Sequence record: PZ452579.1 | DNA from: a phage | Length of the DNA: 64,000 bases | Reading direction: 5' to 3' (one strand) | Shown: positions 1 through 64,000 of the stretch, piece by piece | How positions within the stretch are numbered: position 1 is the stretch's first letter | Layout: every line of letters starts with the position of its first letter | Position numbers and translations under genes: made by a program | Notes under the pieces: generated by a model | Told to the model about the DNA's origin: nothing | Database searches by the model: none | Seen by the model: only the letters and a program-made list of their open reading frames with translations

Positions 1-631
1 CAAGGCCAAGCGCATAACGCTGAGCATATTTTAACATCAAAATATCTTTAGCACAATCATGAATACTATCATGGGCAACGAATCCTTTTAGCGTACCCAT
101 CGGTAATGGACACATACTTAATCCTCGTGTCAACGAGTAAGCTTCGATTGCCGTACGAATATCGCGTTGAGCCCAGAATTTAACCGGTTCTAATTTATCA
201 GTATCAATCTCTGGTTCAAGAACACCTTCATCACGATAGAGGTCACGAATCAAATCGACCAATATCGGGAAGTCAAAGCTCATACCACGGCACCACATCT
301 GTGATTTCCATTGGTCAACTTTATTAGCTCGACAATAATCTAAAAAGATTTTAATGCCTTCAAGCGTAGTGACATCGTCTTCAGACGGAGCCAAGTTTTT
401 ACGCGCTTCAGTCGATTGTTCTTTCCACCATTTCATAGTGGATTTAGCGAAAACTCGCTTCCCTTTCTGAGAAGCTAAATTAAATTTAATTCGCTTACCT
501 CGTTGAACAAGTTCTTCAAATGATTCAACAACTTCAGGGTCAGAATTATATGCAATAACCGCAAGGTCGATAACAGCCGCTTTTGATGTATTGCCGAATG
601 TTTCAAAATCTATAATAACATCAGTGCTCAT
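1..631 (-). CDS. dexA: Exonuclease A (DexA), partial; N-terminus at 631, C-terminus runs past window start
   Basis: Manual minus-strand translation from ATG at 631..629 gives MSTDVIIDFETFGNTSKAAVIDLAVIAYNSDPEVVESFEEL..., closely matching remembered T4 DexA; not in ORF track because no stop lies in window. Confidence 0.8.
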   Translation of the reverse strand, partial: MSTDVIIDFETFGNTSKAAVIDLAVIAYNSDPEVVESFEELVQRGKRIKFNLASQKGKRVFAKSTMKWWKEQSTEARKNLAPSEDDVTTLEGIKIFLDYCRANKVDQWKSQMWCRGMSFDFPILVDLIRDLYRDEGVLEPEIDTDKLEPVKFWAQRDIRTAIEAYSLTRGLSMCPLPMGTLKGFVAHDSIHDCAKDILMLKYAQRYALGL

Positions 632-640
632 AATTTTCTC

Positions 641-1954
641 TCAAATAAAATGGACGTCAAAACGACCACGAGTCGTGCCGACATACAATAACTGTTTAGC
701 TAATTCTGAATCAGCATAATGGATACACGGTGTATAAACAAAGGCCGTGTCAACAGACATACCCTGGGCCTTATGGAAGGTTGATACCGGTAGTGCCTTC
801 ACCTTAGTGAACATACGTTTAGCATCCCAGAATTCGCTCCATGGGGCTTTACCACCTTTATTCCAGAATTTGTATGTTTCTGCGGTCTTAGCCAAAAACA
901 AATTGAATTTATAAAGCTCTTCTTCAGAAGAAATAACCTTTATATCTTCGCGGATGTATTCTTCATCATCGCCATATGTTTCTACTGTAAGATTCCAGTA
1001 TCGTATCATATACTCGCCTGAAACACCACGTGCTTTAACGAATGTAGACGTTTCTACAGCATCTCGAATACGAACGAATTGCCCGTTATTGAAAAGCATT
1101 TCGGTCATATTTTTACCATCTAGCTTATATGTCTTAGTAAATGGCTCTTGTAGAACAATGACTTCGTCTTTAATAAATGGTTTTTCTGTTTCAAAAAGTT
1201 TTCGTCGAATAATTGAATTTAACTTGTCCACCGACTTATTTGTGAATGCCATCATTCGATTTTCGAAAAGGTCTTCAGGAGTTTTAACGACGTTAAAATA
1301 GTTCATCATATACGATTTAAGGTCTGTATATCCATGAACACCGTGCCCATCAACTACTTTATCGTAAATCCATTTGCCATTACGAATATCAGTCGCAACA
1401 TCAATAATTGGTGCATTGCTACGTTTAACTTCTGTAAGGTCGCATTGCACGAAGTCTTTGTGAGTGAAGAAAGGACTTAGATACGCAGTTGATTCGCCTG
1501 GGTCTACCGGTCGAATCTGGCATCGGTCACCAATTCCAATTACTGTGCACCATTTAGGGATACTAGCTAACATTATTTTAAACAGAGAACGGTCGCACAT
1601 TGACGCTTCATCAAATAACAGTACACGACACAAGGCTAAGTCGGGAACCTTTTTCTGTTCAAACAATACGTTTTCTTCGTATGTAGTTGGGTTGATTTTA
1701 AGAATGCTATGAATAGTCGATGCTTCTTGACCCGCAAGTTTGCTTAGAACCTTTTTAGCAGCATGTGTAGGGGCTGCTAAAATAATACCTGATTCTCCAG
1801 AAGAAATAAGGGCTTCAACGATGAATCTAGTAAGGGTTGTTTTACCTGTACCAGCGGGACCATTAATAGTTACGTGATGTTTCTTTTCTTTAATAGCGTT
1901 CATAACAACGTTGAAGGCGTTTTTCTGGCCTTCAGTCAAATCATCAAATGTCAT
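641..1954 (-). CDS. dda: Dda DNA helicase (SF1)
   Basis: 437 aa; MTFDDLTEGQKNAFN... and Walker A GPAGTGKTT; near-identical N-terminus to T4 Dda. Confidence 0.93.
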   Translation of the reverse strand: MTFDDLTEGQKNAFNVVMNAIKEKKHHVTINGPAGTGKTTLTRFIVEALISSGESGIILAAPTHAAKKVLSKLAGQEASTIHSILKINPTTYEENVLFEQKKVPDLALCRVLLFDEASMCDRSLFKIMLASIPKWCTVIGIGDRCQIRPVDPGESTAYLSPFFTHKDFVQCDLTEVKRSNAPIIDVATDIRNGKWIYDKVVDGHGVHGYTDLKSYMMNYFNVVKTPEDLFENRMMAFTNKSVDKLNSIIRRKLFETEKPFIKDEVIVLQEPFTKTYKLDGKNMTEMLFNNGQFVRIRDAVETSTFVKARGVSGEYMIRYWNLTVETYGDDEEYIREDIKVISSEEELYKFNLFLAKTAETYKFWNKGGKAPWSEFWDAKRMFTKVKALPVSTFHKAQGMSVDTAFVYTPCIHYADSELAKQLLYVGTTRGRFDVHFI

Positions 1955-2262
1955 CGTAAAGTCCCTGCAATTGGAATACTAACAATACGGCCTGTGTCCA
2001 GAATTCGTTGATACAATCTTTGCGTCTCCGCATCTAGTTTAACGTGTTTCATTTCAAGCTTATTAAACCAGAACTTACGCGGAGTTTCGACCATTCTTAG
2101 AACTCCCATTTTTAAATCTGTTTTATACTGTGTTTTCAAAGTATCGAAAACTTTATCTGCAATATCCTTTCTAAAAAATACTGCAGGACGATGCTCATCA
2201 AGTGGAACCGGGACAGTAAATCCTTCCATATCTCGATAAACTATTGCATATACATAAACCAT
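1951..2262 (-). CDS. Hypothetical protein (dda.1 position)
   Basis: 103-aa ORF in T4 dda.1 syntenic slot; 4-nt stop/start overlap with dda. Confidence 0.5.
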   Translation of the reverse strand: MVYVYAIVYRDMEGFTVPVPLDEHRPAVFFRKDIADKVFDTLKTQYKTDLKMGVLRMVETPRKFWFNKLEMKHVKLDAETQRLYQRILDTGRIVSIPIAGTLR

Positions 2263-2264
2263 AA

Positions 2265-3011
2265 TTAACCTTTAATCAGTTGGAATAATGATGCGCTAAG
2301 TGGTAAGCCACGTTTCAATTTTAATTTACCAATGAAACCAATCTTTTCAAAACGTTGCAGACCTTGGATAACTTTATCATATGTATCGAAAAGCGATTCA
2401 GCGTCAGTTAATTTAGTTTTAGTTTTCCAGTCAGAGCCTTTAAGAAGAACGTTGAGTTTAGTAAGTTCATGGCCTTCTGCTTGATGTGAGCCATTAATGC
2501 GTGCTTTCAAAGCAACAATTCTAAGTTTAGATTCGTTAGATAAAGGTTGATTTTTCATCATGTTCGCCATATGCTTAACACGATTTTCACGTTTTGCTCG
2601 GATTTTTAAAATAGTGTCATAAACCTTTTTAATTTGGGCCCATTTCTTCTCGTCGAGATTAAGTTTCTCTACTTTACGGGCAGAAGGATTAGCGATACGT
2701 CTTGCAATGGCATCACGTTTCCTAATAAGTTCTTCTAATGTTAAATCAGAACGAGCCGTGTTATATTTTTTCTTAACTGGGATAACATTACCTTTAATGT
2801 AGCCTATATCATTATTAAAACGTTCTAAGGATAATTTCTCACCTTCAACAGAGTTATTAAAAGATTCACCTGAGTAAGCGCAGACCTTTTGATCAAGAAT
2901 GTTTTTAAGGTAATTAAAGTCTAAGTTAAAATCCTTAGAGCGTCTCTTCGCAGAAGCTCTGGTGTGGTCAAGACGACGATTGATTTTGTTAATTTTATTA
3001 TTTGATAACAT
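2265..3011 (-). CDS. Srd-like protein (assigned by synteny and size)
   Basis: 248 aa, basic, between dda.1 and modA as T4 srd (about 250 aa); no motif check possible. Confidence 0.45.
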   Translation of the reverse strand: MLSNNKINKINRRLDHTRASAKRRSKDFNLDFNYLKNILDQKVCAYSGESFNNSVEGEKLSLERFNNDIGYIKGNVIPVKKKYNTARSDLTLEELIRKRDAIARRIANPSARKVEKLNLDEKKWAQIKKVYDTILKIRAKRENRVKHMANMMKNQPLSNESKLRIVALKARINGSHQAEGHELTKLNVLLKGSDWKTKTKLTDAESLFDTYDKVIQGLQRFEKIGFIGKLKLKRGLPLSASLFQLIKG

Positions 3012-3164
3012 AATATTTTCCTCTGTCTTATGGACGTTAGGTCATTTAGCTGATAAGCTTTATAATATCATGCCCTCAGGTAGTGTACACTCTTTTTTCG
3101 TAAAATGCTTTAATTTTTTATGTGTTATAATGGTTCTGAGTTCCATCCGGTTATTCCAATTCAG

Positions 3165-3773
3165 TCAGTAACTGACAATAGACAGATTCCAGATTGTATA
3201 ACGCCCATCTTGAATAATAGAATCTACACGCAGTGTAGTCCCTATAGGGAGCATAAATTCACATTCGTCAGATATAAGTCTAGCATTAGACCGTCTTGTC
3301 GCTTCAGGGAAAGCTCCATTGAACTCACAAGATGGCGCAGCCAGAATCATGTTAAGCATATGTTCACGGAAGTTGAAAGCAAATGGTGCATCTTTGATGC
3401 AGAACATATTAAATGTTCCGTAAAAATTATACGAAGCAAAGTTACGTGCTACACCGAACACTGGACTGAAGCTCATTACTCTGTCAAATTTAATAATACT
3501 ACCAATGCCTTTATCATCGAGTGTGGCCATAGTTTTCTTAGAGATTCCACGATACATTGTCTCAGGAACAGAAGACGACCAATTTCTACGAACAATTGCA
3601 CTTAAATCTTGTTGGATGCTATCAGGCTTGTTTTCCATACACTGCCACAGTACACTTTGTTCAATGTCGCTGAATTGCTCATCGATTTTGTACTGAAGCA
3701 TATCTTGATAATCTGGACATTGAGCACGACGAACCATTTCTTCAATTTCACACTCGTTATACGGCATAAACAT
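3165..3773 (-). CDS. modA: ADP-ribosyltransferase, ModA-like
   Basis: 202 aa; R-S-E ART signature (YRG ... SFS ... DECEF); T4 modA position. Confidence 0.7.
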   Translation of the reverse strand: MFMPYNECEIEEMVRRAQCPDYQDMLQYKIDEQFSDIEQSVLWQCMENKPDSIQQDLSAIVRRNWSSSVPETMYRGISKKTMATLDDKGIGSIIKFDRVMSFSPVFGVARNFASYNFYGTFNMFCIKDAPFAFNFREHMLNMILAAPSCEFNGAFPEATRRSNARLISDECEFMLPIGTTLRVDSIIQDGRYTIWNLSIVSY

Positions 3774-3830
3774 TTAGGTTTCTCCTGTGGTTGATAAAGG
3801 TATAGTATCATCGTCTGTAGAGTTTGTACA

Positions 3831-4412
3831 CTAAAAATTCAACATTTTCAAATGAATGATTTTGTATAATCGAGATAAAGGGTCATATTCTAAGTCTTCA
3901 ATTTCCACAATCTCAAATCGAGAGATGCCTGAGACCATGTACTCTTGTTCAGATTCAATCATATCTAGGACGTCAACACGCGTTTCTTCCATAACATGCT
4001 TAGGGTTCTTTCCGGCAAGTACAATGTTAATCATGTTTTGGTAGTAATCAAAAATGAATGGAGCATTCCTGAGACTAAGAATAGTGTACGTCTGATATTC
4101 CCATCTCCCGGAGAATTGACGAGCTGTACTGAAATCAGTTGTGAACGATGTTACTCGTCCAGGAGACCAATGGCATCCAACAGAAAGAAGGGAAAGACGT
4201 TCTACTTCTTCTGGAGTTACACCACGGTAGAGTTCTACTGGTACTGTAGAAGTCATATGCTTACGAACAAGATGGTCTAATTCATAGTGGAAATCCGGGT
4301 CTTCCTTAGAATCGGTGCAAGCCCAGAGAATGTTTTGTTCTTGGCGGGTGAATTTGCTATCAATCAGATTTGTTAGGTATTCGCGTTCTTGAAGTTCAGA
4401 TTGACATGTCAT
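3831..4412 (-). CDS. modB: ADP-ribosyltransferase, ModB-like
   Basis: 193 aa; paralogous to preceding ORF with LYRG, SFTTDFS and ExE-type motifs. Confidence 0.7.
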   Translation of the reverse strand: MTCQSELQEREYLTNLIDSKFTRQEQNILWACTDSKEDPDFHYELDHLVRKHMTSTVPVELYRGVTPEEVERLSLLSVGCHWSPGRVTSFTTDFSTARQFSGRWEYQTYTILSLRNAPFIFDYYQNMINIVLAGKNPKHVMEETRVDVLDMIESEQEYMVSGISRFEIVEIEDLEYDPLSRLYKIIHLKMLNF

Positions 4413-4809
4413 GATAGACCTCCATTTAAAGATAAGCCTATCATAACATGAGAGGAGGGAATGTAAACTACTTTTTAAGCTTTCCTACTAAAGGTCCATC
4501 AGGGCCAGGTTGTTCTAACATGAATAAGGACGCTTTAAAAAGCAATGTCAACCCTTTCACCATTCGATACCATGTCTCAAAGTCTTTTTCCTTGATTTCT
4601 AGTAAGAATTTCTCTTTAAATTTCTCTTTCATTTCCAAGGACTCCATGGTGGAGGGTCGTCATAATAAGAGGCAAGGTCTTTCAGGGCTTCAACAGGTAA
4701 ACTAAAGCCGTGTCGTTGTATAATACTATCTAGTTCATCAACAAGTTCACTACGATGCACTTTAGGAGCCTCAACTTCAGGCTCGTCAAACATACTCATA
4801 AGGTCCATA

Positions 4810-5274
4810 TTATTCACCTAAATAAAAACTAGGCTGCTCGGAGAATGTTTCTAGCGCTACACCTTTTGTCTTAAAAAATTTCCAAATAGCTCGTTGCAAA
4901 TGGATTAAATCTGCTAATGATGTAATAAAGTATTTTTTGGCAAAATACTTGTGGTCTCGCTTTTCAAACAAGTCTAAACGCTTTTCAGGATTCGCATAAA
5001 CGGCATTTTCCGTAGATTCATAACCTAAGTCCTTTATGCCTTCTTCAAGACTAAACGGAGAATTTTTAGAATGAGTAATAGCTCCAACTCGCTCTACACG
5101 AATTTTGTAACCTTTAGGAATCTGCAATTTGCAGAATTCTTCTACGATATATTGCGGATTATTTAGACTTTTGTTAATGAGAATAGCTATTTCTAGTGGA
5201 GTCTTATCTTCCACTGGTATATGTTTAAATGACTTGGCTTCAAGCAAATACATTTTAAATAACATAGCATCCAT
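4810..5274 (-). CDS. Hypothetical protein (mrh locus)
   Basis: 154-aa ORF between modB-like and soc. Confidence 0.45.
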   Translation of the reverse strand: MDAMLFKMYLLEAKSFKHIPVEDKTPLEIAILINKSLNNPQYIVEEFCKLQIPKGYKIRVERVGAITHSKNSPFSLEEGIKDLGYESTENAVYANPEKRLDLFEKRDHKYFAKKYFITSLADLIHLQRAIWKFFKTKGVALETFSEQPSFYLGE

Positions 5275-5957
5275 TATAATTTCCTCGATGGTTCACCCAT
5301 ATAAAGTTTTACAATACGTTCGCCTTCATCTTCGACGAGCTTTTCTTCATGTTTCTGGAATTCTTTAGCCATATTCTCTTCAAGAACATCCAGCCAATCT
5401 TCTGGACCGACACCATCGTCCCAGCTTTTAAACCATTTAACTATCTTGTTCATTCGCAGCTCCCTGAGCTTGAACCACAATCAGAATAACTTGACCCAGA
5501 ATCACCAGGCCAAGACGATACGTATGAATGATTATAACTTGAAGAGCTTGAAGCATTAACATGTTTTGTTTTTGGACGAACAACTTCTTCCATCATTCCG
5601 TCACCGATATATTCCCAACTTTTTTCGTGTGTATCAGGAATAGGCATCATACCTTCGCCTGGCTTAACAGCAAACAACTTCTTCAGTATCGTAAGCATTA
5701 ATTGTTCCTCGAACAAAACGAACACCACCATCATCCCAACGGATTTCGGCATTAAATTTGACGTCTTCACCATCCATCATGAATGAGTGTACGACTACAT
5801 CATCATAATATCCAAGACCGTATTTCAACGAAACTTCTTGAGCAATCAAAGCACCTAATGTGTTATTAGGTTTAATCCAACGATTTACCATATTGTTCTC
5901 CTCTTGAGTAAGTAAGAATATCTTAACACAGTTTTTAGTGGTTGTAAACTATAGAAA

Positions 5958-5987
5958 CAAAAAAAAAAAGGAATCCCGAAGGATTCC
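5958..5987 (-). terminator. Intrinsic terminator after soc; C(UUCG)G tetraloop hairpin plus U-run
   Basis: Plus strand A12 then GGAATCC-CGAA-GGATTCC; on minus strand a 7-bp stem, UUCG loop and T-run just 3' of soc stop. Confidence 0.7.
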
Positions 5988-5996
5988 TTAAATTAT

Positions 5997-6233
5997 TTAA
6001 CCACTTACTGGTGTAGGGGTAAACATTGCAGCGTTCTTAGTTTTCCAGTCAGCTGCATCAGAAACTACAGTAGAATATGCCGCCTTTTCAGAAGGAAAGG
6101 TCTGATAATGAGAATCTGCAATCCGATGTTCGTTTGAATAAATTTCAAACGGTACAGAAACTTCCATACCTTTAACTTCTTTGCCTTCACCAGCCGGACG
6201 TGTAAAGGTTTTGATATTAACGTAACCACCCAT
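5997..6233 (-). CDS. soc: Small outer capsid protein Soc
   Basis: 78 aa; GYVNIKTF...HYQTFPSEKAAYSTV matches remembered T4 Soc. Confidence 0.9.
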   Translation of the reverse strand: MGGYVNIKTFTRPAGEGKEVKGMEVSVPFEIYSNEHRIADSHYQTFPSEKAAYSTVVSDAADWKTKNAAMFTPTPVSG

Positions 6234-6264
6234 AATTAACTCCTTTGTTGTTTAATTACAGGTG

Positions 6265-6272
6265 TATTTATA
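6265..6272 (-). promoter_or_regulatory. T4-type late promoter TATAAATA upstream of soc
   Basis: Plus-strand tatttata = minus TATAAATA, about 32 nt upstream of soc ATG. Confidence 0.6.
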
Positions 6273-6278
6273 ACTCAA

Positions 6279-6800
6279 TCAGTAACCATTATCCTGACGT
6301 TCAAAGTTGTGTTGGTTTTTCAAGTAGTAAAGTTTAAAGATTTCTTCAGCAGAAAGACCCAGACCTTGGAACATATTCAGAACAAAGTGGAGGATATCAA
6401 TCATTTCAAATTTAATTTCAAGCTGGTCTTCAGGAGACAGTTCATCGATACGACGATTTCGATATTCAGTATGTTGTGCTTTCCAAGGCTTCCATACAGA
6501 GCTAGCGGCTTTTTCACCATTGCTCATACCGCCGAGAGAAGTCAGCAGTTCACGGAATTCATCATCAATATAATCTTTCTGATTACGCAGCCAATCAACA
6601 ACATCACCGGCAGTAGCCAATTCATCAGGATGTTTGTTATGTTCAGGCTTGTCATTTGCCAGACGAACCTGTAAAGATTTCTGCATATCAAGCATTACCT
6701 GCAGTGGGTCTTTATCTTCGTGAATAAGAGCATTAAAATAAGCTTCTTCTGCTTTATCAACACCAGAAATAAGTTGTGAACATTCGTTAAAGTGCGCCAT
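6279..6800 (-). CDS. 56: dCTPase/dUTPase gp56 (dCTP pyrophosphatase)
   Basis: MAHFNECSQLISGV... matches T4 gp56 start; track start at 6815 is upstream of the homologous Met. Confidence 0.85.
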   Translation of the reverse strand: MAHFNECSQLISGVDKAEEAYFNALIHEDKDPLQVMLDMQKSLQVRLANDKPEHNKHPDELATAGDVVDWLRNQKDYIDDEFRELLTSLGGMSNGEKAASSVWKPWKAQHTEYRNRRIDELSPEDQLEIKFEMIDILHFVLNMFQGLGLSAEEIFKLYYLKNQHNFERQDNGY

Positions 6801-6888
6801 TATTTTTCCTTTCAATTCAGTATAAGAGAGTTAATTCTAACATTAATTTTATAAAGCGTAATAAATAATAGGTAACTAAGGAGATATT

Positions 6889-7086
6889 ATGTTTAAACTT
6901 CCATCGTTAATCAACGCTATTAAAGGCAATAAAAAGAAAACTGCTATCGCTGCAATAGTTGTAGGTGGCATTATTTCATGGAACTTCGGGATTGCACCAT
7001 TGTTAGTTGCCCATGGTATTATAGTTCCTTCTGTTCCATTGGATACTGTAGTTGATTTGGCCTTTGCTATTATAGGGCTTGTTTAA
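6889..7086 (+). CDS. Small hydrophobic (two-TM) protein, plus strand
   Basis: 65 aa with strong SD AAGGAG 5 nt before ATG; intergenic between 56 and 61; 4-nt overlap with gene 61 3' end. Confidence 0.45.
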   Translation: MFKLPSLINAIKGNKKKTAIAAIVVGGIISWNFGIAPLLVAHGIIVPSVPLDTVVDLAFAIIGLV

Positions 7087-8105
7087 ATCTTCGAATAACG
7101 AGATAATCTCATTTTAGCATGCAACCCACTTGAAATATTCTGTTTCATATATTCTAAAATTTCTTGTGGTGTTGCATTTTCTTTCATTACCATATCATTC
7201 ACATCCTTTGATCTCCATGGAGCTCGATCCCAGAACATGACACGTTCGCCTGCATCAACTAATCGCTTCATACGAGCTATAGTATCCGGATGCCTAGGTT
7301 CATTATCCATTACCCATACCCGACGTTCTTTAAATGGTACCACATCTAAATCTATTGAGCCGCCTGTAATAGCGATTGCATTGGGTATGAATAAACTATC
7401 AATAGGACCTTCCATTACCCAGACGTCTCCTTCCTTAACACGTTCAACACCATAAATTTTTGTTGCAGACTCAAACGCTTTAATAGTGATATATTTCTGA
7501 GGAGCATCTTTACGAAGTGCACGTCCTTGGAATGACTCGGCCTTCCCATCTTTATTAAAAATAGGAATCACTAAACGCGGTTCAGGAATCTCTTTCTTAT
7601 ACGTACCCGGTTGAATCTTGTTGACCAATTTAGGCCATTCTAATGTGAACCATAATCTGTTCCATGATTCTTTAGGAATACACCGAGACTTAACATATTT
7701 CACAATAGGATGCTCTTCAGGCAGCTTGTCCAGACGAGAACAAGACGGCAAAGAATTTATAGTCTTTTTCTCCGGTTCTGGTTTATGTTCAGGAACCTTT
7801 TCAATCTTTGGTTCCATTCTAGCTTTTTCTTTACGAACTTCCATTAGATATTCGCGATAAAGCTCTTCATCATACTCTTTTAAGTATCCGGAAATTGTAT
7901 TGTGGTATTGACAATTATAGCAATGTACATTACCAGGAGTACCACCGTAATACCATCCGCGGGCTTTCATTGCATCTGTCTGAGAGTCGCCACAAACTGG
8001 ACAACGAAACGTTAATTTAAATGTGCTTGAATTATTGATTTGTCTAAAACGAGGGAGGTGAGAAAACGCACGATAAGCAAATTCATTATCTATCCATTCA
8101 GCCAT
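7083..8105 (-). CDS. 61: DNA primase gp61
   Basis: 340 aa; zinc ribbon CPVCGDS...CYNCQYH and TOPRIM-like core; T4 gp61 length and position. Confidence 0.9.
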   Translation of the reverse strand: MAEWIDNEFAYRAFSHLPRFRQINNSSTFKLTFRCPVCGDSQTDAMKARGWYYGGTPGNVHCYNCQYHNTISGYLKEYDEELYREYLMEVRKEKARMEPKIEKVPEHKPEPEKKTINSLPSCSRLDKLPEEHPIVKYVKSRCIPKESWNRLWFTLEWPKLVNKIQPGTYKKEIPEPRLVIPIFNKDGKAESFQGRALRKDAPQKYITIKAFESATKIYGVERVKEGDVWVMEGPIDSLFIPNAIAITGGSIDLDVVPFKERRVWVMDNEPRHPDTIARMKRLVDAGERVMFWDRAPWRSKDVNDMVMKENATPQEILEYMKQNISSGLHAKMRLSRYSKI

Positions 8106-8144
8106 AGTATTCTCCAGAGGCCTTAAATTAATAAGGCCATCATA

Positions 8145-8639
8145 TCACAACTTATTAATATTTACTTTAATTCGCTTTCTTTTCTTGGAAGGAATTTGTT
8201 CTGGACCTTTATTTACGACTGCACCTGTAGTTGTTCCTGATGCAATAGCTTGAGGACTACCGCCTGAATCACCAGCAACCATATCCTCAAATAAAGGGAG
8301 TTCTTTAAATATTTCTTTCTGTTGTTCTTCCGTAATGTTATAGCGTGAAGCTACAGCACTCCAGGCAGACATCATTGAGGCCATTCCATTAAGACCTGGA
8401 ACAGTGCTCATCATTCGCTTCATTGAACGAACTGAAGCATGAAAAGGTGTATACGCCGCTTTTTCTTCGGGAGTAGAAGGACGTTTAAGAACACTTCCAC
8501 GTTCATCGATGATTTTGGCTTCGTATGCTTTCCATTCGGTAAAAGGTTTTTGCATTAGTCGAATAAACTTATATGCATAAACAGAATCTATTGCAGTGTT
8601 AATAATACCCATAGGTACCTCCTGAGTATATTTAATCAA
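8145..8639 (-). CDS. Hypothetical protein (61.1 region)
   Basis: 164-aa ORF; synteny only. Confidence 0.5.
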   Translation of the reverse strand: MIKYTQEVPMGIINTAIDSVYAYKFIRLMQKPFTEWKAYEAKIIDERGSVLKRPSTPEEKAAYTPFHASVRSMKRMMSTVPGLNGMASMMSAWSAVASRYNITEEQQKEIFKELPLFEDMVAGDSGGSPQAIASGTTTGAVVNKGPEQIPSKKRKRIKVNINKL

Positions 8640-8829
8640 TTACAAAGATTGCTTTGTCACCATTTATATCTGTGACTTCATATGTAGTGCCTTCATACTG
8701 TGGAATATTCCAAATTACACCATCATTAGCTTTTACACTAATATGGTATTGGTGTTTTGAAACAACTTCATAATCTTCAAAACTTGTAAAAACACTAATT
8801 TTAGAACCAGTGCAAATTGCAGTAGTCAT
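8632..8829 (-). CDS. Hypothetical small protein
   Basis: 65-aa ORF tightly packed between neighbours. Confidence 0.4.
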   Translation of the reverse strand: MTTAICTGSKISVFTSFEDYEVVSKHQYHISVKANDGVIWNIPQYEGTTYEVTDINGDKAIFVID

Positions 8830-8830
8830 T

Positions 8831-9490
8831 TTAACCTCGATTCATAAATGCATTAAATATTTGGTCATCAACAGAAATTTCTAATTCGACTTCAATTGCT
8901 TCAGCCTTTTCTTCAGGTGGTAATTCGTATCCACACACTACAATTTTTTCATCGATATCAAAATATACAGAAGCAATACGATTAATGTTATTTTCAGTTA
9001 AGTCTAAATCAACATCAACATCTTTTTGACCTACACTTAAAGGATAACTAATACGGGTTATTTTATTATCTTTAACAAAGAGACCACCAACATACTCTGT
9101 ACTACGTTTGAAGTTTACACGTTTCCGAATCGAAAGATATGATGCATCTTTACCGTGAGCTCGGCTCATAGGACATAATGAATAGCTAGAATAAGAGATG
9201 TCAAATCCTACACCTTCAATATGAGCCAACGTGTCATGATTAAACCAATTATAGTCATATGCCAAATCCATTATATTGTAATATGTGAAAGGCACAGGAT
9301 TAACATCATATGTTGTACCTTTAAAATCTGCCCAGGCAACGATTTCGTTATCTTTAACAATTACAAAAATTACACCGAGATGGTATCCGTTATTATTTTC
9401 ATTCGGCGTTATATTATAACATTGTGCATTAGGAAATTTACCATATTTAAATGGCGCATTTTTGTGCATATAATAAATCATATTATTCAC
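8831..9490 (-). CDS. Hypothetical protein
   Basis: 219-aa ORF; no recognisable motif. Confidence 0.5.
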   Translation of the reverse strand: MNNMIYYMHKNAPFKYGKFPNAQCYNITPNENNNGYHLGVIFVIVKDNEIVAWADFKGTTYDVNPVPFTYYNIMDLAYDYNWFNHDTLAHIEGVGFDISYSSYSLCPMSRAHGKDASYLSIRKRVNFKRSTEYVGGLFVKDNKITRISYPLSVGQKDVDVDLDLTENNINRIASVYFDIDEKIVVCGYELPPEEKAEAIEVELEISVDDQIFNAFMNRG

Positions 9491-9776
9491 CTGTGATTTC
9501 GGTTACGATATCTTTGTTATCGAAATTAGGGTCACAATACAAAACATAGTTGTACTGCATGATACCGCCAGACTTAAGTTGTTCAACAACTTTATTAACC
9601 ATATTAGGACGGTCTCGTTTAGTGATGTTCATGATATCAGAGAAGATTTGTTGTTCAACATCTTCTTGATTTGCAGTCATTGACCACTCACAGAGGTCTT
9701 TATCATAACCTGCCGTAACTGGAGCCGGTGCACATGATACTGCAAGTAAGATTGCTGCCAATGATAACTTTTTCAT
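9483..9776 (-). CDS. sp: Spackle periplasmic protein Sp
   Basis: 97 aa with N-terminal signal peptide MKKLSLAAILLAVSCAPAP; T4 Sp is 97 aa in this position. Confidence 0.75.
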   Translation of the reverse strand: MKKLSLAAILLAVSCAPAPVTAGYDKDLCEWSMTANQEDVEQQIFSDIMNITKRDRPNMVNKVVEQLKSGGIMQYNYVLYCDPNFDNKDIVTEITGE

Positions 9777-9839
9777 TTTAACTCCTTAGTTGATTTGATA
9801 GGACTACTATACTATAGTCCATCTATAATGTAAACAAGT

Positions 9840-10088
9840 TTATTCTTTTTCGCGAATAATAATTACTTGTTGAGGCTGCTGAGCAGATTTCTTTTCGGCA
9901 ACGATAGACCAAATTAAAGTTCCAATCCAACCAATCATCGTCCAGTTAAAGAGTAAAGATACAAAGAAGATTGCTGTTGTGCTTTTTGTGCCACGAATAA
10001 GTGCGATTACCCAAGGCAACATGTAAATGATGATTGAACCAATACCTGCGATTAAAACTGCTACTGAACTAGCTACGAATAATTCCAT
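9840..10088 (-). CDS. Small membrane protein (two TM)
   Basis: 82 aa, hydrophobic. Confidence 0.5.
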   Translation of the reverse strand: MELFVASSVAVLIAGIGSIIIYMLPWVIALIRGTKSTTAIFFVSLLFNWTMIGWIGTLIWSIVAEKKSAQQPQQVIIIREKE

Positions 10089-10149
10089 GTTAATTTCCTC
10101 TTGATTTGTTATGTTTATAGTATCTTGTTTTAACTTTGGTGTAAACCAA

Positions 10150-10518
10150 TTAATTAAATTTGTTTAAACGTTCAATACGCTGGACGTAGTTATTCGCGAT
10201 TTGTTTCTGGGTAGGCTCTTTACCAGTTGTTTCAACATAGCGAATGAATGCGATTTCAGTAGCCTGTAAGCAATGTTCTTTAACGCGCTGTTCTTTTGAC
10301 ATAGCTACAGTATCAGAATCACGATAACGTTGAGCATGAGCATCAGCTTGAATCATTCGATTACCTACAGTAACCGGGTCTTCCACTTCAACTTTAGGTT
10401 GTTCATATTGTTTAACATTCGGATTGTAAATCAGTTGGCCAACGTTATTAGGAATAAAGCCATGGGCACCACATCCGGTTAATCCAAATACCATTGCTAA
10501 AGCGATTAATTTTTTCAT
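10150..10518 (-). CDS. Putative lipoprotein
   Basis: 122 aa; signal peptide with lipobox LTGC. Confidence 0.55.
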   Translation of the reverse strand: MKKLIALAMVFGLTGCGAHGFIPNNVGQLIYNPNVKQYEQPKVEVEDPVTVGNRMIQADAHAQRYRDSDTVAMSKEQRVKEHCLQATEIAFIRYVETTGKEPTQKQIANNYVQRIERLNKFN

Positions 10519-10589
10519 TTCAATTTCCTCTGTAGTTGATAGAAAGATAGTAACACAGTATGCGGTGCTTGTAAACAGTTATTTTAAAA

Positions 10590-10778
10590 TTATCGAAAAT
10601 CTGCTTCGAAAACTTTCTCGTCATTAACAAATGCTTTAACTAATGCGTTGTTCACTTCAGCAAGTTGTACCGCAACCCACTCGATTTCTTCGCGATCACC
10701 TGATAACATGATATCTTTAGTGAACATATTATCATTTTTAAACCAGCCAATAAAAGTAACTTTAGTTAATTTGCTCAT
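10590..10778 (-). CDS. dmd: Dmd, discriminator of mRNA degradation (antitoxin against RnlA/LsoA)
   Basis: MSKLTKVTFIGWFKNDNMFTKDIM... resembles T4 Dmd (60 aa); start moved to homologous Met. Confidence 0.8.
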   Translation of the reverse strand: MSKLTKVTFIGWFKNDNMFTKDIMLSGDREEIEWVAVQLAEVNNALVKAFVNDEKVFEADFR

Positions 10779-11092
10779 ATTTCCTCGCAAAATGCCCATT
10801 CAGCGTGATAAACTGTAGCGCCTTTAGTATCATTCATTTGAACTACGTCTACCGGAGAAATTACTCGATAGAGACGTGGTTCACCTCCATAAGAGCGTGC
10901 TGCTCGTCCTGCATAAATCTTTGCTAAACCGATATCTTCAGTAAAGAATACACGATCCAAGTTTTTCTTACGTCCAGTTTCAGACAGAACTCCTGTTTCC
11001 TCAGGAGGACAAAGCATGTTTTCGATGTTAGCTGAACTACTTGAACCGTGATAAAAAATCTTAAATTCTGCTTTACAATCGATGGTTTTCAT
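10775..11092 (-). CDS. Hypothetical protein
   Basis: 105-aa ORF; early-promoter cassette immediately upstream. Confidence 0.5.
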   Translation of the reverse strand: MKTIDCKAEFKIFYHGSSSSANIENMLCPPEETGVLSETGRKKNLDRVFFTEDIGLAKIYAGRAARSYGGEPRLYRVISPVDVVQMNDTKGATVYHAEWAFCEEI

Positions 11093-11098
11093 TTTGTT

Positions 11099-11147
11099 CT
11101 CCAGTAGTTGATAGGTCTATAATAACACAACTACTGGAGAAGTAAAC
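11099..11147 (-). promoter_or_regulatory. Early-promoter/inverted-repeat cassette (PeSL-like)
   Basis: Minus strand GTTTAC (-35), 12-bp perfect inverted repeat CTCCAGTAGTTG / CAACTACTGGAG around TGTTATTATAGACCTAT; 36 bp identical to 52932..52968. Confidence 0.6.
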
Positions 11148-11522
11148 TTAAAAACGTAATTTAGATATATCTGCGTTGATTTCGTTTTGGTTTGCATCGT
11201 ATGCAATTAAACGAACCGCTTTAGATGGGTCATTCAATGCATAGAAATGATGGAACATTGCTCGAACGATATCACCATTTACGAGTTCTACTTGGATAGG
11301 AGAACCTTTTTCGAGTTGGAAATGTTCATAAGCTTTGATGGTTCGTAGATAATCAAGTTTTTGATTTCCGGCTCCAACTATTTGTACGATACGTTTGCCC
11401 ATGTTTTCCATACGAGATACAATAGTTTTAGGAGCAAGAATAACGTAGGTTGCCAGTGGAGAAACTACTTCAACAGTTGTGTTTTCGGTGATTGCAGTAA
11501 AAATTGCTTGAGACATATTCAT
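11148..11522 (-). CDS. Hypothetical protein
   Basis: 124-aa ORF. Confidence 0.5.
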   Translation of the reverse strand: MNMSQAIFTAITENTTVEVVSPLATYVILAPKTIVSRMENMGKRIVQIVGAGNQKLDYLRTIKAYEHFQLEKGSPIQVELVNGDIVRAMFHHFYALNDPSKAVRLIAYDANQNEINADISKLRF

Positions 11523-11588
11523 AATGTTTTCCTCTTGGTTGGTGTAAGTTCATCATATCATGCCTAGAGGAAGATGTAAACACCGAAA

Positions 11589-11610
11589 GGAGACCGAAGT
11601 CTCCTTTTTA
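11589..11610 (-). terminator. C(UUCG)G hairpin immediately 3' of gene 41 (possibly bidirectional)
   Basis: GGAGAC-CGAA-GTCTCC palindrome followed by T5 on plus strand; abuts gene 41 stop. Confidence 0.5.
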
Positions 11611-13053
11611 TTAAAATTTTAACTCATTGGCTAAGCTATCTAGGTCAGCACGTGTTGCTTTGGCTTTACCTACGCGTTCCGTACGATTCACCTCTGCCTG
11701 ACGCATCTGAGCACCTGCGTTTTCATTTACTGTGTTAGGTGTGTTCATGCCTTCTTGCTCAATCTCAATCCATTTCTGGTTGCCTTTACGTACACCCATC
11801 AGGAATTTATTCCACTTATTCTTATCGCCGTATCGTGATTTGATTTGTTTGATAAGTTGTTGTTCAGCTTGTGCAAGTTCTTCGGTTTCAATTACGGCCA
11901 ACATGAAATCTGCCGTTGCTGGTAAACCTGCTGATTCTGCAATATCACTCATGTTCATATCCGAAGCATCCCATGCTGCACGTCCTACTTGAGCTGCAGT
12001 CCATAGAACTGTTTCAGATTCTACTGCTAATGCACGAAGTTCTTCTGCGATAGCTTTAACTAATGTGTAGCTATTTTCAGTGTAAACTCTGATACGACAA
12101 GACCCACAAATACCTAAGTAATCAACCATGATTACAGATGGCACAAAGTTCTTCTTAAGTTTTAACTCATTAAGCAATGCACGAAATGTATTAGCATTAG
12201 CTCCACCAGTAGGATACTGTTTAACTACTAAACGTCCTAATGTTGTTTTTGAACGCCATTTTTCCATCTTGGCTTTATATTCAGCATAAGATACGTTACC
12301 ATCATCGATATCATCGAGCGATACGTCAAGCATGTTTGCATCTATACGCTTAGCACAAACTTCTTCAGCCATTTCCATAGAAATATAAAGAACGTTATGA
12401 CCTGTTTGAAGATAATCTGCAGCAAGTGAACAAAGGCCTAAAGATTTACCAACGTTAACACCGGCCATTAAAACATTCAGTGTACCGGTTTCAGCACCAC
12501 CTTTAGTGATTTTATTTAGAATGTTTAATTTGAACGGGACCTTACGTGCTTTGTTCAGATAAGAAAGCCAGCGTGCTTCATAGTCTTCCATCCAGTCGTG
12601 TCCAACATAACTATCGAACGAAATTGAAAGTGCTTGACGCATAATATCAGGAATAGCTCCTACATCAGGCATTTTCTTGTTACGTTGTTCTGGAGGTAGT
12701 TCAGCATTAGACTGAATCTCAATGATTTTGGATGTAGCATTATACATCGCTTTTTGCTGGACATATTTCTCAGTTTCTTTAACCAACCATTCGTGGTCTT
12801 CAGGAGTATCAGCCAATTTTTCAATTAGGTCTGAAGTTCCTTTATATTCGGCTTCAGTTAAAGAACTGTTATCTAAAGCCACCTTTAATGCATTGATAGA
12901 TGGCATTGCATTATATTCGTTAACGTGGCTCTTTATAATTTTAAAGACATTTTTTGCCGGTCCACGCTCAAAATACTCAGAATCCATATAAGGCCAGACC
13001 TTAGAAAAATAAGCCTGGTCATATACTAGATGAGACAAAATAATTTCTACCAC
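11611..13053 (-). CDS. 41: Replicative DNA helicase gp41
   Basis: 480 aa; MVEIILSHLVYDQAYFSKVWPYMDSEYFE... and Walker A GVNVGKS; matches T4 gp41. Confidence 0.95.
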   Translation of the reverse strand: MVEIILSHLVYDQAYFSKVWPYMDSEYFERGPAKNVFKIIKSHVNEYNAMPSINALKVALDNSSLTEAEYKGTSDLIEKLADTPEDHEWLVKETEKYVQQKAMYNATSKIIEIQSNAELPPEQRNKKMPDVGAIPDIMRQALSISFDSYVGHDWMEDYEARWLSYLNKARKVPFKLNILNKITKGGAETGTLNVLMAGVNVGKSLGLCSLAADYLQTGHNVLYISMEMAEEVCAKRIDANMLDVSLDDIDDGNVSYAEYKAKMEKWRSKTTLGRLVVKQYPTGGANANTFRALLNELKLKKNFVPSVIMVDYLGICGSCRIRVYTENSYTLVKAIAEELRALAVESETVLWTAAQVGRAAWDASDMNMSDIAESAGLPATADFMLAVIETEELAQAEQQLIKQIKSRYGDKNKWNKFLMGVRKGNQKWIEIEQEGMNTPNTVNENAGAQMRQAEVNRTERVGKAKATRADLDSLANELKF

Positions 13054-13062
13054 GATAACTCC

Positions 13063-13404
13063 TTAAAAGAATTTAAATTTTTTCTTGGTTCGTTCATTAA
13101 AAGCTTGTTGTACTTGCATTGTAACACATTTTTCAACATGTGGTGCAAGTTCTGCTTTTCTGTCCTGGTCAAGAACTGCAAAGTCCATTACGATTTTACC
13201 ATCAACCCAGTCTAGTTTTGTAATATAGACTATATGATGGGAACCGTCTTCAAGTGTAATCAGAATCTCTTGAATGACATTTTCCATTGCTGAACGGATA
13301 ATTTTAAGAGATTCATTAAACACTCGTTCTTTGCGAATGTCTTCCCCTTCCGAAGAAGGGGATTCATCAACGATTTCTAGATTTAAATCATCGAGATTAT
13401 TCAT
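13063..13404 (-). CDS. 40: gp40 head vertex assembly protein (by synteny)
   Basis: ORF between 41 and uvsX; track start is TTG at 13425, first ATG at 13404. Confidence 0.6.
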   Translation of the reverse strand: MNNLDDLNLEIVDESPSSEGEDIRKERVFNESLKIIRSAMENVIQEILITLEDGSHHIVYITKLDWVDGKIVMDFAVLDQDRKAELAPHVEKCVTMQVQQAFNERTKKKFKFF

Positions 13405-14569
13405 CGAAATCTTCCATTTCGTCAAGGTCGTTTTCTATATCTGCTGCAGACGGAGCATCAGAAGTTTTAACCGGAACTTTAGTTGTTGCTTTGCAATTAA
13501 TAAGGTCGTTAACAGCGTCATCAACTTCTTTAATAGAAGAGATAGCACCTAGTTTATATTTAGTTTCAATTGCATCTCGGAAAGGTTTGTGTTTAAACAA
13601 AGGTCCCCAGAATTCTACACAATCAGTAGCTTTAGCACGCCATGATTTTTCTTCACGAATCATTTCACCTGTTTCTTCGTCAAGGAATTCGCGAGCATAC
13701 CAACCGGCTTTAGGCTTAACTACAAAACCAATTTCAGTTGCCATTTCTAACAAGCCACTGAATGGGTCAATACCGCCATCAAAATTAACCGTGATCGGGA
13801 AAGTAGATTTCTCTTTAACTGTGCGAGATTTTTCTGCTTTCAACGTGAAGTCATAACCGGTCAATTCTGTACCTTCTTTAACCTGACGTTTAGAGATAAA
13901 AAATACCGTGTTGGCAGAATAAAGAATACCTGTACCACCGCCCATAATCTCTTTAGGATACAATCCGCCGATTTCCATTGCTGTATGGTTAATTGCAACA
14001 CACGGAATATCTTTAATAGTCAAATACGGGGTCACAATACGGAAAAGAGATTTAAGTGCCTTAGCACGAGACATATCACCTACGACTTTCTCGTTCAATG
14101 CATCTTCGGTTTCTTTCTTAGATGCAGTATTACCAATCGAGTCAATAAAGATAATAACTTTATCACCGCGTTCAATAGCGTCAAGCTGATTAGTCATATC
14201 AACTTTAAGTTGTTCGACAGATTGAATCGGAGTATGAACTACACGGTCTAAATCAACACCCATTGAACGAAAATAAGATTCTGAAGCACCGAATTCTGAG
14301 TCATAAAACAAACAGATTGCATCTTTATATTTCTTCATATACGCTGCAACCATAGTTAGTCCAAACAACGTTTTAAAGTGTTTAGAAGGAGCAGCAAAAA
14401 TAGTTAAGCCTGATTGCAACCCTGCATTCAGAGCACCACCTAGTGCAATATTCAACATCGGAATACGAGTAGGGACTTCATCACGATTATTAAACAGCTT
14501 AGACTTAGTCAAGTCTGCAGTCATTTTAGAAGTAGAAGCTTTAATCAGACGAGATTTTAAATCAGACAT
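13397..14569 (-). CDS. uvsX: UvsX recombinase (RecA-like)
   Basis: 390 aa; MSDLKSRLIKASTSKMTA... and RecA fold motifs; matches T4 UvsX. Confidence 0.95.
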   Translation of the reverse strand: MSDLKSRLIKASTSKMTADLTKSKLFNNRDEVPTRIPMLNIALGGALNAGLQSGLTIFAAPSKHFKTLFGLTMVAAYMKKYKDAICLFYDSEFGASESYFRSMGVDLDRVVHTPIQSVEQLKVDMTNQLDAIERGDKVIIFIDSIGNTASKKETEDALNEKVVGDMSRAKALKSLFRIVTPYLTIKDIPCVAINHTAMEIGGLYPKEIMGGGTGILYSANTVFFISKRQVKEGTELTGYDFTLKAEKSRTVKEKSTFPITVNFDGGIDPFSGLLEMATEIGFVVKPKAGWYAREFLDEETGEMIREEKSWRAKATDCVEFWGPLFKHKPFRDAIETKYKLGAISSIKEVDDAVNDLINCKATTKVPVKTSDAPSAADIENDLDEMEDFDE

Positions 14570-14667
14570 TGTATTTTTCCATAGGCATCATTATATTTTA
14601 CTCATGTTTAAAAGATAAGATGATTATATACTAAGGGTTATACAGCATTTAAAACTTTAAATGGCTC

Positions 14668-15216
14668 TTAACGAGCCCATTTGATGATTTCTGTAATCAA
14701 ATCATTACGTTCGCTTGCATTAAATCCTATAACTTTGTTAGCACCATCATGATTAAGTAATTGATACGTTTGGATTTTGTTATGAATTGCAAACTCTTCA
14801 AAATGTGAAATGACTGTATTAAAACCGAATGAAGACAAAGTAATAAGGTCGTCTTCAAAACTTTCAGTCATTTCGTTACGTGTTAAAATAATTGTGAACA
14901 CATCATGGTTTTGGCAAAGACGAATATAATCCTGTTCATAAACGTCAAGAACCGAGTCCGCATCTTGTCGAATACGTCCATAAACCCAGTTACTAATATA
15001 TCCACGGTCTAACAGATAAATCTTAGTAGGGTCTAAATAATTCAACATCGTTTCGAAACAGCCAACTTCGTTTCGAGACTTAACATCGAAACGTCCATCA
15101 ACTGTTCGTTTAGGGAAATCAATCTTTACATATCTTTCACTAATTTCCATTATGTCATTAATGAAAGTTGTTTTACCAGCATTATCCGGGCCATCTACTA
15201 AAATAATTTTAGCCAT
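14668..15216 (-). CDS. P-loop kinase (dNK/dNMP-kinase or small sugar-kinase-like)
   Basis: 182 aa; Walker A GPDNAGKTT and LLDRGY (DR motif); occupies part of T4 beta-glucosyltransferase slot. Confidence 0.6.
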   Translation of the reverse strand: MAKIILVDGPDNAGKTTFINDIMEISERYVKIDFPKRTVDGRFDVKSRNEVGCFETMLNYLDPTKIYLLDRGYISNWVYGRIRQDADSVLDVYEQDYIRLCQNHDVFTIILTRNEMTESFEDDLITLSSFGFNTVISHFEEFAIHNKIQTYQLLNHDGANKVIGFNASERNDLITEIIKWAR

Positions 15217-15217
15217 T

Positions 15218-16117
15218 TTATTCCTCGATTACGACATCTTCGTATTTAGGTATATTATACGGCGAAGAAATTAAAGCATTAAAGTAGATGAACTCACCAA
15301 GACCTGGATGGAATACTTCTTCAGGATTTTCGAAATATTGAATCTTCGGACGTCCTTTAAGAATTTGATAGTACTCAGTTTTAGTCGGTTTAAAAATTCG
15401 AATCAGCGCTTCTTCAGGATACTTATTTCTGTCGAAGCTATTATTTGGATCGGTTATATAAAGCGGTTGACCTAATTGAATTGCACATTCAACCACTTGT
15501 TCAAAACGATAGCATGGGTCACTAATTCGAAATGGATGAAAAATACCATCTAGATGAATAGGAGCCAAATCACCTACAAGACGCTGCATGATGGAAGGAC
15601 GTATAACTTTCTGGGTTATGATAATCTTATTACCATCGGCACCAGCGTTAACCAGCACTTCCTTTTGACGTTTATTCAACACAGTTGTTTGGATTGAACG
15701 ATTAACCGACAACATGTCGGTTTTTAAGAATTCGTCAATATAAAAACGTGGTTTATTAGGGTCTGCGGTGATATTGAAATTGAATTCTACATCAAAAGCG
15801 CCGTCATATCCAGTGATATCTGTGATTAGAAAATCACAATCATAATAAGCAATTAATGAATCAACCACAAATTCATTTTCAGACCAGAAATATTTACGAG
15901 TGTTATACGCGTTATCTTTATACCATAATGGAACAAACTTAAATTCTGGGAAAAGACGTTCACATTCTTTAATATCAGATGCATTACGTGGATATGTAAT
16001 CACATCACCTGGATTAGCACGGTGCAAATGAAGTTGGAAGTTGCCATCCTTAAGGATAGCATACTGTCCAGTTTCATAAGACCGCATACTCAAGATAGGT
16101 ACGCGGAAAATAGCCAT
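15218..16117 (-). CDS. Hypothetical protein at bgt locus (candidate hmC sugar transferase)
   Basis: 299-aa ORF, tightly coupled to flanking genes; no recognisable motif; function inferred only from position. Confidence 0.5.
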   Translation of the reverse strand: MAIFRVPILSMRSYETGQYAILKDGNFQLHLHRANPGDVITYPRNASDIKECERLFPEFKFVPLWYKDNAYNTRKYFWSENEFVVDSLIAYYDCDFLITDITGYDGAFDVEFNFNITADPNKPRFYIDEFLKTDMLSVNRSIQTTVLNKRQKEVLVNAGADGNKIIITQKVIRPSIMQRLVGDLAPIHLDGIFHPFRISDPCYRFEQVVECAIQLGQPLYITDPNNSFDRNKYPEEALIRIFKPTKTEYYQILKGRPKIQYFENPEEVFHPGLGEFIYFNALISSPYNIPKYEDVVIEE

Positions 16118-16833
16118 TAGTCAAGGAATCCTTTAACATAATCAAAATCACGTTCAAACACATGGGCACTTACCATGGTATGAGTATAATCACCAACTTC
16201 TACACCACATTCGTTAGCGATATAATGAAGTAATTTTCCTTGGAGATAAAAATCCAACTGCATAACAACAGCACAGTTCTGAGAACGCATATGACAGTGG
16301 GTATAAAGCTTACCATCGCGAATATAATAAGTCACTGAGTCAGTACATGGATATTCAAGTGTTTCGTCCGAATCAAGCAAAGCCTGATCAGAACTTTCTA
16401 GAATTTGGAACACAACTCTTCGAGAGTTAGGCTTCTCTTTAAGTTCTTTTAGAAGAGCTGGTAATTGGGCTGCAATGCGAGGACCATAGAAAGTGTTGAA
16501 GTTCGCAGGCAAAGCATCTGATTTTGGTTTAGAAATAAATTTAGCGACATTAGGATATGCCTTAAACGCTTCTTCTGCATCAGTACCACCAGAAATCATA
16601 AATTTCCAGAAGTCTTCGGCATATTCATAAGAGATGCGGTTAATACGTGGGTCGGTCATTTTGAATGATGATGGAGTGTCAACAACTACTGTCATAGACC
16701 CAATTTCATTACAACGTCCAATACGAGAATCAGTTACGAATTCCGGGTTTTCTAAAATTTCACGATTGACTGCTTTAAATGCGGCTTGAAAATCTGCGGC
16801 TTTGATATATTTCATTGTGTTATGTTTTCCCAT
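16117..16833 (-). CDS. 42: Thymidylate-synthase-fold pyrimidine hydroxymethylase (gene 42-like dCMP hydroxymethylase)
   Basis: 238 aa; catalytic Cys in YPCTDS, RSQN...QLDFY segment alignable to T4 gp42 RSND...FRNDYA with Asp retained at the cytosine-specificity position; divergent from T4. Confidence 0.75.
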   Translation of the reverse strand: MGKHNTMKYIKAADFQAAFKAVNREILENPEFVTDSRIGRCNEIGSMTVVVDTPSSFKMTDPRINRISYEYAEDFWKFMISGGTDAEEAFKAYPNVAKFISKPKSDALPANFNTFYGPRIAAQLPALLKELKEKPNSRRVVFQILESSDQALLDSDETLEYPCTDSVTYYIRDGKLYTHCHMRSQNCAVVMQLDFYLQGKLLHYIANECGVEVGDYTHTMVSAHVFERDFDYVKGFLD

Positions 16834-16874
16834 GTTTACCTCAATACAGTTATTATATACTCAATTCATAAAGC

Positions 16875-17114
16875 TTATTTGAATTTCTTGGCAATGTTGA
16901 TATAACGTAAAGCTTCAGCATCGATACTTCCAAGAACACTATGAAGAAATGCATCAGCGTAATATTCTAGTTGAACAGGTTCTTTAATCACTTTAGCCGC
17001 TTTGGTTTCAAACAGGCCCATAAGGGCCTTTTTAAGAATTTGTTCGTTAGTGTTCAGTTTCATAGTCAAAATCTCTTCATTAAGTTGGTGGTTAAAAGTT
17101 TTTCTAGAAATCAT
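16875..17114 (-). CDS. Hypothetical soluble protein (imm position, not Imm-like)
   Basis: 79 aa, no TM segment. Confidence 0.45.
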   Translation of the reverse strand: MISRKTFNHQLNEEILTMKLNTNEQILKKALMGLFETKAAKVIKEPVQLEYYADAFLHSVLGSIDAEALRYINIAKKFK

Positions 17115-18271
17115 TCTGGGTACCTCAAAGCGTCGTCAGAGTTAGTTATATCAATAATAGATATAGAATTTTCTGATAACCCGTTTTTAGATAACTGACG
17201 TTTATAATATCTTTCACAATATGTACACGTCGTCCCGCAGATTTCATTAGCACAATCGAAATCTGGATGTCTGAACCACCTTTTTTCTAAAAAGCCATCT
17301 AACAAAGAGGTTTCAATATTTACTGTATGTGAAAACTCGGTCTCATTTTCAAGAGTGAAAATAGTCTCTAAAGGCTTCCACAGTTCTAACAAATTACCTT
17401 CAAACTTTTCAGAAGCGTATGCTTCAAGAACTTTCAAAATGTAGTCTGTGCTACCTGTACGTCCTGAAACTTTGAATTGAGTGATACCGATATCATTATA
17501 AAGTTTCAAATCTTGAGGACGAACAAAACGAGTTCTCAACCAGTTAAATGGGTCTGTATCACGAGCTTTAATACAGTGCTGCATTGGATATCCGTTTAAG
17601 GATTTAGCATCATCAGCTGTAACATCAGTACTATGGAAAATATAGCAAGAGTCACGATAGCTACAATGTGTTGTATACCCTTTACCAGCATTAGAACAGA
17701 ACTCATTTACAAGAACTTCAAATATTATATTGTTCTTATTGCAAAACTCTGCTGCACGCTTCAGGAAAGAAACTGAACGGTTCTTATGAATTCCGCAACA
17801 GACCTTTTTGATATTATATTGGTCATGCAAGTATTTGATTTGAGTTACAGCATCGACATGTAGAATTGTTGAAACTTCAATCTCAATGTCTTTATTGACT
17901 TCACGAACAATTTCCATAACAACAGGGTTAGCGATAGTAATACGCCATACGCCTATTGACCAAAGATACTGAACATAATCCTGAATAGCTTTCTTCTTCC
18001 ACTCAACTAGTTCTCTTTTTGAACCAGGATTTATCGTGTTGAGCGTATAGTTAAAGCAAATACCTAATTCGTTACAACGTTTAACGTAATCTTCTAACAT
18101 CTTTTTGTCAACGTCAGGAAGCCTAAAATCAGGTCTGGCTGCTACAAAAGCCATTTCTCTTGTAGAGCCGTATACTTCGTTTATCAAGCTATTAGGATAA
18201 GTTTTATTGAGCTCTACGATTTTATCAAGAAGAGCTAAATCAAAATTCGTTCCGATTTTAAAAGTATTCAT
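17111..18271 (-). CDS. Hypothetical Cys-rich protein within sugar cassette (candidate transferase)
   Basis: About 386 aa from MNTFKIG...; C-terminal CANEICGTTCTYC cluster; no confident family. Confidence 0.5.
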   Translation of the reverse strand: MNTFKIGTNFDLALLDKIVELNKTYPNSLINEVYGSTREMAFVAARPDFRLPDVDKKMLEDYVKRCNELGICFNYTLNTINPGSKRELVEWKKKAIQDYVQYLWSIGVWRITIANPVVMEIVREVNKDIEIEVSTILHVDAVTQIKYLHDQYNIKKVCCGIHKNRSVSFLKRAAEFCNKNNIIFEVLVNEFCSNAGKGYTTHCSYRDSCYIFHSTDVTADDAKSLNGYPMQHCIKARDTDPFNWLRTRFVRPQDLKLYNDIGITQFKVSGRTGSTDYILKVLEAYASEKFEGNLLELWKPLETIFTLENETEFSHTVNIETSLLDGFLEKRWFRHPDFDCANEICGTTCTYCERYYKRQLSKNGLSENSISIIDITNSDDALRYPE

Positions 18272-18327
18272 TTTTTTGCATCTCACGTTAATTGATGCGA
18301 TGGTTTTTGCAGGTCTTACTTAAATTA

Positions 18328-18714
18328 TTATAGATTCGGTTTATATGATTTAAATGTTTCGAATTCGCCTTTATTCATAAGAGCTTTGAATTCGTCAGGA
18401 CGCATAGCTTTGTCGTCGATAATCCAATCATATACTGGTTTATGTGTTAGCAAATTATGGTACTTTAAGCCAATGTTTGCCAAGTTCTGGATCAGACTTG
18501 GGAGAATGTCAATTGCTATACGACCAGGACCTACTGACTTCATACCGCGAGCAGTGTAAAGCGTTATGGTATGCCCTGCATCATACAGGGCATTAATGGC
18601 AGACACCATTTCGACGTCTGGTTTGAAGTTCACGTAATCACGATTGTTATTCCACTCTGTTATACAATCATCGACATCAAAACAAAGATTAAGCATGTTT
18701 TCTACACGGTGCAT
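18328..18714 (-). CDS. HAD-superfamily phosphatase (small, C0-type)
   Basis: FDVDDCIT (motif I), YTARG (motif II), KP...IIDDK (motifs III/IV); start ATG shares a base with upstream stop (TAATG). Confidence 0.7.
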   Translation of the reverse strand: MHRVENMLNLCFDVDDCITEWNNNRDYVNFKPDVEMVSAINALYDAGHTITLYTARGMKSVGPGRIAIDILPSLIQNLANIGLKYHNLLTHKPVYDWIIDDKAMRPDEFKALMNKGEFETFKSYKPNL

Positions 18715-20399
18715 TAGATTCGTTCCCATTGATGAGTGATATCGCCACCGATTGGACGATAGGAAACACCAGTTTCTTTATCAGTTAGTACCCATTTACC
18801 AGGATTTTTTGTAATCAGAGTAGCCGTTACAGGTTCTGCTACGTCATAACTAATAGAGCCGTCTTGAAGTACACGGCCCATATTACGTAATTGCTTAGTC
18901 AGAAGTTCCATACCTTTATAATATGCGGCTACCGCTTTAAGTGGATTATTCTTGAAATAACCACCTAATGCAATCCAGATAATTGCCACTGCCAAATGAT
19001 GATACTCGTTAAACGAACTCATCTTTCCATATTTGTAAACTAATGGATTGATGTTAATAGTCACATTACAAGTTGTTTCATCAATAGTAAACTGTCCCCA
19101 GGTCGGATTAGCGTTGAATTCATCATAACCTGAAACAGCATAAAGCACTTTAGCTTCATCGTACAATTTTGGCCCGTAAATCTTGGTTTCGCCAAAATAT
19201 CCACGAGGGTCGATAAACTTGACTTCGCCGTTATCAGTAATCATAGTATTACTGAAGTTCGGGTCACCATGAATAACAGAGTACTGTCCCTGAGAACGGT
19301 TATGATAACGAATAAGGTGTTCTAAAGCTTGTTTCAGCATTGGCTTCAGACGTCCAATCTTAGTGTAGTTCACATGTGTGATTTTACCAAATGAATCAAT
19401 CAATGGTTGAATGCTTTCACAACGATCAATAACTTTCGTATAGAATTCTTTAGTGAAATCACGACGAACAGTTTCAGGACTTACAAAATAAGTGTCTGTG
19501 CTGAATTTCAGTGCATCTAAAATTGCATCAACAATTTGTGGACGAGCAAGACTTGATTTGGATTTAATATATTCAAATGCCGGCTTACCTTTAATGCGTT
19601 CCATTTCAAAGTTATTTTCATTAACAGAAACTAACTGAGGAACTGAATCTGATTTCACTTTAAGATACCATGAAATCTCATCTTTCTGAAGAGCTCGGCC
19701 CTGTTCGGTTAATGCGAATTTAGTTACAGTTTCTTCACCAATTTCAACTGCATTAAAACTACGATTAAGTTCACGAACTTCATGAGCTTTTTCAAGTTTA
19801 GGCATATCACCTAAATCAATTAGATTCATAAGCTCTGATTTATTGAATGCACTGCCGTAAAGGAATTCTACGAAATCACGTCCTTTGCAGTATTCGTGAA
19901 TTTCCTCATCAGTAGAACCCATGTAGAATTCCCAGTCTTTGAACTGATAAATTCCTACAACATTACCACCTGTTGAACCTACGTTAGTGATATTTTCACC
20001 GTCGAAATTATATCGACATTCGTCACCCTTAACATAGATTGCGTTAACATTCCAAGACCATGAACCAAAATCAGGAATAATATCACACCAGTTAACAATT
20101 ACATTATGGCCGTCTAAATCTTTGTGTAATTTAGCAAGAGCATAAGCAGAACCATACGCTTCATCAACTGTACGAATAGTCACATTGAACCCTTCTTGCT
20201 CACAATAAGCTCGAACAGTTTCAGCAAATTTTGAATGAACTACTACAATAATTTCATCTGCGCCAAGGTCAGAATAAATTGTATACAAATTGCTCAGAAT
20301 AGTGTCTTGTTTATAGTTCACAAGAACTTTTGGAATATGGTGAGTAATTGGATATAAACGAGTTGCCAGTCCAGCACCAAGAATAACAGCTTTTTTCAT
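18714..20399 (-). CDS. Bifunctional sugar-1-phosphate nucleotidyltransferase / sugar kinase
   Basis: 561 aa; N-terminal ILGAGLATRL (GxGxR NTase motif), C-terminal IHGDPNFSNTMITDNGEVKFIDPRGYFG (APH/choline-kinase-like catalytic loop). Confidence 0.75.
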   Translation of the reverse strand: MKKAVILGAGLATRLYPITHHIPKVLVNYKQDTILSNLYTIYSDLGADEIIVVVHSKFAETVRAYCEQEGFNVTIRTVDEAYGSAYALAKLHKDLDGHNVIVNWCDIIPDFGSWSWNVNAIYVKGDECRYNFDGENITNVGSTGGNVVGIYQFKDWEFYMGSTDEEIHEYCKGRDFVEFLYGSAFNKSELMNLIDLGDMPKLEKAHEVRELNRSFNAVEIGEETVTKFALTEQGRALQKDEISWYLKVKSDSVPQLVSVNENNFEMERIKGKPAFEYIKSKSSLARPQIVDAILDALKFSTDTYFVSPETVRRDFTKEFYTKVIDRCESIQPLIDSFGKITHVNYTKIGRLKPMLKQALEHLIRYHNRSQGQYSVIHGDPNFSNTMITDNGEVKFIDPRGYFGETKIYGPKLYDEAKVLYAVSGYDEFNANPTWGQFTIDETTCNVTININPLVYKYGKMSSFNEYHHLAVAIIWIALGGYFKNNPLKAVAAYYKGMELLTKQLRNMGRVLQDGSISYDVAEPVTATLITKNPGKWVLTDKETGVSYRPIGGDITHQWERI

Positions 20400-20426
20400 G
20401 TTGAAGTCCTCATTGGTAAGTAGGAG

Positions 20427-20453
20427 TATTGTACACTATTCTAGTTAAAGCAT
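20427..20453 (-). promoter_or_regulatory. Candidate T4 middle promoter (MotA box + -10) upstream of the NTase/kinase gene
   Basis: Minus strand aATGCTTTAa then 11 nt then TACAAT, about 20 nt before RBS GAGGA and ATG at 20399. Confidence 0.4.
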
Positions 20454-20584
20454 TCATACTTTGCTTGTAGTCCAATCATAATCCATCCAATTACAAGTGT
20501 TGGAATCATTACTGGAGCCGTTAAGCTCCAGTAGATAGTCATGACAAGCATCAATAGTAAAAGTCCTATTGTTATTGCTTTCAT
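20441..20584 (-). CDS. 47-aa hydrophobic peptide (single TM)
   Basis: Manual translation MKAITIGLLLLMLVMTIYWSLTAPVMIPTLVIGWIMIGLQAKYECFN; ATG overlaps SIS gene stop (ATGA); below track size cut-off. Confidence 0.35.
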   Translation of the reverse strand: MKAITIGLLLLMLVMTIYWSLTAPVMIPTLVIGWIMIGLQAKYECFN

Positions 20585-21216
20585 TGTTCGCCTCGTAACA
20601 TGGCACCTAGTGCACCGCCTGGATGGAACTTAAGGAAATCATTAGAGGTAAATCCGCGTTCAGACGAAAGGTTGATAGCGAACGTATCGATAAGCGCTAA
20701 CAACAATGTAGTAGACATTGTCGGAGCTAAAGAGTTCTCGTCAACTTCTACCGCGATACCGGTACAGAACGTATAATCAAAAAGAGCTTCGTATTCTTGT
20801 GGAATGTCAGGGTTACAATGTAACAGAATCTGTTTAACCTGAGGACGAATCATACGAAGATGTTTAGCAACACCTATCATTTCTTCAGTCTTACCAGAAC
20901 GACTGATGTGAATCAACACATCATTAGGTGCAATAAATCCTGCGTCACCATGAGAATAATGCCCAGTGTTCAAATACATGCTAGGAATACCTAGTGAAGC
21001 AAAAGTCTCGGAAGCTTTAGTTGCGATATTAGCATTCTTACCAACACCTGTAATAATTACACGACTTTCATAATTACTCAGTCCAGGGCGACGAAGAGTT
21101 TCAAGAATAGCATTATATCGGGCAGGGTTTTGACTAATTACTTTAGCCATAGTGGCAAGAGATGAAGCTTGTTTTACGATTGCGTCAATAGCGATAGTGA
21201 TTGGTGTAGTTTTCAT
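20581..21216 (-). CDS. SIS-domain phosphosugar isomerase (KdsD/GutQ-like arabinose-5-phosphate isomerase, SIS domain only)
   Basis: 211 aa; ITGVGKNANIATK ... HGDAG ... SRSGKTEE pattern matching KdsD SIS domain rather than GmhA. Confidence 0.75.
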   Translation of the reverse strand: MKTTPITIAIDAIVKQASSLATMAKVISQNPARYNAILETLRRPGLSNYESRVIITGVGKNANIATKASETFASLGIPSMYLNTGHYSHGDAGFIAPNDVLIHISRSGKTEEMIGVAKHLRMIRPQVKQILLHCNPDIPQEYEALFDYTFCTGIAVEVDENSLAPTMSTTLLLALIDTFAINLSSERGFTSNDFLKFHPGGALGAMLRGEQ

Positions 21217-21256
21217 ATTTCTCTCATTTAATTAGTTGGCCGTCCTTGGCATTATA

Positions 21257-23968
21257 TCAAAAATCAAACATATCGAACAGAGATGCTTTCTTCTCGTAAT
21301 CGAGTTTCGCTGCTGATGTGAATCCTTCAAGCGGTTTAATAAATGTCTTCTCAAGGAGAACAGTGTAGTCCATCCAATGAAGTACATCATCTTTGATTAA
21401 ATCAGTGATTTCCGTACCAGAAGGCCATGCGATACATTTATCACCGAATGGGTTTCCTTCACGTAAAGGCAGAACATATACTTTTTCACCTTCTACAACT
21501 TGTGGAGCATCAATATTACCTTTGATAGCCCGGTTATATGTCAGAATTCCACGAATATGGAACGGGCATTTAGGTCCTGGATATCCACCTACATCATATT
21601 TAGCAATGTTATTCGCAGAAGATACCGACGCGATGCTAATATAATTCAATTGACGGAATTCTTTTTCAAACTCTTTAAAATATTCTTGTAATGATTCTTC
21701 ACCTTCTTGAAGCATACGACGAATACATTCTTTAAGAGCTTTCTGTACTGCTTTAGGAGTCGAAGATTTCTGAGTCTCTAGACCCATGATTTTGAGTTTA
21801 GGCTCAGCGTATCTGGTTCCTTCCATATCCCACACGTTTAATGCATAACGTTTCTTACCAGTCCAGAATCCACCAATACCTTTAGAACCGAGCGGAGGAC
21901 CAGCGATAGCTTCTCGGTCCATGAACATTAAGTGTTGTTTATTGTTCATGTATTCACACATTTCACGGAAACCTTTATCAATAGCTGGTTCCATACGTTC
22001 ACGTGCAAACTTATCTAAGAAGTCTACCCAATGGTTGGTATCACGGAATTTAGATTCACCAACCTTATCGATAATTTTATCAGCAGATACGTAAATAGAG
22101 TCTGTATCACCATAAAGAACGAAAGCTTCACCTTCTGTACCACAAACTTCATTCAGATATTCATTAACTTTACGTTCAATCCACTGTAAAGCCATTTGAC
22201 CAAATGTTGTGATTGCAGTAGCATTACGCAAATCATAATAACGGAACCAAACGTTGCCAAGTGCACCATAAAGTGAGTTGATAAGCAATTTACGGTTAAT
22301 CTGTGCAGTCATACCTGCAACTTCAGTACGTTGAGCTCTAAACAACATTTCATTAAGAGATTTAGCAGACAACTTTTTAATCTTTTCTTTAATCTCATCA
22401 CTGAAGTCGAAACGATAATCAACATCTAATGGTTCGTCAACAGAAAGATTAGGATTATGTAAGGCCTCTTTAATTATTTCACCATTACGTTGAGCCGCAA
22501 GCATATAACCTTTATGTTCTTTACGTTGATTAAAGACTTTAGTGATTTCAGTTGGAACAACACCGTCACGGTCTTTATAATACATCATGCCGTTAGGAGA
22601 ACAACTGTACACATCAGAAGGACGTTCAGCAACAGCGTTAATATAATCATGTAATGGAGCTACTTTAAACGTTCCTGCTATTGTTTCTGGGCTAATATTC
22701 ACTTGGCGAATGATGCTTGGATACAGAGATGTTAGGTCGAAGCTCATCACATATTTGTATCGATTTGGAATAGGTTCCTTAACAAAAGCACCCGGGTAAG
22801 GTTGAACTGGATGCGAACGACCTTGTGGAATCACCTTGTTTTGTTCTTTAAGGCTATTAAAAATAATAGCGTCCCACGTTTTAATTGGGCTAAACACAGA
22901 TTGAATCTGTATCTTAGCATAATAACCCATGTCCAAGCTCAAGTTAATGAACTGACGCTTAGCATCAATTTGCAATACACGATACACGTCGATAATGTTA
23001 TAAGAAATATATCGTTGGTGATTGCTTTCACGAAGCTTAGAAATAGGGCCATCATATTTCAGTTTACCAACGTTCAATTCAAATTCTGAAATGTAATCCA
23101 GAGAATACGACGGTTGATTGGTAAAAGAGAATTTTTTGTAAAGGTCGATGTAATCAAGAACAGAGATACCGAACAATGTAATGATTTCTCGTGAACCATA
23201 CATGTTTTCAATAACTTTAACACGAGTCTTGCGATGTGGTGACAACCGTTTTGCTGTGGATTCGCCAAAAATATTCTTGATTCGGTTATACACATATGGA
23301 ATATCAAATGACTCAACGTTCCATCCAGTCAAAATGACAGGAGTTTTCTGTTGCCAGAAGTTGAGATATTCCATCAACAATTCTTTTTCGTTATCGAACG
23401 GCATATAAATGATTTTATCGATAATTTCAGATGGAACTTCATCACCGCCTTGTTCTTGAAGCTTAGCAGCGATTTCAATAGACCATTCTTCTACATTACC
23501 ATATGGAGAATTCAATAGATCAAATACGTAGAACCTGTCGTCAATTGAGTCATAATGGGTGATAGCATCAATCGGATGTTTTGCTTGTGACGGCTCAGGG
23601 AACCCGTCCGGAGATGTTACTTCGATGTCGAAGTTAGCCACACGAATTTTTGTATGGTCGTATTTGATTTCATAGTTATAAGTGTCAGACAAATACGCCA
23701 ATTTGAAATCGTCCATGCCAAGTGCTTCAAGTCCGATATCTTCCATGCGTTTAATCCATTGTGAGGCATCACGCATATTAGCGAACAACTTACGAGTACA
23801 CGGCTTACCGTAGATATCGAAATATTTCGTAGCCTGACTTTCTGGACAATGAGCAAACAGTGATGGTTTATATTCTACTTCACGAGTACGTTCACGGCCG
23901 TTAGAATCGATGTAACGTTCAAAAATTGAATCACCGATCTGTTCAACCGTTAAGTAAAATTCTTTCAT
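21257..23968 (-). CDS. 43: DNA polymerase gp43 (family B)
   Basis: 903 aa; exonuclease and polymerase motifs including YGDTDS; T4 gp43 size and position. Confidence 0.95.
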   Translation of the reverse strand: MKEFYLTVEQIGDSIFERYIDSNGRERTREVEYKPSLFAHCPESQATKYFDIYGKPCTRKLFANMRDASQWIKRMEDIGLEALGMDDFKLAYLSDTYNYEIKYDHTKIRVANFDIEVTSPDGFPEPSQAKHPIDAITHYDSIDDRFYVFDLLNSPYGNVEEWSIEIAAKLQEQGGDEVPSEIIDKIIYMPFDNEKELLMEYLNFWQQKTPVILTGWNVESFDIPYVYNRIKNIFGESTAKRLSPHRKTRVKVIENMYGSREIITLFGISVLDYIDLYKKFSFTNQPSYSLDYISEFELNVGKLKYDGPISKLRESNHQRYISYNIIDVYRVLQIDAKRQFINLSLDMGYYAKIQIQSVFSPIKTWDAIIFNSLKEQNKVIPQGRSHPVQPYPGAFVKEPIPNRYKYVMSFDLTSLYPSIIRQVNISPETIAGTFKVAPLHDYINAVAERPSDVYSCSPNGMMYYKDRDGVVPTEITKVFNQRKEHKGYMLAAQRNGEIIKEALHNPNLSVDEPLDVDYRFDFSDEIKEKIKKLSAKSLNEMLFRAQRTEVAGMTAQINRKLLINSLYGALGNVWFRYYDLRNATAITTFGQMALQWIERKVNEYLNEVCGTEGEAFVLYGDTDSIYVSADKIIDKVGESKFRDTNHWVDFLDKFARERMEPAIDKGFREMCEYMNNKQHLMFMDREAIAGPPLGSKGIGGFWTGKKRYALNVWDMEGTRYAEPKLKIMGLETQKSSTPKAVQKALKECIRRMLQEGEESLQEYFKEFEKEFRQLNYISIASVSSANNIAKYDVGGYPGPKCPFHIRGILTYNRAIKGNIDAPQVVEGEKVYVLPLREGNPFGDKCIAWPSGTEITDLIKDDVLHWMDYTVLLEKTFIKPLEGFTSAAKLDYEKKASLFDMFDF

Positions 23969-24023
23969 TTAATTTCCTTTAGACGAGTTATTGTCTTTTG
24001 TTTGTTGATGAACTTATTATACT

Positions 24024-24046
24024 CCAAATGGGACCGAAGTCCCATT
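24024..24046 (-). terminator. C(UUCG)G hairpin between regA and 43
   Basis: AATGGGAC-CGAA-GTCCCATT 8-bp stem; immediately 3' of regA stop. Confidence 0.5.
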
Positions 24047-24049
24047 GCT

Positions 24050-24418
24050 TTAATTACCAATTGTATATTTTGCTTTCAAAGTCCAGTCATCTTTCTGTTT
24101 AAAAGAGATAACTCGGAAGTTATTAGTCAGGCTAAATAGATCTTCACGAGCAGAGTCTTCAATAACAATCAATCCCCAGTCTTCAAGCAACTGGGCAATC
24201 GAATCACGTCGCTGATAGTCTTCACCGTCAATATCAACCTGACGTCCATCCATACGCAACATTTCTTTAAAGTGGACGATATAGTACTTACCTTGCTTTT
24301 GGAGGATATGACAAGACTGGTAAAGGACTTTATCCTTGTTATTAGCGATGCCCATACGGGTCAAAGTCTCTTTGACTTTCAGAAAATCTTCAGGGTTCTT
24401 CAATTTAATTTCAATCAT
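24050..24418 (-). CDS. regA: Translational repressor RegA
   Basis: MIEIKLKNPEDFLKVKETLTRMGIANNKDKVLYQSCHILQK... near-identical to T4 RegA; start at homologous Met. Confidence 0.9.
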   Translation of the reverse strand: MIEIKLKNPEDFLKVKETLTRMGIANNKDKVLYQSCHILQKQGKYYIVHFKEMLRMDGRQVDIDGEDYQRRDSIAQLLEDWGLIVIEDSAREDLFSLTNNFRVISFKQKDDWTLKAKYTIGN

Positions 24419-24420
24419 TT

Positions 24421-24984
24421 TTACCATTCCAATGCTATTTTTTTAAATTGTTTTTGTTCTTTCACATTTTTTGTAACTTCTTTGAGAAACTCATCAGTGA
24501 CCATGGCCTTCAGTTCTTTAAGGACTATTGGCAACTTGTTATTTTTTTCAAGGAGCCGCTTATACTCGGTAGCATCATTCATGTTGATTGTGTAATGTTT
24601 CATCAACAGTTTGATAACTAGTAACTCTGAAGTGTCTTCGACTAGTTTAGCCCATTTAGAGAATCGACGACCACGCGGAATTGCCGCCATCATATAGTTG
24701 AAGTGCGCTTCATCACTTAATTCAGAACCGACTAAGTTCATCATGTAAACAGCTGGCATACATTCTGGGAACTGTGATAATGAGTTCTCAACCATAAATT
24801 TTGAGTAGTCGACCTGAGCAATTGACATAGATTTCTTTTCATTAATAGCATTAATGATTTTAAAGAATTCATTCTCAGGTTTTTCTTTAAACATATCAGC
24901 ACATTTTTGAATCGCATCAGCGTCATTAGACTTCCATGCAATTTGGTGCTCGTTAAGCCGGACGTCATCATCAAATAAGTTCAT
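24421..24984 (-). CDS. 62: Clamp loader subunit gp62
   Basis: 187 aa; matches T4 gp62 along its length. Confidence 0.88.
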
Positions 24985-24985
24985 A

Positions 24986-25948
24986 TTATTTCCAAGTCAG
25001 TTCGCAGGTCAGTTGAAGAAGCATATACATAACATGTAATTCAATATTACTTGCTAATCCATGAAACTTATTGTTTTCGCCTGCAATTTCATAAAGCGAA
25101 ATAATACTTTTACCAGGTGCAACTTGGTCATAACATTCTGAAACTAATTTATCGATGAACCATGAATAATCTGCAGCGTATTTTGGAGCTAATGCACGAA
25201 GCTGTTTGATATCTTTGTTCTTCATTGCTTCGATAACATCAGAGACTGTGCCACGGTCATTAGTTACGATAGACAAAATACCCGCATCAAGAACACCTTT
25301 AGACGAGTACTGGTCTAATTGACCAATTGTACGACGAAAGTCCGGGAAGTTCTTTTTAACCAGAGCTGCAACAACTTTCATATCGGCGATTTCGATATTT
25401 TCATTCTTACAGATTTCAACCATACGATGAATCATTTTCTTCATCATCGAGATTTTATCTTCTTCGGTTGGACGACCGAATTCGATAACTCGACAACGAC
25501 TACGTAATGGTTCAATAATTCCATCGATGTTGTTAGCAGTAATAACAATAGAGCAGTTACTAGAGAATTCTTCCATAAACGTACGAAGGTGTCGTTGTGA
25601 TTCGGCGAGGCCACTACGGTCAAATTCATCGATAACGATAACTTTAGGCTTGCCTTCCATTGAGACCGAACGAGCGAATGCAGTTAACGGACCACGCACA
25701 AAATCAATCTTACAATCAGAACCGTTGACGAACATCATTTCGGCATTGATATCATTACATAATGCTTTTGCTACGGTTGTTTTACCTGTACCAGGAGAAG
25801 GAGAGTGCAAAATAATATGAGGAAGTTTTCCTTTAGATACTAAAGACTTGAATGTTTCATGGTCATACTCAGGCAGAATACATTCGTCAATGGAAGAAGG
25901 ACGATATTTCTGTTCTAGAATGTGTTCTTTGGAATTGATAGTAATCAT
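24986..25948 (-). CDS. 44: Clamp loader ATPase gp44
   Basis: 320 aa; Walker [14 protein letters not shown]+ motifs. Confidence 0.92.
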
Positions 25949-26023
25949 GTAATTTTCCTCATTATCATTAAACTGGAGGATTTCTCCTCCATAATCGTAT
26001 CACAATAAACGTAAAGCTTTGAC

Positions 26024-26710
26024 TTAGAAGTCGTGAGTAGAATCGGCTTCCATCGCAATAACATAACTTACTTGAGAGCTTTCAAACTTGGCTGCAACTT
26101 TATCACCAGCTCCCCACAACATTACTTTATAGTTACCTGGCTGGATTTTCATATTAGCCATATTGATTACGAAGTTAAAGTTGTTAGAACCATCATAATC
26201 GGTAAGAGTCAAAGAATACTTAGGACGAGTTAGTCCAGAATCTTCAACTTTATTATAGCCATTGATAACAATTTTACCATCTTTATTTGTAATAGCAATT
26301 GTATCAATCTGAAGACCACGTGAAACTCGAAGTAATTGTTGAAGGTCTTCAGCTTTAATTTCAGTAATCACAGAAGCCACTGGGAATTGAATTGGCTTAT
26401 TAGGAAAAACAATGGTGCTCTTGTCAGCGGCAGGCCAATAAACTGTGGAACGTGTATCTGCAATTTTAATATTGCCATCAGTGTGCATTGAAATTTCAGC
26501 ATCGTCAGACACTAGACTCAAAATGCTTAAGAAGCTATTCAAATCATAAAGTGCTACGTCAAAATCAATTTCATCGGAGATATTTGCTTCCGCATAAGTG
26601 GTGCCATTAACTGCACGAGTCATAATAAATTTACCTTGACTCAGCAGAATGCCGGAGTTAATAGAGGCAAAGTTTTTCAGAATAGCGATAGTATCTTTAG
26701 ACAGTTTCAT
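26024..26710 (-). CDS. 45: Sliding clamp gp45
   Basis: MKLSKDTIAILKNFASINSGILL... matches T4 gp45; start at homologous Met. Confidence 0.92.
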   Translation of the reverse strand: MKLSKDTIAILKNFASINSGILLSQGKFIMTRAVNGTTYAEANISDEIDFDVALYDLNSFLSILSLVSDDAEISMHTDGNIKIADTRSTVYWPAADKSTIVFPNKPIQFPVASVITEIKAEDLQQLLRVSRGLQIDTIAITNKDGKIVINGYNKVEDSGLTRPKYSLTLTDYDGSNNFNFVINMANMKIQPGNYKVMLWGAGDKVAAKFESSQVSYVIAMEADSTHDF

Positions 26711-26752
26711 TTTATTTCCTTTCAAGACAATTCAAAGTTTATAACAAATTTA

Positions 26753-27169
26753 TTATGCAGCAACCATCTGCTTTTTAATAGCTTCAGGCAGTGATTCAAT
26801 ATATTCTGGAATTTTAGAAGCAACAATTTCGCCAGCTGCAATTAGTTGTTCGTCGGCATCAACACAGTAGAAATCTTCTAGACGCTCAGAACCGTCTTTA
26901 TCAAGAACGATTTTTCCGCCAGCTTCAATAGAATCTTTATAGTGCTTACGCATTAGATGAATCCACATATCAGATACATCGTTATCAATAAAACCATAAA
27001 TCATAAAACGAGTTTCTTGTGGCAAAGATTGGAGTTTTTTAGCACTTGCGTCATCACAATGCAGGACCCATGCTTTACGAACACGATTATGGTTATGTGG
27101 GTTAGAGTCAGTACGGATAGAAGTAACTTTCAGATCAGCAGCAGTGAAACCTTTAGCAGTAGTAAACAT
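26753..27169 (-). CDS. rpbA: RNA polymerase binding protein RpbA (by synteny and similarity)
   Basis: 138-aa ORF directly downstream of gene 45. Confidence 0.65.
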   Translation of the reverse strand: MFTTAKGFTAADLKVTSIRTDSNPHNHNRVRKAWVLHCDDASAKKLQSLPQETRFMIYGFIDNDVSDMWIHLMRKHYKDSIEAGGKIVLDKDGSERLEDFYCVDADEQLIAAGEIVASKIPEYIESLPEAIKKQMVAA

Positions 27170-27181
27170 ATTATTTCTCTC

Positions 27182-27373
27182 TTATTCGTAGAAGTCGGTA
27201 ACTGTCCATGCGGTATTGCGATTAGACATTATTTTATTATACTCGTCTTTAAAAGCAGATTTGAGCATTTGTTCAGTAACAATATGTTCTTCACCTGAAA
27301 ACGTATTGGTCAAAACATATTTTTTAATTTCAGGGACAACGAGAAGATGTTGGCCGGTTGAATACTCCGCCAT
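27182..27373 (-). CDS. Hypothetical protein (45.2 position)
   Basis: 63-aa ORF. Confidence 0.45.
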   Translation of the reverse strand: MAEYSTGQHLLVVPEIKKYVLTNTFSGEEHIVTEQMLKSAFKDEYNKIMSNRNTAWTVTDFYE

Positions 27374-27393
27374 TATAAATCTCCGAGATTAAA

Positions 27394-27401
27394 GCAATAT
27401 A
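27394..27401 (+). promoter_or_regulatory. Plus-strand late promoter TATAAATA upstream of the HNH endonuclease gene
   Basis: Exact tataaata about 50 nt upstream of ATG at 27451. Confidence 0.5.
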
Positions 27402-27450
27402 AATAGGTTTATCAATTTATCTGTTGCTGTATCAAATAAGGATTTAGTAA

Positions 27451-28167
27451 ATGAATTATAACTCAATATACGAAAAGCTTATCACCAATGCTAAATCAAG
27501 AAGTTTAGATGGTTATACAGAACGTCATCACATTATACCACAATGTTTAGGTGGAAGTGATGATGCTTTAAACTTAGTAGACTTAACACCGGAAGAACAT
27601 TATTTGGCACATCAACTGTTGGTAAAAATCCATCCAGATAATGCCTCTTTAATATATGCCGCTCGTATGATGACCATATCATCTCCTAAAGCAGATAGAA
27701 GCAAAAACAAATTATTTGGATGGCTTCGACGTAAGAATCAAGAAGTTCAAAAGAACAAAGAATTCACTGCTGAAACCCGTAAGAAAATGTCTGAGTCTGC
27801 AAAAAATAAACCAAAGATTACATGTCCACACTGCGGTTTAACCGGCACTGAAGGAAACATGAGACGTTGGCATTTTGATAACTGTAAACAAGGCCCTACG
27901 CCTAAAATAGTAAAACTTGATCAAGAAACAAAAGATAAAATAATTAAAACCATGGCCACGAAAATTTGGAAAGAAGATTCTTGCCCGTTTTGTGGCTTAA
28001 CTACTAAGTTATCGGCGTTAAAGCCACATATAAAATTCTGTAAATCAAATCCTAACAGAAAGAAAAAAGAGGACAAGAAAATTAAATGTCCTCATTGCGA
28101 TAAAATAGGGATCCCTGCTAATATGCATCGTTGGCATTTTGATAACTGTAAACATAAGCCTCATTAA
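27451..28167 (+). mobile_element. Free-standing HNH homing endonuclease with three C-terminal zinc-binding repeats
   Basis: 238 aa; ERHHIIPQCLGGSDDALNLVDLTPEEHYLAHQ (HNH); three CxxC...RWHFDNCK-type modules; only sizeable plus-strand gene in this block. Confidence 0.8.
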
Positions 28168-29852
28168 GAGGCTTTCATTACAGTAAATCGTCCAACTTTG
28201 CTCATTTGCAAATGTTGTCCATAAGCTTGTGGGTCATGGTCTCTGTGACTAATTATAAACACGTTTGCATCGGTTAGAGAGTTAAGAATTGTTGAAATAG
28301 CTTTAATACCTTCAGAATCAGTCGCGGAATCCATGACTTCGTCCATAATTAATGTATTGATTCTAACACCAGAGACCTTTTCAGCAATATCTCGCCATGT
28401 AAACAACAATGCGATATCGATACGTGCCTTTTCACCTTGACTAAACGAAGCATAACTGAATTCTTCACGACCACGTGATTTTATAGATTCATTGAATTCT
28501 TCGTCAATAGAAAACACGTAATCAGCTTCCATGATTTTAAGATAATGGTTAATCTGCTTATTGAACAAAGGCACATATTTTTTAATGATAGCACCTTTAA
28601 TACCAGAATCTTTTAACATATCTGTGATAATACCACGATGGTATTTTTCAAGAACGATATCCGATTTTGTTTTAATGATTTTATCAAGTTCTTTTTGAAG
28701 CAAAGCTATCTCATCGGCATGGTCGATAAATTCCGCCGAGGCTTGTTCTATTGCCGCTTTAACTTTCTTAGCTTTATCAATAGTGGCAATCATTGCTTGT
28801 TTCTTGGTACGAATATCAGATGCAAGGTCCTGTTTAGTCTTAACATTAGCTCTATATTCGTCCACTAGGACACTCAGATTATCTCTGTGACATGTAAGTT
28901 GCTCGAATGAGTGATTACATTCGTGAAGCTTATCGGTAATCTTAGAGACAATAGGATCACCCTGGTGTAACTGTGATGCACAAGTAGGACATGTACCGCC
29001 ATCATGATACATCTTAATAACTTTGTTATATGAGTCAATTTTAGATTTAATCAAGAATGCTTCTTGTCCTATCTTGTTGAATGCCTCAGTAGGGTCTTCA
29101 TCAAGAACGATATTAAGTAGTCGCTCATTAGCTTCTTCGATTTCTGCTTTTAATGAACGAGCTTCTTTGGCTAGGTCGTCATACATATTCTGTAGACGCG
29201 CTACATTATCACCAGATAATTTCTTTTGACGTTCGATATTCTCGTTATAAATCTTAATTTGTTGGATAACACCATCTTTCTTGGCATCAAGAACTTGTCC
29301 CTGAGAATTAAGTTCGCGAACTTGAGACTTATTGATTTTATCCATTTCAGCGAGTGTGCCGACTTCTAAAAGGTCTTCGACAAGTTTTCTACGAGCAGGG
29401 GTGCTAAGAGCCATGAAAGGGGTATACCCTGCCGTCCCAAGCACAACGATTTGTTTAAAAGACGCGTATGACATTCCGATGCTACGTTCAAATTCTTCTT
29501 GGAAGTCACGACTGCTGGCAGATTCATCAAGACGAACGCCGTCAACGGAGATTTCGAAAATATTGGGCTTTTGACCACGTCTAATGAAGTATTTTTTATC
29601 ATCGAATTCCATCCAAAGCTCAACTAAGAGCTCTTTCTTGTTCGTGCTATTAATGATTTGCCCTTTCTTAACATCACGAAATGGTTTACCGAAAAGTCCG
29701 AAAGTAATGGCTTCTAACATCGTAGATTTACCGCCGCCATTTTTACCGGTGATTAATGTCTTTTGGACTTTATCTAATTGGATATCAATAGGATTCCCAC
29801 CTACCGACATGATGTTTTGATAACGAACACGATTTAATTTAAATGATTTCAT
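28164..29852 (-). CDS. 46: Recombination nuclease subunit gp46 (Rad50/SbcC-like)
   Basis: 562 aa; Walker A GKNGGGKSTMLEAI, coiled-coil middle, signature/Walker B at C-terminus. Confidence 0.92.
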   Translation of the reverse strand: MKSFKLNRVRYQNIMSVGGNPIDIQLDKVQKTLITGKNGGGKSTMLEAITFGLFGKPFRDVKKGQIINSTNKKELLVELWMEFDDKKYFIRRGQKPNIFEISVDGVRLDESASSRDFQEEFERSIGMSYASFKQIVVLGTAGYTPFMALSTPARRKLVEDLLEVGTLAEMDKINKSQVRELNSQGQVLDAKKDGVIQQIKIYNENIERQKKLSGDNVARLQNMYDDLAKEARSLKAEIEEANERLLNIVLDEDPTEAFNKIGQEAFLIKSKIDSYNKVIKMYHDGGTCPTCASQLHQGDPIVSKITDKLHECNHSFEQLTCHRDNLSVLVDEYRANVKTKQDLASDIRTKKQAMIATIDKAKKVKAAIEQASAEFIDHADEIALLQKELDKIIKTKSDIVLEKYHRGIITDMLKDSGIKGAIIKKYVPLFNKQINHYLKIMEADYVFSIDEEFNESIKSRGREEFSYASFSQGEKARIDIALLFTWRDIAEKVSGVRINTLIMDEVMDSATDSEGIKAISTILNSLTDANVFIISHRDHDPQAYGQHLQMSKVGRFTVMKAS

Positions 29853-30103
29853 ATGTATTCTCTTCGAATGAAGTCCTCTACATATTTTAACATGTCATCC
29901 CTATCAGCAAAATATTCATCTAGTTCTGCATACATAACAACACCTGGTGCGTACTCACAGGTAACATACATTGTTCCAAAGAAACGAGGAGTTGATTCCT
30001 CGTAATTCTCAGTCCATTCAACGATACCAATATAACCGTCACCAATACTAAATTCATGACGATGGATTTCATAATCAGTCTTCGTCATTATACGCATCCT
30101 CAA
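29849..30103 (-). CDS. Hypothetical protein (46.1 position)
   Basis: 84-aa ORF. Confidence 0.45.
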   Translation of the reverse strand: MRMRIMTKTDYEIHRHEFSIGDGYIGIVEWTENYEESTPRFFGTMYVTCEYAPGVVMYAELDEYFADRDDMLKYVEDFIRREYI

Positions 30104-30332
30104 TACACGCTTCAGCCATTTTAAGAATAGAGCCAGGAGTATCGTTGTCCATTATATTAAAGCTAAATTCAATAGCCCAGTCGGTGCAGACATGAACTGC
30201 TTTAACTTCATTGCCTTCAACGCGTAATGGCTCAATCCAATACTTGATAGTGTTCTCGAATCCATCATCATCTTTAACGTCCATTTCAACTTCAAGCCTG
30301 AGTCCAGCATTGTTAAATTCATCTAAAGTCAT
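30075..30332 (-). CDS. Hypothetical acidic protein (46.2 position)
   Basis: 85-aa ORF. Confidence 0.45.
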   Translation of the reverse strand: MTLDEFNNAGLRLEVEMDVKDDDGFENTIKYWIEPLRVEGNEVKAVHVCTDWAIEFSFNIMDNDTPGSILKMAEACIEDAYNDED

Positions 30333-31348
30333 TGTGTTGCCTCAATATAAAGTTCGTTGGAATATTTGACCAGCGCTTCTCTGTCTTCGTCTGAGATATC
30401 TGGAATCGCGTCAATATATTCTTTAATGATATCTTGAAGTGATTTAATCTCGATTTCCTGGTCGTCATCAGATTCAACACTGTTATCAACTTTAGAAACC
30501 ATACGAAGAGAGTGAACTACTTTTTCAAGTTCAGATTCAAACTTAGTCAACTCTGAATCAATTTCTGATACTATAACACGTACGGCTAGATTGGTATAAT
30601 CAGAATAATTGATTTTGCCTTTAAATGGATAAGTGATTCGTCGATGCCATGTTGTTTCATTAGGAATAAATTCCATACGTTCAACATCAGTGTCAAATAC
30701 CCAGAATCCGCGCGGGTCGTTCTCATCACCTGCAGTAAGGGTCCATGGTGTCCCAATATATTTGACGTTAGCAGCTTCAGAGATTGTGTGGAAGTGGCCG
30801 GACCAGACTTGTTTATAGGTCTTTAAGAAATCAGGTTCAAGCCCATGAGACTTCATTCCTTTATAGAAATAAAAGCCATTCAGTTCCCAGTGACCAACAC
30901 AATACGCAGCAGAAGAAGTCTTGATGTGCTCTAAGATTTCACCTGTATTTTCTTCACACATCCATGGAACGATATCAATCAGACATCCATCAAAATCTAC
31001 AGTAGTTGGATGCTCGTAAATAGTAAAGTTTTCAAATTGAGTTAACAATTCAGAAACAGTGTTAGGTGTTATTGTATTCTTAAACGCCATGTCATGGTTT
31101 CCTATCGTGACATGAACGTGAATGCCTGCTTTAGAAATCATATCAACGATTTCACGATTGAATTCCATTGTACGATGTGTTATTGCTTTACGGACGTCAA
31201 ACCAATCACCGTACTGAATCCAAGTTTTAATCCCGTGTTTCTTAGAGTATTCAATTGCTTGTCGAATACCATCACGTTGAATATCTTGAACCCATGGGTC
31301 GTCTTGTTTGACTCCGATATGGAAGTCGCCTAAGTGCAAAATTTTCAT
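30329..31348 (-). CDS. 47: Recombination nuclease subunit gp47 (Mre11/SbcD-like)
   Basis: 339 aa; phosphoesterase motifs MKILHLGDFH, GNHD. Confidence 0.92.
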   Translation of the reverse strand: MKILHLGDFHIGVKQDDPWVQDIQRDGIRQAIEYSKKHGIKTWIQYGDWFDVRKAITHRTMEFNREIVDMISKAGIHVHVTIGNHDMAFKNTITPNTVSELLTQFENFTIYEHPTTVDFDGCLIDIVPWMCEENTGEILEHIKTSSAAYCVGHWELNGFYFYKGMKSHGLEPDFLKTYKQVWSGHFHTISEAANVKYIGTPWTLTAGDENDPRGFWVFDTDVERMEFIPNETTWHRRITYPFKGKINYSDYTNLAVRVIVSEIDSELTKFESELEKVVHSLRMVSKVDNSVESDDDQEIEIKSLQDIIKEYIDAIPDISDEDREALVKYSNELYIEATQ

Positions 31349-31394
31349 ATTATTTCCTCATTAGTTAATTCATTCTATCATCCGTTTATAAAGC

Positions 31395-31422
31395 AAAAAA
31401 AAAAGGAACTCCGAAGAGTTCC
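31395..31422 (-). terminator. Intrinsic terminator, C(UUCG)G hairpin plus U-run
   Basis: A10 then GGAACTC-CGAA-GAGTTCC on plus strand; sits between a small upstream ORF and gene 47. Confidence 0.65.
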
Positions 31423-31815
31423 TATCCACATAGTACACCGTACAGAGGCTCATTTGAACTTTTAAATCGAATGGGCTTGTATGTAATAGTTCCTTCGGCT
31501 TTAGCTTTATCATAAGACTCTTTAAAACGTCTCATTCTTTCTGCTTTGCCTTTACGGATTTTATCGAAATTTTCAGAAGTCGGGATGTTCGTCATGCATA
31601 AGCACCTCTCAGAAAATGCCTAAATCAATTTCTCTCATCGTTTCCACCATTTCTTAACTTGAAACGAATCAACCCACACGAGTTGTTTTGGGTCTGCCTT
31701 TACAATAGGCGGACAAATTTCTGTAATAGAACCGTCGTGATATTCCTTTTCAGAAATTTTAACACAAAGAGGACCTCCCAATTTAAGGGTGAACCCTGCG
31801 TTCAGCTTCAGACGT

Positions 31816-32139
31816 TTAAACTTTGTTTGAACTAGCGCCATTAATGATGTCCTCAATAGCCTGACGAGTAGTAACCCACTGGATTTTAATTAACTTGTCA
31901 TTATATGGTTGTCGTAGAATATCCCGAGATTTCTTAATAGCATATTCGTAAGCTTCGAAGTTGTTTTGAATTGCTGCTTCTTGAGCATGAGCATAAAGAC
32001 GGTTTAGTTCAAAACGATTCTTTTTAAGAATCTTTTCGGATTTTTTACGTGCTTCAGCTTCATTTTTCTTTTGGATTTCTTGTAGCATTTTAGCTACTGC
32101 ATCTTCTGCTTCTTTATTTTCAATAATCTCGGTAGTCAT
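31816..32139 (-). CDS. Hypothetical protein
   Basis: 107-aa ORF in the T4 alpha-glucosyltransferase interval. Confidence 0.45.
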   Translation of the reverse strand: MTTEIIENKEAEDAVAKMLQEIQKKNEAEARKKSEKILKKNRFELNRLYAHAQEAAIQNNFEAYEYAIKKSRDILRQPYNDKLIKIQWVTTRQAIEDIINGASSNKV

Positions 32140-32140
32140 A

Positions 32141-32350
32141 TTATCTCATTAAATTAAAATAAAAACGTCCATCCTCTTCAATACAGAACTCGTACTCAAC
32201 CGGAGTCCCATTTATTGAAAATGACACGTCATGTGGGTTCAAAGGGTCGATGTCAAAATTAATTTTAAATTCTCGACCCAACAGTTTTACCAAATAAGGG
32301 ATTGCTTCGTCAAAAGGTTCTTCTAAGTAGTTAGAGATGTCAATTGTCAT
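32141..32350 (-). CDS. Hypothetical protein
   Basis: ORF upstream of gene 55; start moved to an internal Met near the gp55 stop. Confidence 0.4.
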
Positions 32351-32897
32351 CCTCATATAAAAAATCCAAACTAGGCGAATCGCTAACAACTTCCTTCTTT
32401 TCAGCCCCAGGAGCTTTATAAGCGGATTCTTCATAATGCGTCATTTTATCGTAGATGTCTTGAATAAACGTTTCATCTACCAACGCTACCATATCATCGT
32501 CATGACTGTCGTAGACATTATGAACGAAGTAACTATATTTCTTTGCAACTTCCTTACGTTCTTTTTTGATACGTTGGACAAAAGCATTAAAACAAGCTCG
32601 AGTTATGTATGCATGTGGGTTATTGTACTTAGTTTCGTCGAAATTATGAAGTCCCTTAATAGAGGCTTCAATCCCATCTGCAATCATCTCCTGCTTCCAA
32701 GACTGGGTATATCCTGAAAAGTTGAAACGTTTGGACAGGCCTTCGGCGATAAGCATAATTGCTAAACCGATGGTATCATTCTGACGAATAATTTTGTTTG
32801 GGTCTTTATTATTTAAGAGCTCCTTTTTCCACTCGATTATAGCGGCGAGAAGCTCTTTATTATTCACATAGTTATTTTTAGGTTTTTGTTCAGTCAT
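32340..32897 (-). CDS. 55: Late sigma factor gp55
   Basis: [27 protein letters not shown]... matches T4 gp55; track start appears non-ATG so start set at 32897. Confidence 0.9.
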
Positions 32898-33459
32898 AAG
32901 TACCTCTTGGCTCAATTCATAGGTCTATTATATCATAATATTTAGAGACCTATCTTAAAGCACGAGATACTATCGGAGCAAACAATAAGCCTGAAACACT
33001 TTTTCCATTAAACGTTTGAACTCATGGATATCGATATAAAGATCAGTAAGACCGGCATTATAAAGAAAATCTAAAAAGTTCTCATGTGTTTCGTTATAGT
33101 CGCCTTCGTTTAATTGAGATACATGAGTTTCCCAAAAACCAACACCTTTAACGAATGGAAAATACGTGACTTTCATGTATTCGTCAACATAAAATTCGCC
33201 CAGCTTTTCTTCAGTTATACTGATTCGAGTTAATTTCATTCTAGTTCCTTTGCTGCTTCAAGAGCAGCATCCAGCGAATCAAATTGGTCAACGAAATCAA
33301 TATTCAACGCATCGTCAACCGTAGCATATAACCACCATTGTTTGAATTCATATTCTAGGATAAATCCAGGCCCTTCAATCTGAGGAAGACCTAGGCTATT
33401 TGTACCAACTTCGTAACCAGCTAGACGCAGGTCATTAATCAAAGTTTCTGTTAATACGC

Positions 33460-33792
33460 TCATTTTACCGCCTTAACAATTTTCAGGTCAACGAATTTTT
33501 TCTTACGTTGATTTTTCATACGACGGATAGTCTTTTCAGAGATTTCATGTTTCTGATAAGCTTTAGATTCAACACCAAATGCAGCAACGTCAAATTCAGA
33601 AAGAATATATTGTACTAGAATTTCACGAATAGAATTACGTCCAATTTTCTGGTCGTGTTTTTGCATGATTTCATAAAGACGGAATTCCCACGCGTCAAGA
33701 ACTTGAGGAGTAACAATATTGCCGGATTCCAGAAGAGCAACAACTTTATCGAAAGCGAAAGAATTAACTACGTTTTTGATTTTAGTAGACAT
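33460..33792 (-). CDS. Hypothetical protein
   Basis: ORF with ATG at 33792 and GAGG RBS; promoter cassette at 33813..33855 upstream. Confidence 0.45.
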   Translation of the reverse strand: MSTKIKNVVNSFAFDKVVALLESGNIVTPQVLDAWEFRLYEIMQKHDQKIGRNSIREILVQYILSEFDVAAFGVESKAYQKHEISEKTIRRMKNQRKKKFVDLKIVKAVK

Positions 33793-33812
33793 ATTATTTT
33801 CCTCGGTTATTT

Positions 33813-33855
33813 TATTATCCAACGAGAGAATTATACTCATCTCTCAAGAGTTTGT
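33813..33855 (-). promoter_or_regulatory. Early-promoter/inverted-repeat cassette (GAGAGA/TCTCTC type)
   Basis: Near-identical to 63361..63405 except a compensatory arm change; minus strand TTTACA ... TATAAT. Confidence 0.5.
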
Positions 33856-35395
33856 ATACTATTTTTTAAGCATGAAAAGTAAGTAATTTGTATCACGTGG
33901 AGTAATATCAACACCCATATCAAAGATGCCTTTATAGATTGGGTATTTGTTTTCGGTTGTATCGAAGCTGAAACTATTTCCATCACAACTAACAGTAATA
34001 GCATCTGTTAAAATGTCATACTCAATCCTAACAATTGAATCCCCAATTTTAACGTCGAGGTGTTTTTTGAATTTGATAAAATCTAATTCTTGGGCCATGA
34101 TATTTTCCTCATTTTAAGACGATAGGAAGATAATAACATGTCTTCCTATCGTTGTACATTATTAACCGAACTTTTTAGCGCCTTTCCAGCCTTCATACAT
34201 AACTGCGCAAGTCAATAGCACAGCATGTTGGCATTCTTTGTATTTGTAAATCCAGAACCAGCGTAAGAAGTCTTCGTCCTCAACACCGTTGAGTTTCATA
34301 TTGGCAAAGAATTCGGCACGTTCTTCACGAAGCTTTTGCGATAACATAGATTCAGGATTCATTTTGTGTTCCACGCCCCATTTTCATCGATGAACTTAAT
34401 CCAGTCATTTACAGACCATTTAGTTGTATCACCCTTTGGATTAACATTTAAAGTATATAATCCCTGCTTAAAAAGCATTCGTTTGATATTCATAATTTCC
34501 TCAACTGTAACGATAACATTCGTTAGCTTTACGTTTGGCTTCAGTATGAGAAGTATTATAATCATAATCTTCTTTACTGTAAACATCTTTTTTCAACTTA
34601 CGAACTTCTTTGCGGAGTTGTCGATTCATTTCATTCTTGACTTCAGAATCAACGCCTTTCATACGTTTCCATTTATCTGAGCGGAAAATGTTTTCAACCA
34701 TGTCTTTGTGGCTAACACCGTCAGGAGCTTTACGCTTACCAAAATAGTCGTAATCGCGAACTTTCAAATCTTTACGACGATATGTTTTACCCATAAGTAC
34801 CTCAGAGGTTGATTGATACAATGCGTTTGATAAAATTCACTTCACTTACTGAAAGGTCTTTAAGACCGATTGATTCTAAACGCTGAGTAAGCGTCAACAT
34901 CGGGATATAGTCCCAATGTGTTTTAGACGTTTGATAAGTACGGACGCCATTAGCAATTTCAACATGCAAATCGGAAATGGTAACGAATACCGGTCGCTCG
35001 TCATTAACTTTAAGGGTTAGAACAACTTTCTTTGAATCTAAACTAATCATGACTTAATTTCCTTCGCAATTGAACAGAAGATACCACGGTCACAAAGCAT
35101 TTCGCCAATTTCTGGATATTTGATTGAACGGTACCAAACATCCAGGCTTGAAACTCTGGTTATCTGTACTGCATTACCGTTGACAGAATAGTACTGGTCA
35201 ACCTTAATTTCTTTATCTTCAATTGTCATTTTTATTTTCCTCTATAGTAGATGGTTTAATCTTAACACATCTATTGAGGATGTAAACTGTTTTATGAAAA
35301 TATTTTTGATTTGAGAGTGGCACAAGGAGATAGTGAAGTGAAGATTCCAATGGATTATATTAGAAATGGGATAAAGAAGACCAGGCGGCACCTGG

Positions 35396-35716
35396 TCAAT
35401 CTTCTATGATATCAGAGTCATATCCTAATGAAATCAAGGACTTTTTAAACTCTGCAATATTCTTTTGTTTCTTATCATTTAAAAATATGACAGGATAACG
35501 AATATTAAGTGAAGTGAATCCTGCACGTTTAGCAAGAGATACGATTAAAGGACGGTCATATTCAATCTTACCATTATTAGTGAGGACTTTATAAAATGTA
35601 TAAGGAGCGTTGAGCTCCTTTAAAAGTTTTGTAACAGTATAACATCCTGGACAACGTCCAACTTCTTCAGGGATGCCATAGATTTCAATCTTGTTCTTTA
35701 AGTTCGAGTTTTGTTC
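35396..35716 (-). CDS. Glutaredoxin-like NrdH-type redoxin (start uncertain)
   Basis: IEIYGIPEEVGRCPGCY redox CxxC motif; no in-frame ATG near the domain start, GTG at 35716 proposed. Confidence 0.5.
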   Translation of the reverse strand, partial: EQNSNLKNKIEIYGIPEEVGRCPGCYTVTKLLKELNAPYTFYKVLTNNGKIEYDRPLIVSLAKRAGFTSLNIRYPVIFLNDKKQKNIAEFKKSLISLGYDSDIIED

Positions 35717-36002
35717 CACGAGAAATAATTCCTTGGTAAGCCCAATAAGGAGGATTAACAGAATCCTCACCAGAGTTTTCTTCAGGAAAATAAACCTGGA
35801 TAACAAATCCAGATGCATCAAAGGTAAAATAAACCGTAGGTAGTTCACCTAACAATTCGGCACGAGCATTAATTTCTTCGAGATCTCGTTCACGTCCAGC
35901 CCAAAAACTAGGATTTAGATTACATTCGTAAAAATAATAGTCATTACCGAACATATCAAAACCCTTCCAACTCTCTACCACATACCGCTCAAAACTAATC
36001 AT
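35685..36002 (-). CDS. Hypothetical protein
   Basis: 105-aa ORF overlapping the nrdH-like upstream region. Confidence 0.4.
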   Translation of the reverse strand: MISFERYVVESWKGFDMFGNDYYFYECNLNPSFWAGRERDLEEINARAELLGELPTVYFTFDASGFVIQVYFPEENSGEDSVNPPYWAYQGIISRGTKLELKEQD

Positions 36003-36004
36003 AA

Positions 36005-36220
36005 TTAAGCCTTTTTATCAAGAACAGAATTCAGCTTGTTAGTAATTTTATCCAAACGTTCATTGAATTCGCTGGAGGATAAACCCTTTTCCGGAGAAAT
36101 TAAACTAATCACGAAAAATACACCAGTAAAAGGAATAAGAAAAATAACTCCAACTGCCATAAACAAAAAGAACGTTACAGTTGTAAGAAAATCAGCTAAA
36201 CCTTTACGAAATTTATACAT
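36005..36220 (-). CDS. Small membrane protein
   Basis: 71 aa with one long hydrophobic stretch. Confidence 0.45.
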   Translation of the reverse strand: MYKFRKGLADFLTTVTFFLFMAVGVIFLIPFTGVFFVISLISPEKGLSSSEFNERLDKITNKLNSVLDKKA

Positions 36221-36330
36221 ATTTACCCTTAATTAACTAAGCATTGATAAGCACTAAACTATATTGCGAATAAAATTCTGGACCAAAATGAAAAATCATA
36301 TCATTTATAGTATCCATAATGTAATTCAAT

Positions 36331-36801
36331 TTAATCATGTTTCCACACCCCATCGGTATTTGACCAAAGTCTCTGATTATCTGATCCTCGCCACAGTTTT
36401 TTGGTCGGAAGATTTTTCTCATACTTCCCATCAATAATAACATCAACATATTTAAGCATTTCTAGTTGTTTAATATCTTCAAACTTATATCCTGTCCACA
36501 ACCAAATGCTTTTATTGGGATAAAGATTTTTTACTGTTTGAACAATGCAATGAATGACGTCTCGATTGTCAGGATAGAGAGGGTCTCCTCCGGTTATAGT
36601 CAATCCTTCTATATAATCATTATTCAAATATTCAATCAATTGTTCTAGTGTTTCACCGGTGAATGGAATACCATTTCTAGCATTCCATGTTGATTTATTA
36701 TAACACCCTTCGCATTTATGCAAACAACCTGTAACGAAAAGAACGACCCTGCAACCAGGGCCATTCACAAAATCGCAAGGATAAAATCTATCATAATTCA
36801 T
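36331..36801 (-). CDS. nrdG: Anaerobic ribonucleotide reductase activating protein NrdG (radical SAM)
   Basis: 156 aa; CDFVNGPGCRVVLFVTGCLHKCEGC cluster; T4 NrdG size. Confidence 0.9.
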   Translation of the reverse strand: MNYDRFYPCDFVNGPGCRVVLFVTGCLHKCEGCYNKSTWNARNGIPFTGETLEQLIEYLNNDYIEGLTITGGDPLYPDNRDVIHCIVQTVKNLYPNKSIWLWTGYKFEDIKQLEMLKYVDVIIDGKYEKNLPTKKLWRGSDNQRLWSNTDGVWKHD

Positions 36802-38615
36802 TGATGCTTAACCCTATGCATGATTTCTTTATTTTTACCGAGATTAAATCCGCGTTCGTTCGGATTTCCCAAATAACCGCATGTTCTTCTTATGGTGTTC
36901 ATCTTTTTAGGATCAGTTTCTCCGCAAACTGAACAAACAAATCCGTTTTCAGTAGGAGTCATTTCATGGGTACTTCCACATGTAAAACATTTATCTACCG
37001 GCATGTTAACACCAAAATAATCTAAATGTTGTGCAGCATAATCCCATACGGCCTCAAGACCTTTTAAGTTATTTTTCATATCGGGAAGTTCAACATAAGA
37101 AATGTGACCGCCGGTCGCAATGAAATGATATGGTGCTTCACGAGAAATCTTTTCAAACGGAGTAATATTTTCTTCTACTGAAACATGGAAACTGTTAGTG
37201 TACCAGCCTTTATCGGTAACATCCTTTACACTTCCATATTTTTCTGTATCGAGTTTACAGAAGCGATAACAAAGGTTTTCAGCAGGAGTCGAATATAAAC
37301 TAAAAGCAAATCCAGTTCTTTCAGTCCACTGTTTAAGATGAGCATTCATTTTAGTTAAAATTTCTCGTCCAATATCACGTCCGACAAGAATATTCAATTC
37401 GTGAATACCAATGTATCCCAAAGACACTGAACTTCTACCGTTTTTAAATAACTCAATTATGTCGTCATCAGGTTTAAGACGGACCCCGAATGCACCTTCT
37501 TGGTAAAGAATAGGAGCAACAGTAGCTTTAACTCCTTTTAGGGAACTAATTCTACACATCAAAGCTTCAAAACACAAATCCATTCGTTCATTGAATAATT
37601 CAACAAATTTCTGTTCATTGAACTGTGTTCCAATATAAGAATCTAACGCGATGCGAGGAAGATTCAGTGTTACAACACCAAGATTATTACGTCCATCAAG
37701 AATTTCATTACCAGTCGAATCTTTCCATACGCTCAAGAAACTACGGCAACCCATTGGAGAAACAGGAACAGATGAACCAGTGATAGCTTTATTGTTCTTA
37801 GCTGAAATAATATCAGGATACATTCTTTTGCTTGCGCACTCTAGAGCAAGCTGTTTAATATCATAGTTCGGATCATCTTTATAAAGATTAACACCTTCTT
37901 CAACAAACATAACAAGTTTAGGAAAAATAGGAGTTATTCCATCACGACCAAGACCTTTAACACGATTTTTCAGAATTGCTTTCTGAATCATTCGTTCAGT
38001 CCAGTCAGTTCCCGTACCAAATGTAATTGTTACAAAAGGAGTCTGTCCGTTTGAACTAAAGAGAGTATTTACTTCATATTCATAAGCTTGGAATGCATCG
38101 TATACGTCTTTTTCTGTTTTAGATTGAGCATAATTCAACGTATCAGCGATTTGCCATTTTTCTGCATCCTCAATATGTTTTGCATAGGTGCGTTTAACAT
38201 AAGGAGAAAGTACTTTATCTACATTAGCAAAAGTCGTTCCGCCGTATTGGTGAGAAGCAACCTGTGCAGTAATTTGTGCCATAATTGCAGTAGCAACACC
38301 AATCGATTTAGGCGTTTCAATCTGCGCATTACCTAGCTTAAATCCGTTTTCAAGCATTCCTTTTAAATCTACTAAACAGCAATTAGTAAATGGAAGAGCA
38401 GGGGAATAATCAATATCATGGAAATGGATAATTCCGCTTTCATGCGCTTTCATAATAAAAGACGGGACCATATTTTTGGCAATGTGTTTAGACACAATAC
38501 CAGCCATAAGGTCCCGTTGAGTTGGAAAAACACGAGAATCTTTATTAGCATTCTCGTTTAAAAGGTCTTTATTAGTTTTATGAATCAATCCTTCAATTTC
38601 TTTTTCAATTGTCAT
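36798..38615 (-). CDS. nrdD: Anaerobic ribonucleoside-triphosphate reductase NrdD (glycyl radical)
   Basis: 605 aa, continuous ORF; C-terminal zinc ribbon CFTCGSTHE...CSVCGETD and glycyl-radical motif RTCGYLG. Confidence 0.95.
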   Translation of the reverse strand: MTIEKEIEGLIHKTNKDLLNENANKDSRVFPTQRDLMAGIVSKHIAKNMVPSFIMKAHESGIIHFHDIDYSPALPFTNCCLVDLKGMLENGFKLGNAQIETPKSIGVATAIMAQITAQVASHQYGGTTFANVDKVLSPYVKRTYAKHIEDAEKWQIADTLNYAQSKTEKDVYDAFQAYEYEVNTLFSSNGQTPFVTITFGTGTDWTERMIQKAILKNRVKGLGRDGITPIFPKLVMFVEEGVNLYKDDPNYDIKQLALECASKRMYPDIISAKNNKAITGSSVPVSPMGCRSFLSVWKDSTGNEILDGRNNLGVVTLNLPRIALDSYIGTQFNEQKFVELFNERMDLCFEALMCRISSLKGVKATVAPILYQEGAFGVRLKPDDDIIELFKNGRSSVSLGYIGIHELNILVGRDIGREILTKMNAHLKQWTERTGFAFSLYSTPAENLCYRFCKLDTEKYGSVKDVTDKGWYTNSFHVSVEENITPFEKISREAPYHFIATGGHISYVELPDMKNNLKGLEAVWDYAAQHLDYFGVNMPVDKCFTCGSTHEMTPTENGFVCSVCGETDPKKMNTIRRTCGYLGNPNERGFNLGKNKEIMHRVKHQ

Positions 38616-39085
38616 TTTAAACTCTTTCTAAGCTGCTTCTTAAATGAAGCTATTAACTGTGTTTTTGTGTCAGATTCATTATATTCAAATCCTCTTTGAA
38701 GCATCTCAGCCATCATTTCCTCTTTACCTAGTCTTGAGAACTCTTTAGTTTTGTCTGGAACAAAATTAGGATGGATATTATTATCAGAATAATCTTGTTT
38801 CAAATAAGCAAGAAGAGCTTCAAGCCATTCTAGGTAGTCGACATCACGTCCTTTAAGACCGGAACGATTGAACTTATGCTTCATTTGGCCTTCTGCTGCG
38901 TTGCACAGATTACAGAGTAATCCACGAACTCTACCGGCTTTTAGCCCGTTTAATTCATGGTCGTGGTCAAGATGGTTACCTTGAACGTCAGGGTCTAATT
39001 CACGGTGGCAAATAGGACACTTACCATTCTGTGCATCATAAAATTTTTGTTTTTCTTCTTTATATTTTGCGCCTGATAATAACAT
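38612..39085 (-). CDS. 49: Endonuclease VII gp49 (Holliday junction resolvase)
   Basis: 157 aa; zinc motif CPICHRELD...HLDHDHE...CNLCN; T4 gp49 is 157 aa. Confidence 0.9.
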   Translation of the reverse strand: MLLSGAKYKEEKQKFYDAQNGKCPICHRELDPDVQGNHLDHDHELNGLKAGRVRGLLCNLCNAAEGQMKHKFNRSGLKGRDVDYLEWLEALLAYLKQDYSDNNIHPNFVPDKTKEFSRLGKEEMMAEMLQRGFEYNESDTKTQLIASFKKQLRKSLK

Positions 39086-39114
39086 GATAAACCCTTACCT
39101 TAAATAGATAAGGG

Positions 39115-39122
39115 TATTTATA
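39115..39122 (-). promoter_or_regulatory. Late promoter TATAAATA upstream of gene 49, followed by a 5' UTR hairpin
   Basis: Plus tatttata; hairpin CCCTTA...TAAGGG at 39092..39116 lies between promoter and the gene 49 start. Confidence 0.55.
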
Positions 39123-39755
39123 ATTTAGTAAACGTTATAAAAGTTACGATGAGAACGTTTAGCTTTGCGAAGCTGACGTTTAGTAGGACGAACTGTAAAT
39201 GGTTGTCCAGAGAAAAAATTCGGATCGGTTTTAATAAGCAAATACCAATCATGTTTGCCATTTTTTAATAAACGGTACAATAATTTAACTTGCATAATAA
39301 TCTCTTCCCATTTCCATATCAATTAATTCATTTATTGAAGGTTCATCATAACACGTTTCTTCGTCGTTGTAAACTGTTTCGACGTCTGGCTCGACTGTCT
39401 CCCATCGAGCCGAATACCATGGTTTAACCGCGGAGCTTATTGAGCTCTTCATAATCAACCCAGGATTCTAGCCCAGATGGCAAATCAGATTCAACATTCC
39501 ACAGAAGCTCTTCGATGGCTTGTAGGCGATTATATTCTTCAACAGTAATAGTAACCATTGTTTCAGGCTTTTTAACCATCATGTCATTCATCAGAATGTA
39601 CAGGTCTTCACAAACAGCTGGGTCGTCCCATGTCCATATTTCAGCATCTCTAACCAATGAAGTCGGAATCGAATTTAAAACTTCAAGCTTAGTAGGAGCG
39701 TCAGGGCCGAGAAGAGTTGCTACAAATTTATATGCTTTGGCGAAATCAATATTGT

Positions 39756-40019
39756 TCATTTAAAATATTCTCGCAGTTGGTCAAATCCACCAATGTGACT
39801 TCCGTCAGGAGCAAACACTTGAGGCATAGTCAATCCGACTTGTGATTCACGTCCAAGCTTAACCAGAAGCTCAGCAATTTTCTCATCATCAAAAACACCT
39901 TTTTCTGGCATAACATTAATGAATTCGAATGGCTGTTTCTTAACAGTCAGCAATCGTTTCGCATTATCACAGAAAACGCAACGGTGAATAGTAGAGTCAT
40001 ACCCGTACACTTTAAACAT
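39756..40019 (-). CDS. nrdC: Thioredoxin/glutaredoxin NrdC
   Basis: MFKVYGYDSTIHRCVFCDNAKRLLTVKKQPFEFINVMPEKG... near-identical to remembered T4 NrdC; start at homologous Met. Confidence 0.88.
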   Translation of the reverse strand: MFKVYGYDSTIHRCVFCDNAKRLLTVKKQPFEFINVMPEKGVFDDEKIAELLVKLGRESQVGLTMPQVFAPDGSHIGGFDQLREYFK

Positions 40020-40425
40020 TATTTTTCCTTTCATCGATTAAATATGCAACACCAAATACAATACATGTAATAAAACCTGTTATACAGATAGAAACCAACA
40101 ACACTGTACCAAAGAACCAAATCAGGTTATCTTTAGTAGTTTGTTTGATATCCATCTCACGAATTTCTATAGCTATCGTATCACCTTTATTCAGAAGCGT
40201 ATAAAACGACGGTGATACATGCCTGTCAAAAACACGACCTTGTTCATCTTTATAAACTGCAATAAATTCTAATTTAGAATATTTTCCTGTAGATTGACCT
40301 GAAATTAATTCCACCACCTCCACAGGAATTACTTTAGTTTCCATGTAAGTATTCTGGCTGTTCCAAATGAATGGAATGATGGCAAAAACTAAAGCTGCAA
40401 TAAAACAACGAAGGCTATATCTCAT
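40012..40425 (-). CDS. Membrane protein (two TM)
   Basis: 137-aa ORF with N- and C-terminal hydrophobic segments. Confidence 0.5.
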   Translation of the reverse strand: MRYSLRCFIAALVFAIIPFIWNSQNTYMETKVIPVEVVELISGQSTGKYSKLEFIAVYKDEQGRVFDRHVSPSFYTLLNKGDTIAIEIREMDIKQTTKDNLIWFFGTVLLVSICITGFITCIVFGVAYLIDERKNNV

Positions 40426-40730
40426 TATAATGTTCTCTCAAATTTGTGGAAGCATTTACGGCATTTCAATTTCAAGTTATCAGTGGTCCAGTTAACCAGT
40501 TGGACTTGGATAGTTCCACATTCCGGGCATGGATGTTTTGCTGCCGATTTGGCAGCATTTTCACGTCGTTCAACCATTTTCATGATTTCGTTCCATGCCG
40601 GAGGAACGAACTCTTCTTCACCGTGGATTTTATCTCGCTGAACAAATTCAATCTTTGAACTATCGTCAATAAACTTAACCAAGCGGTGATTAGTGCTCAT
40701 ATCAATATCCTCTAAAAGACGTAGTTTCAT
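40425..40730 (-). CDS. Zinc-ribbon protein
   Basis: 101 aa; CPECG...CRKC. Confidence 0.5.
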   Translation of the reverse strand: MKLRLLEDIDMSTNHRLVKFIDDSSKIEFVQRDKIHGEEEFVPPAWNEIMKMVERRENAAKSAAKHPCPECGTIQVQLVNWTTDNLKLKCRKCFHKFERTL

Positions 40731-41680
40731 TATAACACCTCAATGGCATTTCGTAAACCATCCGCTTTCGCATTCAGAGCTTTTAACGATTTAGTCTGTT
40801 CTGCAATCTGGGCTTCGACTTCTTTCAGACGAGATTTGAGATATTCGCGTTCTTCTCTTAAGTTATCAACTTTTTCTACTTTAGGTTCTTTAATAGGCTT
40901 AGGCTTAAACACATTAGGGTTCTTCAGTTTAATTTGAATTCGAGAACTGAATAACATTGAACCGTTATCTTCGATTTCGTCAAACATTTCAACAACATCC
41001 ATAGTCTGTAACATCATGCGAAGTTTATAAGACAACGAACGAACGGTTTTGTTGCGCTTATTAATTTCTTCGGCTTTCATGGTACCGAGATTACGTGAGT
41101 AGTAATAAGGAACCTGGATATCAATTGATAATGATGCGTTACCATTACCGGTTGGTTTGAATACTGCAGTAACCCAATCTTTAACATGAACTTTATTTGT
41201 ACGACCATCACCGCCTGTGAATAATTTACGAGAATGTTTAAAAAGCATATTCACTTGGTTATTGAATTCACAAGCAAATTTATCAGCAAATTTAGTTTCA
41301 GGAATGGTAGAGAACCAATCAGCCAAATGAGTCTTTTTAACATCATTAACAATAGTGAATTCAACCAAATCGGTTTTAGATGTCACAGATTTAATAAAGT
41401 TCGGCTTCATAAAGTTTTTGATGTTATCACGAGCCACAGTAGAAGATAATAAACGAGAACGTTTGAACCATTGAAGCAGTGTCCCTAATGAATGAGAATA
41501 CGCATTTTGAGTATCTTTACAGATATGATTTTCTTGACCTGTGTATGTACCAAAATCACGAAGAATACCACTTACTACATCTCGGTGTTGAACATCAAAT
41601 CCTAGTGCACCAGCAGCGCGCTGAGCATGAACGTTAGCGATAAGACCGGCAAAGTATTCAATGTAATGTGAACGTGTCAT
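40730..41680 (-). CDS. Hypothetical protein with C-terminal coiled coil
   Basis: 316-aa ORF, own promoter cassette upstream. Confidence 0.55.
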   Translation of the reverse strand: MTRSHYIEYFAGLIANVHAQRAAGALGFDVQHRDVVSGILRDFGTYTGQENHICKDTQNAYSHSLGTLLQWFKRSRLLSSTVARDNIKNFMKPNFIKSVTSKTDLVEFTIVNDVKKTHLADWFSTIPETKFADKFACEFNNQVNMLFKHSRKLFTGGDGRTNKVHVKDWVTAVFKPTGNGNASLSIDIQVPYYYSRNLGTMKAEEINKRNKTVRSLSYKLRMMLQTMDVVEMFDEIEDNGSMLFSSRIQIKLKNPNVFKPKPIKEPKVEKVDNLREEREYLKSRLKEVEAQIAEQTKSLKALNAKADGLRNAIEVL

Positions 41681-41708
41681 AATATTTTCCTCTCGTTAAG
41701 ATAGAAAG

Positions 41709-41738
41709 ATTATACTCCAACCATCCTTGGTTGTAAAC
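41709..41738 (-). promoter_or_regulatory. Early promoter with spacer hairpin (CCATCCTTGG family)
   Basis: Minus strand GTTTAC-AACCAAGGATGGTTGGAG-TATAAT; same palindrome at 42713..42730 and 63875..63890. Confidence 0.6.
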
Positions 41739-41742
41739 TGAT

Positions 41743-42678
41743 TTATGATTTTAATGCATTCATTGCGTTAAAAAGTTTAGAGTACTGCAACTGGAGCTTG
41801 GTAACTACTTGTTGAGCATCACGAAGCTTAGCTTGTGCTTTGTCAAGTTCAACAGACAGTTGGTCCATAGTGGCCTTGATTTGATTATAATAGTAATCTT
41901 CAGCAGGAAGAAGACCGTTAGAGATTTCCAATTTAGTCGACGGTGAAGTGTATATAGATGGAGCAGTAGAATATGCACCTAGAACTTCAGCATTGCCAAT
42001 TGGGGTTGCAGTAATTGATGCTTCGAACGTTGCATTTTCCTTTTTAAGATTTTGATAGTATTCAGAGTCTTTGTGCCACCATGGCGCAGGAACCTTTTTA
42101 CCAATAGATACACGAGCCTGGATAGCGATATGGCCCTTATTCTTGATAGGGTCGATAATATTAAGCTCACGAGAATAAATTGCTTTAATCTGGTGGATAT
42201 TATCACCTAAAACTTCCAACGCTTGGTGGAATACACGAGCAACGTTATCATTCTTAGGTTTATACGTAAGAGTGAACTCGTTCTCACTGATAACCATGAT
42301 TTCTAACTTATCGTAAGTATATTTCAAATGTTTCATGTTAATTGCTTGAGGACGAATACGAGAAGCAATGGCCATCAGATTGTTAAGGTTATTTCTGAAC
42401 TGTTTAGCAAAATATTGTCCGTAACCGCCAATACAAAAATTACGAAGTTTCTGCTTGGCTAATAAACGGCTGAACTCACCATTTTTAATGAACTCTTTAA
42501 CGGGTGTGTTAGTAACGCATTCAAATTGAGTAAACTTACGAGAAGTAATCCCATAATATGAACAGATTTCCTCAATCTCTTCAGGAGTCTTTACAGGCAT
42601 ACGGATGGGATTAGGTCCTGGGGTATATGCATTCGAGGTAAATTCTTTGATAAGTTCTCTACGTGTAATAGAAGCCAT
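41743..42678 (-). CDS. Hypothetical protein with C-terminal coiled coil
   Basis: 311-aa ORF. Confidence 0.55.
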   Translation of the reverse strand: MASITRRELIKEFTSNAYTPGPNPIRMPVKTPEEIEEICSYYGITSRKFTQFECVTNTPVKEFIKNGEFSRLLAKQKLRNFCIGGYGQYFAKQFRNNLNNLMAIASRIRPQAINMKHLKYTYDKLEIMVISENEFTLTYKPKNDNVARVFHQALEVLGDNIHQIKAIYSRELNIIDPIKNKGHIAIQARVSIGKKVPAPWWHKDSEYYQNLKKENATFEASITATPIGNAEVLGAYSTAPSIYTSPSTKLEISNGLLPAEDYYYNQIKATMDQLSVELDKAQAKLRDAQQVVTKLQLQYSKLFNAMNALKS

Positions 42679-42704
42679 TTTATATTCCTCATGTTGAAAA
42701 ATTT

Positions 42705-42733
42705 ATTATACTACAACCATCCTTGGTTGTACA
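42705..42733 (-). promoter_or_regulatory. Early promoter with spacer hairpin (CCATCCTTGG family)
   Basis: Minus strand TGTACA-ACCAAGGATGGTTG-TAGTATAAT. Confidence 0.55.
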
Positions 42734-43729
42734 TCATTCCTTAAGAAGTTTTACTACTTGAATAAGATTAGCTCGTTCTGTTTTATTTTTACCGTTTAAG
42801 CCTGCTAATCGTGAGATTTCATCGTCAGTCTGTTGAATAGTTACATTAAGTTCGTTAATCAAAGCTTCAAAGTATTTGATTTGCTCAGCATGTTTTGATT
42901 CAAATTTCTGAACCGGAATAACGTCTTGGTTCAGTTCATCAATAAGGTCTTTAAGAGCATCTTCTTGGTTGATATCATATTCAACTTCTTTTATTTCTTC
43001 AGCGAGCTCGTCTTTATATCTAACATCTTTTAGTCCTGGAGCTGGACCTAAAATCTCTTCTTTAAGAGTACAAACATATCCAATACGATATCCAATGCCG
43101 TCTCGCTTGATATCAACTTCGTCGATAAATCCACAATGTTTAAGCCCGGAGCCAATTAGGTCAAAATATCCTTGACGACGTCCTTCAAACGTTACACGAA
43201 CTACTAAGACGGTTTTGCCACCGACCTTTTGAAGCTCACATTTATAAAAGTCTGTTGAACCTGAATAACGTGGATGAGTTTTAAAGTTCATCTGACGATC
43301 TAGGCCCATTTGTAAGCGTGCTGATACGGCCAGAAAACGTGTTTGGTTCTCGTTAAGATGAGCAACAATCCATTTCAAAGGCATTTTACCATGTTCACGA
43401 CCGAACAAATCAGTACGTCCTAAATTACGCAGGATATTGTTAGAGTTAATCATCGACAGAACGTTAAGTTTATTCAGCGCGCTGAAGATTCCATCGGCCA
43501 TTGATTTTCCGTAACCTTTACATGCTTTAATAAGCGCTCGCGGTAGATTAGTATAGATTTCAGACGGCATATGAAAATCAAATTTACTAACCAGTAATTG
43601 ATGAACTTGGATAGCAATTTGTTCATAATTAAGTGCTCTGCGATCATTATGGTCTTTAAACCACACTTTAATCTGTGAAGCACATAAACCGTTAATTTCA
43701 TGTTTTACCGCATCAGATGTAATGCTCAT
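42734..43729 (-). CDS. Hypothetical protein with C-terminal coiled coil
   Basis: 331-aa ORF. Confidence 0.55.
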   Translation of the reverse strand: MSITSDAVKHEINGLCASQIKVWFKDHNDRRALNYEQIAIQVHQLLVSKFDFHMPSEIYTNLPRALIKACKGYGKSMADGIFSALNKLNVLSMINSNNILRNLGRTDLFGREHGKMPLKWIVAHLNENQTRFLAVSARLQMGLDRQMNFKTHPRYSGSTDFYKCELQKVGGKTVLVVRVTFEGRRQGYFDLIGSGLKHCGFIDEVDIKRDGIGYRIGYVCTLKEEILGPAPGLKDVRYKDELAEEIKEVEYDINQEDALKDLIDELNQDVIPVQKFESKHAEQIKYFEALINELNVTIQQTDDEISRLAGLNGKNKTERANLIQVVKLLKE

Positions 43730-43791
43730 AACTATTTCCTCAGATTGAATTGGAACTCAAAACCATTATAACCCGTCCTTGGGTAAAGCGT

Positions 43792-44319
43792 TTATGCGTG
43801 AACCGTCTTTAAACGTTCTTCAAATTTCCGAAGAGTACTAATACGTTCTGCTTTCTGTTTTGTATAGTTTGCAATACGTTCTGAAGTGAGAGCGTATCGT
43901 TCGTTTACTGTTTCTTTCATGAAGTCAGGGATTTCACGAGAAGCTTTAATTTCATCAAACTTATCGAGTACTGCCTGGTCTTCAGCGATTAAATTTTCGT
44001 ACATCTCGATATCTTTCTTAATGAAGTCGATATCTTCCTGGGTTACTTTGGATAAACGAGATGCTTTATCCTTTTTGTACTGCTCGTTAGTTTCGCGAGA
44101 CCAGAATAACGTACGTTTTTTGTTAGTGTTTTTGTAGACTTCCACAATTCCAACTGAATCGATGATAACAATCCAATTCCAGCGAGATTTGAAAATCTGA
44201 CCTCCGTCCACGGTAATCTCGTTACCATAAGCAACGTCGTTAAAGAACTTGCTTTGTGCTTCAGATTTAAATTTACCGTCGTTATAATTTACCAGGTTGA
44301 AAATATCTTTAGCGTTCAT
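43792..44319 (-). CDS. Hypothetical protein
   Basis: 175-aa ORF. Confidence 0.5.
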   Translation of the reverse strand: MNAKDIFNLVNYNDGKFKSEAQSKFFNDVAYGNEITVDGGQIFKSRWNWIVIIDSVGIVEVYKNTNKKRTLFWSRETNEQYKKDKASRLSKVTQEDIDFIKKDIEMYENLIAEDQAVLDKFDEIKASREIPDFMKETVNERYALTSERIANYTKQKAERISTLRKFEERLKTVHA

Positions 44320-44922
44320 GTTTTACCTCCAGTAGTTGATAGGTCTATAATAACATAACCATAGACCTTGTAAACAACTAAAAGAAACTTTTTTCGGTAT
44401 TTTTTCCACTGAACCAAACCGACTTCGGTATTTTCTGTAATTTTTCAGATTTAAGTTTCTCTTCCTGTTCTTTCTTATATACACCCTTGTCGTACTGGAG
44501 CATCTCTATGGCATTCTTTTGCAAACGATCTAAGGTAATTAAGGCTTTAGTTTTTCCTTTCAAGGAAGAGTCCTGGCGAACCTCCTCGCTATATTGCATC
44601 GTAGAACTAACCATACGATGAGCATAGAGTTCGACTGCGGCTTTAATTTTTTGCATAAAATCCATAACATATCCTCTTTGATTTGTACATCATTATTTTT
44701 AAATATTTCTATGCCCTCAGTAGGTTCCTGGTGTCCTTCTTTGAGGTAAGCCATATGATTATTCATCTTTATGGCTTTTGTTACCTCAGAACTTCCTATA
44801 AGCTTATTTCAGTAAAGTAACTTCCGAGATTTCTTCCCAACCATCTTTATCAGTTGAAATAAAATCTGCTACATAAAGAGCCGTACGTAATGATACATTG
44901 CGAAGACGAGATACGTTAGCCT

Positions 44923-45774
44923 TCATCCAGGACAATGCTTTATACGTTTCTGCATCATGTCAGTAGATAATATTACATCTTCAACTCGAACCATAATCTC
45001 TTCATTAGAGTGTACTCCAAGGTCCAAATACACTGAACGAGATACTAAAGCTTGAAGGTGGGGAGCAAGTTTCGAACCGCGTTCTAACTCTTTATCGATA
45101 TCAACGTTTGTAATGAAAACAATAGTACCTTCAAACTCAAATTCTTTATCAATACCCTTATCATCGAGATAAGATGACGCAGTGCTCCAACAAACTTTGC
45201 GTTTATCTCCGGTATCTAATGCTGCTTTAAGAAGGTTCAAGATGTCCATATCTGAGAATACGTCAACGTCGTCGATTAAGAGAACGCTGTCTGCATCACG
45301 GTTGAGCCAAAGTTGTTCGTAAAGGCCAATACCAGAGATTTTACCATTAATACTTTTGTATTTGATGAAACCATTATCATTAGCATTATTAAGTGCTTTA
45401 TCCAGAGAATACGTCTTACCAATACCGGCTGCACCTGAAATAATGAGTGAACGAATTTTGCCATCGATAATACCATTCGTCATCATGTTCATTACTTTAA
45501 AGCGTTTGTTGATACGAGTTTTCATATCTTCAGTGCTTTCAACAACTGCAACTGGTGATGTCTCAACTCCTTCCATTACGATGTCTGATTTGAAGACCCA
45601 TACTCCACGTTCAGAACCATCAATCATAACGAAAATTTTACCGTCACCTAAGTGGGAACATTCAGGATTAAGCTTTGCCGGGAACCATGTCTTTGTGGCA
45701 ACATAAGAACCAGAGATTTCGTTATTACGATAGATACCTTTTTTGATTTGAACGTTGAACATTTTATTCTCCAA
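44923..45774 (-). CDS. P-loop ATPase
   Basis: 283 aa; Walker A SGAAGIGKTYS and Walker B-like LLIDDVD. Confidence 0.6.
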   Translation of the reverse strand: MENKMFNVQIKKGIYRNNEISGSYVATKTWFPAKLNPECSHLGDGKIFVMIDGSERGVWVFKSDIVMEGVETSPVAVVESTEDMKTRINKRFKVMNMMTNGIIDGKIRSLIISGAAGIGKTYSLDKALNNANDNGFIKYKSINGKISGIGLYEQLWLNRDADSVLLIDDVDVFSDMDILNLLKAALDTGDKRKVCWSTASSYLDDKGIDKEFEFEGTIVFITNVDIDKELERGSKLAPHLQALVSRSVYLDLGVHSNEEIMVRVEDVILSTDMMQKRIKHCPG

Positions 45775-45832
45775 ATTTACTCATTTCGTTTCGATAGGTC
45801 TATAATAACATGTTTAAAGCAAAAGTAAACAA

Positions 45833-46051
45833 TTATTTGCGACGAGATTTTTTGGTAAGAGGTTGAAAGAACACTGCTTTACCAGCAGGAGTCAAAGTGA
45901 CTCGTAATGCATTACCGATTCCCAAGGATGCTTTAACAAGACCTTTAGATTTCAGTTCACCGAATGCTTGACGTTGGTCTGCATCACGAGTGTTAACCAT
46001 AAGACCTTTATCACCAGCTTCACGAATCATTTCTAACATTTTGGTTTTCAT
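45833..46051 (-). CDS. Small basic protein
   Basis: 72-aa ORF. Confidence 0.45.
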   Translation of the reverse strand: MKTKMLEMIREAGDKGLMVNTRDADQRQAFGELKSKGLVKASLGIGNALRVTLTPAGKAVFFQPLTKKSRRK

Positions 46052-46138
46052 TTTGTTTTCTCCTCTTGTTTTGATAGGTCTATAATAACATATCCTAAAA
46101 GCATGTACACTACTTTTTAAAAATATTTTGACCCCCTA

Positions 46139-46156
46139 AAGGGCCCGAAGGCCCTT
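46139..46156 (-). terminator. C(UUCG)G hairpin 3' of the nucleotidyltransferase gene
   Basis: AAGGGCC-CGAA-GGCCCTT; directly after stop at 46158. Confidence 0.5.
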
Positions 46157-46157
46157 A

Positions 46158-47156
46158 TCATTTATAATACGAATTGTGGTTTTCTAAGTAGACTTGCTCA
46201 AGGAAATCATCCCAGAAACTCATATCTACTTTTTGTTGCATACCGTTCTTAGCGGCTTGTTCTGATGCTTGTTCAACTTGTTCAACTTGTTCAACGATAT
46301 CTTCTAGGAATTCTTGCACAGTTTTAAACGTATGTTTACCAAGCTTAACATCGAGAATAAATGGAGCATCCTGAAGTGGGTAAACCAGGTCGCCGGTTTT
46401 GTAAATTTCCAATAGTTGAAGTCCACCACGGCATGCATGACTCAATGCTTTCCAATCAATACCTTCATTGGCTTCTGCCTTACGAGCACGTTCACCGTAG
46501 TTCTCTTCAAGTTTAACCAGGATGGCATTGAACTCTTTGTTAGTTAACGTATCTTGGAATTTACGGTCCAACAGACTATAGAATGTTTGCTTACCTGTTT
46601 TCTCGTTTTCAGTTTCAACCCATGAAGCAAATTCACCTATAGGCAGAACATTCTTCATATGTGATAAACGAATTACTGCACCGTTATCAAAGTATTGTCC
46701 CCATTCATTAGAACGTTTAAGGGCTTGACGAAGAACAGCCAGTCGAGAACCCTTGACACCGTATTTAGAAGCTTGCTTACGGACATACCCTAAATAAGAT
46801 TTCATGTTAGTGGTATAGAAACGAGACCTGTTATCTTGAATATACTTCCATACATCAGGCAAATCAGATTTAACTACTAGACTTTGTGGAGTGTGAAGCA
46901 TATCTAATGCGACGGTTTCACCATCCGCAGCTAGTTTAAAGAAATATTTGAGACTATACAACTCATGGTCTACGTCGTCTTTTGTGTTCTTAGAAGATGT
47001 GTTATTCGTGTTCTTGCTCATGTGTTCTTTAACGTTACCGGTCAAGATATCACGAGCATGAGGGACATAAATTTCTTTAAAATCGACGTCAGATTCAGGA
47101 GTAGACGTTCCATAAAGGTGGCTACCAAAGTAGCCTTTCATAATTGTTTTCATCAT
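46158..47156 (-). CDS. Pol-beta-superfamily nucleotidyltransferase-like protein
   Basis: 332 aa; N-terminal GSHLYGTSTPESDVDF (GS-x10-DxD) minimal NTase motif. Confidence 0.55.
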   Translation of the reverse strand: MMKTIMKGYFGSHLYGTSTPESDVDFKEIYVPHARDILTGNVKEHMSKNTNNTSSKNTKDDVDHELYSLKYFFKLAADGETVALDMLHTPQSLVVKSDLPDVWKYIQDNRSRFYTTNMKSYLGYVRKQASKYGVKGSRLAVLRQALKRSNEWGQYFDNGAVIRLSHMKNVLPIGEFASWVETENEKTGKQTFYSLLDRKFQDTLTNKEFNAILVKLEENYGERARKAEANEGIDWKALSHACRGGLQLLEIYKTGDLVYPLQDAPFILDVKLGKHTFKTVQEFLEDIVEQVEQVEQASEQAAKNGMQQKVDMSFWDDFLEQVYLENHNSYYK

Positions 47157-47626
47157 TTAGCCTTATATTCAATAACAGGACACACTTTAGCTTTACGAGC
47201 TTTTAAAAATTCAACGATAATCGATTTCTTGGGTTGAATAGGCTCAAGTCCATTTTTGATTCGTTCTTCGTTTTGTACAATGATCTCAATTTCTTTATTG
47301 AGCTTTCGGTCGTTATATTTGTCTAACAACCAGGAAGGACCAATTACCGCCCCGACAGCAATAAGAACCATTACTGATAATGTTAAAATGCCTATACCAA
47401 TTGAAGCCGGAACTAATGTCCATAGACTACTAAAGACAAAGAATTTAATTAAAATTTCTTGGCCAATGATTGCGGCACCTGCTAAAGTTGCAAATCCAAC
47501 AATTGAAACAGCTAATACCGGGAGAAACGTTTTCCAAAAATAAGCACACAACGTTTTCGGACGATTCCATGTACTATTGAACGCGGCATAAATTTTAAAG
47601 TGCCAAGAGTTTTCATTGATAATCAT
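47153..47626 (-). CDS. Membrane protein (multi-TM)
   Basis: 157-aa ORF. Confidence 0.5.
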   Translation of the reverse strand: MIINENSWHFKIYAAFNSTWNRPKTLCAYFWKTFLPVLAVSIVGFATLAGAAIIGQEILIKFFVFSSLWTLVPASIGIGILTLSVMVLIAVGAVIGPSWLLDKYNDRKLNKEIEIIVQNEERIKNGLEPIQPKKSIIVEFLKARKAKVCPVIEYKAK

Positions 47627-47635
47627 AATAATTCC

Positions 47636-48178
47636 TTATTTCAAAGTTGGGATAATAGAATCAAGATAAGCTTTAAGAGCAACTGCTTCATCTTTGTCTA
47701 ATGTAATGATATGTTGACGAAGGTCATCAATTTGGCGAATAACTACGACATCACCGTCTTCATAAGAAGGATTAACTCCCAGGACTGTTGTATAGTCAGG
47801 GCGGTCCTGATTTGTAATAAAAGCATTACGGCATTTAGCCCATTGAAGTTTGGCCTTTTTGGCTGTTTCAGATTCCATGAATTCTTTCACCTTAGCGACA
47901 AATGTTTTCCAATTATTAATAGAAAAACATTCATCTTCGGTTTCGATATTAACCCCACTATAAAGTCCGTGATAAAAACGAACTTGAAGGTCTTCATCAA
48001 TGTTAATTACAGATGCATGACCGGGTGGATTGAGTTTCAAAATCTTGTCTAGTTCCATAGGAAGAATAGTAACAACATCATCTTCTTGCGTCAGAACGTA
48101 CGCATAACCACGTTTTTCGATACATAAATCACCAAACAACTCAGTCGTTTCAATTACAGTTTTCATATTATTCACCAA
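47636..48178 (-). CDS. Hypothetical protein
   Basis: 180-aa ORF. Confidence 0.5.
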   Translation of the reverse strand: MVNNMKTVIETTELFGDLCIEKRGYAYVLTQEDDVVTILPMELDKILKLNPPGHASVINIDEDLQVRFYHGLYSGVNIETEDECFSINNWKTFVAKVKEFMESETAKKAKLQWAKCRNAFITNQDRPDYTTVLGVNPSYEDGDVVVIRQIDDLRQHIITLDKDEAVALKAYLDSIIPTLK

Positions 48179-48402
48179 TTAAAGTTTCAACAAAATTCAC
48201 CAAATCATTCTGACGAGCATCAATCTGATTTCTATAAAAATTAAATAAGATCCATCAATTTATTAGCTTGTTCACAGGTCATTTTACCATACTCGCTTCA
48301 ATAAGATTCATTACACCATTTACCATGTTATACGTAAACATCGGATAATTGTATTGTACTACAACATAAGCAATAAGCAAAAGTTTCATTTTGTTCTCCG
48401 TT

Positions 48403-48445
48403 TGTTTTGGTAGGACTACTATAACATAGTCCTACCAAGATGTAA
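48403..48445 (-). promoter_or_regulatory. Early-promoter/inverted-repeat cassette
   Basis: Minus strand GTTTAC, inverted repeat TTGGTAGGACTA / TAGTCCTACCAA bracketing GTTATAG. Confidence 0.55.
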
Positions 48446-48910
48446 ACTACCGATTGTGTTTTAAATGTTGATAAAGTTCTTCAACTTGTTTAGGGTCCAA
48501 AACAATTAAGTCATTTTCTTGGCGAAGATAAATCCATCCCTTATCCCCAGGGCCATTTTTACAAAACATCACTGCCGCCATATCATCATCTTCAGCGCTT
48601 TCAGGTAAAAGTTCAAGTACACCGTCTTCAGATTTTCCAGTATAATCGTAAAGCATAATATCCTCACATAATCTCGTTAACATACATTTGCAATTCAGTG
48701 TGCGTATCAGCCATCTTTTTCATTGCCTTATTGATATCGATATCACCGTCTTCACACCCGTGGGCATTTTCCCAATCGGATACAGCGTTAGCGTACTCTT
48801 CAATCAAAAACATTAACTTAGAAATTTTTTCTTTACGTGACATAACGTTCTCCTCTAGTAAGTAAGGTCTACTATAACACAACCTGAGGAGAAGTAAACT
48901 GCTAAATGCA

Positions 48911-48940
48911 AAAAAGCCCCAACCTTTCGGAAGGGGCTTT
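48911..48940 (-). terminator. Intrinsic terminator (GAAA-loop hairpin plus U-run), repeat copy A
   Basis: AAAAAAGCCCCAACCTTTCGGAAGGGGC; 28 bp identical to copy at 49533..49562. Confidence 0.65.
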
Positions 48941-48942
48941 GA

Positions 48943-49500
48943 TTAGTTTTTGTAATATCGTAAAGGGTTGATATGGAATGAAAGCATTGCGCGTGGAATA
49001 GGACGACTCAAAAGACTCTTAAGTTTCCAACCACAGTAAACACGCAGATAAAATGTAATACCACCAACCTTAAGATAAGGTATAGCAGCGAATAATCCCC
49101 ATGCAGACTCGTTCCAAACTAAAAGATATCCATGATGTGCCGGATCAGGAGATCCAGATTTAGTTTCGGCGTTGCCTTTATAGTGCCATTCTGATGAAGC
49201 TTCGCGACCTAAAACATGATACGAAAAATTATATGCTTTGTTGCGCCATAGCCAAGCTACGCGTTGAGCATATTTACCTATAACAGGAATTTTACGTATT
49301 TTAGACCAACGTTCAACATGGCCGTGGTCACCATCGATAGGATTATCGTAAGTCATCATCCAGTCAAAGCCATAAGGTAGTTTACCGGTTTTTTCACTAT
49401 GGAATGGAACTACAAATGGTGCTAGAATAATTGCTAAAATCGCTGCGATCCAATCTATAGGAACAAGAACAACCCAACTTATGTATTTTAAAAATTTCAT
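48943..49500 (-). CDS. Membrane protein
   Basis: 185-aa ORF with N-terminal TM segments; flanked by identical terminator repeats. Confidence 0.55.
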   Translation of the reverse strand: MKFLKYISWVVLVPIDWIAAILAIILAPFVVPFHSEKTGKLPYGFDWMMTYDNPIDGDHGHVERWSKIRKIPVIGKYAQRVAWLWRNKAYNFSYHVLGREASSEWHYKGNAETKSGSPDPAHHGYLLVWNESAWGLFAAIPYLKVGGITFYLRVYCGWKLKSLLSRPIPRAMLSFHINPLRYYKN

Positions 49501-49525
49501 ATATCCTCTCTTAGTTTACAAGGAT

Positions 49526-49533
49526 ATTTATAC
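49526..49533 (-). promoter_or_regulatory. Late promoter TATAAATA
   Basis: Plus tatttata about 26 nt upstream of ATG at 49500, immediately after terminator copy B. Confidence 0.55.
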
Positions 49534-49562
49534 AAAAAGCCCCAACCTTTCGGAAGGGGCAG
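49533..49562 (-). terminator. Intrinsic terminator (GAAA-loop hairpin plus U-run), repeat copy B
   Basis: CAAAAAGCCCCAACCTTTCGGAAGGGGC directly 3' of the ORF ending at 49568. Confidence 0.65.
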
Positions 49563-49567
49563 GTAAA

Positions 49568-49870
49568 TTAGATAGATGTAGGCTCTAATTTTATTTTCAT
49601 GAACTCGGCAAATTGTCTGGCAGTTTTTATGCCTTGTTCATGACATTCAAATGCATCATCACAGGGGCTATTTTTGTAATGCTTTGCCATATACTTATAA
49701 AATTTTTCAGAATTCTCAACATTTTGAATTTCGAACAAAGTATATACGTTTTTAATCCCTGATTCCATAAAGTTGTCAAAGTACGGGTCGACATATGCAG
49801 TGCCAACGATAGGAGTTGTTGCTGCAAAAAACCCCAGCATCGCCACAATGGCTATCGCTCTTAAGGCCAT
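49568..49870 (-). CDS. Secreted small protein
   Basis: 100 aa with signal-peptide-like N-terminus. Confidence 0.5.
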   Translation of the reverse strand: MALRAIAIVAMLGFFAATTPIVGTAYVDPYFDNFMESGIKNVYTLFEIQNVENSEKFYKYMAKHYKNSPCDDAFECHEQGIKTARQFAEFMKIKLEPTSI

Positions 49871-50119
49871 ATAGGCCTCCTGTTAATTTTGGCCAGTATT
49901 TATTTTTCGCCTTTGGACGGCCTTAACATCTGCGAGGTATTTTTCCAGCTTACGCTTACGAGTATAATCTGCTTTAGAACCAGTTTGACGGATATCCTCA
50001 TTTAAATGAGAAATAGAATGTCCTAATTCTCTTCGGATTTCATCCAATTGGGTTACAGTAAGATTACGAAGTTGTCTTTCGTTTAATTGCTGCATATATA
50101 CCTCTTGGTTAGATATTAG

Positions 50120-50127
50120 TATTTATA
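50120..50127 (-). promoter_or_regulatory. Late promoter TATAAATA
   Basis: Plus tatttata about 25 nt upstream of ATG at 50095. Confidence 0.5.
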
Positions 50128-50704
50128 ACAACCCTGTCAAATCATTCCAATGCTTCCGGCATAATGACACATATTTATCGGTATCACCAATTTCAATTTG
50201 TCCGCCATCTATAATTGGAAGTCCATCTTCCGTGACTCTAGCTACCATTGTGGCTTTTTTACCGCAATGACAGACACCTTTAAGTTCAACAAGCTTATCG
50301 GCGATAGCCATTAATGCTTGAGAACCTTCAAATAGATTACCTTTAAAATCTGTTCGTAGCCCATATGCCATTACCGGCACATTGTATACGTCAACAATGC
50401 GACTAAGTTGATACACCTTTTCAGTAGTTAAGAACTGAGCTTCGTCAACAAATACACAGTGAATATCCTTTTGTGCTGCGGCCCATTTATAGAATTCAAA
50501 GATATCCATGTCTTTTGTAATTATATTGGCATCCTGACGAATACCAATACGAGAGACTATTTCACCTTTTGAATCACGAGTATCAATAGCCGGTTTAAGA
50601 ACTAATACACCCATGCCACGTTCTTTATAGTTATGTGCGGCGGTAAGTAATGAAGCAGACTTACCAGCGTTCATAGCGGCATAGGTAAAAATTAAACTAG
50701 CCAT
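50123..50704 (-). CDS. tk: Thymidine kinase
   Basis: 193 aa; MASLIFTYAAMNAGKSASLL P-loop and C-terminal zinc motif CHCGKKA; T4 Tk is 193 aa. Confidence 0.92.
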   Translation of the reverse strand: MASLIFTYAAMNAGKSASLLTAAHNYKERGMGVLVLKPAIDTRDSKGEIVSRIGIRQDANIITKDMDIFEFYKWAAAQKDIHCVFVDEAQFLTTEKVYQLSRIVDVYNVPVMAYGLRTDFKGNLFEGSQALMAIADKLVELKGVCHCGKKATMVARVTEDGLPIIDGGQIEIGDTDKYVSLCRKHWNDLTGLL

Positions 50705-51095
50705 AAGAGCCCCTTATAGTGAATTCACATAGTCAATGAGTTCTTGTTCTTTCCTGTCAAATGATTCCATCAATGCTTGATATTCTTCATCTGTTAAAGG
50801 AGCATATTCATCGTACGCATTGGTGGCTGTTTGCTCATCCAATAGGTCATGGATAAGTTCGAACAGTTTAGTTTTCTCTTCTTTAGTCAATTTCATTTAG
50901 GTTCACCTTCTTTAACGAAATCTGGGTAAGGGTAAAATCCTGAGTAAAACCCTTCACCTTTATGATTGCTACAACCTTTGTTCGAACAGTAACACCAATA
51001 ATCAAAATCACAAGCCATTTCGTCATTGCATAAAGCAAAAACTACAGGCCATTCGCATTTTTCGCATTTAGCACCTGTAAGAATTTTTGTTTGGC

Positions 51096-51593
51096 TCATA
51101 ACAATGGTTCCCAATCAACAATCACAATTTCTAGTTTAGTGGAATATGTATCTAAAATCTCTTCGATGACATCCCAATTTCCACCACCGATACCTGCACC
51201 AATTCTTGGCATATAAATTACAGGCTTTGTTATCTTATTCTTTCCGAATTCATTTAATTCTATTATACAATTCATTAAAGCAGAGTACTCAAAATTAGGT
51301 CCCGGCTCAAACTGTGTATAAAGATTAAAGCAATAAGCTTTATGGGTCTTAAAATATTTTTCATAAACCGAATAAGTCCCGAGTTTAGACTCGTCTCCGA
51401 ATTCGGTTTGAAGTTTATCGGCTTCCAGAATTTTTGGATAAGCCTTTGCTAATTGTCCTGCCACACCGGCGCCCATTGTATGAAAACAATTACACCCATG
51501 AGCAATATTATTACCTTTAGAAAACAGGGCGACAATATCGCCCTTGATATAGTTTTTAATCACTTGCTGCAAGTCCTCTAGTATAAGAGTCAA
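51096..51593 (-). CDS. Macro-domain protein (ADP-ribose binding/hydrolase)
   Basis: 165 aa; NCFHTMGAGVAG and RIGAGIGGG glycine-rich loops typical of macro domains. Confidence 0.7.
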   Translation of the reverse strand: MTLILEDLQQVIKNYIKGDIVALFSKGNNIAHGCNCFHTMGAGVAGQLAKAYPKILEADKLQTEFGDESKLGTYSVYEKYFKTHKAYCFNLYTQFEPGPNFEYSALMNCIIELNEFGKNKITKPVIYMPRIGAGIGGGNWDVIEEILDTYSTKLEIVIVDWEPLL

Positions 51594-51903
51594 CTAGACG
51601 GTCCACCATAGAATTGCATGCTGCCTTATCTTTAGGTTCCGCCACCGAGCATTCTAATATTTGCCATTTTTTATAGTATCTTTTAATTAAGGTAGACGCC
51701 TTGAACCTACTAGACGCCCCATCTTTTTCTCCGTCTTTATATGCGTATAACAATTTTTGTGAAAAATCTACTTTACACTCTTGACTTTTACCACAATAAT
51801 CAGACGCCGTTCTGTTTGTATACTCCGTTACATCAGTATATGTAGTATTAGCAAGAGCGTTAAATGAAACCAAGCCAACTATTAAAGCCAACATTTTGGT
51901 CAT
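51556..51903 (-). CDS. Secreted Cys-containing small protein
   Basis: 115 aa with signal peptide MTKMLALIVGLVSFNALA. Confidence 0.5.
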   Translation of the reverse strand: MTKMLALIVGLVSFNALANTTYTDVTEYTNRTASDYCGKSQECKVDFSQKLLYAYKDGEKDGASSRFKASTLIKRYYKKWQILECSVAEPKDKAACNSMVDRLVDSYTRGLAASD

Positions 51904-52442
51904 TCTTTTATTTCCAGTAGTTTATTTGATTTAAGGTAATTAGCCTTTTCTAGGACTTCAGAAGCATATTTACTTCCAGCACTTGTCTTCCATCCCGCAT
52001 TATATGAGGATATAGCTTTTCTTATATCCCCATTATGTATATTTAACCAATAAGAAAATTCGATATAAGCCCATCTGGCTGAATTAGACCGCTTAGATAG
52101 CATTTTCTTAATTTGGGCATCAGTCATATTATAACCAAGCTGGTTAATTCTTTCCCTCATTGTTGGTAGATAGTTTTGGAACATTCCATACGCATGGTGA
52201 CCTTTCTTATCTTTAAGATTAATACCGGCAGATGATTCCTGCCATAGTATTGCGGCCATTATGTATCCAAGTCCTTTCTTATGCATATTTTCATGCGTTT
52301 TAAATTTTCCATCCTTAGAAAACTGTTCCCCAAACTGATAAGCATAATTCAAGTTATCGAGTTGGACATTACTAAAAGTATGCTCGGAGCCATGTGCTGA
52401 TAACGAAAGAGCAAATAGACCAGCGAGTAGTGCTTTTCTCAT
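51900..52442 (-). CDS. Secreted lytic-transglycosylase-like protein (SLT domain)
   Basis: 180 aa; signal peptide, then WQESS, AYGMFQ, YNAG motifs. Confidence 0.6.
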   Translation of the reverse strand: MRKALLAGLFALSLSAHGSEHTFSNVQLDNLNYAYQFGEQFSKDGKFKTHENMHKKGLGYIMAAILWQESSAGINLKDKKGHHAYGMFQNYLPTMRERINQLGYNMTDAQIKKMLSKRSNSARWAYIEFSYWLNIHNGDIRKAISSYNAGWKTSAGSKYASEVLEKANYLKSNKLLEIKE

Positions 52443-52450
52443 GTTTACCT

Positions 52451-52909
52451 CTAGATTTTAATCACTGCTTTAGAAGCTTTTCCTGGTAGTCGTTTACTGT
52501 TAATAATAGCCATTCTGCATTGAAGAGTCTTCATTTTGAATGCTGGATTTTCGCGACAAACTGTAAGTCCTAACCAAAGATTTCCATCAGTTATTTCTAA
52601 ACGGCCTGGGCGATATTCGACACCTTCGACAAAATCTTCATCAACATCTGGACGTGCCGGCATTGATAAAAATTCTGCAACTTCTTTAACATGATTTTTT
52701 ACTTTACGAAATAATTCAAAAACGTAATTCTCATCTATTTCTCTCTGGATGGCACGATCTAAGAGATGTTGAGAATACTTGATATGAAAGCCTGGTAGTC
52801 CAAGAGACTTTGCAGCATCTTTTATACAGGCATTGATTTGACGAAACTCCGTTTCAAAGATTCGACGGAGTTTATTGCGACGGATAAAAACTTCCGAATT
52901 GATAGTCAT
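52451..52909 (-). CDS. regB: Endoribonuclease RegB
   Basis: 152 aa; MTINSEVFIRRNKLRR... consistent with T4 RegB size and sequence as remembered. Confidence 0.75.
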   Translation of the reverse strand: MTINSEVFIRRNKLRRIFETEFRQINACIKDAAKSLGLPGFHIKYSQHLLDRAIQREIDENYVFELFRKVKNHVKEVAEFLSMPARPDVDEDFVEGVEYRPGRLEITDGNLWLGLTVCRENPAFKMKTLQCRMAIINSKRLPGKASKAVIKI

Positions 52910-52918
52910 TTTTATTTC

Positions 52919-52968
52919 TCCTCTAGTTGACAGGTCTATAATAACACAACTACTGGAGAAGTAAACTA
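52919..52968 (-). promoter_or_regulatory. Early-promoter/inverted-repeat cassette, second copy of the 11099..11147 element
   Basis: AGGTCTATAATAACACAACTACTGGAGAAGTAAACT identical to 11113..11148. Confidence 0.6.
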
Positions 52969-53185
52969 CTTTATTGATAAAATGGAGTTAAAGCCCAAGA
53001 TTCTTTAGATACCATATCGGCGAAATGCCTCATCTCTTCGATTTGGCGACGACGCTGGTCAGCATAGTCTTCTTCGCCTTCTTCCTTACAGTCTTCAAGG
53101 TCTTCTTCAAGATACTTTAAGTATTCACTACAAATTTTGTTGACCTTTTCTTGAAAGTCCAATAACCCAGTAATAGTAGAAGCCA

Positions 53186-53620
53186 TTAGTATTTTTCCTC
53201 AGGTCGAAATACTGCACGACACGCCCACATGCTGGCTTCTTTTAGATGTTGCTTAGCATACTTAAGAGCCTGCACTGCATCCATATCTTCTTTGGTTTGT
53301 TGCTCTGTTTCATTTTCTTTCAAGATATATGCTTCTTCAATCAGAGCATCAAACATCAATCCAAGACGGACTTCTGCATCTTTAATAGCGTTCACTTTAC
53401 CGATTTTATCGTCGGTATGTGGCTTGTAGCCTTTAATATCTTCAATCGACATAAGGAATTTCCTCATCTGTGGCAAGGTCATATTCGACCAATTGGATAG
53501 GCTCATTAATACCATATCCACGTACAGTGATATCAGTTGTCGGATAGTTTCCAGTAATATCACCCGTTCTAAATGCTTCAATGAATGATTGCTCGCCTGA
53601 GCAACTAAACCAGGCGGCAA
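53186..53620 (-). CDS. Hypothetical protein
   Basis: 144-aa ORF. Confidence 0.5.
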   Translation of the reverse strand: MPPGLVAQASNHSLKHLERVILLETIRQLISLYVDMVLMSLSNWSNMTLPQMRKFLMSIEDIKGYKPHTDDKIGKVNAIKDAEVRLGLMFDALIEEAYILKENETEQQTKEDMDAVQALKYAKQHLKEASMWACRAVFRPEEKY

Positions 53621-53665
53621 AACATTTTAAAACATCTTCAGACCCTTCTATAATCAATTTAGACA

Positions 53666-54028
53666 TTATAGACTCTCAGTAAAGGTACGAGCGATAACGT
53701 CGCGCTGCTGTTCTGGAGTCAGAGAGTTAAAGCGAACTGCATAACCGGATACACGGATGGTCAGCTGCGGATATTTTTCCGGATGCTTAACTGCATCTTC
53801 CAGAGTTTCACGACGCAGAACGTTAACGTTCAGATGTTGACCACCTTCAATTTTAACTTTAGGTTGATGTTCAATTTCAATTTCACGGGCATTCAAACCG
53901 TAGAAAATTTCCGGGTCTACAATAGCGTCTTCTTTAAAAGTCTTAGAGACAATAATCCGGGCTTGAGTGCCGTCTTCAAAATAAATAGTGCCTTTATGTG
54001 CACCTTCAAGAATTTGATATGCTTTCAT
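53666..54028 (-). CDS. Autonomous glycyl-radical cofactor (GrcA/YfiD-like)
   Basis: 120 aa; C-terminal half ...[59 protein letters not shown] matches remembered E. coli GrcA; glycyl-radical motif RVSGYAV. Confidence 0.85.
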
Positions 54029-54339
54029 ATAACCTCAATTAGAAAATAAATTTATCCAAGTTTTTTCTTTAATCAAAAATGGGTCGGAATTAAACGCCAT
54101 TAAACTTTGAGTGATTAATCCCTTAAATGGCCCATCAATAAATTCCATTTTGAAATGCGGAATACTAGTCATCAACCGTGCATTAGGAGCAGTACAAAGA
54201 ACTTGCTGCCCTGCGAACGGACCTTTAGTCAAACGATATCGTTTAGGTTTAAAATGGTAAATCTCATAATTTTCTACAAGGGCCCTTTTATTGCATACTG
54301 GGCTGTTATATCAATACTCAAAAACTTCAATAGTGGTCA

Positions 54340-54879
54340 TCATTGCATTCCAATCACAAAAAATTGAGGACGAGCATTACCGCCGATGCAATATTTGCTT
54401 TTGCAGCAGTGCTGTAATGTTTTAATGTGGACGTTGTAAATCTTATCCATATCAGGAGCTTTAATAGGCTCGTCAATTATATACAGAATACGAGAAAGCG
54501 TTAATCCACGGAATTTAGAACCTTCATTGCCAATAAAACTACGAACAGAATCAGTAAATAAACGGAATCGAATATCATCGCTAGAATAACGAGAAAATTC
54601 TTTTTCAATGTTGCCAGCAGAAATTTTAGCATAAGCTGAAGTATTAGAAAGAACAATAACTGTTCCGCCATCATACAACCAATTAGCAGCAAAGTTAGTC
54701 ACAGCAATTGATTTACCGGATTGACGTCCACCGTCTAAACGAAGTGTACAGTACTGTTTGAGTACGTCTTCAAACGGTGGGATATAACCATTCTTACAAA
54801 TTTCTTCTACTCTAGCATCAGAATGGTGTGTAAAAGCATTCATCAGGGATAGATAAGGACCAGTTAAAAATGTTCTCAT
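54340..54879 (-). CDS. Small P-loop NTPase
   Basis: 179 aa; Walker A GGRQSGKS, Walker B-like LYIIDEP. Confidence 0.55.
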   Translation of the reverse strand: MRTFLTGPYLSLMNAFTHHSDARVEEICKNGYIPPFEDVLKQYCTLRLDGGRQSGKSIAVTNFAANWLYDGGTVIVLSNTSAYAKISAGNIEKEFSRYSSDDIRFRLFTDSVRSFIGNEGSKFRGLTLSRILYIIDEPIKAPDMDKIYNVHIKTLQHCCKSKYCIGGNARPQFFVIGMQ

Positions 54880-55052
54880 TTAGTTTCTCTTTTAGGTTGG
54901 GGCCATTCCGTGGCACATGTTAGGTCCTTCGACTCGCTATGTAAACCCATTACCGCATTGCGCTCGACCTTATTACAGGTTGGAAAAGGTACATCACTCA
55001 GAGGACTCGACGTTCATGAGGAGAGGTTGCGTTTCCCTTTATTAGGCAAGAA

Positions 55053-55382
55053 TTATACTCTAGGCTTTTGAGCTTGTTTGGTATTGGATTCCCATGCGGC
55101 TTTGGTAATTTTGTTAGCGGCATAACCAAAGGCATTAGATAGAACACCTTTAGAGTTGAATACATCCAATCCAATAAGTACACCGGCTGTGTTAAATTTA
55201 GGAGCAAAGTACGCATTAGTTTTAGAAAGAGCTTTTTTCAATTCAGGGTCTTGAACCAAGCCATCAAAAACGCCTTTACTATTTACTTTATATGTTACTT
55301 TGGGATTTTTACCTTCTTCGATAGCAGCTTTCTGTTCCGCAGATAATGTAACTTCAGTGATAAACTCTTGATACGTTTTCAT
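55053..55382 (-). CDS. Internal head protein (IP) with capsid targeting sequence
   Basis: N-terminus MKTYQEFITE matches T4 IP CTS (MKTYQEFIAE). Confidence 0.7.
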   Translation of the reverse strand: MKTYQEFITEVTLSAEQKAAIEEGKNPKVTYKVNSKGVFDGLVQDPELKKALSKTNAYFAPKFNTAGVLIGLDVFNSKGVLSNAFGYAANKITKAAWESNTKQAQKPRV

Positions 55383-55407
55383 TTTGTTCCTATTGTTTTA
55401 ATTTATG

Positions 55408-55722
55408 TTATTCTTTAGGGAAGTTTTTAGAGTATGCGTCATAAAGTTTATTACCGATGCGACGGAAGACTTTAGCTGCAAAACGGTTTTCAGGGTTTTT
55501 AATCATGATTTGCATCATGTAAGTTCCTGCATCCGAAAGAGCTTCTTCGTAGTACCCATTAATTTCTTTAAGAGTCCTACGTTTACCACCAGGACCATCA
55601 ACAGTAATTTTCCATTTACCTGTAGAAGTGCGGCTCGGTGGCTCAACTTGTTCAATCCAAATATAACCACCTTCAACGCGTTGGTTGGCGGATTCTGCAA
55701 TAAATTCTTTATATGTTTTCAT
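55408..55722 (-). CDS. Internal head protein (IP) with capsid targeting sequence
   Basis: N-terminus MKTYKEFIAE. Confidence 0.7.
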   Translation of the reverse strand: MKTYKEFIAESANQRVEGGYIWIEQVEPPSRTSTGKWKITVDGPGGKRRTLKEINGYYEEALSDAGTYMMQIMIKNPENRFAAKVFRRIGNKLYDAYSKNFPKE

Positions 55723-55786
55723 TTTTTGTTTCCTTGTTTGTTTTGATAGAGTAATTATACCATATTAATACTTAAGCGTAAACAAT

Positions 55787-56047
55787 TTAAGCTTTACCGC
55801 CAGAAATAATTCCGAAGTTGTTAAAATCGTATCCAATATCGTCAACATCTACTTTAGGACTTACTACAACATAAGCAATTTCACTACGTTTTGCATAGGT
55901 GTTGATTTCTTTACCATCGCCACCTAAGAAAGAATACCCATTACGTTTTAATGAGCCAAAGTCTTCCGCATCACCAATGAAAGCTTTAACTTTAAATTTG
56001 GGGTCTTTGGCATCTGCTTCAGCTATAAATTCTTGATACATTTTCAT
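55787..56047 (-). CDS. Internal head protein (IP) with capsid targeting sequence
   Basis: N-terminus MKMYQEFIAEA. Confidence 0.7.
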   Translation of the reverse strand: MKMYQEFIAEADAKDPKFKVKAFIGDAEDFGSLKRNGYSFLGGDGKEINTYAKRSEIAYVVVSPKVDVDDIGYDFNNFGIISGGKA

Positions 56048-56053
56048 TTTTCC

Positions 56054-56467
56054 TTAGTAAATTGATTTACCATAGTATTTGTACCAAGTCGGACGTTGAG
56101 CAATTTTTTCATCTAAGCGTGCTTGACTTATCGCAATGGACGCTTCGGACGGGACGTAATTATTACGAAATTCTACAGGGATGTCGGAAATATCCTGGAC
56201 AGTCGTGTCCTTGATTTTGAAACCACGTTTCAAACATTCGGCGATTAGCTCGATTTGTCGTAAACGTAAAAATTCAAGTTTGTCGTAAAAGAATGTTACG
56301 TGACCTGTGCCTAAGATAAATGTTGGAGAGATTTTAAAATCCTTTACACGTTTACCGTTTTGAACATGTTTACGGACTGCACCAAATACGCGTGGTAATT
56401 CACGATACTCAGCCATAAGATGTTGGTCGGTCAGTTCAGAAACAAGTGTTAAATTGATACGGGTCAT
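56054..56467 (-). CDS. denV: Endonuclease V (pyrimidine dimer DNA glycosylase) DenV
   Basis: [35 protein letters not shown]... near-identical to T4 DenV; start at homologous Met. Confidence 0.92.
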
Positions 56468-56477
56468 AATTTCCTCC

Positions 56478-56525
56478 AAGTAGTTGATGAATGTATAGTA
56501 TCAAAACCCTTGGAGGAAGTAAACA
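56478..56525 (-). promoter_or_regulatory. Early-promoter/inverted-repeat cassette upstream of denV
   Basis: Minus strand GTTTAC, inverted repeat CCTCCAAG / CTTGGAGG around TACTATACA. Confidence 0.55.
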
Positions 56526-56807
56526 CTATTTTTCTGAAGCGCCTGAAATATATTTTTCAAGTCGTTGCTTCATTAGCGAGCCGTTCTTAGCGATTTCTTC
56601 CGGTTTATCGCACATACGTAACAAGGCTTCAAGCTTAGCGATATCGCTGGTACGTTCAAATTTGCGAGTATCTATCTTACTAGCAAGTTCAGAAATACGT
56701 GCTAATAGACTTTCGGCTTCAACCAAAGCTGCACCTAGCTTAGTTGCAAATGTGTCAGTAGCTTCGTTAAGAATAGATTCTGATAAAAATTCACTATATG
56801 TTTTCAT
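56526..56807 (-). CDS. Internal head protein (IP) with capsid targeting sequence
   Basis: [10 protein letters not shown] from ATG at 56807; its ATG overlaps the e stop codon (ATGA). Confidence 0.65.
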
Positions 56808-57292
56808 ATATACGCTTTCCAAGTTCCTGTTTTAAATGTTGAGATTACGCGTTTCGCGCGATTAGGTGTCTGACGATACCATTTAGATTGGGCTAGATTT
56901 ACTGCCGCCTCGTCCCAACGTTTCTGTTGAAGCATACGAAGAGAATTAGTAAAACCGGCGACGCCTGCTACACCCATTTGGAAGACCATATTGACCAATG
57001 CACATCGACGAACCGCATCTAAAGAATCATATACCGGTTTAAGTTTAGCATTACCCAAGATTCCGCGAACGGCTTTATCAACGTCTTCATTAAATAGCTT
57101 TTCAGCCTCATCAAGGGTAATTGTACCGTTGCATTTACGTCCGATCATTCTGTCAAGTTCAGCTTTAGCTACGGCTAAAGACGGGTTCTTTGTTACTAAA
57201 TGGCCTATGCCAATCGTCCAAAAGCCTTCAGTGTCTTTGTATAAAGTCAGTCTAAGACCTTCGTCATTACGAAGCATTTCAAATATATTCAT
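56804..57292 (-). CDS. e: Lysozyme (endolysin) e
   Basis: [32 protein letters not shown]... near-identical to T4 lysozyme; start at homologous Met. Confidence 0.95.
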
Positions 57293-57296
57293 AATA

Positions 57297-57316
57297 CCTC
57301 CCACGTTTATAGGAGG
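57297..57316 (-). promoter_or_regulatory. RBS-sequestering hairpin in the lysozyme 5' UTR
   Basis: CCTCC...GGAGG inverted repeat where the GGAGG arm is the SD 4 nt before the e ATG; matches the known T4 e regulatory arrangement. Confidence 0.5.
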
Positions 57317-57326
57317 TATTTATTAC

Positions 57327-57785
57327 TTATAGGAGGGTAGTGAGCACCTTATATAATGATTTGCCCATTACATATTCCCATTGAGAAGGTTTAATTAAAG
57401 CGAATGCATCAAATTCAGGAATCTGTCGTCCGTCTGGGAATGTATGATAGGAATTACAAACACTGTTTCTGAATTGCTCGTGCTCTACAGGGATGGTATA
57501 TTGGAACAGATGAATATTCTTATTGTCTGAGTAATGATGTTCACCTAGGTCTTTCAGGAAGGCAGGGTCATATTGTGTAAACCCAGTTTCTTCTTCGCAT
57601 TCACGAATAGCGGCTTCAATAGGAGATTCGCCAGGTTCGACACGGCCTTTAGGAATATCCCACCGATGAGCTAATGCACCTTTAGGACGAGAACCAGTTA
57701 CACGCCCCATGAATAATTCTTTATCTTCGGTAAGGAAAATAATACCGGCTGATAGTTCTTTCACTTTATTTTTCTTACTCATCAT
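57327..57785 (-). CDS. nudE: Nudix hydrolase NudE
   Basis: 152 aa; Nudix box GRVEPGESPIEAAIRECEEETGF. Confidence 0.8.
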   Translation of the reverse strand: MMSKKNKVKELSAGIIFLTEDKELFMGRVTGSRPKGALAHRWDIPKGRVEPGESPIEAAIRECEEETGFTQYDPAFLKDLGEHHYSDNKNIHLFQYTIPVEHEQFRNSVCNSYHTFPDGRQIPEFDAFALIKPSQWEYVMGKSLYKVLTTLL

Positions 57786-58026
57786 CTCGGTCCCATGATT
57801 TGGCCATTAATTCGGACATAAATTCTTCAATACGCGTTTCTTTAGATGGACTTTCACTATTAGAGACCGCAAGTTTGTAATCTGCAATAGGACAGAACAT
57901 ATCAAGGTCCATATTAAGGTCGTCTTTGATTTTTTCTTCTGACACATCTTTATCGTATGTGTACAGATAACTATCACATGATTCTGATTTAATGTAAATT
58001 GCTATACTCATCTCAAATTCCTGCAT
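57775..58026 (-). CDS. Hypothetical acidic protein
   Basis: 83-aa ORF. Confidence 0.45.
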   Translation of the reverse strand: MQEFEMSIAIYIKSESCDSYLYTYDKDVSEEKIKDDLNMDLDMFCPIADYKLAVSNSESPSKETRIEEFMSELMAKSWDRDDE

Positions 58027-58487
58027 TCGGTAATAAAACGTTCAACTTCATTATTCTTGGCTTTTATCTTGTCTTTATGTTCTTGTAAACTACTTTTAAC
58101 AAGATTAATAATGATGCCTACAGCACCTCCACCAATAATACCACCAATAATACTTACGATAGTAGATGCTAATACGATAGCGATAATATCTAGTACAGCA
58201 AAGGCACTTACTTTAGTACTAAAAAACCATACCGACGGTACAAATATAATCCATCCTGTTATCCATTGACACTTATTGAAAAACTTTTCAAGCTCAGCTT
58301 GAGTTGTTCGTATTACTTCATCGATAGGTTGATATCCATTAATGTATCTGTTCACGATAATACCTGCTGGCTGGTCGATTTTAAATTCTTGGCAAATATG
58401 TTTCACTAAGTAGGATGGACATCCTGTCCAATCTACTGAATAATACGAAATACCTTCGTTGCCATCATCTATATTATTGTTAATCAT
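58008..58487 (-). CDS. Membrane protein
   Basis: 159 aa; central hydrophobic segments with glycine-zipper-like IIGGIIGGGAVGII. Confidence 0.5.
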   Translation of the reverse strand: MINNNIDDGNEGISYYSVDWTGCPSYLVKHICQEFKIDQPAGIIVNRYINGYQPIDEVIRTTQAELEKFFNKCQWITGWIIFVPSVWFFSTKVSAFAVLDIIAIVLASTIVSIIGGIIGGGAVGIIINLVKSSLQEHKDKIKAKNNEVERFITECRNLR

Positions 58488-59173
58488 TACCAGCCTTCCA
58501 TAGGGAATTCCAGATAAACTTGAGCGTTGACACGAATTTCATTGGTAATCTTTTTAACTCGGTCTGTATTACGAGATACACGCCCGAACCAACGCCATCC
58601 ATTACTAATTGCACGAGAACCAGTGTGCCATGTTTGCCAATCAAACTGAAGAAGAGTACGGTCTGGAGCTTCCCATTTCTCTAGTTCGCCTTTTTCGATT
58701 TTTTCGAGGACTTCTTTGTGCCACTGACGATAGATAAGTTCGCCATCAGGAATCTGACTGAACTCTGCAGTTCCTGTTGCAAAATGAGTAGGACACACAT
58801 CAGCGTTAACAAGACCAAGAATATGTTCAGAATGGTAACGAGGGTTGTCATAATCAGGTTGTCCTGCAGTAATAAAGTGTTGACCAACCGGAATATCCGG
58901 GCGTGGTACATCGTCATGGTGATATCCAGGAATAGCAGGGTACCAACCAGGCATCAGCATGTGGACTCGTGAATCAAATACAACCTGGTCGGTGTTCCAA
59001 TCATCCGGCAAGTTCATGATAAAGCTACGAGTAATTGGGCCGCCATTATCAAAAGCAAAATTCAAATCGCAGTTAAAGAACATAGGCTCGTTTTTAATCT
59101 GGTCGTTTTTAATCGCATGAGCAAAACCACCTACTGCACGAGCTTGACTATTAAACACTTTAGAACTATTCAT
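58487..59173 (-). CDS. Hypothetical protein
   Basis: 228-aa ORF. Confidence 0.5.
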   Translation of the reverse strand: MNSSKVFNSQARAVGGFAHAIKNDQIKNEPMFFNCDLNFAFDNGGPITRSFIMNLPDDWNTDQVVFDSRVHMLMPGWYPAIPGYHHDDVPRPDIPVGQHFITAGQPDYDNPRYHSEHILGLVNADVCPTHFATGTAEFSQIPDGELIYRQWHKEVLEKIEKGELEKWEAPDRTLLQFDWQTWHTGSRAISNGWRWFGRVSRNTDRVKKITNEIRVNAQVYLEFPMEGW

Positions 59174-59174
59174 A

Positions 59175-59480
59175 TTATTTTCCTCGACATTCTTTAATGA
59201 AATTTTCTAGATTGGTAGATTCAATAGCTTTTTTACGAGCTTCTGCGTGTTCTTCTTCAGACAATTTACGTTTATAATTGACCCAGACATTATGGTCGAA
59301 ACTAGTCGTGGCATATAATAACAAAGCTCCGACGAATAATAAAAACGGTGATAAGAATACAAAACCAGGAACACCATCCATACTGTAAGCCTTTTGTAAT
59401 ACTGCAACAGAAAGAGTTGCGTAAAAAAGTGATGCAAATATTGTTAAAAGACCAATTCGGTTGGTTTCGCCTAATTTCAT
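59175..59480 (-). CDS. Membrane protein
   Basis: 101 aa, two TM. Confidence 0.5.
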   Translation of the reverse strand: MKLGETNRIGLLTIFASLFYATLSVAVLQKAYSMDGVPGFVFLSPFLLFVGALLLYATTSFDHNVWVNYKRKLSEEEHAEARKKAIESTNLENFIKECRGK

Positions 59481-59550
59481 AATATTCTCCTCATGTTTTA
59501 ATAGGACTACTATAACATAATCCTATAATTGTGTAAACAGTTTTGCGAAA

Positions 59551-60507
59551 TTATTTGAAAGGTTTTACCATATGGAAATTTTGTTTGAAACGTTTGACGT
59601 AATCGTCATGTCCTAAGCTTTGGTACATACTTACTACTTTGCTGTAGTTTTCCCAGGCATACTCACGGAACCAACCGGAGGTGATGCTTGTACAGACTTT
59701 TTCCAATGCCATCATGAAACTGGCTTCAGGGTTAATTTTAAAGTCATTAGGAATTTGAGAACGTTCTAATGCTAGTACACATGATTCTTCGTATACACCA
59801 GCCAGTTTAATCATTTCCGGTAACGATTCGAACTTCTCGCGTGAGGTCATGACTTCAGAACCGTCTTTCATATAAAATGTATACGCTGGACGGTCTGTTA
59901 GTGCAATGGCTTCGTGAATAGTATCATGGTCATATGTATAGATGTCATCTTTAAAGAACGCACTTTTAGAAGTGTCAAGAACTGGGTGAGCATAGTTCAA
60001 GGTTTCTTTCTGGCGTTTCAGCATAATTTCAGTAAGTTCATCGTTCAGTGTAACACCTTTACCACGAAGATACTGAATATGGTTCATAGTCTTTAAAAAG
60101 AATGGATTATTTTTCTTGAAACGATGAGACATCTTAATTGCAAGACATATCTCAGGAGTTGCCCAGTAAAACCCGTTCAAACGGTCTTTAGTCAAATTTT
60201 TCTTGGCGTATTTTAAAAGGTCATAAGAAGACGTGAAATCTTCGGGAGTGAGTTCACCAACTAATTCACGGACATTAGTGATTGCCGGAACAATATATGC
60301 TTCAAAATGAGTTTCGCGTCCATTATGGAAGCATTTGAAAACTTGGACATCAGGGTTATCTTGGTGGACATATACACCCATCATTTGATTTTTGAATGCA
60401 TTCCAAGAACATTGGTCCGCAATAAAGTCCCAGTCACTATTTTTGATAGCGCTAGAATCAATAAGACCATGATAGTGAAGTGCACGAGAACCAATAACTA
60501 ACATCAT
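59551..60507 (-). CDS. Hypothetical protein
   Basis: 318-aa ORF. Confidence 0.5.
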   Translation of the reverse strand: MMLVIGSRALHYHGLIDSSAIKNSDWDFIADQCSWNAFKNQMMGVYVHQDNPDVQVFKCFHNGRETHFEAYIVPAITNVRELVGELTPEDFTSSYDLLKYAKKNLTKDRLNGFYWATPEICLAIKMSHRFKKNNPFFLKTMNHIQYLRGKGVTLNDELTEIMLKRQKETLNYAHPVLDTSKSAFFKDDIYTYDHDTIHEAIALTDRPAYTFYMKDGSEVMTSREKFESLPEMIKLAGVYEESCVLALERSQIPNDFKINPEASFMMALEKVCTSITSGWFREYAWENYSKVVSMYQSLGHDDYVKRFKQNFHMVKPFK

Positions 60508-60535
60508 AATATTTTCCTCGGATTAATTCATTAAC

Positions 60536-60787
60536 TTAAATTTCACGACATGCGATATTATATTCATCCCAGAGGTCATCATGTGAAGCCTCTACCAATG
60601 GAACGATTGTACCGTTTATGTCTTCATTATAAGGGCAAATTGTACAGTGCGCATCTTCGAATCGGATGCCTTTGTGTTCAGATTTTTTATAACGCATATC
60701 GAATATCTTTGCAAACTTTTCACGAGTAATGGTTTTAGCAACCACTTCGGTTCCAATACTTTCGTAATAAATCATTGTGGACTCCAT
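60536..60787 (-). CDS. Hypothetical Cys/His-containing small protein
   Basis: 83-aa ORF. Confidence 0.45.
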   Translation of the reverse strand: MESTMIYYESIGTEVVAKTITREKFAKIFDMRYKKSEHKGIRFEDAHCTICPYNEDINGTIVPLVEASHDDLWDEYNIACREI

Positions 60788-60837
60788 TTAATTTGATAGG
60801 ACTACTATAACATAGCCCTATCTTGTTGTAAACTGTT

Positions 60838-61035
60838 TTAGCAAGAATAACTAGATGATACCCAGCCTTGAACAGTAATACTATTATTTGATAACGAGAT
60901 TGCGTCCTGGAGATTCAGACCTGCGTTATCTTCAATCCATAATGTAACTTCTTCGCGTTCTTCTGTTGCAATTTGGAACAGGTTTTCCAGAGCAGCTACT
61001 GCCGTACGTACAGCACAATCTAATTCACGAGACAT
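60838..61035 (-). CDS. Small protein, WVSSSxxC C-terminal family (paralog 1)
   Basis: 65 aa ending QGWVSSSYSC. Confidence 0.5.
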   Translation of the reverse strand: MSRELDCAVRTAVAALENLFQIATEEREEVTLWIEDNAGLNLQDAISLSNNSITVQGWVSSSYSC

Positions 61036-61044
61036 ATGGTTTCC

Positions 61045-61317
61045 TTAGCAAGTGTGAGAAGATGCAACCCAACCGCCATCTTCAAGGCTCAAGTTGTAGT
61101 CGTATTGGTAAACGTCAGCCCATTCAGCATAGCCGTTTTTTGTACAACGTTCAAGATCGGCTTTAAGATGTCCGGGTGAATGATAGGTTCCACCCATACC
61201 ATAAGCTGGATACAAGTCGAATGTTGTGTTTTGTTTATCAGCAATTTCTTTGGCGGCCTCAATAGCTGCATAGATTTTTGCTACAGCTTCAGCCAGTTCG
61301 GTTTGTTCTTTAGACAT
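61045..61317 (-). CDS. Small protein, WVSSSxxC C-terminal family (paralog 2)
   Basis: 90 aa ending GGWVASSHTC. Confidence 0.5.
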   Translation of the reverse strand: MSKEQTELAEAVAKIYAAIEAAKEIADKQNTTFDLYPAYGMGGTYHSPGHLKADLERCTKNGYAEWADVYQYDYNLSLEDGGWVASSHTC

Positions 61318-61326
61318 AATAATTCC

Positions 61327-61632
61327 TTAGCACAACGCAGAAGACGAAACCCAAGCACCTTCAGTAATAACGTAACCATTACCTTCACGCTTAACATCGC
61401 CACCATTATTTTCAATTTCATCTTTCATCCACTGGGATACGATTTCACCCTTAGGATAATAAGTACGACCGCTACCATAATCACCTACAGAAAATGATAC
61501 GGCATATTGGTCTGCGATCTTTGTTGCTTCTTCTTCGATACGTTCAGCTTGATTCAGAAGTTTATAAATTGCATCTGAAGCGGATTTGGCATCATTAAAC
61601 TCTGGCACTTTAATTTCAATAATCTTACTCAT
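61327..61632 (-). CDS. Small protein, WVSSSxxC C-terminal family (paralog 3)
   Basis: 101 aa ending GAWVSSSALC. Confidence 0.5.
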   Translation of the reverse strand: MSKIIEIKVPEFNDAKSASDAIYKLLNQAERIEEEATKIADQYAVSFSVGDYGSGRTYYPKGEIVSQWMKDEIENNGGDVKREGNGYVITEGAWVSSSALC

Positions 61633-61730
61633 TTTCTACATTCCTTAATAAAGTTTTCGATTGTTTCATTTTCACGTTTAGCTAGGAGTTCATTATAACT
61701 AATCATTTGAGAAGCGTAAACAGCATAAAT

Positions 61731-62153
61731 TCAGTTCAGGCTTTTGCATCTTATCTCCTTAACGAATTCCATGGCTTCGTCATATTCATACTTTTTAACA
61801 GCTTCATCATACTGAGCTTGGGCTTTTGCACATTGAATTTTCCATTCGCGTACTCGAGCTCTATAATGACGTCCTTGGTACCAATATCCCACCCAATTAA
61901 TAGGCATTAATAAAAATGGCACAATAAACGACCCGGCTATAATAAGTAAAAACACTGCATCAGACGATATAACTTCACTAGAATCTAAAACAGCTCCTAT
62001 AATCATAAGGATTAAAAATGCTAAAGCTAAAATAGGGCCAAATAGTACTTCGTTTGGGATTAATTTACGTTTGTATTCGTATGCCCAGGGCTTAATTGGC
62101 ATGTACAGGGTTGGCTTTGACATATTCTCTACATTCCATAATAAATTGCTCAA
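61731..62153 (-). CDS. Membrane protein
   Basis: 140 aa, two TM. Confidence 0.5.
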   Translation of the reverse strand: MSNLLWNVENMSKPTLYMPIKPWAYEYKRKLIPNEVLFGPILALAFLILMIIGAVLDSSEVISSDAVFLLIIAGSFIVPFLLMPINWVGYWYQGRHYRARVREWKIQCAKAQAQYDEAVKKYEYDEAMEFVKEIRCKSLN

Positions 62154-62715
62154 GGATTAAATTGTTAGTGAAATTAGGACTAACAACCATAGTTTCATAA
62201 AGCGCATCAATAGCACTTAAAGCATCAACTCTTTTAAGCAAAGGCTTGCCTTCATACATAGTTTCAGAATCGATGATTAACGTAAAGTAATATTTTTTAT
62301 TATCGACTAGAACTTCTGTATCAATATAAAACATATTAGACCTCAGAAGCTTATCTCTAAAACCATAATAATCTTTAGAGCGTTCGCTGATATATTCCCA
62401 TTCAGTGTTTAAACAACAAACAGACCATGTAGGAGCAACGAAATCGGTGAATCTAATATCATGGTCTGCAACTAGTTTAGCAATAGCTCCGATATCATGA
62501 ATCATAATACCTGGGGCTAATAAAGATTTTCTGCTATGGCTAGCCGTTTTCTCAGTAGTCTCATAAGAAGACGACCAGTACCATTTACGTCCAGTTGCAA
62601 CATATCGTAATGAATCAACTAAAGACGTAGGTGGATTTACCTTATCTCGGAACTCTTCGAACATTGAGTCAATATCATTATTTTGGTTTCGCATGTTAAC
62701 TCCTTTATTATCCAA
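62092..62715 (-). CDS. Hypothetical protein
   Basis: 207-aa ORF; true start probably internal. Confidence 0.45.
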   Translation of the reverse strand: MDNKGVNMRNQNNDIDSMFEEFRDKVNPPTSLVDSLRYVATGRKWYWSSSYETTEKTASHSRKSLLAPGIMIHDIGAIAKLVADHDIRFTDFVAPTWSVCCLNTEWEYISERSKDYYGFRDKLLRSNMFYIDTEVLVDNKKYYFTLIIDSETMYEGKPLLKRVDALSAIDALYETMVVSPNFTNNLILEQFIMECREYVKANPVHAN

Positions 62716-62743
62716 AAGGAGGACCGGAGTCCTCCGTATTATT

Positions 62744-63337
62744 TTATTTCAAAGAGTTAATATATTCTTGTACATCAGCAGAAGTGGTTTCGACACCGGC
62801 TGGAGTGCCATTGAACGTTTCAACACGAGTCAGAGTGTCTTCGATATCAACCTTAGTCAGTGCAGCGATTTCAATTACATCATCAGCCGTAGAGATACCA
62901 AGGGCATTGGCTGCTCGAGTTTCACGAATGTATTCGAGTTTGATTGCCAGGTTCTGACGAGCATCGTCAAGTTCAACCACCTTACGAGCAATTTCAATTC
63001 GCATAGCGGCATACCCGTCAGCTTTTGTATTAAGTTGTTCGGCAGTTCGACGATACAGAAGACCAAGCTTAGCATGCATGGTAACATCTTGTCCTTCGGC
63101 CAGGAGCTTACGAATTTCACGTTCCTTAGAAGCGGCTTGCTTGTTCTTTTCATTAACAAGTTCGCGAATACGTTTTTCTTCATTAATAGATTTAACAGAA
63201 GCCGTTTTTAGTTCTTTGATTTGGGTAATCAACTTATCTGCAGCTGCGTTATACTGTTCTTCGACAGTCAGATTTTTAGCCATAGCAGTACCCAGTTTAG
63301 TGCGGATGAATTCAACAAGTTTCTTCAGTGTGTTCAT
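62744..63337 (-). CDS. Coiled-coil protein (possibly PspA/IM30-like)
   Basis: About 197 aa, predominantly heptad-like helical sequence; promoter cassette 63361..63405 upstream. Confidence 0.5.
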
Positions 63338-63360
63338 ATTATTACCTTTCAATTGGTGGT

Positions 63361-63405
63361 TTATTATCCAACGAGAGCATTATACTCTGCTCTCAAGAGT
63401 TTGTA
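63361..63405 (-). promoter_or_regulatory. Early-promoter/inverted-repeat cassette (GAGAGC/GCTCTC type)
   Basis: Copy of 33813..33855 with compensatory arm substitution. Confidence 0.5.
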
Positions 63406-63407
63406 AA

Positions 63408-63635
63408 TTATTTTTTAATCAAATTGACATAAAACTTGGCGTCTTCGGGGTGCATGCCTTCGCAGTATTCTTCAACCATGAACTTCTTAATAGCTTCATA
63501 AGGACCACTCAGATTAAGCTCAGTTGTCCAGAACTTGGAATCTTGGGCTGAATCGATACGAACTTCAGGGTGGCGGTTGCGAATAACTTCTTCAGTGTAT
63601 TCATAATCAACGACATCAATACTAACTTTAGCCAT
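63408..63635 (-). CDS. Hypothetical small protein
   Basis: 75-aa ORF. Confidence 0.45.
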   Translation of the reverse strand: MAKVSIDVVDYEYTEEVIRNRHPEVRIDSAQDSKFWTTELNLSGPYEAIKKFMVEEYCEGMHPEDAKFYVNLIKK

Positions 63636-64000
63636 TTTGTTTTCCTCTTGATTTGATGTGATTACTATAACATAAACTTACTTAGATGTAAATTATTTCA
63701 ACGTCACCTTTAGCTGCTTTATAACCTTCAGCCCAAGATACAACAGAGTTTTTATCTGAGGATTCAAATTCAGGCATTGGACTTTCACCAATATTCACAC
63801 AATATGTTTCTTCATTTTCATCGAACCAAATAATTAAAGTAGTCATTTTGTTTACTCCTCTGTAGTTGATAAGTCTATAGTATCACCATCCTTGGTGCTT
63901 GTACATCATTATTTTTAATTTTTCCAACTTAACAACTTGTAGTGTCCTTCATTCATACGTGGTTTATCCCAAGAAATACTAATATATGATTCGCTGTCAA

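Follow-up and report, generated by a model that had tools for sequence, protein, structure and literature searches.

I-TevIII, the homing endonuclease encoded in the nrdB intron of phage RB3, dimerises and thereby makes a double-strand break. Its CX2CX12-13HX3C motifs bind zinc, and DNA binding depends on them (PMC1865063). The free-standing MobE of T4 nicks nrdB beside its own gene, and the genomes that carry mobE have protective polymorphisms there (PMC2790892). Mob-type HNH homing is hard to study, since MobE could not be cloned (PMC2790892).

Here we analyse a gene with likeness to both systems in a 64,000-nucleotide stretch of phage DNA (PZ452579.1; the window), whose source phage is RB69-like (Mosigvirus). 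The gene is an intact open reading frame (ORF) between gene 45.2 and gene 46. With a probability of roughly three in four, we interpret it as encoding a free-standing Mob-class homing endonuclease with putative nuclease activity, presumably expressed from its own promoter, which would be transferred in a MobE-like manner through a cut in the predicted target, the 3' end of gene 46. A literature search turned up neither a publication that deals with the gene, with its target or with a link to gene-46 alleles, nor any biochemistry for the protein or an orthologue.

A probable endonuclease gene between 45.2 and gene 46

The ORF is the longest on the plus strand of the window and stands in a block of minus-strand genes, as a preceding sequence-only reading of the DNA had pointed out; three plus-strand ORFs of at least 110 residues were checked (starting at 954, 3120 and 62693), and each overlaps a longer ORF on the minus strand. 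That reading let the gene run from 27394 to 28167, of which the end stands; the ORF begins at 27451, and 27394 belongs to the upstream region (Table 1). The stop codons of the endonuclease gene and gene 46 overlap inside the tetranucleotide TTAA. The protein matches PHROG 655, 'homing endonuclease' (E = 7e-67), and a 100% identical protein in phage FL31 already bears the annotation 'homing endonuclease' in GenBank. The gene was rightly called free-standing, being an ORF of its own between two conserved genes; no Rfam family, intron or other RNA, was found around it (26700–28900, E ≤ 1), and there is no paralogue elsewhere in the window. Judged by its codon differences from phage F2 (20 synonymous, 1 non-synonymous) and ESCO47 (11 synonymous, 1 non-synonymous), the gene appears functional and under strong purifying selection.

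The late promoter claimed ahead of the gene is borne out as a motif: TATAAATA occurs there in its sole plus-strand copy in the window, the overall count of the motif not being above chance (5 found, 7 expected). It is kept 36–46 nt before the ATG in the orthologues of Mosigvirus, Tequatrovirus (RB51) and Dhakavirus, and the PSD2001 orthologue has CATAAATA in its place. The gene is probably transcribed late from this promoter of its own, antisense to the surrounding early and middle unit. Back to back with the late motif lies a MotA-type match, the -10 hexamer of which overlaps the start codon of 45.2; the pattern is found 13 times in the window (10 times on the minus strand) where 1.57 matches are expected, and the native spacers of T4 and RB69 contain an equivalent motif. 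Scans for sigma-70 promoters and terminators around the gene stayed at chance level, and the 5' leader of the endonuclease mRNA has no significant structure that would occlude the ribosome-binding site (z = -0.5). The hairpin at the stop codons has predicted energies of -10 kcal/mol on the plus strand and -11.1 kcal/mol on the minus strand (z-scores -4.6 and -3.6), and the cassette of Dhakavirus L032 has the same stem.

Table 1 Features of the endonuclease locus, in positions of the window
Feature	Position	Strand	Basis
Homing endonuclease ORF, 238 aa, stop codon included	27451..28167	+	ORF list, PHROG 655, identical FL31 protein
Gene 45.2, with start codon and ribosome-binding site from the cassette	27182..27373	-	ORF list and RB69 alignment
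Gene 46, SbcC/Rad50-like recombination nuclease subunit	28164..29852	-	ORF list and comparison
Segment replacing the native 45.2-46 spacer of RB69	27369..28173	.	alignment with RB69 empty site
MotA-type middle-promoter match (TGCTTTA, 12 nt, TATAAT), left end of cassette; putative	27372..27396	-	pattern scan
T4-type late-promoter motif TATAAATA, 45 nt upstream of ATG; putative	27398..27405	+	pattern scan
Shine-Dalgarno-like AAGGA, 8 nt before ATG	27438..27442	+	read from sequence
N-terminal Mob-type HNH catalytic domain, residues 1-120	27451..27810	+	BLASTP to T4 Mob proteins, family profile
HNH core, residues 24-54	27520-27612	+	motif
Helix before finger 1, FTAETRKKMSESAK, residues 105-118	27763..27804	+	predicted helix H107-118; NUMOD3-like by eye
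Zinc finger 1, residues 125-145, C125-X2-C128-X12-H141-X3-C145	27817..27888	+	motif scan
Exact 26-nt repeat CGTTGGCATTTTGATAACTGTAAACA, copy 1, coding for RWHFDNCK of finger 1	27865..27890	+	
Helix before finger 2, QETKDKIIKTMAT, residues 158-170	27922..27960	+	predicted helix H158-170
Zinc finger 2, residues 178-197, C178-X2-C181-X11-H193-X3-C197	27976..28044	+	motif scan
Zinc finger 3, residues 213-233, C213-X2-C216-X12-H229-X3-C233	28081..28152	+	motif scan
Exact 26-nt repeat CGTTGGCATTTTGATAACTGTAAACA, copy 2, coding for RWHFDNCK of finger 3	28129..28154	+	
Hairpin AAGCCTC-ATTAA-GAGGCTT over two convergent overlapping stop codons	28156..28174	.	
Gene 46 segment with two alleles in Mosigvirus; predicted homing-target region	28225..28363	-	allele comparison

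The HNH domain and the three fingers

Behind an N-terminal HNH domain, the protein has an extended region for DNA binding, made up of two short helices and three Cys2-His-Cys fingers. The HNH motif, ERHHIIPQCLGG..N41..EH50..H54, begins with ERH26H27, and H26, H27, N41, H50 and H54 are invariant among 95 homologues. BLASTP aligns the N-terminal 95–150 residues with Mob proteins at 36–44% identity: T4 MobE (44%, E = 8e-29), MobB (44%, E = 1e-25), MobD (38%, E = 8e-25) and MobC (36%, E = 3e-19), as well as RB3 MobE, which is 44% identical to the N-terminal domain (E = 3e-23); these five made up the comparison. The HNH models of Pfam remained below threshold (best HNH_5, E = 0.069, with 13.5 bits where the cut-off is 27.5) and NCBIfam gave nothing significant, the two collections together returning only sub-threshold zinc-ribbon and HNH matches. 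These models cover the Mob subfamily poorly, and our assignment is therefore based on PHROGs, on pairwise homology with proteins of T4, and on structure.

Searching the sequences of the PDB with the single protein sequence gave nothing significant, and HNH structures were reached by the family profile only, which aligns the HNH motif with McrA (6ghc, E = 0.003) and, at a weaker and non-significant level (E ~0.05), with the HNH domains of a group II intron maturase and Cas8f-HNH. Secondary-structure prediction gives the HNH hairpin and helix as a strand-strand-helix core (E24–27, E42–45, H47–60). The AlphaFold model (mean pLDDT 92.8) has a nuclease core of this type and three strand-strand-helix fingers, and of the viral structures, HNH homing endonucleases come closest to it, T4 MobB, MobC and I-TevIII among them. 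The Mob-class homology, the invariant motif residues and PHROG 655 agree with the initial proposal of an HNH nuclease, and by these comparisons the protein belongs to the Mob class of T4 within the HNH (strand-strand-helix metal) superfamily, with predicted nuclease activity.

The C-terminal modules are the only intact Cys2-His-Cys motifs in the window in any frame, the four other matches containing stop codons. The spacing in finger 2 (X11) is one residue short of CX2CX12-13HX3C, while fingers 1 and 3 have X12, and finger 1 is predicted to form two strands and a helix (E122–124, E131–133, H134–144). All four ligands of finger 3 are invariant among the 95 homologues, and those of fingers 1 and 2 are at least 90% conserved among 23 aligned sequences. 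By analogy with I-TevIII, the three fingers would bind zinc and DNA. The sequence-only reading was right in counting three modules; its wording of a shared CxxCGLTG...RWHFDNCK type has to be narrowed, GLT being found in fingers 1 and 2 and RWHFDNCK in fingers 1 and 3. The Pfam NUMOD3 model (PF07460) is present in many homologues and has no match in the protein itself at E ≤ 1, the likeness of FTAETRKKMSES to NUMOD3 being one seen by eye only.

Two exact copies of a 26-nt repeat do occur in the first and third modules, as had been noticed, at positions that differ by 3 and 1 nt from those originally assigned. They lie within a 77-nt repeat of 73% identity (D1). The copies have no mismatches in the window and in ESCO47, 2 in F2, and 4–8 in other alleles. 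The identity of the repeat follows from the identical RWHFDNCK peptide and is not a conserved DNA feature; a role as a functional DNA element or deletion hotspot was dropped for the family, the repeat being allele-specific. In this allele an in-frame deletion of 264 bp through the repeat is possible.

Distribution, cassette ends and gene-46 alleles

T4 has no gene at this position, in accordance with the sequence-only reading, and has a 55-nt spacer instead; the empty site of RB69 has a 54-nt spacer. Most relatives likewise lack the gene, so that empty sites exist and the gene is not universal at the junction. Carriers amount to 14 of the 620 phage records matching the flanks. In IMG/VR there is one carrier among about 44 loci with homologues of both 46 and 45.2; the gap in the remaining loci is mostly 0–65 nt, four having 200–420 nt. 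Orthologues with the same orientation occupy the 45.2-46 junction in Tequatrovirus RB51 (annotated 'similar to mobB'), Dhakavirus MX01 and FB, and Gaprivervirus PSD2001, which together with the window's Mosigvirus makes four genera with the endonuclease at this junction. Amino-acid identity across genera is 57–72%.

The gene had been described as a mobile insertion, and this holds with respect to mobility, for which sporadic presence and transfer footprints speak in comparison, and not with respect to a clean insertion, because the native spacer has been replaced. The cassette provides 45.2 with a new start (MAEYS versus MEYS) and a new ribosome-binding site, and alters the last three residues of gp46 (MKAS* versus MTVS*). 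In Dhakavirus, L032 has an equivalent insertion of 774 bp when compared with L022.

Close to the gene-46 end of the cassette, Mosigvirus genomes have one of two alleles of a segment encoding gp46 residues 498–542, from Walker B to the H-loop. The alleles differ at 45 of 135 nucleotides and 11 of 45 amino acids, and are found in 65 (allele A) and about 90 (allele B) records. The window and all 14 endonuclease-carrying records have allele A, and none of these records has allele B (naive Fisher p ~2e-6, a value that ignores relatedness, shared ancestry and duplicate records). RB69, which is free of the endonuclease, has the carriers' allele A.

Carriers in all four genera are linked to a divergent 3' end of gene 46, 140–300 bp in length, with 75–80% identity between carrier and nearest non-carrier in this segment as compared with 97–99% (FB 94%) in the preceding 600 nt. 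RB51 and T4 are 68–90% identical over the final ~300 bp of gene 46 and 100% identical beyond, with ~100% identity on the 45.2 side, and L032 differs from L022 by 83 mismatches in the final ~284 bp of gene 46 and by 0–7 per 100 bp upstream. Within Dhakavirus, MX01 and L032 are 96–100% identical over the endonuclease gene and ~350 bp of gene 46, with flanks at 83–94%. In ESCO47, a block of approximately 80–89% identity has its end precisely at the cassette's left junction, next to a 98% identical endonuclease copy. Mosaic blocks are frequent throughout these genomes, and a block boundary at the gene is therefore only moderate evidence.

These comparative footprints indicate co-conversion of flanking markers, and suggest that the endonuclease spreads together with the adjoining end of recombination gene 46. 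The carrier gene-46 ends are not one travelling allele: likeness across genera was refuted, each end being ~75–80% identical to all those sampled. When the gene-46 3' ends of 45 non-carriers were compared with those of five carrier alleles, no short motif stood out as kept by all of the former and changed in all of the latter.

Transfer, alternative explanations and relation to known systems

In the explanation we favour, mixed infection would allow the enzyme to bind the 3' end of gene 46 in an endonuclease-free relative, as suggested by analogy with MobE and I-TevIII and by the footprints, and to nick or cut it, most likely ~60–300 bp from the gene 46 stop codon. The T4-type recombination machinery would then mend the break from the endonuclease-carrying genome, and repair would transfer the endonuclease gene plus the adjoining gene-46 end. 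Since the copied gene-46 end has many substitutions, it should no longer be a substrate, and since gene and gene-46 end are copied together, the mobile unit would be a cassette of ~1.1 kb comprising the endonuclease gene, the rewritten 45.2 start and the divergent gene-46 3' end. Genomes of the RB69 type, with allele A and a native empty spacer, may be recombinants that acquired the protected allele but not the endonuclease; this would account for the rarity of the endonuclease in Mosigvirus.

The same genomes count against this explanation, as a target in the allele tract would make RB69-type genomes immune, RB69 sharing the carriers' allele; were they real recipients, the target would have to be the spacer or the last gene 46 codons. 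This point favours the main alternative, which we consider unlikely: the same enzyme would recognise the native 45.2-46 spacer together with the final codons of gene 46, the insertion would destroy the recognition site, and gene-46 ends would be co-converted passively. Intron-encoded endonucleases behave in this manner, their insertion destroying the recognition site. The spacer and the final three codons are the sole differences between RB69 and carriers of its allele, and exactly this region is replaced by the cassette in every genus. However, T4, RB69 and Dhakavirus have native spacers that are unrelated to one another, both by sequence and by length (0–65 nt), and 46 and 45.2 abut in many genera, so that there is no conserved target at the junction. 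In addition, the footprint is one-sided in four genera, affecting gene 46 and not 45.2, and every Mosigvirus carrier has allele A.

An old, vertically inherited and often lost resident that is immobile, being inactive or having another role, with its linkage to gene 46 resulting from ordinary mosaicism, is improbable. The divergence of the orthologues (57–72% amino-acid identity) roughly matches that of the genera, and mosaic blocks are common, but MX01 and L032 share the cassette at 96–100% on backbones that differ by 6–17% nearby, and the 98% identical copy in ESCO47 adjoins the block of 80–89% identity. Strong purifying selection and intact catalytic residues and zinc ligands speak against decay, and an occupancy of one in ~44 dereplicated loci needs very many independent precise losses. 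Least probable of all is a domesticated factor that does not propagate itself, either a weapon against co-infecting phages or parasites, or a zinc-finger protein that regulates the 46/45.2/rpbA/45 unit, for which there are precedents in I-TevI doubling as (auto)repressor and in host-gene promoters often embedded in T4 endonuclease cassettes (PMC2988022), as well as in endonuclease-derived defence genes of ICP1 (PMC10448857), and which would suit the MotA-type match back to back with the endonuclease promoter motif, but against which stand the absence of the gene from most Mosigvirus genomes, the invariant catalytic residues, transfer footprints that are those of homing, and the fact that excluding competitors' markers is the same molecular act as homing.

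More tentatively, homing through the gene-46 end can be joined with the finger architecture into a wider picture, which we regard as possible though doubtful, of a mobile pair made up of the endonuclease and a protected allele of the gp46 ATPase core (Walker B to H-loop), the endonuclease being a modular, natural zinc-finger nuclease array. The history of the cassette may then be deeper than that of the phage backbones, yielding carriers and endonuclease-free immune genomes like RB69, and fingers may be reshuffled between alleles, as in the mar005p1 chimera, which could retarget the nuclease. If true, the endonuclease would shape how a core recombination enzyme varies in its alleles in at least four T-even genera, and its fingers would constitute a phage-derived programmable scaffold that works on modified DNA.

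As genome annotation the finding is routine, because an identical GenBank protein is already labelled and both domains have characterised relatives (MobE and I-TevIII). The analysis contributes a defined cassette and the prediction that the target region lies in the 3' end of gene 46. Candidate carriers (the window phage, F2), empty-sensitive genomes (phiE142-type, allele B) and empty-immune genomes (RB69-type, allele A) are available within one genus, and the 45.2/46 locus may thus be an easy experimental system for Mob-type HNH homing. It would be a case in which two alleles of an essential ATPase core, deeply divergent from each other, are maintained by a selfish nuclease, and the three tandem fingers and the chimeric mar005p1 allele may amount to a small natural experiment in modular DNA recognition.

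Among annotated genes, RB32ORF054w/RB51ORF057 and the 'homing endonuclease' genes of MX01, Bp7, IME281, F2 and others are orthologues sharing the 45.2/46 junction and the orientation, as is the gene for the identical FL31 protein; they show no difference in kind and are known as database annotations only. The T4 proteins MobE, MobB, MobC and MobD have a homologous HNH domain and are likewise encoded by free-standing, sporadic genes beside an essential gene of DNA metabolism, and with MobE there is the further parallel that the carriers' neighbouring gene is polymorphic (nrdB for mobE, PMC2790892; gene 46 here). The C-terminal DNA-binding region, in contrast, is unrelated to that of the T4 Mob proteins, the BLAST alignments ending at about residue 120–130, and the locus differs. 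Whereas mobE is promoterless and co-oriented with its neighbours (PMC2790892), the present gene is opposed to them and has a late-promoter motif of its own.

With C2H2 arrays such as CTCF and with engineered zinc-finger nucleases, the protein shares a predicted fold of two strands and a helix per finger, the C-X2-C-X12-H-X3 spacing and the arrangement of three tandem fingers that follow a nuclease domain. Among PDB structures the fingers are matched best, though weakly, by CTCF finger arrays (E ~1e-2); the Cys2-His-Cys UBZ finger of Rad18 matches over 30 residues (E = 0.86, probability 0.98, target TM 0.78), and Pfam zf-C2H2 gives E = 0.29. Compared with C2H2 fingers, the last ligand is Cys instead of His and the linkers are long with extra helices, and in contrast to base-reading C2H2 helices the RWHFDNC helix hardly varies between fingers 1 and 3 or from one orthologue to another.

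The fingers of I-TevIII are of the same CX2CX12-13HX3C type, and the plan of an HNH domain at the N-terminus and a DNA-binding zinc-finger domain at the C-terminus is the same. Fingers 2 and 3 are 38% identical to the two fingers of RB3 I-TevIII over 74 residues (E = 1e-10), finger 3 aligning with I-TevIII finger 2, and the fingers also match the I-TevIII remnant of T4 (E = 2e-11). The two enzymes differ in HNH subfamily, with no alignment between their N-terminal domains, and in that I-TevIII is intron-encoded and has two fingers, whereas the present endonuclease is free-standing and has three.

Locus and expression signals

The window comes from an RB69-like T-even phage of the genus Mosigvirus, and the 2.2 kb around the endonuclease gene are 99.2% identical to vB_EcoM_G2469 and, outside the insert, 98.4% identical to RB69. 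Genes on the minus strand follow the order regA, 62, 44, 45, rpbA, 45.2, then 46, 46.1/46.2 and 47. No plus-strand ORF in the window is longer than the endonuclease gene; each of the three other plus-strand ORFs of at least 110 residues that were checked overlaps a longer minus-strand ORF. Its stop codon overlaps that of gene 46 in the tetranucleotide TTAA.

Features at the 45.2/46 junction
Feature	Coordinates	Strand	Remarks
45.2	27182..27373	minus
MotA-type middle-promoter match	27372-27396	minus	TGCTTTA, 12 nt, TATAAT; perfect pattern
TATAAATA motif	27398-27405	plus	45 nt upstream of ATG
AAGGA		plus	8 nt upstream of endonuclease ATG
Endonuclease ORF, 238 aa	27451..28167	plus	between 45.2 and gene 46
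26-nt repeat, two copies	27865-27890 and 28129-28154		codes RWHFDNCK, fingers 1 and 3
Hairpin AAGCCTC-ATTAA-GAGGCTT	28156-28174		7-bp stem; covers convergent stops of endonuclease gene and gene 46
Gene 46	28164..29852	minus
Gene-46 two-allele segment	28225-28363	minus	gp46 residues 498-542, Walker B to H-loop

RB69 and T4 have only a spacer of 54-55 nt at this position and no gene, as the sequence-only reading had claimed for T4. In the alignment with RB69, about 805 bp of the window (27369-28173) take the place of that spacer. The replacing segment gives 45.2 a new start codon and ribosome-binding site (MAEYS versus MEYS) and alters the last three residues of gp46 (MKAS-stop versus MTVS-stop).

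A late promoter had been proposed upstream of the gene, and the motif TATAAATA is indeed found there. The motif is no more frequent in the window than chance predicts (5 copies, 7 expected). Late transcription is nevertheless likely, since this is the sole plus-strand copy and it is kept 36-46 nt from the ATG in orthologues from Mosigvirus, Tequatrovirus and Dhakavirus despite leaders that are otherwise different. Several T4 endonuclease genes are transcribed late (PMC2988022). For the MotA pattern TGCTTYA-N11-13-TANNNT, the 13 matches in the window (10 of them on the minus strand) exceed the expected 1.57 eightfold, and the match within the cassette, back to back with the late-promoter motif, replaces an equivalent in the native spacer. 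With a -10 hexamer that overlaps the start codon of 45.2, this match would give transcripts serving rpbA and 45, not 45.2. The hairpin over the convergent stops (-10 and -11 kcal/mol, z -4.6 and -3.6) shares its stem with the Dhakavirus cassette of IMG/VR locus L032, and may act as a bidirectional terminator or stabiliser.

Nuclease and zinc-finger modules

Sequence comparison supports the interpretation of the product as an HNH homing endonuclease. PHROGs assigns it to family 655 'homing endonuclease' (E 7e-67), and its first ~120 residues are homologous to the free-standing T4 Mob HNH enzymes MobE (44%, 8e-29), MobB (44%, 1e-25), MobD (38%) and MobC (36%), with alignments that stop at the onset of the DNA-binding regions. 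The HNH motif is present; H26, H27, N41, H50 and H54 are invariant among 95 homologues down to ~36% identity, and in the family profile this stretch matches the HNH motif of enzymes with known structures, e.g., McrA (E 0.003), while the curated Pfam HNH models remain sub-threshold on this protein. All three proposed zinc modules were recovered, as Cys2-His-Cys motifs in the C-terminal half (in order C-X2-C-X12-H-X3-C, C-X2-C-X11-H-X3-C and C-X2-C-X12-H-X3-C), and no other intact copies occur in any reading frame of the window. The two zinc fingers of I-TevIII, an endonuclease encoded in the nrdB intron of phage RB3, align with fingers 2 and 3 of the protein (38% identity, E 1e-10); in I-TevIII, mutagenesis assigned one zinc to each CX2CX12-13HX3C motif and showed each motif to be required for DNA binding (PMC1865063). 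The finger type is thus shared, with three fingers instead of two, whereas the I-TevIII nuclease domain gives no alignment with the protein; given its Mob-homologous N-terminus, the protein thus joins a Mob-type nuclease to I-TevIII-type fingers.

The AlphaFold model, built from 95 sequences, is of high confidence (mean pLDDT 92.8) and has a strand-strand-helix nuclease core followed by three small two-strand-plus-helix fingers, with a helix preceding each of fingers 1 and 2. Among solved structures it comes closest to tandem C2H2 arrays (CTCF), though weakly (E ~1e-2); the Cys2-His-Cys UBZ finger of Rad18 matches over 30 residues with a target TM of 0.78 and prob 0.98, yet E is 0.86. Neighbours among predicted viral structures are HNH homing endonucleases, including T4 MobB, MobC and I-TevIII. 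Codon differences from phage F2 (20 synonymous, 1 non-synonymous) show that the gene is under purifying selection. As a Mob-class HNH homing endonuclease carrying zinc fingers of the I-TevIII type, it represents a known kind, and public records already label it so (the 100% identical FL31 protein is annotated 'homing endonuclease'); our literature search found no paper on the 45.2/46 endonuclease locus. Full-length relatives with 30-37% identity and the same nuclease-plus-fingers length (H111-H123) are annotated beside head-completion/neck genes and nrdA in T4-like phages of Klebsiella, Aeromonas and Escherichia, so this architecture has colonised several other loci.

The exact 26-nt repeat described in the sequence-only reading exists, at coordinates that differ from those first assigned. 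The window and ESCO47 have two identical copies, whereas the copies show two synonymous differences in F2 and 4-8 differences in other alleles. The repeat is no conserved element but a by-product of an identical peptide, its identity perhaps helped occasionally by intragenic conversion. In the window allele, recombination between the copies could delete 264 bp in frame. Within most alleles, fingers 1 and 3 agree at the synonymous sites of the RWHFDNC-coding core, and these sites differ between alleles (TTT/AAC, TTC/AAC, TTT/AAT; L002-L008, L032), which hints at finger-to-finger gene conversion, marginally so given the few independent alleles. The allele of Mosigvirus mar005p1 (L004 1252-1968) is a chimera: nuclease domain and finger 1 are near-identical to the window, fingers 2 and 3 derive from another lineage resembling protein P0005, and all 46 non-synonymous codon differences fall in the C-terminal half.

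Distribution and transfer footprints

A near-identical gene is present in 14 of 620 phage records matching the flanks, and L032 is the single carrier among about 44 IMG/VR loci with both 46 and 45.2, most of the others having a 46-45.2 gap of 0-65 nt. Four T4-like loci (L046-L048, L057) have longer gaps of 200-420 nt; these are too short for the endonuclease but may contain other small inserts or remnants. Orthologues with 57-72% amino-acid identity occupy exactly the same junction, in the same antisense orientation, in three other genera: Tequatrovirus (RB51, annotated 'similar to mobB'), Dhakavirus (MX01, FB and IME281/L032) and Gaprivervirus (PSD2001). More distant relatives adjoin gene 46 in Klebsiella and Cronobacter phages. 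An environmental viral contig (L077 4319-4762) encodes, ~800 nt beyond the end of its gene-46 homologue, a distantly homologous HNH protein (30% identity over residues 3-132); the gene 46 neighbourhood may attract HNH genes well beyond enterobacterial T-even phages.

Footprints of transfer in four genera are one-sided, lying in gene 46 and not in 45.2. Identity of RB51 to T4 is ~100% on the 45.2 side as far as the junction, falls to 68-90% in the last ~300 bp of gene 46 beside the endonuclease, and then returns to 100%. Dhakavirus shows the same pattern: between L032 and L022, its closest endonuclease-free relative, the terminal ~284 bp of gene 46 contain 83 mismatches, against 0-7 per 100 bp in the sequence farther upstream and 3 in the 100 bp that begin the 45.2 side. 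In a comparison of 55 loci, each carrier lineage has a gene-46 3' segment with only 75-80% identity to its nearest non-carrier, whereas identity over the 600 nt before it is 97-99% (94% in FB). MX01 and L032 share the endonuclease gene and ~350 bp of gene 46 at 96-100% identity on backbones with 83-94% identity to either side, a cassette that moved between two phages recently. ESCO47 (L003/L091) is a patchwork relative to window 18692-31401, with blocks of 80-90% alternating with 98-99%; its divergent block at 25889-27370 (45, rpbA and 45.2; ~80-89%) stops precisely at the cassette's left junction, while identity to the window is ~98% in its endonuclease gene and in gene 46.

Within Mosigvirus, 45 of 135 nt and 11 of 45 residues distinguish alleles A and B of the gene-46 segment, which are represented by ~65 and ~90 database records, respectively. 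All 14 carrier records have allele A; four were read directly, and for the others the allele was inferred from a flank match of 97.5% identity or more. In RB69, allele A adjoins a native empty spacer 1 nt off that of allele-B phages, and the genome looks like a recombinant, not a deletion derivative. The 50 bp between allele tract and gene-46 stop codon (28175-28224) are identical. The linkage of the endonuclease to deeply divergent alleles of the gp46 ATPase core in four genera is, like the natural finger-array chimera of mar005p1, modestly interesting, and the two provide a system that can be tested.

Proposed target and comparison with MobE

On the basis of the one-sided footprints and the analogy with MobE, we propose that the enzyme recognises the gene-46 3' end in genomes lacking the endonuclease gene, probably within 60-300 bp of the stop, and that recombinational repair would then copy the cassette. 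The highly conserved ARIDIALLFTWRDIA coding block just upstream could serve as an anchor or crossover point. Conversion tracts ending in the identical 50 bp would yield immune, endonuclease-free genomes of the RB69 type. In the main rival reading the junction itself is the target and RB69-type genomes would be the recipients; we regard this as unlikely.

The closest studied case is MobE, which nicks nrdB ~120 nt into the gene adjoining mobE; carrier genomes are polymorphic there, and flanking markers are co-converted during repair (PMC2790892). By sequence, cleavage at the 45.2/46 locus may be either a nick by a monomer, in the manner of MobE, or a double-strand break by a dimer, in that of I-TevIII.

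Follow-up and report, generated by a model that had tools for sequence, protein, structure and literature searches.

Results

Position and anatomy of the two elements

The window, i.e. the whole stretch of 64,000 nucleotides that was analysed (PZ452579.1), belongs to an RB69-like T4-type phage (Mosigvirus), and its nearest match is Escherichia phage NRG-P0074 (99.3%). Since the genes at both element sites lie on the minus strand, the elements have to be read on the minus strand as well. They proved to be two copies of a single 59-nt intergenic cassette, identical in 54 of the 59 positions and separated by 29,549 bp, while their flanks are unrelated. In terms of the RB69 annotation, copy A occupies the gap between an RB69ORF075c-like ORF and the 55.2 orthologue, copy B the gap between an frd.3-like ORF and the e.6 orthologue. 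The features of the two sites, together with the regB gene and a related arrangement, are the following.

33811-33869, minus strand: copy A of the cassette, 59 nt, filling the gap between the ORF075c-like ORF and 55.2 (two-copy alignment and RB69 annotation)
33859-33861, minus strand: TAG stop codon of the upstream 79-aa ORF (33859-34098), adjoining the -35 box (ORF list, sequence)
33853-33858, minus strand: predicted -35 hexamer of copy A, TATACA (promoter scan, TATACA-17-TATAAT, 10/12)
33840-33845, minus strand: 5' arm of copy A, GAGAGA, at about -22 to -17 in the spacer (sequence, fold, covariation)
33830-33835, minus strand: predicted -10 hexamer of copy A, TATAAT, inside the 10-nt loop 33830-33839 (sequence, scan, fold)
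33824-33829, minus strand: 3' arm of copy A, TCTCTC (-6 to -1), with the predicted start G at 33823 (sequence, fold, position of Pe:42515)
33810-33820, minus strand: 11-mer of copy A, GGAUAAUAAAA, an exact (11/11) match to the RegB/S1 consensus GGA(G/U)RAYARAA, 3 nt past the hairpin
33790-33804, minus strand: SD GAGG (33801-33804) and ATG (33790-33792) of the 55.2 orthologue (sequence, ORF list)
33460-33792, minus strand: 55.2 orthologue, PF24454/DUF7570 (ORF list, domain match)
63360-63418, minus strand: copy B of the cassette, 59 nt, filling the gap between the frd.3-like ORF and e.6 (alignment, RB69 annotation)
63402-63410, minus strand: TAA stop codon (63408-63410) of the upstream 75-aa ORF and the abutting predicted -35 box TTTACA (63402-63407; TTTACA-17-TATAAT, 11/12)
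63388-63394, minus strand: 5' arm of copy B, GAGAGCA (sequence, fold, covariation)
63373-63384, minus strand: predicted -10 box of copy B, TATAAT (63379-63384), overlapping the 3' arm TGCTCTC (63373-63379), with the predicted +1 G at 63372 (sequence, scan, fold)
63359-63369, minus strand: 11-mer of copy B, GGAUAAUAAAC, matching the RegB/S1 consensus in 10/11 positions (C at position 11), 3 nt past the hairpin (consensus scoring)
63335-63348, minus strand: SD AAGG (63345-63348) and ATG (63335-63337) of the e.6 orthologue (sequence, ORF list)
62744-63337, minus strand: e.6 orthologue (ORF list, RB69 annotation)
52451-52909, minus strand: regB, endoribonuclease gene (PF10715 REGB_T4, E 7.7e-69; RB69 annotation)
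62703-62735, minus strand: related arrangement without a promoter between e.6 and e.5, consisting of a terminator hairpin, GGAGGACTCCGGTCCTCC-TTTT (62718-62735), followed by GGATAATAAAG (62703-62713) (scans; TransTerm call at the same place in RB69)

Read 5' to 3' on the minus strand, the cassette consists of the upstream stop codon with an A-tract, an early promoter, the inverted repeat, a RegB/S1-type 11-mer, the SD and the ATG. The predicted promoter is of the T4 early type, with a -35 box, a 17-bp spacer and TATAAT. The spacer begins with AACTCTT, which is followed by the 5' arm and then by GAG-TATAAT, and the 3' arm takes up the positions from -7 or -6 to -1. Behind the predicted start G stand UU-GGAUAAUAAA(A/C), a short variable leader, the SD and the ATG. 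The AAAAAA preceding the TAG in copy A provides the last two lysine codons of the upstream ORF and at the same time a UP-like A-tract; the stop codon of copy B likewise follows AAAAAA, and these two codons with the stop read AAAAAATAG in copy A and AAAAAATAA in copy B.

Both promoters had already been predicted in RB69, as early promoters Pe:42515 (copy A) and Pe:72069 (copy B) (Nolan 2006, PMC1524935, Additional file 3). With the offset taken from the sequence match, position 0 of that promoter model falls on G 33823 and G 63372 of the window. The activity and the start site of the two promoters are predictions made from sequence. As the promoter is of the ordinary duplex sigma-70 type, a hairpin promoter of the N4 type was set aside.

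A third full copy was not found in the window, either by a pattern search allowing 3 mismatches or by a covariance-model search; besides copies A and B the latter returned only a promoter at 3806-3836 which has the 5' half in common with them. Mosigvirus records mostly hold three cassette places each, the third being near rIIA/rIIB (Escherichia phage phiE142), a place outside the window here. Among public phage records the cassette occurred at 561 places in 250 records, and at least eight different genes stand directly behind it across genera. No Rfam 15 covariance model matched at E <= 1 around copy A or copy B.

Comparison of the two copies

The earlier note had proposed that the arms of the two copies differ by a compensatory change, and this was borne out by the sequences. 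On the plus strand the arms are GAGAGA (33824-33829) and TCTCTC (33840-33845) in copy A, and GAGAGC(A) (63373-63379) and (T)GCTCTC (63388-63394) in copy B, with ATTATACTC, the reverse complement of GAGTATAAT, between them. The -10-like sequence that had been placed in the loop is also there, as TATAAT on the minus strand within the loop 33830-33839 of copy A. The statement that the copies are otherwise identical over about 44 bp holds as near-identity, though the similarity is in fact longer (59 nt, 54/59). The single compensated difference has to be amended in a similar way: the A/C change is indeed matched by T/G in the other arm, but the 45-bp span contains three differences, and the adjacent T/A is an additional one. 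Owing to it, the loop of copy B is closed by a seventh pair (A-U), where copy A has T.T.

By our own arithmetic, the chance of obtaining a compensated pair from three differences among 45 positions and 6 pairs is 3 x 6/990 x 1/3, approx. 0.006. The predicted fold of copy A had -7.6 kcal/mol (z -2.0; 10 of 200 shuffles were as good) and that of copy B -11.7 kcal/mol (z -3.3; 2 of 200 shuffles). Since two copies represent only one compensatory event, the real test was a larger alignment.

Covariation in relatives

Relatives were scanned for in IMG/VR and in a metagenome collection with patterns in which the flanks were fixed and the arms left free (ACTCTTG-N6-GAGTATAAT and TACAAACTCTTG-N6-GAGTATAAT). 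The pattern matches and orthologous upstream regions together gave 25 distinct 51-nt cassette sequences, i.e. 200 cells for a helix of eight pairs; since the patterns demanded intact flanks, decayed cassettes are missed in this set. Standard pairs were present in 198 of the 200 stem cells (99%). The shuffles reached 87%, none of the 500 attained the observed level, and registers slid along the sequence gave 36-52%. The sole unpaired cells were those of the U.U in copy A, and the larger alignment confirmed the pattern seen in the two copies. Four of the eight stem pairs had changed on both sides.

The arms are variable in sequence. The 5' arm types GAGAGA, GAGAGC, GGGAGC, GGGACC, GGGAUC, GGGAGU, GGGGCC, GGGGUC and GGGGUCG were observed, each with a complementary 3' arm. 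The p5/q5 pair occurred as G-C, C-G and U-A, and a Klebsiella phage copy (GAGGAC/GUCCUC), which was found by BLAST and not by the pattern, adds A-U. Under parsimony, double changes must have arisen independently six or more times, at four positions of the stem. In four lineages the arms at the e.6 slot are unrelated in sequence, and in each of the four they surround the -10 box. One lineage of this slot (L006/L007) has little or no stem, thus the stem is common but not universal. The upstream stop codon is conserved as part of the cassette in the relatives.

Strand of the fold

The changes which affected one side of the stem only were all G.U on the mRNA-sense strand (30 G.U against 0 A.C cells), and apart from the loop-closing T.T of copy A every non-Watson-Crick pair of the stem was a sense-strand G.U. 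The outer two pairs coincide with the pyrimidine at -1 and the purine at +1 of the promoter. A start-site preference may lie behind their G.U counts, which should therefore be discounted; the inner six pairs alone gave 7 G.U against 0 A.C, a modest but consistent split. Three further promoter hairpins of the window showed the same pattern. On the plus strand, the antisense RNA of copy B also folds well and has a U-run at some distance downstream; this reading was rejected, because the wobble pairs would be A.C there.

Taken together, the 99% of paired cells, the compensatory changes and the restriction of single-sided changes to G.U support selection on the pairing beyond the promoter sequence, which the earlier note had claimed from two copies and which now stands on 25 distinct relatives (198/200 stem cells paired, double changes in 4/8 pairs). 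We are highly confident that the stem itself, and not the promoter alone, is under selection.

A mutational origin of the pattern can be conceived, in which template switching in a quasi-palindrome copies one arm from the other and gene conversion between the copies spreads the result, so that structure is not selected at all. Quasi-palindrome template switching was reportedly described for T4 by Ripley and co-workers. Such an event makes both changes at once, therefore the two-copy comparison cannot separate it from selection, and the fact that arm types are common within a genus fits some concerted evolution. We consider this explanation very improbable, for several reasons. It would have to account for at least six independent double changes at four positions and for three to four Watson-Crick types at one pair. 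Neutral intermediates should include both G.U and A.C, whereas all the single-sided states are G.U and none is A.C. The arms differ between copies in one genome, which shows that conversion is not homogenising them, and other lineages have unrelated arms at the same promoter position.

A dyad centred on the -10 box would also be ideally placed as an operator, where a dimeric DNA-binding protein could shut off the early promoters. However, the half-sites differ within one genome and vary freely in the relatives, with only their complementarity kept, and the G.T states break the symmetry of the dyad. The T4 reviews consulted describe no such DNA-binding repressor of early promoters and attribute the shut-off to other, incompletely understood mechanisms. 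We set this reading aside on account of the freely varying half-sites and regard it as scarcely credible.

The strand bias suggests a fold of the sense strand, for which RNA is the simplest reading, although the non-template DNA strand fits equally well. The designation "promoter hairpin" used in the earlier note is consequently only partly apt: a predicted early promoter is there, with its TATAAT in the loop on the minus strand, but the G.U bias points to read-through RNA or to the non-template strand rather than to duplex DNA. The 5' arm is missing from RNA that begins at the promoter of the cassette, therefore the fold could form only in RNA arriving from upstream. That the stem acts at the level of RNA is our interpretation, and we would hold it with moderate confidence.

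Indel junctions and other promoters of the window

Both copies are located at indel junctions. In a contig that is otherwise 97-99% identical, the -35 box of copy B is the exact site at which a 291-bp module comprising an early promoter and an 82-aa ORF has been inserted, and the two junctions of the module have an (A)ACAAAC region in common. Compared with Gaprivervirus-like and T4-like contigs, the window has an inserted segment at 33867-34173, which contains a promoter (34158) and the ORF075c-like gene and whose junction lies at copy A. Six or more further early promoters of the window have arms around the -10 box as well. In five other promoters of the window, the spacer pairs with the downstream SD or RegB site; copies A and B do not pair with their own SD. 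The idea that the 5' arm insulates the SD from the C/U-rich 3' arm was examined by disrupting the arm in silico. The predicted accessibility of the SD fell only slightly, from 0.49 to 0.44 (20 cases down, 9 up), but the design of the mutants itself creates an anti-SD sequence.

These observations bear on the possibility that the inverted repeat acts in DNA, as a cruciform or a non-template hairpin that tunes the opening of the -10 region or the sensitivity to supercoiling, or as a recombination hotspot. Its geometry is fixed, the arms always surrounding the -10 box both in the cassette family and in the other window promoters (at least six), both copies lie at indel junctions with one crossover in the -35/ACAAAC region, and the wobble bias is compatible, the sense strand being the non-template strand of the DNA. 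In related stem-loop cassettes the crossovers of mini-circles were mapped in or beside the stem-loop (Arbiol 2010, PMC2839356). Nevertheless we judge a role in DNA unlikely. A cruciform folds both strands, and its antisense hairpin would have A.C at the 30 cells which are G.U in the sense strand. Arms of 6-8 bp with a loop of 8-10 nt are poorly suited to cruciform extrusion, and by our own geometric reasoning extrusion would bring the -35 box within 6 bp of +2 and destroy the geometry of the promoter. Recombination needs homology and not complementarity, which leaves the compensatory changes unexplained, and in other T4-type phages the position of the stem-loop relative to the promoter varies.

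Absence of terminator features

Promoter and stem-loop cassettes have been described in T4-type phages as PeSL (promoter-early stem-loop; Arbiol 2010, PMC2839356; Comeau 2014, PMC4122927), and their discoverers proposed that the hairpin is an intrinsic terminator or attenuator that insulates the downstream gene. One PeSL stem-loop of RB49/phi1 lowered lacZ expression about as well as rrnB T1 (Arbiol 2010, PMC2839356). In T4 and in T4-like contigs a canonical terminator and, behind it, GGATAATAAAAT occupy the slot before 55.2, Aeh1 also has a predicted terminator before 55.2, and the G.U bias of the sense strand would fit an RNA hairpin of this kind. The sequences of the present cassettes argue against termination. 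There is no U-tract, the tails being GUUGGAUAAU here and ACGGAUUAUA, ACUGGAGAAU and GUGGAGUAUA in relatives. The terminator scan flagged neither copy, though it did flag the real terminator at 62718-62735, and TransTerm in RB69 called e.5<--e.6 but nothing at these two sites. The stems are short (6-8 bp, -7.6 to -13.9 kcal/mol), while the RB49 stem-loops that were tested have stems of G-runs and C-runs and are thus of a different kind. Since the hairpin is not followed by a U-tract, it is not a canonical terminator, and this candidate was rejected because neither a U-run in any family member nor a call by the scan or TransTerm was obtained. An attenuating or terminating function in the wider sense seems to us improbable.

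The RegB/S1 site beside the hairpin

A 12-mer, TTGGATAATAAA, is present three times on the minus strand of the window: behind both hairpins and behind the terminator hairpin between e.6 and e.5. Its core, GGAUAAUAAAA, fits the RegB/S1 consensus GGAGRAYARAA. According to Durand 2006 (PMC1702504), the fourth position may be U only where the A-rich tail is strict. In the cassette family, GGA[GU] was found 2-3 nt past the predicted +1 in 75 of the 75 instances, and 61 of these matched the RegB/S1 consensus in at least 10 of 11 positions, a level reached by 0.13% of random window positions. The window contains 6 exact matches to the consensus, where 1.08 would be expected, and 5 of the 6 are on the sense strand.

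Durand 2006 (PMC1702504) gives only 2 of 30 intergenic GGAU of T4 as cut by RegB, at ORF 55.2 and at motB.2, both with strict tails. The T4 55.2 leader, AAGGGCUUCGGCCUUUUU-GGAUAAUAAAAUU, has the order hairpin-UUUUU-GGAUAAUAAAA, and its 11-mer is the same as that of copy A. The GGAU cut in T4 55.2 is probably this 11-mer, since both cut GGAU sites are stated to have strict consensus tails. By analogy, RegB may cleave at these sites in the phage of the window too. RegB requires single-stranded RNA, and its cuts create entry sites for 3' exonucleases on the upstream fragment. Durand 2006 (PMC1702504) also indicates that RegB needs no sequence 5' of GGAG, which would place the hairpin outside the recognition site.

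Structure prediction covered the two forms of the RNA separately. In the read-through context the hairpin had a probability of about 0.95-1.0 for most cassettes, and approx. 0.2 for copy A. Over 40 cassette contexts, the predicted probability of the GGA triplet being unpaired was 0.20 in read-through RNA vs 0.51 in promoter-initiated RNA. For the 11-mer of copy A the corresponding values were 0.16 and 0.79, while that of copy B was predicted to be unpaired with 0.7-0.8 in both RNA forms. In the relatives of the GGAG type, GGAGU is paired with the conserved spacer sequence ACUCU and the stem thereby reaches 12-13 bp (-17 to -19 kcal/mol), whereas in the GGAU-type copies of the window the extension that would mask the GGA amounts to 3 bp and is marginal. 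Hairpins close upstream of RegB-like sites were weakly enriched in the window (5/9 vs a background of 25%, p approx. 0.05).

Discussion

Proposed role of the stem

The explanation that we favour, and consider fairly probable, is a PeSL-type cassette in which the stem is selected at the RNA level, in read-through transcripts, beside a RegB site. In duplex form the cassette would drive early sigma-70 transcription of the small gene behind it, 55.2 at copy A or e.6 at copy B. The RNA initiated at this promoter would have no hairpin, while read-through RNA initiated upstream would contain the whole repeat and could form the hairpin of 6-8 bp. This hairpin ends 3 nt before the 11-nt RegB/S1 consensus, which is a conserved element of the cassette in its own right. 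Two versions of this model can be envisaged. In the first, the hairpin would become the 3' end of the upstream message after the GG^AU cut and act as a barrier which blocks 3' exonucleases. In the second, it would act as a mask: in GGAG-type relatives the ACUCU/GGAGU extension would hide the RegB triplet, and would do so in read-through RNA only. We use the barrier or masking role as a working hypothesis. Several points count against the explanation: the weak stem of copy A (6 bp, T.T closing mismatch, -7.6 kcal/mol) and its low predicted probability in read-through RNA, the marginal masking extension in the copies of the window, the independence of RegB from sequence 5' of GGAG, and the weak enrichment of hairpins upstream of RegB-like sites.

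A more general idea, which we put forward as tentative and rather doubtful, is that the inverted repeats in early promoters of RB69-like phages mark the origin of a transcript, so that RegB sensitivity and translation would depend on the promoter used. The spacer in RNA started upstream would fold over the RegB triplet, or over the SD in the case of the sibling promoters, whereas RNA from the embedded promoter, lacking the arm, would leave it exposed. The idea is based on the difference in the unpaired probability of GGA (0.20 vs 0.51), on the robust ACUCU/GGAGU extension and on the five promoters with pairing spacers. If true, it would give a structural reason why RegB leaves intact some of the transcripts of genes that lose their early transcripts to it.

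As regards the kind of element, the present work adds little to what is already known, i.e. the promoter and stem-loop cassettes of T4-type phages and the prediction of both promoters in RB69. The new details are a clean covariation record for the upkeep of the stem, with a strand bias towards the mRNA-sense strand, and a RegB/S1 consensus 3 nt past the stem, whose 11-mer also stands in the T4 55.2 leader, for which RegB cleavage at a GGAU has been reported. In view of the covariation and the link to RegB, the function of PeSL stems may lie in mRNA processing and decay and not in termination.

Comparison with known systems

We are confident that both elements fit the published PeSL class (Arbiol 2010, PMC2839356; Comeau 2014, PMC4122927), since their anatomy agrees with its definition point by point. 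A PeSL begins at the stop codon of the preceding gene, within AT-rich sequence; a sigma-70-like early promoter comes next, with a stem-loop that lies between its boxes or overlaps them, and the SD and ATG close the cassette. PeSLs are likewise repeated in the genome, stand beside small genes of unknown function and at indel junctions, and have G-T pairs in their stems. Both copies displayed the intergenic start at a stop codon, the promoter (predicted here) with a spacing of about 17 bp, the stem-loop, the SD and start codon, and the repetition with indels. They represent the subclass in which the stem-loop overlaps the -10 box, and the T4/PST stems, AGNA-loop-TCNT, are near to the GAGAGA/TCTCTC of copy A. 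PeSLs were described in RB49/phi1, T4/PST and KVP40/nt-1 (PMC2839356, PMC4122927); neither of these two papers mentions RB69 or RegB or contains a covariation analysis. As the stems described here have no U-tract, the terminator function claimed for PeSL stems lacks sequence support in their case.

The RB69 promoters Pe:42515 and Pe:72069 correspond to copies A and B in site, strand and predicted start. They were reported as plain promoter matches, and the paper uses neither the word "hairpin" nor the word "stem-loop" (Nolan 2006, PMC1524935). The preference of RB69 early promoters for C at -3 to -1 that was noted there (Nolan 2006, PMC1524935) falls on the 3' arm of the present cassettes.

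The T4 55.2 leader resembles copy A in the identical GGAUAAUAAAA, in the orthologous gene and in a hairpin placed directly before the 11-mer, and regB is present in the window too. It differs in that its hairpin, which has a UUCG loop and a U-run, is a terminator and contains no promoter.

In the T4 genes e, soc, 49 and I-TevI, the RBS is hidden by a hairpin in early read-through RNA and is free in the RNA that starts from a promoter inside the hairpin. Those are late promoters and it is the SD that is hidden, whereas copies A and B have an early promoter and do not pair with their SD. What they have in common with the present cassettes is the promoter inside an inverted repeat and an RNA structure that depends on the start point of the transcript.

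Inverted repeats and anti-SD runs in other early promoters

On the minus strand of the window, at least six further early promoters have the arms of an inverted repeat on either side of the -10 box; their -35 hexamers start as follows.

9834, minus strand, early promoter with the repeat
34158, minus strand, early promoter with the repeat
44374, minus strand, early promoter with the repeat
48446, minus strand, early promoter with the repeat
59537, minus strand, early promoter with the repeat
60832, minus strand, early promoter with the repeat

The stems of these promoters are 8-12 bp long, with energies of -10 to -19 kcal/mol and z values of -4.5 to -7. Most of them have the 3' arm TAGTCCTATC(A) in common, the complement being supplied by the spacer. 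The arms covary among the promoters of the window, as GGAAGA/TCTTCC at 34158 versus GGACTA/TAGTCC at 48446. A -10-like box between arms (TTGATATA-GGAGTATAAT-TATATCAA) was also seen at about 8424-8445 of IMGVR_UViG_3300022932_000015, an apparently unrelated viral contig and a chance match to a loose pattern.

Five early promoters contain an anti-SD run in the spacer (TCTCC, CCTCC, TTCCTCT), pairing with the SD of the downstream gene.

-35 hexamer 11146, minus strand, anti-SD run in spacer
-35 hexamer 52965, minus strand, anti-SD run in spacer, before regB
-35 hexamer 48898, minus strand, anti-SD run in spacer
-35 hexamer 11580, minus strand, anti-SD run in spacer
-35 hexamer 4467, minus strand, anti-SD run in spacer

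One example is that of promoter 11146 (TCTCCAGTAGTTG/CAACTACTGGAGA, 13 bp paired, -21 kcal/mol). In the read-through RNA of the anti-SD promoters the predicted accessibility of the ribosome site drops, e.g. from 0.48 to 0.17, while the promoter-initiated RNA has no such predicted drop.

Relatives and variants of the main cassette

The ACUCU that follows the -35 box and is conserved in the main cassette family is complementary also to the AGAGU immediately 5' of TATAAT. Both segments are altered jointly in Klebsiella phage HMGUkp2 (ACUCG/CGAGU), a single event; the pattern hints at an alternative helix, which would be mutually exclusive with the main hairpin.

The promoter at 3806-3836 (minus strand), located between an ORF of 193 aa and another, similar in size, of 202 aa, shares the 5' half of the cassette, TAGTGTACAAACTCT, with the main family, but has another spacer and TACTAT as its -10 box, and it lacks the hairpin. 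In a second pair of early promoters, nearly identical to each other and about 1 kb apart, both spacers contain the palindrome AACCAAGGATGGTTG between -35 and -10.

41709-41737, minus strand, early promoter
42705-42733, minus strand, early promoter

Surroundings of e.6

The otherwise near-identical phage contig IMGVR_UViG_3300030021_000002 carries at 13976-14290 an 82-aa ORF together with an additional early promoter (TGCACA-17-TATGAT); the insertion lies precisely at the -35 box of the cassette upstream of e.6. This insertion is a textbook small-gene module flanked by promoters.

The 12-mer TTGGATAATAAA occurs in three exact copies.

33811-33822, minus strand, after a promoter hairpin
62704-62715, minus strand, after a terminator hairpin
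63360-63371, minus strand, after a promoter hairpin

Each hairpin precedes its copy at 0-1 nt, and from these positions e.6 is bordered at both ends by a hairpin plus TTGGATAATAAA. The AU-rich UAA repeats of the 12-mer also appear to resemble the RB69 RegA SELEX consensus, quoted as AAUAAUAAUAA in PMC3014915.

Follow-up and report, generated by a model that had tools for sequence, protein, structure and literature searches.

NrdC.3, NrdC.5 and NrdC.6 of an RB69-like phage as probable members of one diverging paralog family and candidate inhibitors of host defence

The window, the 64,000-nucleotide stretch of phage DNA that was analysed, derives from an RB69-like (Mosigvirus) T4-type phage; RB69-like phages show 96-97% DNA identity to it. 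Three adjacent minus-strand ORFs of similar size, placed exactly by the initial annotation, whose quoted peptides are found in their translations, lie within the known nrdC-tk hyperplastic region of T4-type phages, as had been proposed. The accompanying remark that no T4 homolog was recognised does not stand, as sequence comparison identifies them as Mosigvirus orthologues of three accessory genes of T4, namely nrdC.3, nrdC.5 and nrdC.6:

40730..41680, minus strand: nrdC.3 orthologue, 316 aa (phrog_1435, residues 1-316, E=1.3e-102; RB69 nrdC.3)
41743..42678, minus strand: nrdC.5 orthologue, 311 aa (Pfam DUF7235, PF23882; phrog_2351; RB69 nrdC.5)
42734..43729, minus strand: nrdC.6 orthologue, 331 aa (phrog_2257 full-length, E=5.9e-126; RB69 nrdC.6; precomputed Pfam PF26899)

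The RB69 annotation lists nrdC.3, nrdC.5 and nrdC.6 at the matching locus, and each ORF is assigned to a separate PHROG and Pfam family, the full-length matches being to phrog_1435, phrog_2351/DUF7235 and phrog_2257, which hold the T4 proteins too. All NrdC.3 homologues carry the precomputed Pfam family PF26897, and NrdC.5 matches DUF7235 with 382.7 bits (cut-off 30) over model positions 1-307 of 307. Identity to the T4 counterpart is 57% for NrdC.3, 30% for NrdC.6 (T4/T6 proteins) and 23% over 307 aa (E=2e-8) for NrdC.5; T4 NrdC.5 also resembles the window protein, which matches DUF7235 end to end, in its position in the nrdC island, in its head-linker-heptad tail layout and in the common ending ...KLxxA[LM]NAL[NK]. 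The nrdC.3 gene is directly upstream of nrdC.2, with its stop codon and the beginning of the nrdC.2 orthologue overlapping at 40730; nrdC.6 adjoins the NrdC.8 orthologue, and the nucleotide-metabolism genes nrdC, nrdD and tk lie alongside. Mosigvirus differs from T4 in the absence of nrdC.4 and in the relocation of nrdC.7 next to nrdC; a frameshift has removed the tail of the T4 reference nrdC.6, whereas the window copy is intact. The label "thioredoxin", attached to these genes in many GenBank records, was rejected because no thioredoxin-fold family matches. NCBIfam gave nothing relevant, PDB sequence profiles gave no match at E <= 0.1, word-indexed homologue searches returned close relatives only, and a scan of IMG/VR yielded only 7 loci. 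The Mosigvirus NrdC.5 allele occurs in 133 phage records only, mutually at least 84% identical.

The three ORFs are real genes under purifying selection, with dN/dS of about 0.1-0.2 (0.10-0.17 for NrdC.3, 0.12-0.15 for NrdC.5 and 0.10-0.12 for NrdC.6), and diversifying selection on their N-terminal heads was not found within Mosigvirus (dN/dS 0.10-0.17). Between genera, NrdC.5 and NrdC.6 are 23-30% identical, versus 83% for the adjoining NrdC.8. Presence across related phages, which the initial annotation had proposed to check, is variable: the locus carries natural deletions in ACG-C40 and Pinarejo, and Manna has a natural chimera (Manna_094) with a NrdC.6 head on a NrdC.4 tail. On account of these deletions and this chimera, together with the absence of nrdC.4 from Mosigvirus and the T4 nrdC.6 frameshift, the genes are dispensable accessory genes, variably present in related phages; the chimera also indicates that tails are exchangeable.

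The initial annotation described a family with variable heads and constant tails, in which unrelated N-terminal regions of 250 aa end in similar C-terminal coiled coils. The lack of relation between heads holds at the BLASTP level only, where no similarity among the three proteins was found. Profile-profile comparison by hhalign, based on family alignments drawn from seven phage lineages, relates NrdC.3 to NrdC.4 (97% probability, E=1e-11), NrdC.4 to NrdC.5 (88%, E=3e-6, 239 columns) and NrdC.3 to NrdC.5 (76%, E=2e-5, 237 columns), and profiles of the heads only remain significant for NrdC.3-NrdC.4 (E=3e-12) and NrdC.4-NrdC.5 (E=6e-5). The observed scores of 40-50 lie 11-16 sd above column-shuffled nulls (14 +/- 2.3, maximum 20), with z=13-16 for the comparisons among NrdC.3, NrdC.4 and NrdC.5; reversed-sequence controls score 14-20. 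NrdC.6 reaches only E=0.006-0.06 against the single families, but the merged NrdC.3/4/5 profile matches it with 58% probability (E=1e-4, z=10.8) between columns 69-161 and 74-147, in the head core, and the alignment becomes full-length and collinear under a relaxed threshold; the control profiles NrdC.10 and NrdC.11 give E=0.2-0.8. The probable membership of NrdC.6 in the family rests on this one profile match. An exhaustive HMMER search of 1.84 billion proteins with the NrdC.6 profile recovered six 50%-identity representatives of its family only, and no bridge to the NrdC.3/4/5 families. In PHROGs, NrdC.3 and NrdC.4 are already merged, and phrog_26858 matches NrdC.4 as well as the tails of NrdC.5. 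The heads have two motifs common to the family, [F/L]-K-x-S-R-L-L-S...N-F and N-x3-L-L-K-x-A-S-R-L-x2-G-D, and the following core motifs were located:

41411..41467, minus strand: NrdC.3 head core motif FKRSRLLSSTVARDNIKNF (invariant columns in the NrdC.3/NrdC.4 alignment)
42436..42492, minus strand: NrdC.5 head core motif FIKNGEFSRLLAKQKLRNF (hhalign alignment to the NrdC.4 motif KTFKESRLLSYLVNRDILGNF)
43421..43477, minus strand: NrdC.6 head core motif LNKLNVLSMINSNNILRNL (within the region carrying the merged NrdC.3/4/5 profile match)

Residues F72, K73, S75, R76, L78, S79 and F90 of the head core are invariant in the NrdC.3/NrdC.4 alignment, hhalign pairs the NrdC.3 motif with the equivalent NrdC.5 and NrdC.6 motifs, and the NrdC.5 motif does not vary within Mosigvirus. 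Because the profile-profile scores are significant with the heads included, NrdC.3, NrdC.4, NrdC.5 and NrdC.6 appear to form one fast-diverging tandem paralog family with remote homology along the whole length, rather than unrelated heads on a common tail. The proposed family thus stands, but its variable-head/constant-tail design does not: the heads are probable remote homologues, and the tails vary between paralogs (tail-only profile E-values between families of 2e-4 to 0.09). Homology of each ORF to unrelated T4 nrdC.x proteins lacking a shared C-terminal module had been named as an argument against such a family; each does have a clear T4 nrdC.x homologue, but the T4 proteins concerned appear mutually related and have the C-terminal module in common.

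The predicted C-terminal coiled coils were borne out, as each protein ends in a heptad-repeat helix of 45-55 residues with significant periodicity:

40733..40867, minus strand: NrdC.3 C-terminal heptad-repeat helix, residues ~272-316, ending GLRNAIEVL (a/d hydrophobic occupancy 0.85, P=0.0025)
41746..41901, minus strand: NrdC.5 C-terminal heptad-repeat helix, residues ~260-311, ending KLFNAMNALKS (a/d occupancy 1.00, P<0.0005; AF2 helix 260-310)
42737..42964, minus strand: NrdC.6 C-terminal helical region, residues ~256-331, broken at GLNGKNK and ending NLIQVVKLLKE (AF2 helices 256-268, 273-294, 302-308 and 316-330; heptad occupancy of the first part 0.75, P=0.0035)

Shuffled sequences give occupancies of 0.55-0.64. 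At the C-terminus, all four families carry a version of one motif, L-x-x-[A/I/V]-[I/L/M/V]-x-x-L-[K/N]. Tails exceed heads in conservation in every orthologue group: identity between window and T4/T6 is 67% against 55%, 39% against 24% and 60% against 30% in the three groups. The NrdC.3 helix is nearly invariant across genera, and within Mosigvirus the tails of NrdC.3 (in one comparison) and NrdC.6 (in both) carry no nonsynonymous change. The AlphaFold2 models of NrdC.5 (10-sequence alignment, pLDDT 39.8) and NrdC.6 (5-sequence alignment, pLDDT 47.3) were used for secondary structure only, because their low pLDDT makes them too poor for fold assignment. Structure prediction, also proposed by the initial annotation, supports helical tails in both proteins, helix 260-310 being the best-scoring part of the NrdC.5 model; the heads agree in the order of their elements alone, and in these low-confidence models a helical N-terminus is followed by a small beta-beta-alpha-beta unit.

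Each gene had also been credited with its own promoter cassette. Those of nrdC.3 and nrdC.5 are of a near-identical early type, whereas that of nrdC.6 is of a different, MotA-box type:

41709..41738, minus strand: nrdC.3 early-promoter/stem-loop (PeSL-type) cassette, GTTTAC-N17-TATAAT, with an AACCA-AGGA-TGGTT hairpin in the spacer (promoter scan 11/12; pattern search)
42705..42734, minus strand: nrdC.5 early-promoter/stem-loop cassette, TGTAC-AACCAAGGATGGTT-GTAG-TATAAT (promoter scan; pattern search)
43765..43791, minus strand: putative nrdC.6 MotA-box-like middle-promoter/stem-loop cassette, aaaCGCTTTA-N13-TATAAT around CCCAAGGACGGG (read from sequence)

The 30-nt element GTTTACAACCAAGGATGGTTGGAGTATAAT precedes nrdC.3 and nrdC.5 with 0 and 3 mismatches, respectively (0 expected by chance in the pattern search), and both copies fit the T4/PST early-promoter consensus TTTACW-N17-TAYWAT (Comeau 2014, PMC4122927) with a stem-loop in the spacer, the hairpin energies being -6.9 kcal/mol for nrdC.3 and -9.1 kcal/mol (z=-3.3) for nrdC.5. 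The nrdC.6 element differs (GCTTTA-N13-TATAAT) but has the CCAAGGA core of the other two; its reading as a middle promoter is drawn from the published MotA-box consensus, and the same cassette also precedes nrdC.7 in T4/T6 and nrdC.6 in WG01/VR26. The PeSL/PmSL cassettes of T4-type phages (Arbiol 2010, PMC2839356; Comeau 2014, PMC4122927) are similar in combining TTTACW-N17-TAYWAT promoters with a stem-loop, in being repeated between accessory genes of a hyperplastic region and in having a Mot-box version; the window differs in that its hairpin (NCC-AAGGA-GGN) is contained in the promoter spacer.

The three genes are clustered with others that counteract bacterial immunity. Expression of T4 nrdC.5 in trans makes Dsr1-carrying cells infectable again (Srikant et al. 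2022, PMC9391042), gp49.2 is an anti-OLD protein (PMC13096335), and nrdC.1 and bas37_0203 act as anti-Septu and anti-Druantia III factors, respectively (preprint 10.1101/2025.11.20.689424); in Bas37/KarlGJung, position and size mark bas37_0203 as the NrdC.8 orthologue. The likeliest role of the three proteins would be that of oligomeric inhibitors of host defence proteins, and we assign a probability of about 0.6 to the reading that NrdC.3, NrdC.5 and NrdC.6 are Mosigvirus orthologues which, with T4 nrdC.4, make up one tandem, fast-diverging paralog family of such inhibitors. Every member would then consist of a head of ~220-260 residues with the two common motifs, a variable, probably disordered linker and the heptad-repeat helix of 45-55 residues, and a promoter/stem-loop cassette of its own would drive early or middle transcription of each gene in the window phage. 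The tail, probably an oligomerisation module, would make the protein a dimer or trimer, and the diverged head would bind and neutralise an anti-phage defence protein of the host, the target differing from one paralog or allele to the next (the Dsr1 SIR2 NADase for T4 NrdC.5); OLD, Septu and Druantia III are neutralised by the flanking gp49.2, nrdC.1 and nrdC.8, respectively. For NrdC.3, NrdC.6 and the window NrdC.5 allele, what we infer is oligomerisation, direct target binding and an anti-defence role; because that NrdC.5 allele is only 23% identical to the tested T4 protein, the Dsr1 activity is not transferable to it. Purifying rather than diversifying selection on the heads within Mosigvirus, the single profile match behind NrdC.6 and the low confidence of both AlphaFold models count against the reading as a whole. 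DSAD1, a small phage inhibitor of NADase defence, reportedly acts against DSR2, and NrdC proteins might be analogous to it as early phage proteins neutralising a SIR2-family defence protein; the NrdC.3-6 proteins are larger and have a heptad tail. More tentatively, NrdC.3-6 may be one rapidly diversifying family of coiled-coil-oligomerised inhibitors in which each paralog or allele is directed against a different defence protein. If so, the tandem array would be a phage-side counterpart of the bacterial defence island, derived by duplication and divergence of one scaffold.

A paralog family with a role outside defence, e.g. in early host takeover (metabolism, transcription, nucleotide supply), with an indirect Dsr1 effect of T4 NrdC.5, seems rather unlikely to us: the adjoining nrdC, nrdD and tk genes and the purifying selection within the genus would fit such a housekeeping-like accessory role, but anti-defence activity has been assigned by experiment to four genes of the neighbourhood or the family, natural isolates have repeatedly lost the nrdC.x genes considered here, and the divergence of these genes between genera is extreme next to that of NrdC.8. 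Even less probable is a heptad tail that binds the target, or at which a single common partner docks, while the heads act as variable effectors. The sequence fits oligomerising and binding tails alike, and the conservation of the tail within orthologue groups, the tails free of nonsynonymous change within Mosigvirus and the terminal-motif variants common to four families would all be compatible with binding; a single common partner is, however, disfavoured because the tails differ strongly between paralogs. That unrelated head domains each gained a similar C-terminal coiled coil by shuffling or convergence is very improbable: the nil BLASTP result, the separate PHROG and Pfam families and the Manna_094 chimera would agree with it, but the heads-only profiles are significant, the NrdC.6 match falls in the head, the alignments are collinear over the whole length, the scores far exceed the column-shuffled nulls, and the families resemble one another less in the tails alone than in the heads.

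The finding is ordinary in the sense that the genes were already annotated in the T4 and RB69 genomes and that an anti-defence role has been published for one family member. Modestly new is the probable grouping of the four ~300-residue nrdC.x genes into one paralog family with a head-linker-heptad-tail scaffold, a paralogy not found stated in the literature searched. Three "hypothetical proteins" thereby become concrete counter-defence candidates, with tail-mediated oligomerisation suggested as their common design, which provides a rationale for testing NrdC.3, NrdC.4 and NrdC.6 on defence-system panels.

Foldseek searches with the models returned only the protein's own family for NrdC.5 against BFVD, and only generic designed alpha/beta proteins (TM <= 0.3) for NrdC.6 against PDB. 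Against BFVD, the low-pLDDT NrdC.6 model matched ~300-aa proteins of the Acinetobacter phages 133 and Acj61, Enterobacter IME523 and Serratia CBH8 (E=1e-4 to 2e-2), and the syntenic Acj133p108 gave E=0.008-0.016 in single-sequence hhalign comparisons; distant relatives may be present at the same locus in T4-like phages of Acinetobacter, Enterobacter and Serratia.

At 40730-43729, three consecutive open reading frames (ORFs) were found as the initial annotation had described them:

Genes in the interval 40730-43729, with family assignments
40730-41680, minus strand: nrdC.3, 316 aa, full-length match to phrog_1435
41743-42678, minus strand: nrdC.5, 311 aa, full-length match to Pfam DUF7235 (382.7 bits) and phrog_2351
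42734-43729, minus strand: nrdC.6, 331 aa, full-length match to phrog_2257

On one side the interval is bordered by nrdD, gene 49 and nrdC, on the other by 175-aa, 95-aa and P-loop ORFs, and RB69-like Mosigvirus phages match the 6.1-kb stretch with 96-97% identity. The three genes are annotated in RB69 as nrdC.3, nrdC.5 and nrdC.6, "similar to T4", and family scans assigned the T4 counterparts to the same families; therefore the earlier statement that no T4 homolog could be recognised was wrong, and these are already known genes rather than orphans. Identity to the T4 proteins is uneven: 57% for NrdC.3, 30% for NrdC.6 and 23% for NrdC.5, compared with 83% for the NrdC.8 orthologue (43792-44319, minus strand, 175 aa) directly upstream. 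At the codon level, comparison with two other Mosigvirus loci gave dN/dS of 0.10-0.17 for the heads (N-terminal ~220-260 residues) and 0-0.18 for the tails (C-terminal heptad-repeat helices of 45-55 residues). The three ORFs are real protein-coding genes under selection. The initial observation was thus largely right, while its interpretation, in which unrelated heads are carried on a constant tail, needs correction.

At the level of BLASTP the heads indeed appear unrelated, the best E-values among the three proteins being 0.15-2.8. In T4 there is a fourth gene of this size, nrdC.4, whose product aligned with T4 NrdC.3 across 271 residues and matched window NrdC.3 with E=9e-5; NrdC.3 and NrdC.4 share one PHROGs family, and PHROG 26858 matches most of NrdC.4 and the tails of both NrdC.5 alleles. 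Family alignments drawn from T4, T6, T2, RB69-like phages, WG01 (Dhakavirus), VR26 (Gaprivervirus), a Yersinia phage and IMG/VR loci were compared by hhalign.

Profile-profile comparisons (hhalign)
NrdC.3-NrdC.4, full length: probability 97%, E=1e-11, 228 columns
NrdC.4-NrdC.5, full length: probability 88%, E=3e-6, 239 columns
NrdC.3-NrdC.5, full length: probability 76%, E=2e-5, 237 columns
NrdC.3-NrdC.4, minus last 55 residues: probability 98%, E=3e-12, 210 columns
NrdC.4-NrdC.5, minus last 55 residues: probability 64%, E=6e-5, 170 columns
Merged NrdC.3/4/5 against NrdC.6: probability 58%, E=1e-4, 74 columns

Since the NrdC.3-NrdC.4 and NrdC.4-NrdC.5 profiles still match when the tails are removed, the similarity does not arise from the coiled coils. 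As a control, the NrdC.10 and NrdC.11 families encoded nearby gave E=0.2-0.8; 40 column-shuffled target alignments scored 14 +/- 2.3 (maximum 20), whereas the real ones reached 43, 50 and 40 (z = 11-16), and reversed alignments scored 14-20. Head motifs common to the family are FK-x-SRLLS...A...L-x-NF and N-x3-LLK-x-ASRL-x2-GD. On these profile comparisons, NrdC.3, NrdC.4 and NrdC.5 are very probably remote paralogs along their whole length. NrdC.6 matched each single family weakly (E=0.006-0.06); against the merged profile the matching region is the head core, and at a relaxed threshold the alignment is collinear over the entire length, both termini included, so that NrdC.6 probably belongs with the other three. 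Together with the common C-terminal motif described below, the paralogy adds a little to the existing annotation, and the two provide a hypothesis that can be tested for three proteins not yet characterised.

The heptad periodicity of the predicted C-terminal coiled coils reported earlier was confirmed: the quoted peptides are present, and a register search gave hydrophobic occupancies at heptad positions a and d of 0.85, 1.00 and 0.75, compared with 0.55-0.64 in shuffled sequences (P=0.0025, <0.0005 and 0.0035). In AlphaFold models, which are poor elsewhere, the tails are predicted as long helices, and the NrdC.6 tail is broken at GLNGKNK. Tail-only profile comparisons were weaker than those of the heads; NrdC.3-NrdC.5 gave E=2e-4 with an exact register end to end, and the other pairs 0.009-0.09. 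The C-terminal endings GLRNAIEVL(K) in NrdC.3, RLEQALELLK in NrdC.4, KLNNALNALN, KLQAAIKALK and KLFNAMNALKS in NrdC.5, and KLIKIVDLLKS and NLIQVVKLLKE in NrdC.6 read as variants of one pattern. A loose form of it, L-x-x-[AIVL]-[ILMV]-x-x-L-[KN] with an optional additional residue, ends 3 of the 174 window ORFs of at least 60 aa, namely NrdC.5, NrdC.6 and one unrelated ORF; the window NrdC.3 allele lacks the final K and hence falls outside it. Within orthologue groups the tails are better conserved than the heads (67 vs 55%, 39 vs 24%, 60 vs 30% and 66 vs 43% identity), and the linker between them, which contains indels, is the most variable part. The description "variable head, conserved tail" therefore fits evolution within each group, but not the relation between the three genes.

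The AlphaFold models of NrdC.5 and NrdC.6 have a poor pLDDT (39.8 and 47.3) because the input alignments, comprising window sequences and close relatives only, were shallow. Both predict the same order of elements (helices, 2-3 beta-strands, helix, strand, unstructured linker, long C-terminal helix), which we do not take as evidence of a common fold. No related solved structure was found by sequence or fold search. Besides its own family, a Foldseek search with the NrdC.6 model gave matches (E=1e-4 to 2e-2) to proteins of ~300 aa from two Acinetobacter phages (133 and Acj61), from Enterobacter phage IME523 and from Serratia phage CBH8. The phage 133 match (BFVD, obtained with this low-confidence model) corresponds by length to Acj133p108 (302 aa; 23264-24172 of the phage 133 locus, L017), which is syntenic, lying between gene 49 and an nrdC.11-like gene, and has the same layout of head, Pro-rich linker and heptad tail. 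Its sequence match is weak (E=0.008-0.016), and it may be a distant member of the NrdC.3-6 family.

In the phage collection, 133 records contain NrdC.5 of the window type; all are Mosigvirus-like, with at least 84% identity. Relatives of NrdC.6, NrdC.3 and NrdC.4 occur in 742, 654 and 554 records; none of the 554 NrdC.4 records is from Mosigvirus. Among 1.84 billion proteins, the NrdC.6 family has only six representatives at 50% identity. In Salmonella phage Manna (L015, 5215-6252), Manna_094 is a natural chimera in which the NrdC.6 head (residues 1-268) is fused in frame to the NrdC.4 tail (residues 251-333) at a "DEI" present in both, and nrdC.5 is lost. In ACG-C40 (L018, 4305-4713), a deletion that begins early in nrdC.5 and extends to the tail of nrdC.3 leaves the first ~71 nrdC.5 codons and that tail, and in Pinarejo (L019, 4501-4635) nrdC.6 is reduced to an unannotated tail remnant. 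The T4 reference nrdC.6 (275 aa; NC_000866, 9990-10250) is frameshifted inside the tail, which is thus placed in another frame; there the conserved ending ...ISIQQYDDEIFRLSGLSSKAKSEREKLIKIVDLLKS is intact, and in T6-type phages the protein is full-length (295 aa). Thus, these genes are dispensable and often remodelled, as expected for the hyperplastic nrdC-tk region.

The promoter cassettes noted initially are real and of two types. Before nrdC.3 lies a 30-nt element, GTTTACAACCAAGGATGGTTGGAGTATAAT, which recurs with 3 mismatches before nrdC.5 (pattern search; 0 expected by chance). Both match the T4/PST early-promoter consensus of PeSL cassettes, TTTACW-N17-TAYWAT (PMC4122927), and contain small spacer hairpins (-6.9 and -9.1 kcal/mol). 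The element before nrdC.6 differs (aaaCGCTTTA-N13-TATAAT, around the same CCAAGGA core) and, judged by the published consensus, would be a MotA-box middle promoter; the same cassette is found before nrdC.7 in T4/T6 and before nrdC.6 in WG01/VR26. Neither nrdC.5 nor nrdC.6 has its own cassette in T4 and T6, so that one cassette per gene is a trait of the window's lineage and not of the family. The nrdC.7 gene (40012-40425, minus strand), encoding a predicted membrane protein, lies between nrdC and nrdC.2 in the window and RB69; T4 has it between nrdC.6 and nrdC.8, preceded by the Mot-box/stem-loop cassette. In the window this cassette (43765-43791, minus strand) stands before nrdC.6 instead, which suggests a rearrangement with its breakpoint at the cassette. 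Across the window, the loose early-promoter-like motif T[TG]TAC[ATC]-N16-18-TA[CT][AT]AT has 16 minus-strand copies and a single plus-strand copy, which fits a leftward early-gene block.

An evolved T4 clone lacking nrdC.5 failed to plate on hosts with the SIR2 NADase defence Dsr1, and plating was regained with nrdC.5 in trans (Srikant et al., PMC9391042). Comparable functions have lately been ascribed to genes around it: gp49.2 inhibits OLD (PMC13096335), nrdC.1 inhibits Septu (preprint 10.1101/2025.11.20.689424), and bas37_0203, identified here as the NrdC.8 orthologue in phage Bas37/KarlGJung and thus the counterpart of the window ORF at 43792-44319, inhibits Druantia III (2025 preprint 10.1101/2025.11.20.689424). 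NrdC.3, NrdC.5 and NrdC.6 would accordingly be read as early-expressed inhibitors of host defence proteins, in which the heptad tail would provide oligomerisation and the diverged head target specificity via direct binding; we give this composite explanation a probability of about 0.6. The defence-inhibitor reading is the best supported, given the early and middle promoters, the dispensability, the fast divergence between genera with purifying selection within a genus, and one proven counter-defence relative. Taken by itself, an anti-defence role of the three window proteins is tentative, its chances being even or slightly below.

Several minor observations were made in the same region. Many GenBank genomes that match window 40000-46100 label the orthologues of nrdC.2 to nrdC.11 "thioredoxin"; the eight proteins scanned (nrdC.2,.3,.5,.6,.7,.8,.9 and.10) gave zero matches to thioredoxin-fold families, and the label seems to have been taken over from the gene symbol nrdC.x. 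The nrdC.10 orthologue (44923-45774, minus strand) is P-loop NTPase-like, with weak AAA_22/AAA_16 matches. Relative to RB69 and T4 its 3' end (44660-45010, minus strand) is frameshifted after ...MMQKR, and the conserved C-terminal ~50 residues (AETYKALSWMKANVSRLRNVSL...) can be read in another frame, which points either to truncation of this allele or to an error in the sequence. Between gene 49 and nrdC, the ~670 bp at 39086-39756 hold three small ORFs (65, 57 and 111 aa), compared with ~1.3 kb and six ORFs, including pin, in RB69; the island is variable here too.

Follow-up and report, generated by a model that had tools for sequence, protein, structure and literature searches.

The closest described counterparts of the locus reported here are the PeSL and their middle-promoter relatives, the PmSL, in which stem-loops joined to promoter elements flank small genes in the hyperplastic regions of T4-type phages and which explain indels between close relatives (PMC2839356, PMC4122927). 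For PeSL cassettes mini-circles have been demonstrated, at about 1e-5 per virion, and general recombination in T4 needs less than 50 bp of homology (PMC2839356). In the internal-protein (IP) loci of T-even phages late accessory genes are swapped at fixed loci (Repoila et al. 1994, as summarised in PMC2839356 and PMC4122927), and the elements associated with these loci consist of T4 early promoters and weak A+T-rich stem-loops without poly-G/poly-C stems (PMC2839356). An analogy with the attC sites of integrons was drawn for the PeSL by Arbiol et al., who cite Mazel 2006 (PMC2839356).

The window, that is, the whole stretch of 64,000 nucleotides of phage DNA that was analysed (PZ452579.1), comes from a T4-type phage that is RB69-like and falls in the genus Mosigvirus, and its positions 48400-50100 are 96-98% identical to, for example, PHB12, FL18 and AV109. 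An earlier note on this DNA had proposed that a gene between two flanking repeats was gained or lost as a cassette by recombination between them. The base-exact junctions of filled and empty loci in related phages support this proposal; the recombination event, the enzymes behind it and its direction, whether loss, gain or both, are inferred. Taken as a whole, it is quite probable that the gene forms a self-contained late cassette which sits at the hairpin terminating the rI operon and has been gained and lost by way of the hairpin copies.

Anatomy of the locus

All genes of the region lie on the minus strand and therefore the upstream copy of the repeat is the one with the higher coordinate. 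In the direction of transcription tk (50123-50704, from the ORF list) is followed by an rI.1 homologue of 70 amino acids (49883..50095; phrog_1826, E 7.5e-36, and the annotation of the RB69 orthologue) and then by rI, the antiholin that regulates lysis inhibition (100 amino acids, 49568..49870; Pfam PF24205 Antiholin, E 6e-24, phrog_1246 and annotations), which is the immediate upstream neighbour of the cassette. At the stop codon of tk and 24 nt 5' of the start of rI.1 there is a late-promoter motif, TATAAATA (50120..50127, identified from motif and context), whose activity is judged from the T4 late-promoter consensus and which presumably starts an rI.1-rI late transcript that would end at the upstream hairpin. 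The first gene past the cassette is a mobD.2a-like gene of 59 amino acids (DUF7438, 48664..48843; Pfam PF24219, E 1.7e-16, and the RB69 annotation). The gene content of the tk-rI-mobD region differs between T4 and RB69.

A repeat search found an exact direct repeat of 27 nt at 49534-49560 (copy U) and 48911-48937 (copy D), 623 bp apart, and a pattern search of the 64-kb window that allowed up to three mismatches found exactly these two sites, compared to none in 100 shuffled sequences. The pair of identical repeats that the earlier note had seen around the gene is thus present and not a product of chance, but the identity extends over 27 bp and not 28. The 28-mer quoted there has its sole exact match at 49533-49560, and at 48910-48937 there is one mismatch, the first base being A and not C (an A-run of 6 versus 5); the coordinates given with it, 48913..48940 and 49535..49562, fall on the right sites but are 2-3 nt too high.

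Read on the minus strand, either copy is GCCCCUUCCGAAAGGUUGGGGC followed by five or six U, and in its fold a UU/UU internal loop separates a five-pair G-C stem (GCCCC/GGGGC) from a CC/GG stem that carries a GAAA tetraloop. The stem-loop and the U-run occupy 49539-49560 and 49534-49538 in copy U, and 48916-48937 and 48910-48915 in copy D. Both copies are G+C-rich hairpins with a U-run (-19.9 and -15.1 kcal/mol, z = -3.9 and -2.4), and they begin 7 nt after the stop codon of rI and 5 nt after that of the cassette gene, respectively. Each has the appearance of an intrinsic (Rho-independent) terminator, with its G+C-rich hairpin and U-run at the 3' end of a gene, and sites equivalent to these hairpins have been marked as terminators by other annotators. 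Judging from consensus and conservation the hairpins probably terminate transcription, copy U that of rI.1-rI, at the left boundary of the cassette, and copy D that of the cassette gene, at its right boundary. A simple terminator scan of the window did not flag the hairpin because its stem contains the UU/UU internal loop, and the folds given above were used in its place. Directly past hairpin D there is a candidate early promoter, TTTACT-N16-TATAGT with an extended-10 TG (48871..48898), picked up by a consensus scan.

It had also been claimed that a late promoter is joined to the upstream copy, and an exact TATAAATA indeed lies one base (G) past the five-T run of copy U (49525..49532) and 24 nt 5' of the ATG of the cassette gene, while the consensus scan reported no early-promoter hexamer pair between copy U and that ATG. 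The 24-nt 5' leader between motif and gene (49501..49524) contains, as we read the sequence, a ribosome-binding site GAGAGGA at 49504-49510, and its motif GTAAACTAA is common to the window and the Dhakavirus loci described below. A T4 late promoter has such an element some 6-7 nt 5' of the transcript start and no -35 element. TATAAATA is not enriched in the window (5 found versus about 7 expected), and four of the five sites are on the coding strand just 5' of a ribosome-binding site and an ATG. The motif is kept with the cassette gene at three loci of other genera, and the annotation of Yersinia phage fPS-65 names it a 'predicted late promoter'. Consensus and conservation together suggest that TATAAATA drives late transcription here.

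The gene between the repeats, which the earlier note had described as encoding a membrane protein of 185 amino acids, was confirmed as an ORF at 48943-49500 on the minus strand. Its product is a full-length member of Pfam DUF7338 (PF24027; a score of 208.2 bits where the cut-off is 27, with residues 1-184 of 185 matched) and matches phrog_2143 (E 5.6e-79), a family that PHROGs lists as 'unknown function'. That it is a membrane protein is a prediction from hydropathy and predicted structure: there is one strongly hydrophobic N-terminal segment at residues 7-33 approximately (Kyte-Doolittle 19-residue mean of 2.46), and in the confident AlphaFold model (pLDDT 93.7) the chain begins with a long helix, followed by short helices and, at the C-terminal end, a beta-sheet. 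The C-terminal domain is thus alpha+beta, and no solved structural neighbour was found for the predicted fold. The conserved motifs of the family are TYDNPIDGDxGHxERW, VAWLWRNKAYNF and RxYxGWKLK. Our best guess is that DUF7338 is a dispensable accessory protein that acts on the envelope and is made late in infection. Some records of Felixounavirus homologues carry the label 'holin', which we rejected: the Pfam match is to DUF7338 only, PHROGs gives no function, the Felixounavirus copy is located inside a tRNA array and not in a lysis cassette, and adjacency to rI is confined to Mosigvirus.

In the explanation that we favor, the 623-bp unit would consist of the late promoter, the ribosome-binding site, the DUF7338 gene and the terminator hairpin. 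The insertion would have taken place at the hairpin that terminates the rI operon, and for this reason one 27-bp hairpin sequence bounds both sides of the unit. At the level of RNA, copy U would end the rI.1-rI late transcript and copy D the transcript of the cassette, and as each hairpin would end a transcript the neighbouring genes would be insulated from the insert. At the level of DNA, the two direct copies would be a short patch of homology.

Filled and empty loci in related phages

RB69 lacks exactly the 623-bp unit, the stop codon of rI being followed by one hairpin and then by the same early-promoter region. Among the phages in GenBank the filled form with the 623-bp unit was found in 23 Mosigvirus records, 12 of which are from the LF82 series and which include PHB12 and AV109, and the uninterrupted junction of rI, hairpin and next gene was found in 132 records. 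These GenBank records were used for the Mosigvirus loci instead of IMG/VR, where no cassette-bearing Mosigvirus was found and a query with rI gave three loci only. When 10 filled loci (window included) and 11 empty loci were read base by base, the hairpin copies were 623-624 bp apart in all 10 filled loci and there was exactly one copy in each of the 11 empty ones. The relatives without the gene thus keep a single copy of the repeat, as the earlier note had anticipated, both in RB69 and in every empty locus that was read. As the gene is absent from most sister phages and one hairpin is kept, the hairpin is most likely a short recombination site for the gain and loss of genes.

These junctions also bear on the simplest alternative, that two neighbouring genes happen to use the same common terminator and that this has nothing to do with gene content. 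G+C-rich tetraloop hairpins are frequent between the cistrons of T4-type phages, and other hairpins, of the C(UUCG)G kind, were seen as well. Coincidence is nevertheless hardly credible considering that there are two copies in 64 kb where none is expected and that in 132 genomes the deletion ends exactly in the repeat, and the empty-site junctions refute it. T4 also speaks against it: in the 57.0-74.5 kb stretch of T4 there is no such hairpin after rI, the sole copy being located at the tRNA end, and rI overlaps rI.-1, past which an early promoter and a hairpin of another kind, C(UUCG)G, are located. All matches in a blastn survey that covered the end of rI together with the hairpin were from RB69-like phages and therefore the hairpin after rI is specific to Mosigvirus.

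The sequences next to the hairpin are polymorphic. On the plus strand the right flank (towards rI, positions +1 to +3) is agg or tag, and the left flank, 6-12 nt from the hairpin, is ctgctaaatgc, ctgatagatgc or ctgatagatac, and every combination of these flank haplotypes was seen in filled as well as in empty loci. In neighbour-joining trees built from 560 bp of one flank and 1150 bp of the other the filled and empty genomes were fully intermixed, and the diversity of the flanking genes was the same within the filled genomes, within the empty genomes and overall. The state of the cassette is unlinked to its flanks. Because the polymorphisms adjacent to the hairpin combine freely with and without the cassette, the 27-bp copies or their very edges would have to be where the crossovers took place. 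KMB38 has, in place of the usual 9 nt next to copy U on its outer side, the sequence that is found beyond copy D, a conversion tract running from one hairpin copy into the other. In AV109 and ECO111 there is a substitution in just one of the two hairpin copies, and some empty sites have a different hairpin loop, CCATAAGG on the plus strand.

The same data have to be weighed against the possibility that the hairpins are passive, in which case there would have been one ancient insertion or deletion and the scatter of filled and empty genomes would come from ordinary recombination of flanking genes in mixed infections. The flanking genes are mosaic and equally diverse in filled and empty genomes, the diversity of the cassette is like that of its conserved neighbours, and recombination in T4-type phages is very frequent (PMC2839356). 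We nonetheless regard this as rather unlikely, since the free combination of the polymorphisms next to the hairpin places the crossovers within or at the 27-bp copies, the tract in KMB38 shows conversion between copies, and other genera have a second locus at which this hairpin is again the boundary of cassettes, which differ and whose order is permuted. Even if there was a single founding event, it began and ended exactly in the hairpin. An ancient insertion or deletion together with exchange of flanks could yield much of the interspersed pattern, and to that extent the pattern counts against gain and loss through the hairpin copies. In the assembled genomes, moreover, neither recombination intermediates nor deletion-junction reads nor mini-circles are visible.

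The age of the cassette was considered as a means of telling gain from loss and was given up. The cassette at first appeared less diverse (1.5%) than its flanks (4-5%), but gene by gene the values were 1.6% for DUF7338, 1.8% for rI.1, 2.3% for tk, 3.4% for rI and 7.6% for the mobD.2a-like gene. The diversity of the cassette is like that of rI.1 and tk and therefore neither a recent gain nor repeated loss is singled out.

The hairpin at the end of the tRNA operon

The earlier note had named the finding that would speak against its proposal, namely a common terminator present at many unrelated sites with no link to gene content. What we found instead was two copies in the window and, within the stretches that were read (about 17.5 kb of T4, at 57.0-74.5 kb, about 26 kb of RB69 and other related loci), only one other site, the end of the tRNA/small-RNA operon, which is itself a hot spot of cassette presence and absence. 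The same hairpin closes this operon in T4, RB69 and other genera of Tevenvirinae, and it follows rnaC in T4 (GCCCCGACCGAAAGGTTGGGGC) and in RB69, where it is identical to that of the window. In RB69 the hairpin stands alone past rnaC. In fPS-65 the order is hairpin, late promoter, a different gene and hairpin, and in L008/L009 it is hairpin, late promoter, DUF7338, hairpin, late promoter and next gene; in L007/L043 these last two genes are in reverse order and are closed by the hairpin and an early promoter. The proteins of neighbouring cassettes at this site begin with MKTY.EFL, a start that we take to resemble the targeting peptide of internal proteins.

DUF7338 was found in 554 phage records, and in phages other than Mosigvirus its identity does not exceed 77% and it has a different place in the genome: past the tRNA/small-RNA operon in Dhakavirus VR5, near tRNA genes in RB16 and inside the tRNA array in Felixounavirus. 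In VR5, VR20 and JS98-like loci, past the tRNA/small-RNA operon, the same hairpin, TATAAATA and a similar leader stand 5' of DUF7338, and the 22-nt hairpin of VR20 is identical to that of the window. The same 26-28 nt of the hairpin were also found in unrelated phages. There was no match in 5,426 E. coli genomes, and a host origin of the hairpin was rejected on this ground.

A likely history is that the hairpin was originally the terminator closing the tRNA/rnaD/rnaC operon of Tevenvirinae, where it brackets alternative late cassettes, and that the DUF7338 unit came to the rI site most likely from the array at the tRNA end and has since been lost, again most likely, by most Mosigvirus lineages. 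In its simplest form, the Mosigvirus lineage would have acquired a unit of hairpin, late promoter and DUF7338 in the region of the rI terminator, and later losses would have followed, perhaps with regains, by exchange between the two hairpin copies. If the copies recombine, or if the template is switched from one to the other, the cassette would be deleted precisely and one hairpin left, as in RB69 and most Mosigvirus; it could return by the reverse reaction or by ordinary exchange when a carrier infects the same cell. In RB69 the lone hairpin may be either the scar of a loss or a docking site, and the junctions fit both alike because the reaction would be reversible.

Loss could also come about by replication slippage or template switching, in which the hairpin would stall the polymerase and the nascent strand would pair again with the other direct copy. 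Slipped mispairing is favored by repeats that are short, close and able to form hairpins (Albertini 1982, cited in PMC4122927), and the present copies, of 27 bp each, are separated by 623 bp and fold into strong hairpins. Slippage covers deletion but not re-insertion, the move to another locus or the permuted order of cassettes, and there is no sequence feature that separates it from UvsX-dependent recombination; we consider it an improbable explanation of the whole, though not a negligible one.

Recurrence of the hairpin at cassette boundaries raises another alternative, that it is a dedicated site, similar to attC, for a structure-specific or sequence-specific phage protein that carries out site-specific excision and integration. 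Its 22 nt hardly vary between genera in which the DUF7338 proteins share no more than 75-77% identity, the same 26-28 nt are present in unrelated phages and absent from the E. coli genomes, and such a protein was a matter of speculation for PeSL stems in Arbiol et al. (PMC2839356). On the other side, neither the ORFs nor the Pfam and PHROGs matches of the locus include a recombinase or nuclease gene linked to the cassette, and the stem is fully paired in T4 versus the UU/UU internal loop in Mosigvirus and therefore no special structural feature is conserved. Strong conservation is expected also of the terminator of a stable-RNA operon, and the different loop CCATAAGG at some empty sites does not fit a dedicated site either. 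We think it very unlikely that the hairpin is such a site. Similarly improbable is the broader proposal that the end of the tRNA operon and the rI site make up an integron-like platform at which a T-even protein that recognises the hairpin captures and reorders late-gene cassettes and exports them between genera; if this were true, the platform would perhaps export cassettes also to the unrelated phages with the same hairpin.

The locus is an unusually clean natural case of the gain and loss of an accessory gene in large virulent phages: a single gene lies between two hairpin copies of 27 bp, and among over 150 sequenced relatives both states are seen, with base-exact junctions. It extends the stem-loop cassette idea of PeSL and PmSL to late genes and to the RB69 group and suggests that the hairpin alone may supply enough homology without a shared promoter. 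It also indicates that the hairpin stems from the terminator of the tRNA/small-RNA operon and that a second cassette array is located there. Mosigvirus are in use in phage engineering and therapy, and for these purposes nature offers here an insertion point that is insulated and evidently tolerated, while DUF7338 is flagged as a probable dispensable late membrane protein whose predicted fold is unmatched. A T4 specialist is unlikely to be surprised, but the case is clean and well replicated.

Comparison with known cassette systems

Lambdoid morons are promoter-gene-terminator units inserted between two genes, and the present cassette is like them in being an autonomous and apparently dispensable unit with its own promoter and terminator between conserved genes. 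Morons, however, are typically expressed from the prophage and lack bounding direct repeats, whereas here the phage is virulent, the promoter is of the T4 late type and identical hairpins bound the unit. With integrons the locus shares single-gene cassettes, repeats that form hairpins, arrays variable in order and content, and circular intermediates, which have been proposed. It differs in that there is no integrase, every cassette brings its own promoter and the repeat is an exact direct one, which fits general recombination. The likeness to the shuffling of IP genes is that late genes are exchanged between close relatives through conserved flanking regulatory sequences, but the stem here is GCCCC/GGGGC, unlike that of the IP-associated elements, and the promoter is late.

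The likeness to PeSL is the closest. In both an intergenic stem-loop terminator with G/C runs is coupled to a promoter and a ribosome-binding site, in a hyperplastic region, next to a small gene without known function in an insert that is transcriptionally insulated, and in both close relatives differ by the precise presence or absence of a gene with one element remaining. Hairpin D and the early-promoter-like site past it resemble a PeSL of the T4/PST type and fit its consensus, TTTACW-N17-TAYWAT, except for the 16-nt spacer (PMC4122927). Copy U is instead joined to the late TATAAATA and not to an early or middle promoter. The term 'late promoter' is absent from Arbiol et al. 2010 (PMC2839356), and it was not met in the consulted parts of Comeau et al. 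2014 (PMC4122927). In a PeSL an early (sigma-70-like) promoter comes right after the stem-loop and is followed by a Shine-Dalgarno sequence and an ATG, whereas the DUF7338 unit has the late motif after copy U and an early-like promoter only after copy D and is therefore not a strict PeSL. The mapped crossovers of PeSL fall in the part from the promoter to the Shine-Dalgarno sequence, but the two boundary elements here carry different promoters and therefore the homology that they share is the 27-bp hairpin with its U-run only. Other differences are the genus (Mosigvirus), the locus (rI) and the apparent recruitment of the hairpin from the terminator of the tRNA/small-RNA operon. The cassette works like a PeSL, but it is a late-promoter variant and not a member of that class.

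The hairpin in unrelated phages and its variants at the rI site

An identical hairpin of 26-28 nt, GCCCCTTCCGAAAGGTTGGGGCTTTT, serves as an intergenic terminator in phages of unrelated families, as it does in the T5-like Salmonella phage UTK0009 (L087, 1201-1226) and in Aeromonas phage BUCT695 (L088, 1201-1228). An exact match of this length would not be expected to arise by chance in 2.3 Gb, and no match to the hairpin sequence was found among 5,426 E. coli genomes. When the rI site was compared in KMB38 (L073, about 2636-2670), it was found that the 9 nt past the upstream hairpin copy, the putative terminator of rI.1-rI, had been swapped for the flank of the downstream copy, tttgattag, which makes the repeat longer and leaves the rI stop codon intact. 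The swapped bases form a tract of gene conversion between these hairpin copies. At some empty rI sites (CCU7, L082, and the loci L068 and L070), the hairpin loop is altered at several adjacent bases and reads CCATAAGG instead of CCTTTCGG on the plus strand, which looks like a replacement rather than a point mutation. In TH58 there are about 260 additional bp 3' of the cassette (L003, 1547-2045), which encode a second ORF of 96 aa whose C-terminus matches the DUF7189 ORF of the window and which adjoins a truncated 63-aa copy; this extra ORF is a further local difference in gene content.

Late-promoter motifs and the start of rI

The motif TATAAATA occurs only five times in the window, a count that is not above chance, and four of the five lie on the coding strand directly 5' of a ribosome-binding site and ATG. 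Minus-strand motifs are at 50120-50127, 39115-39122 and 6265-6272, and the first of these lies at the stop codon of tk and would be the promoter for rI.1-rI. The annotated start codon of rI varies, giving 273 nt in RB69 (L001, 2042-2314), 243 nt in phiC120 (L079, 2102-2344) and 303 nt in most other records, including the window (49568-49870); in the 303-nt reading the match to the Pfam antiholin model begins at residue 1.

The DUF7338 gene and its protein

In Felixounavirus, Karamvirus-like and RB16-like phages, tRNA gene clusters adjoin or enclose the DUF7338 gene (L006, 2501-3058; L012-L015; L005). Some records name the product a holin, a label behind which no evidence is visible. The structure predicted for the window gene (48943-49500) is confident, with a pLDDT of 93.7, and no neighbour was found among the solved structures compared with it. 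Its invariant residues, D52, G57, H61, R64, W65 and W83-N87, point to a defined, putative binding or catalytic site.

A second cassette array at the end of the tRNA operon

The same hairpin bounds a second cassette array, at the end of the tRNA/rnaD/rnaC operon. This array is empty in RB69 (hairpin at L085, 14087-14108), and one or two late genes occupy it in other phages, as in Yersinia phage fPS-65 (L067, 1999-2030 and 2558-2588) and at the loci L008/L009 and L007/L043 (around 1918-3082); where there are two cassettes, their order is permuted between JS98-like and vB_EcoM_005-like loci. In T4, tttttggtatctaagcctttcc comes directly after the tRNA-end hairpin (hairpin at L086, 13836-13857; junction about 13800-13836), whereas in RB69 it comes after another hairpin, downstream of ORF148c (L085, about 13380-13420). 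Therefore, T4 seems to have lost ORF149c/148c by deletion between two ends made of hairpin and T-run. Several proteins of this array begin with MKTYAEFL, MKTYNEFL or MKSYTQFL (L067, 2076-2414 and 2677-3240; ORF149c in L085; L008 after 3082). These N-termini resemble the capsid-targeting peptide of the T4 internal proteins, and the tRNA-end array may therefore be an internal-protein locus.
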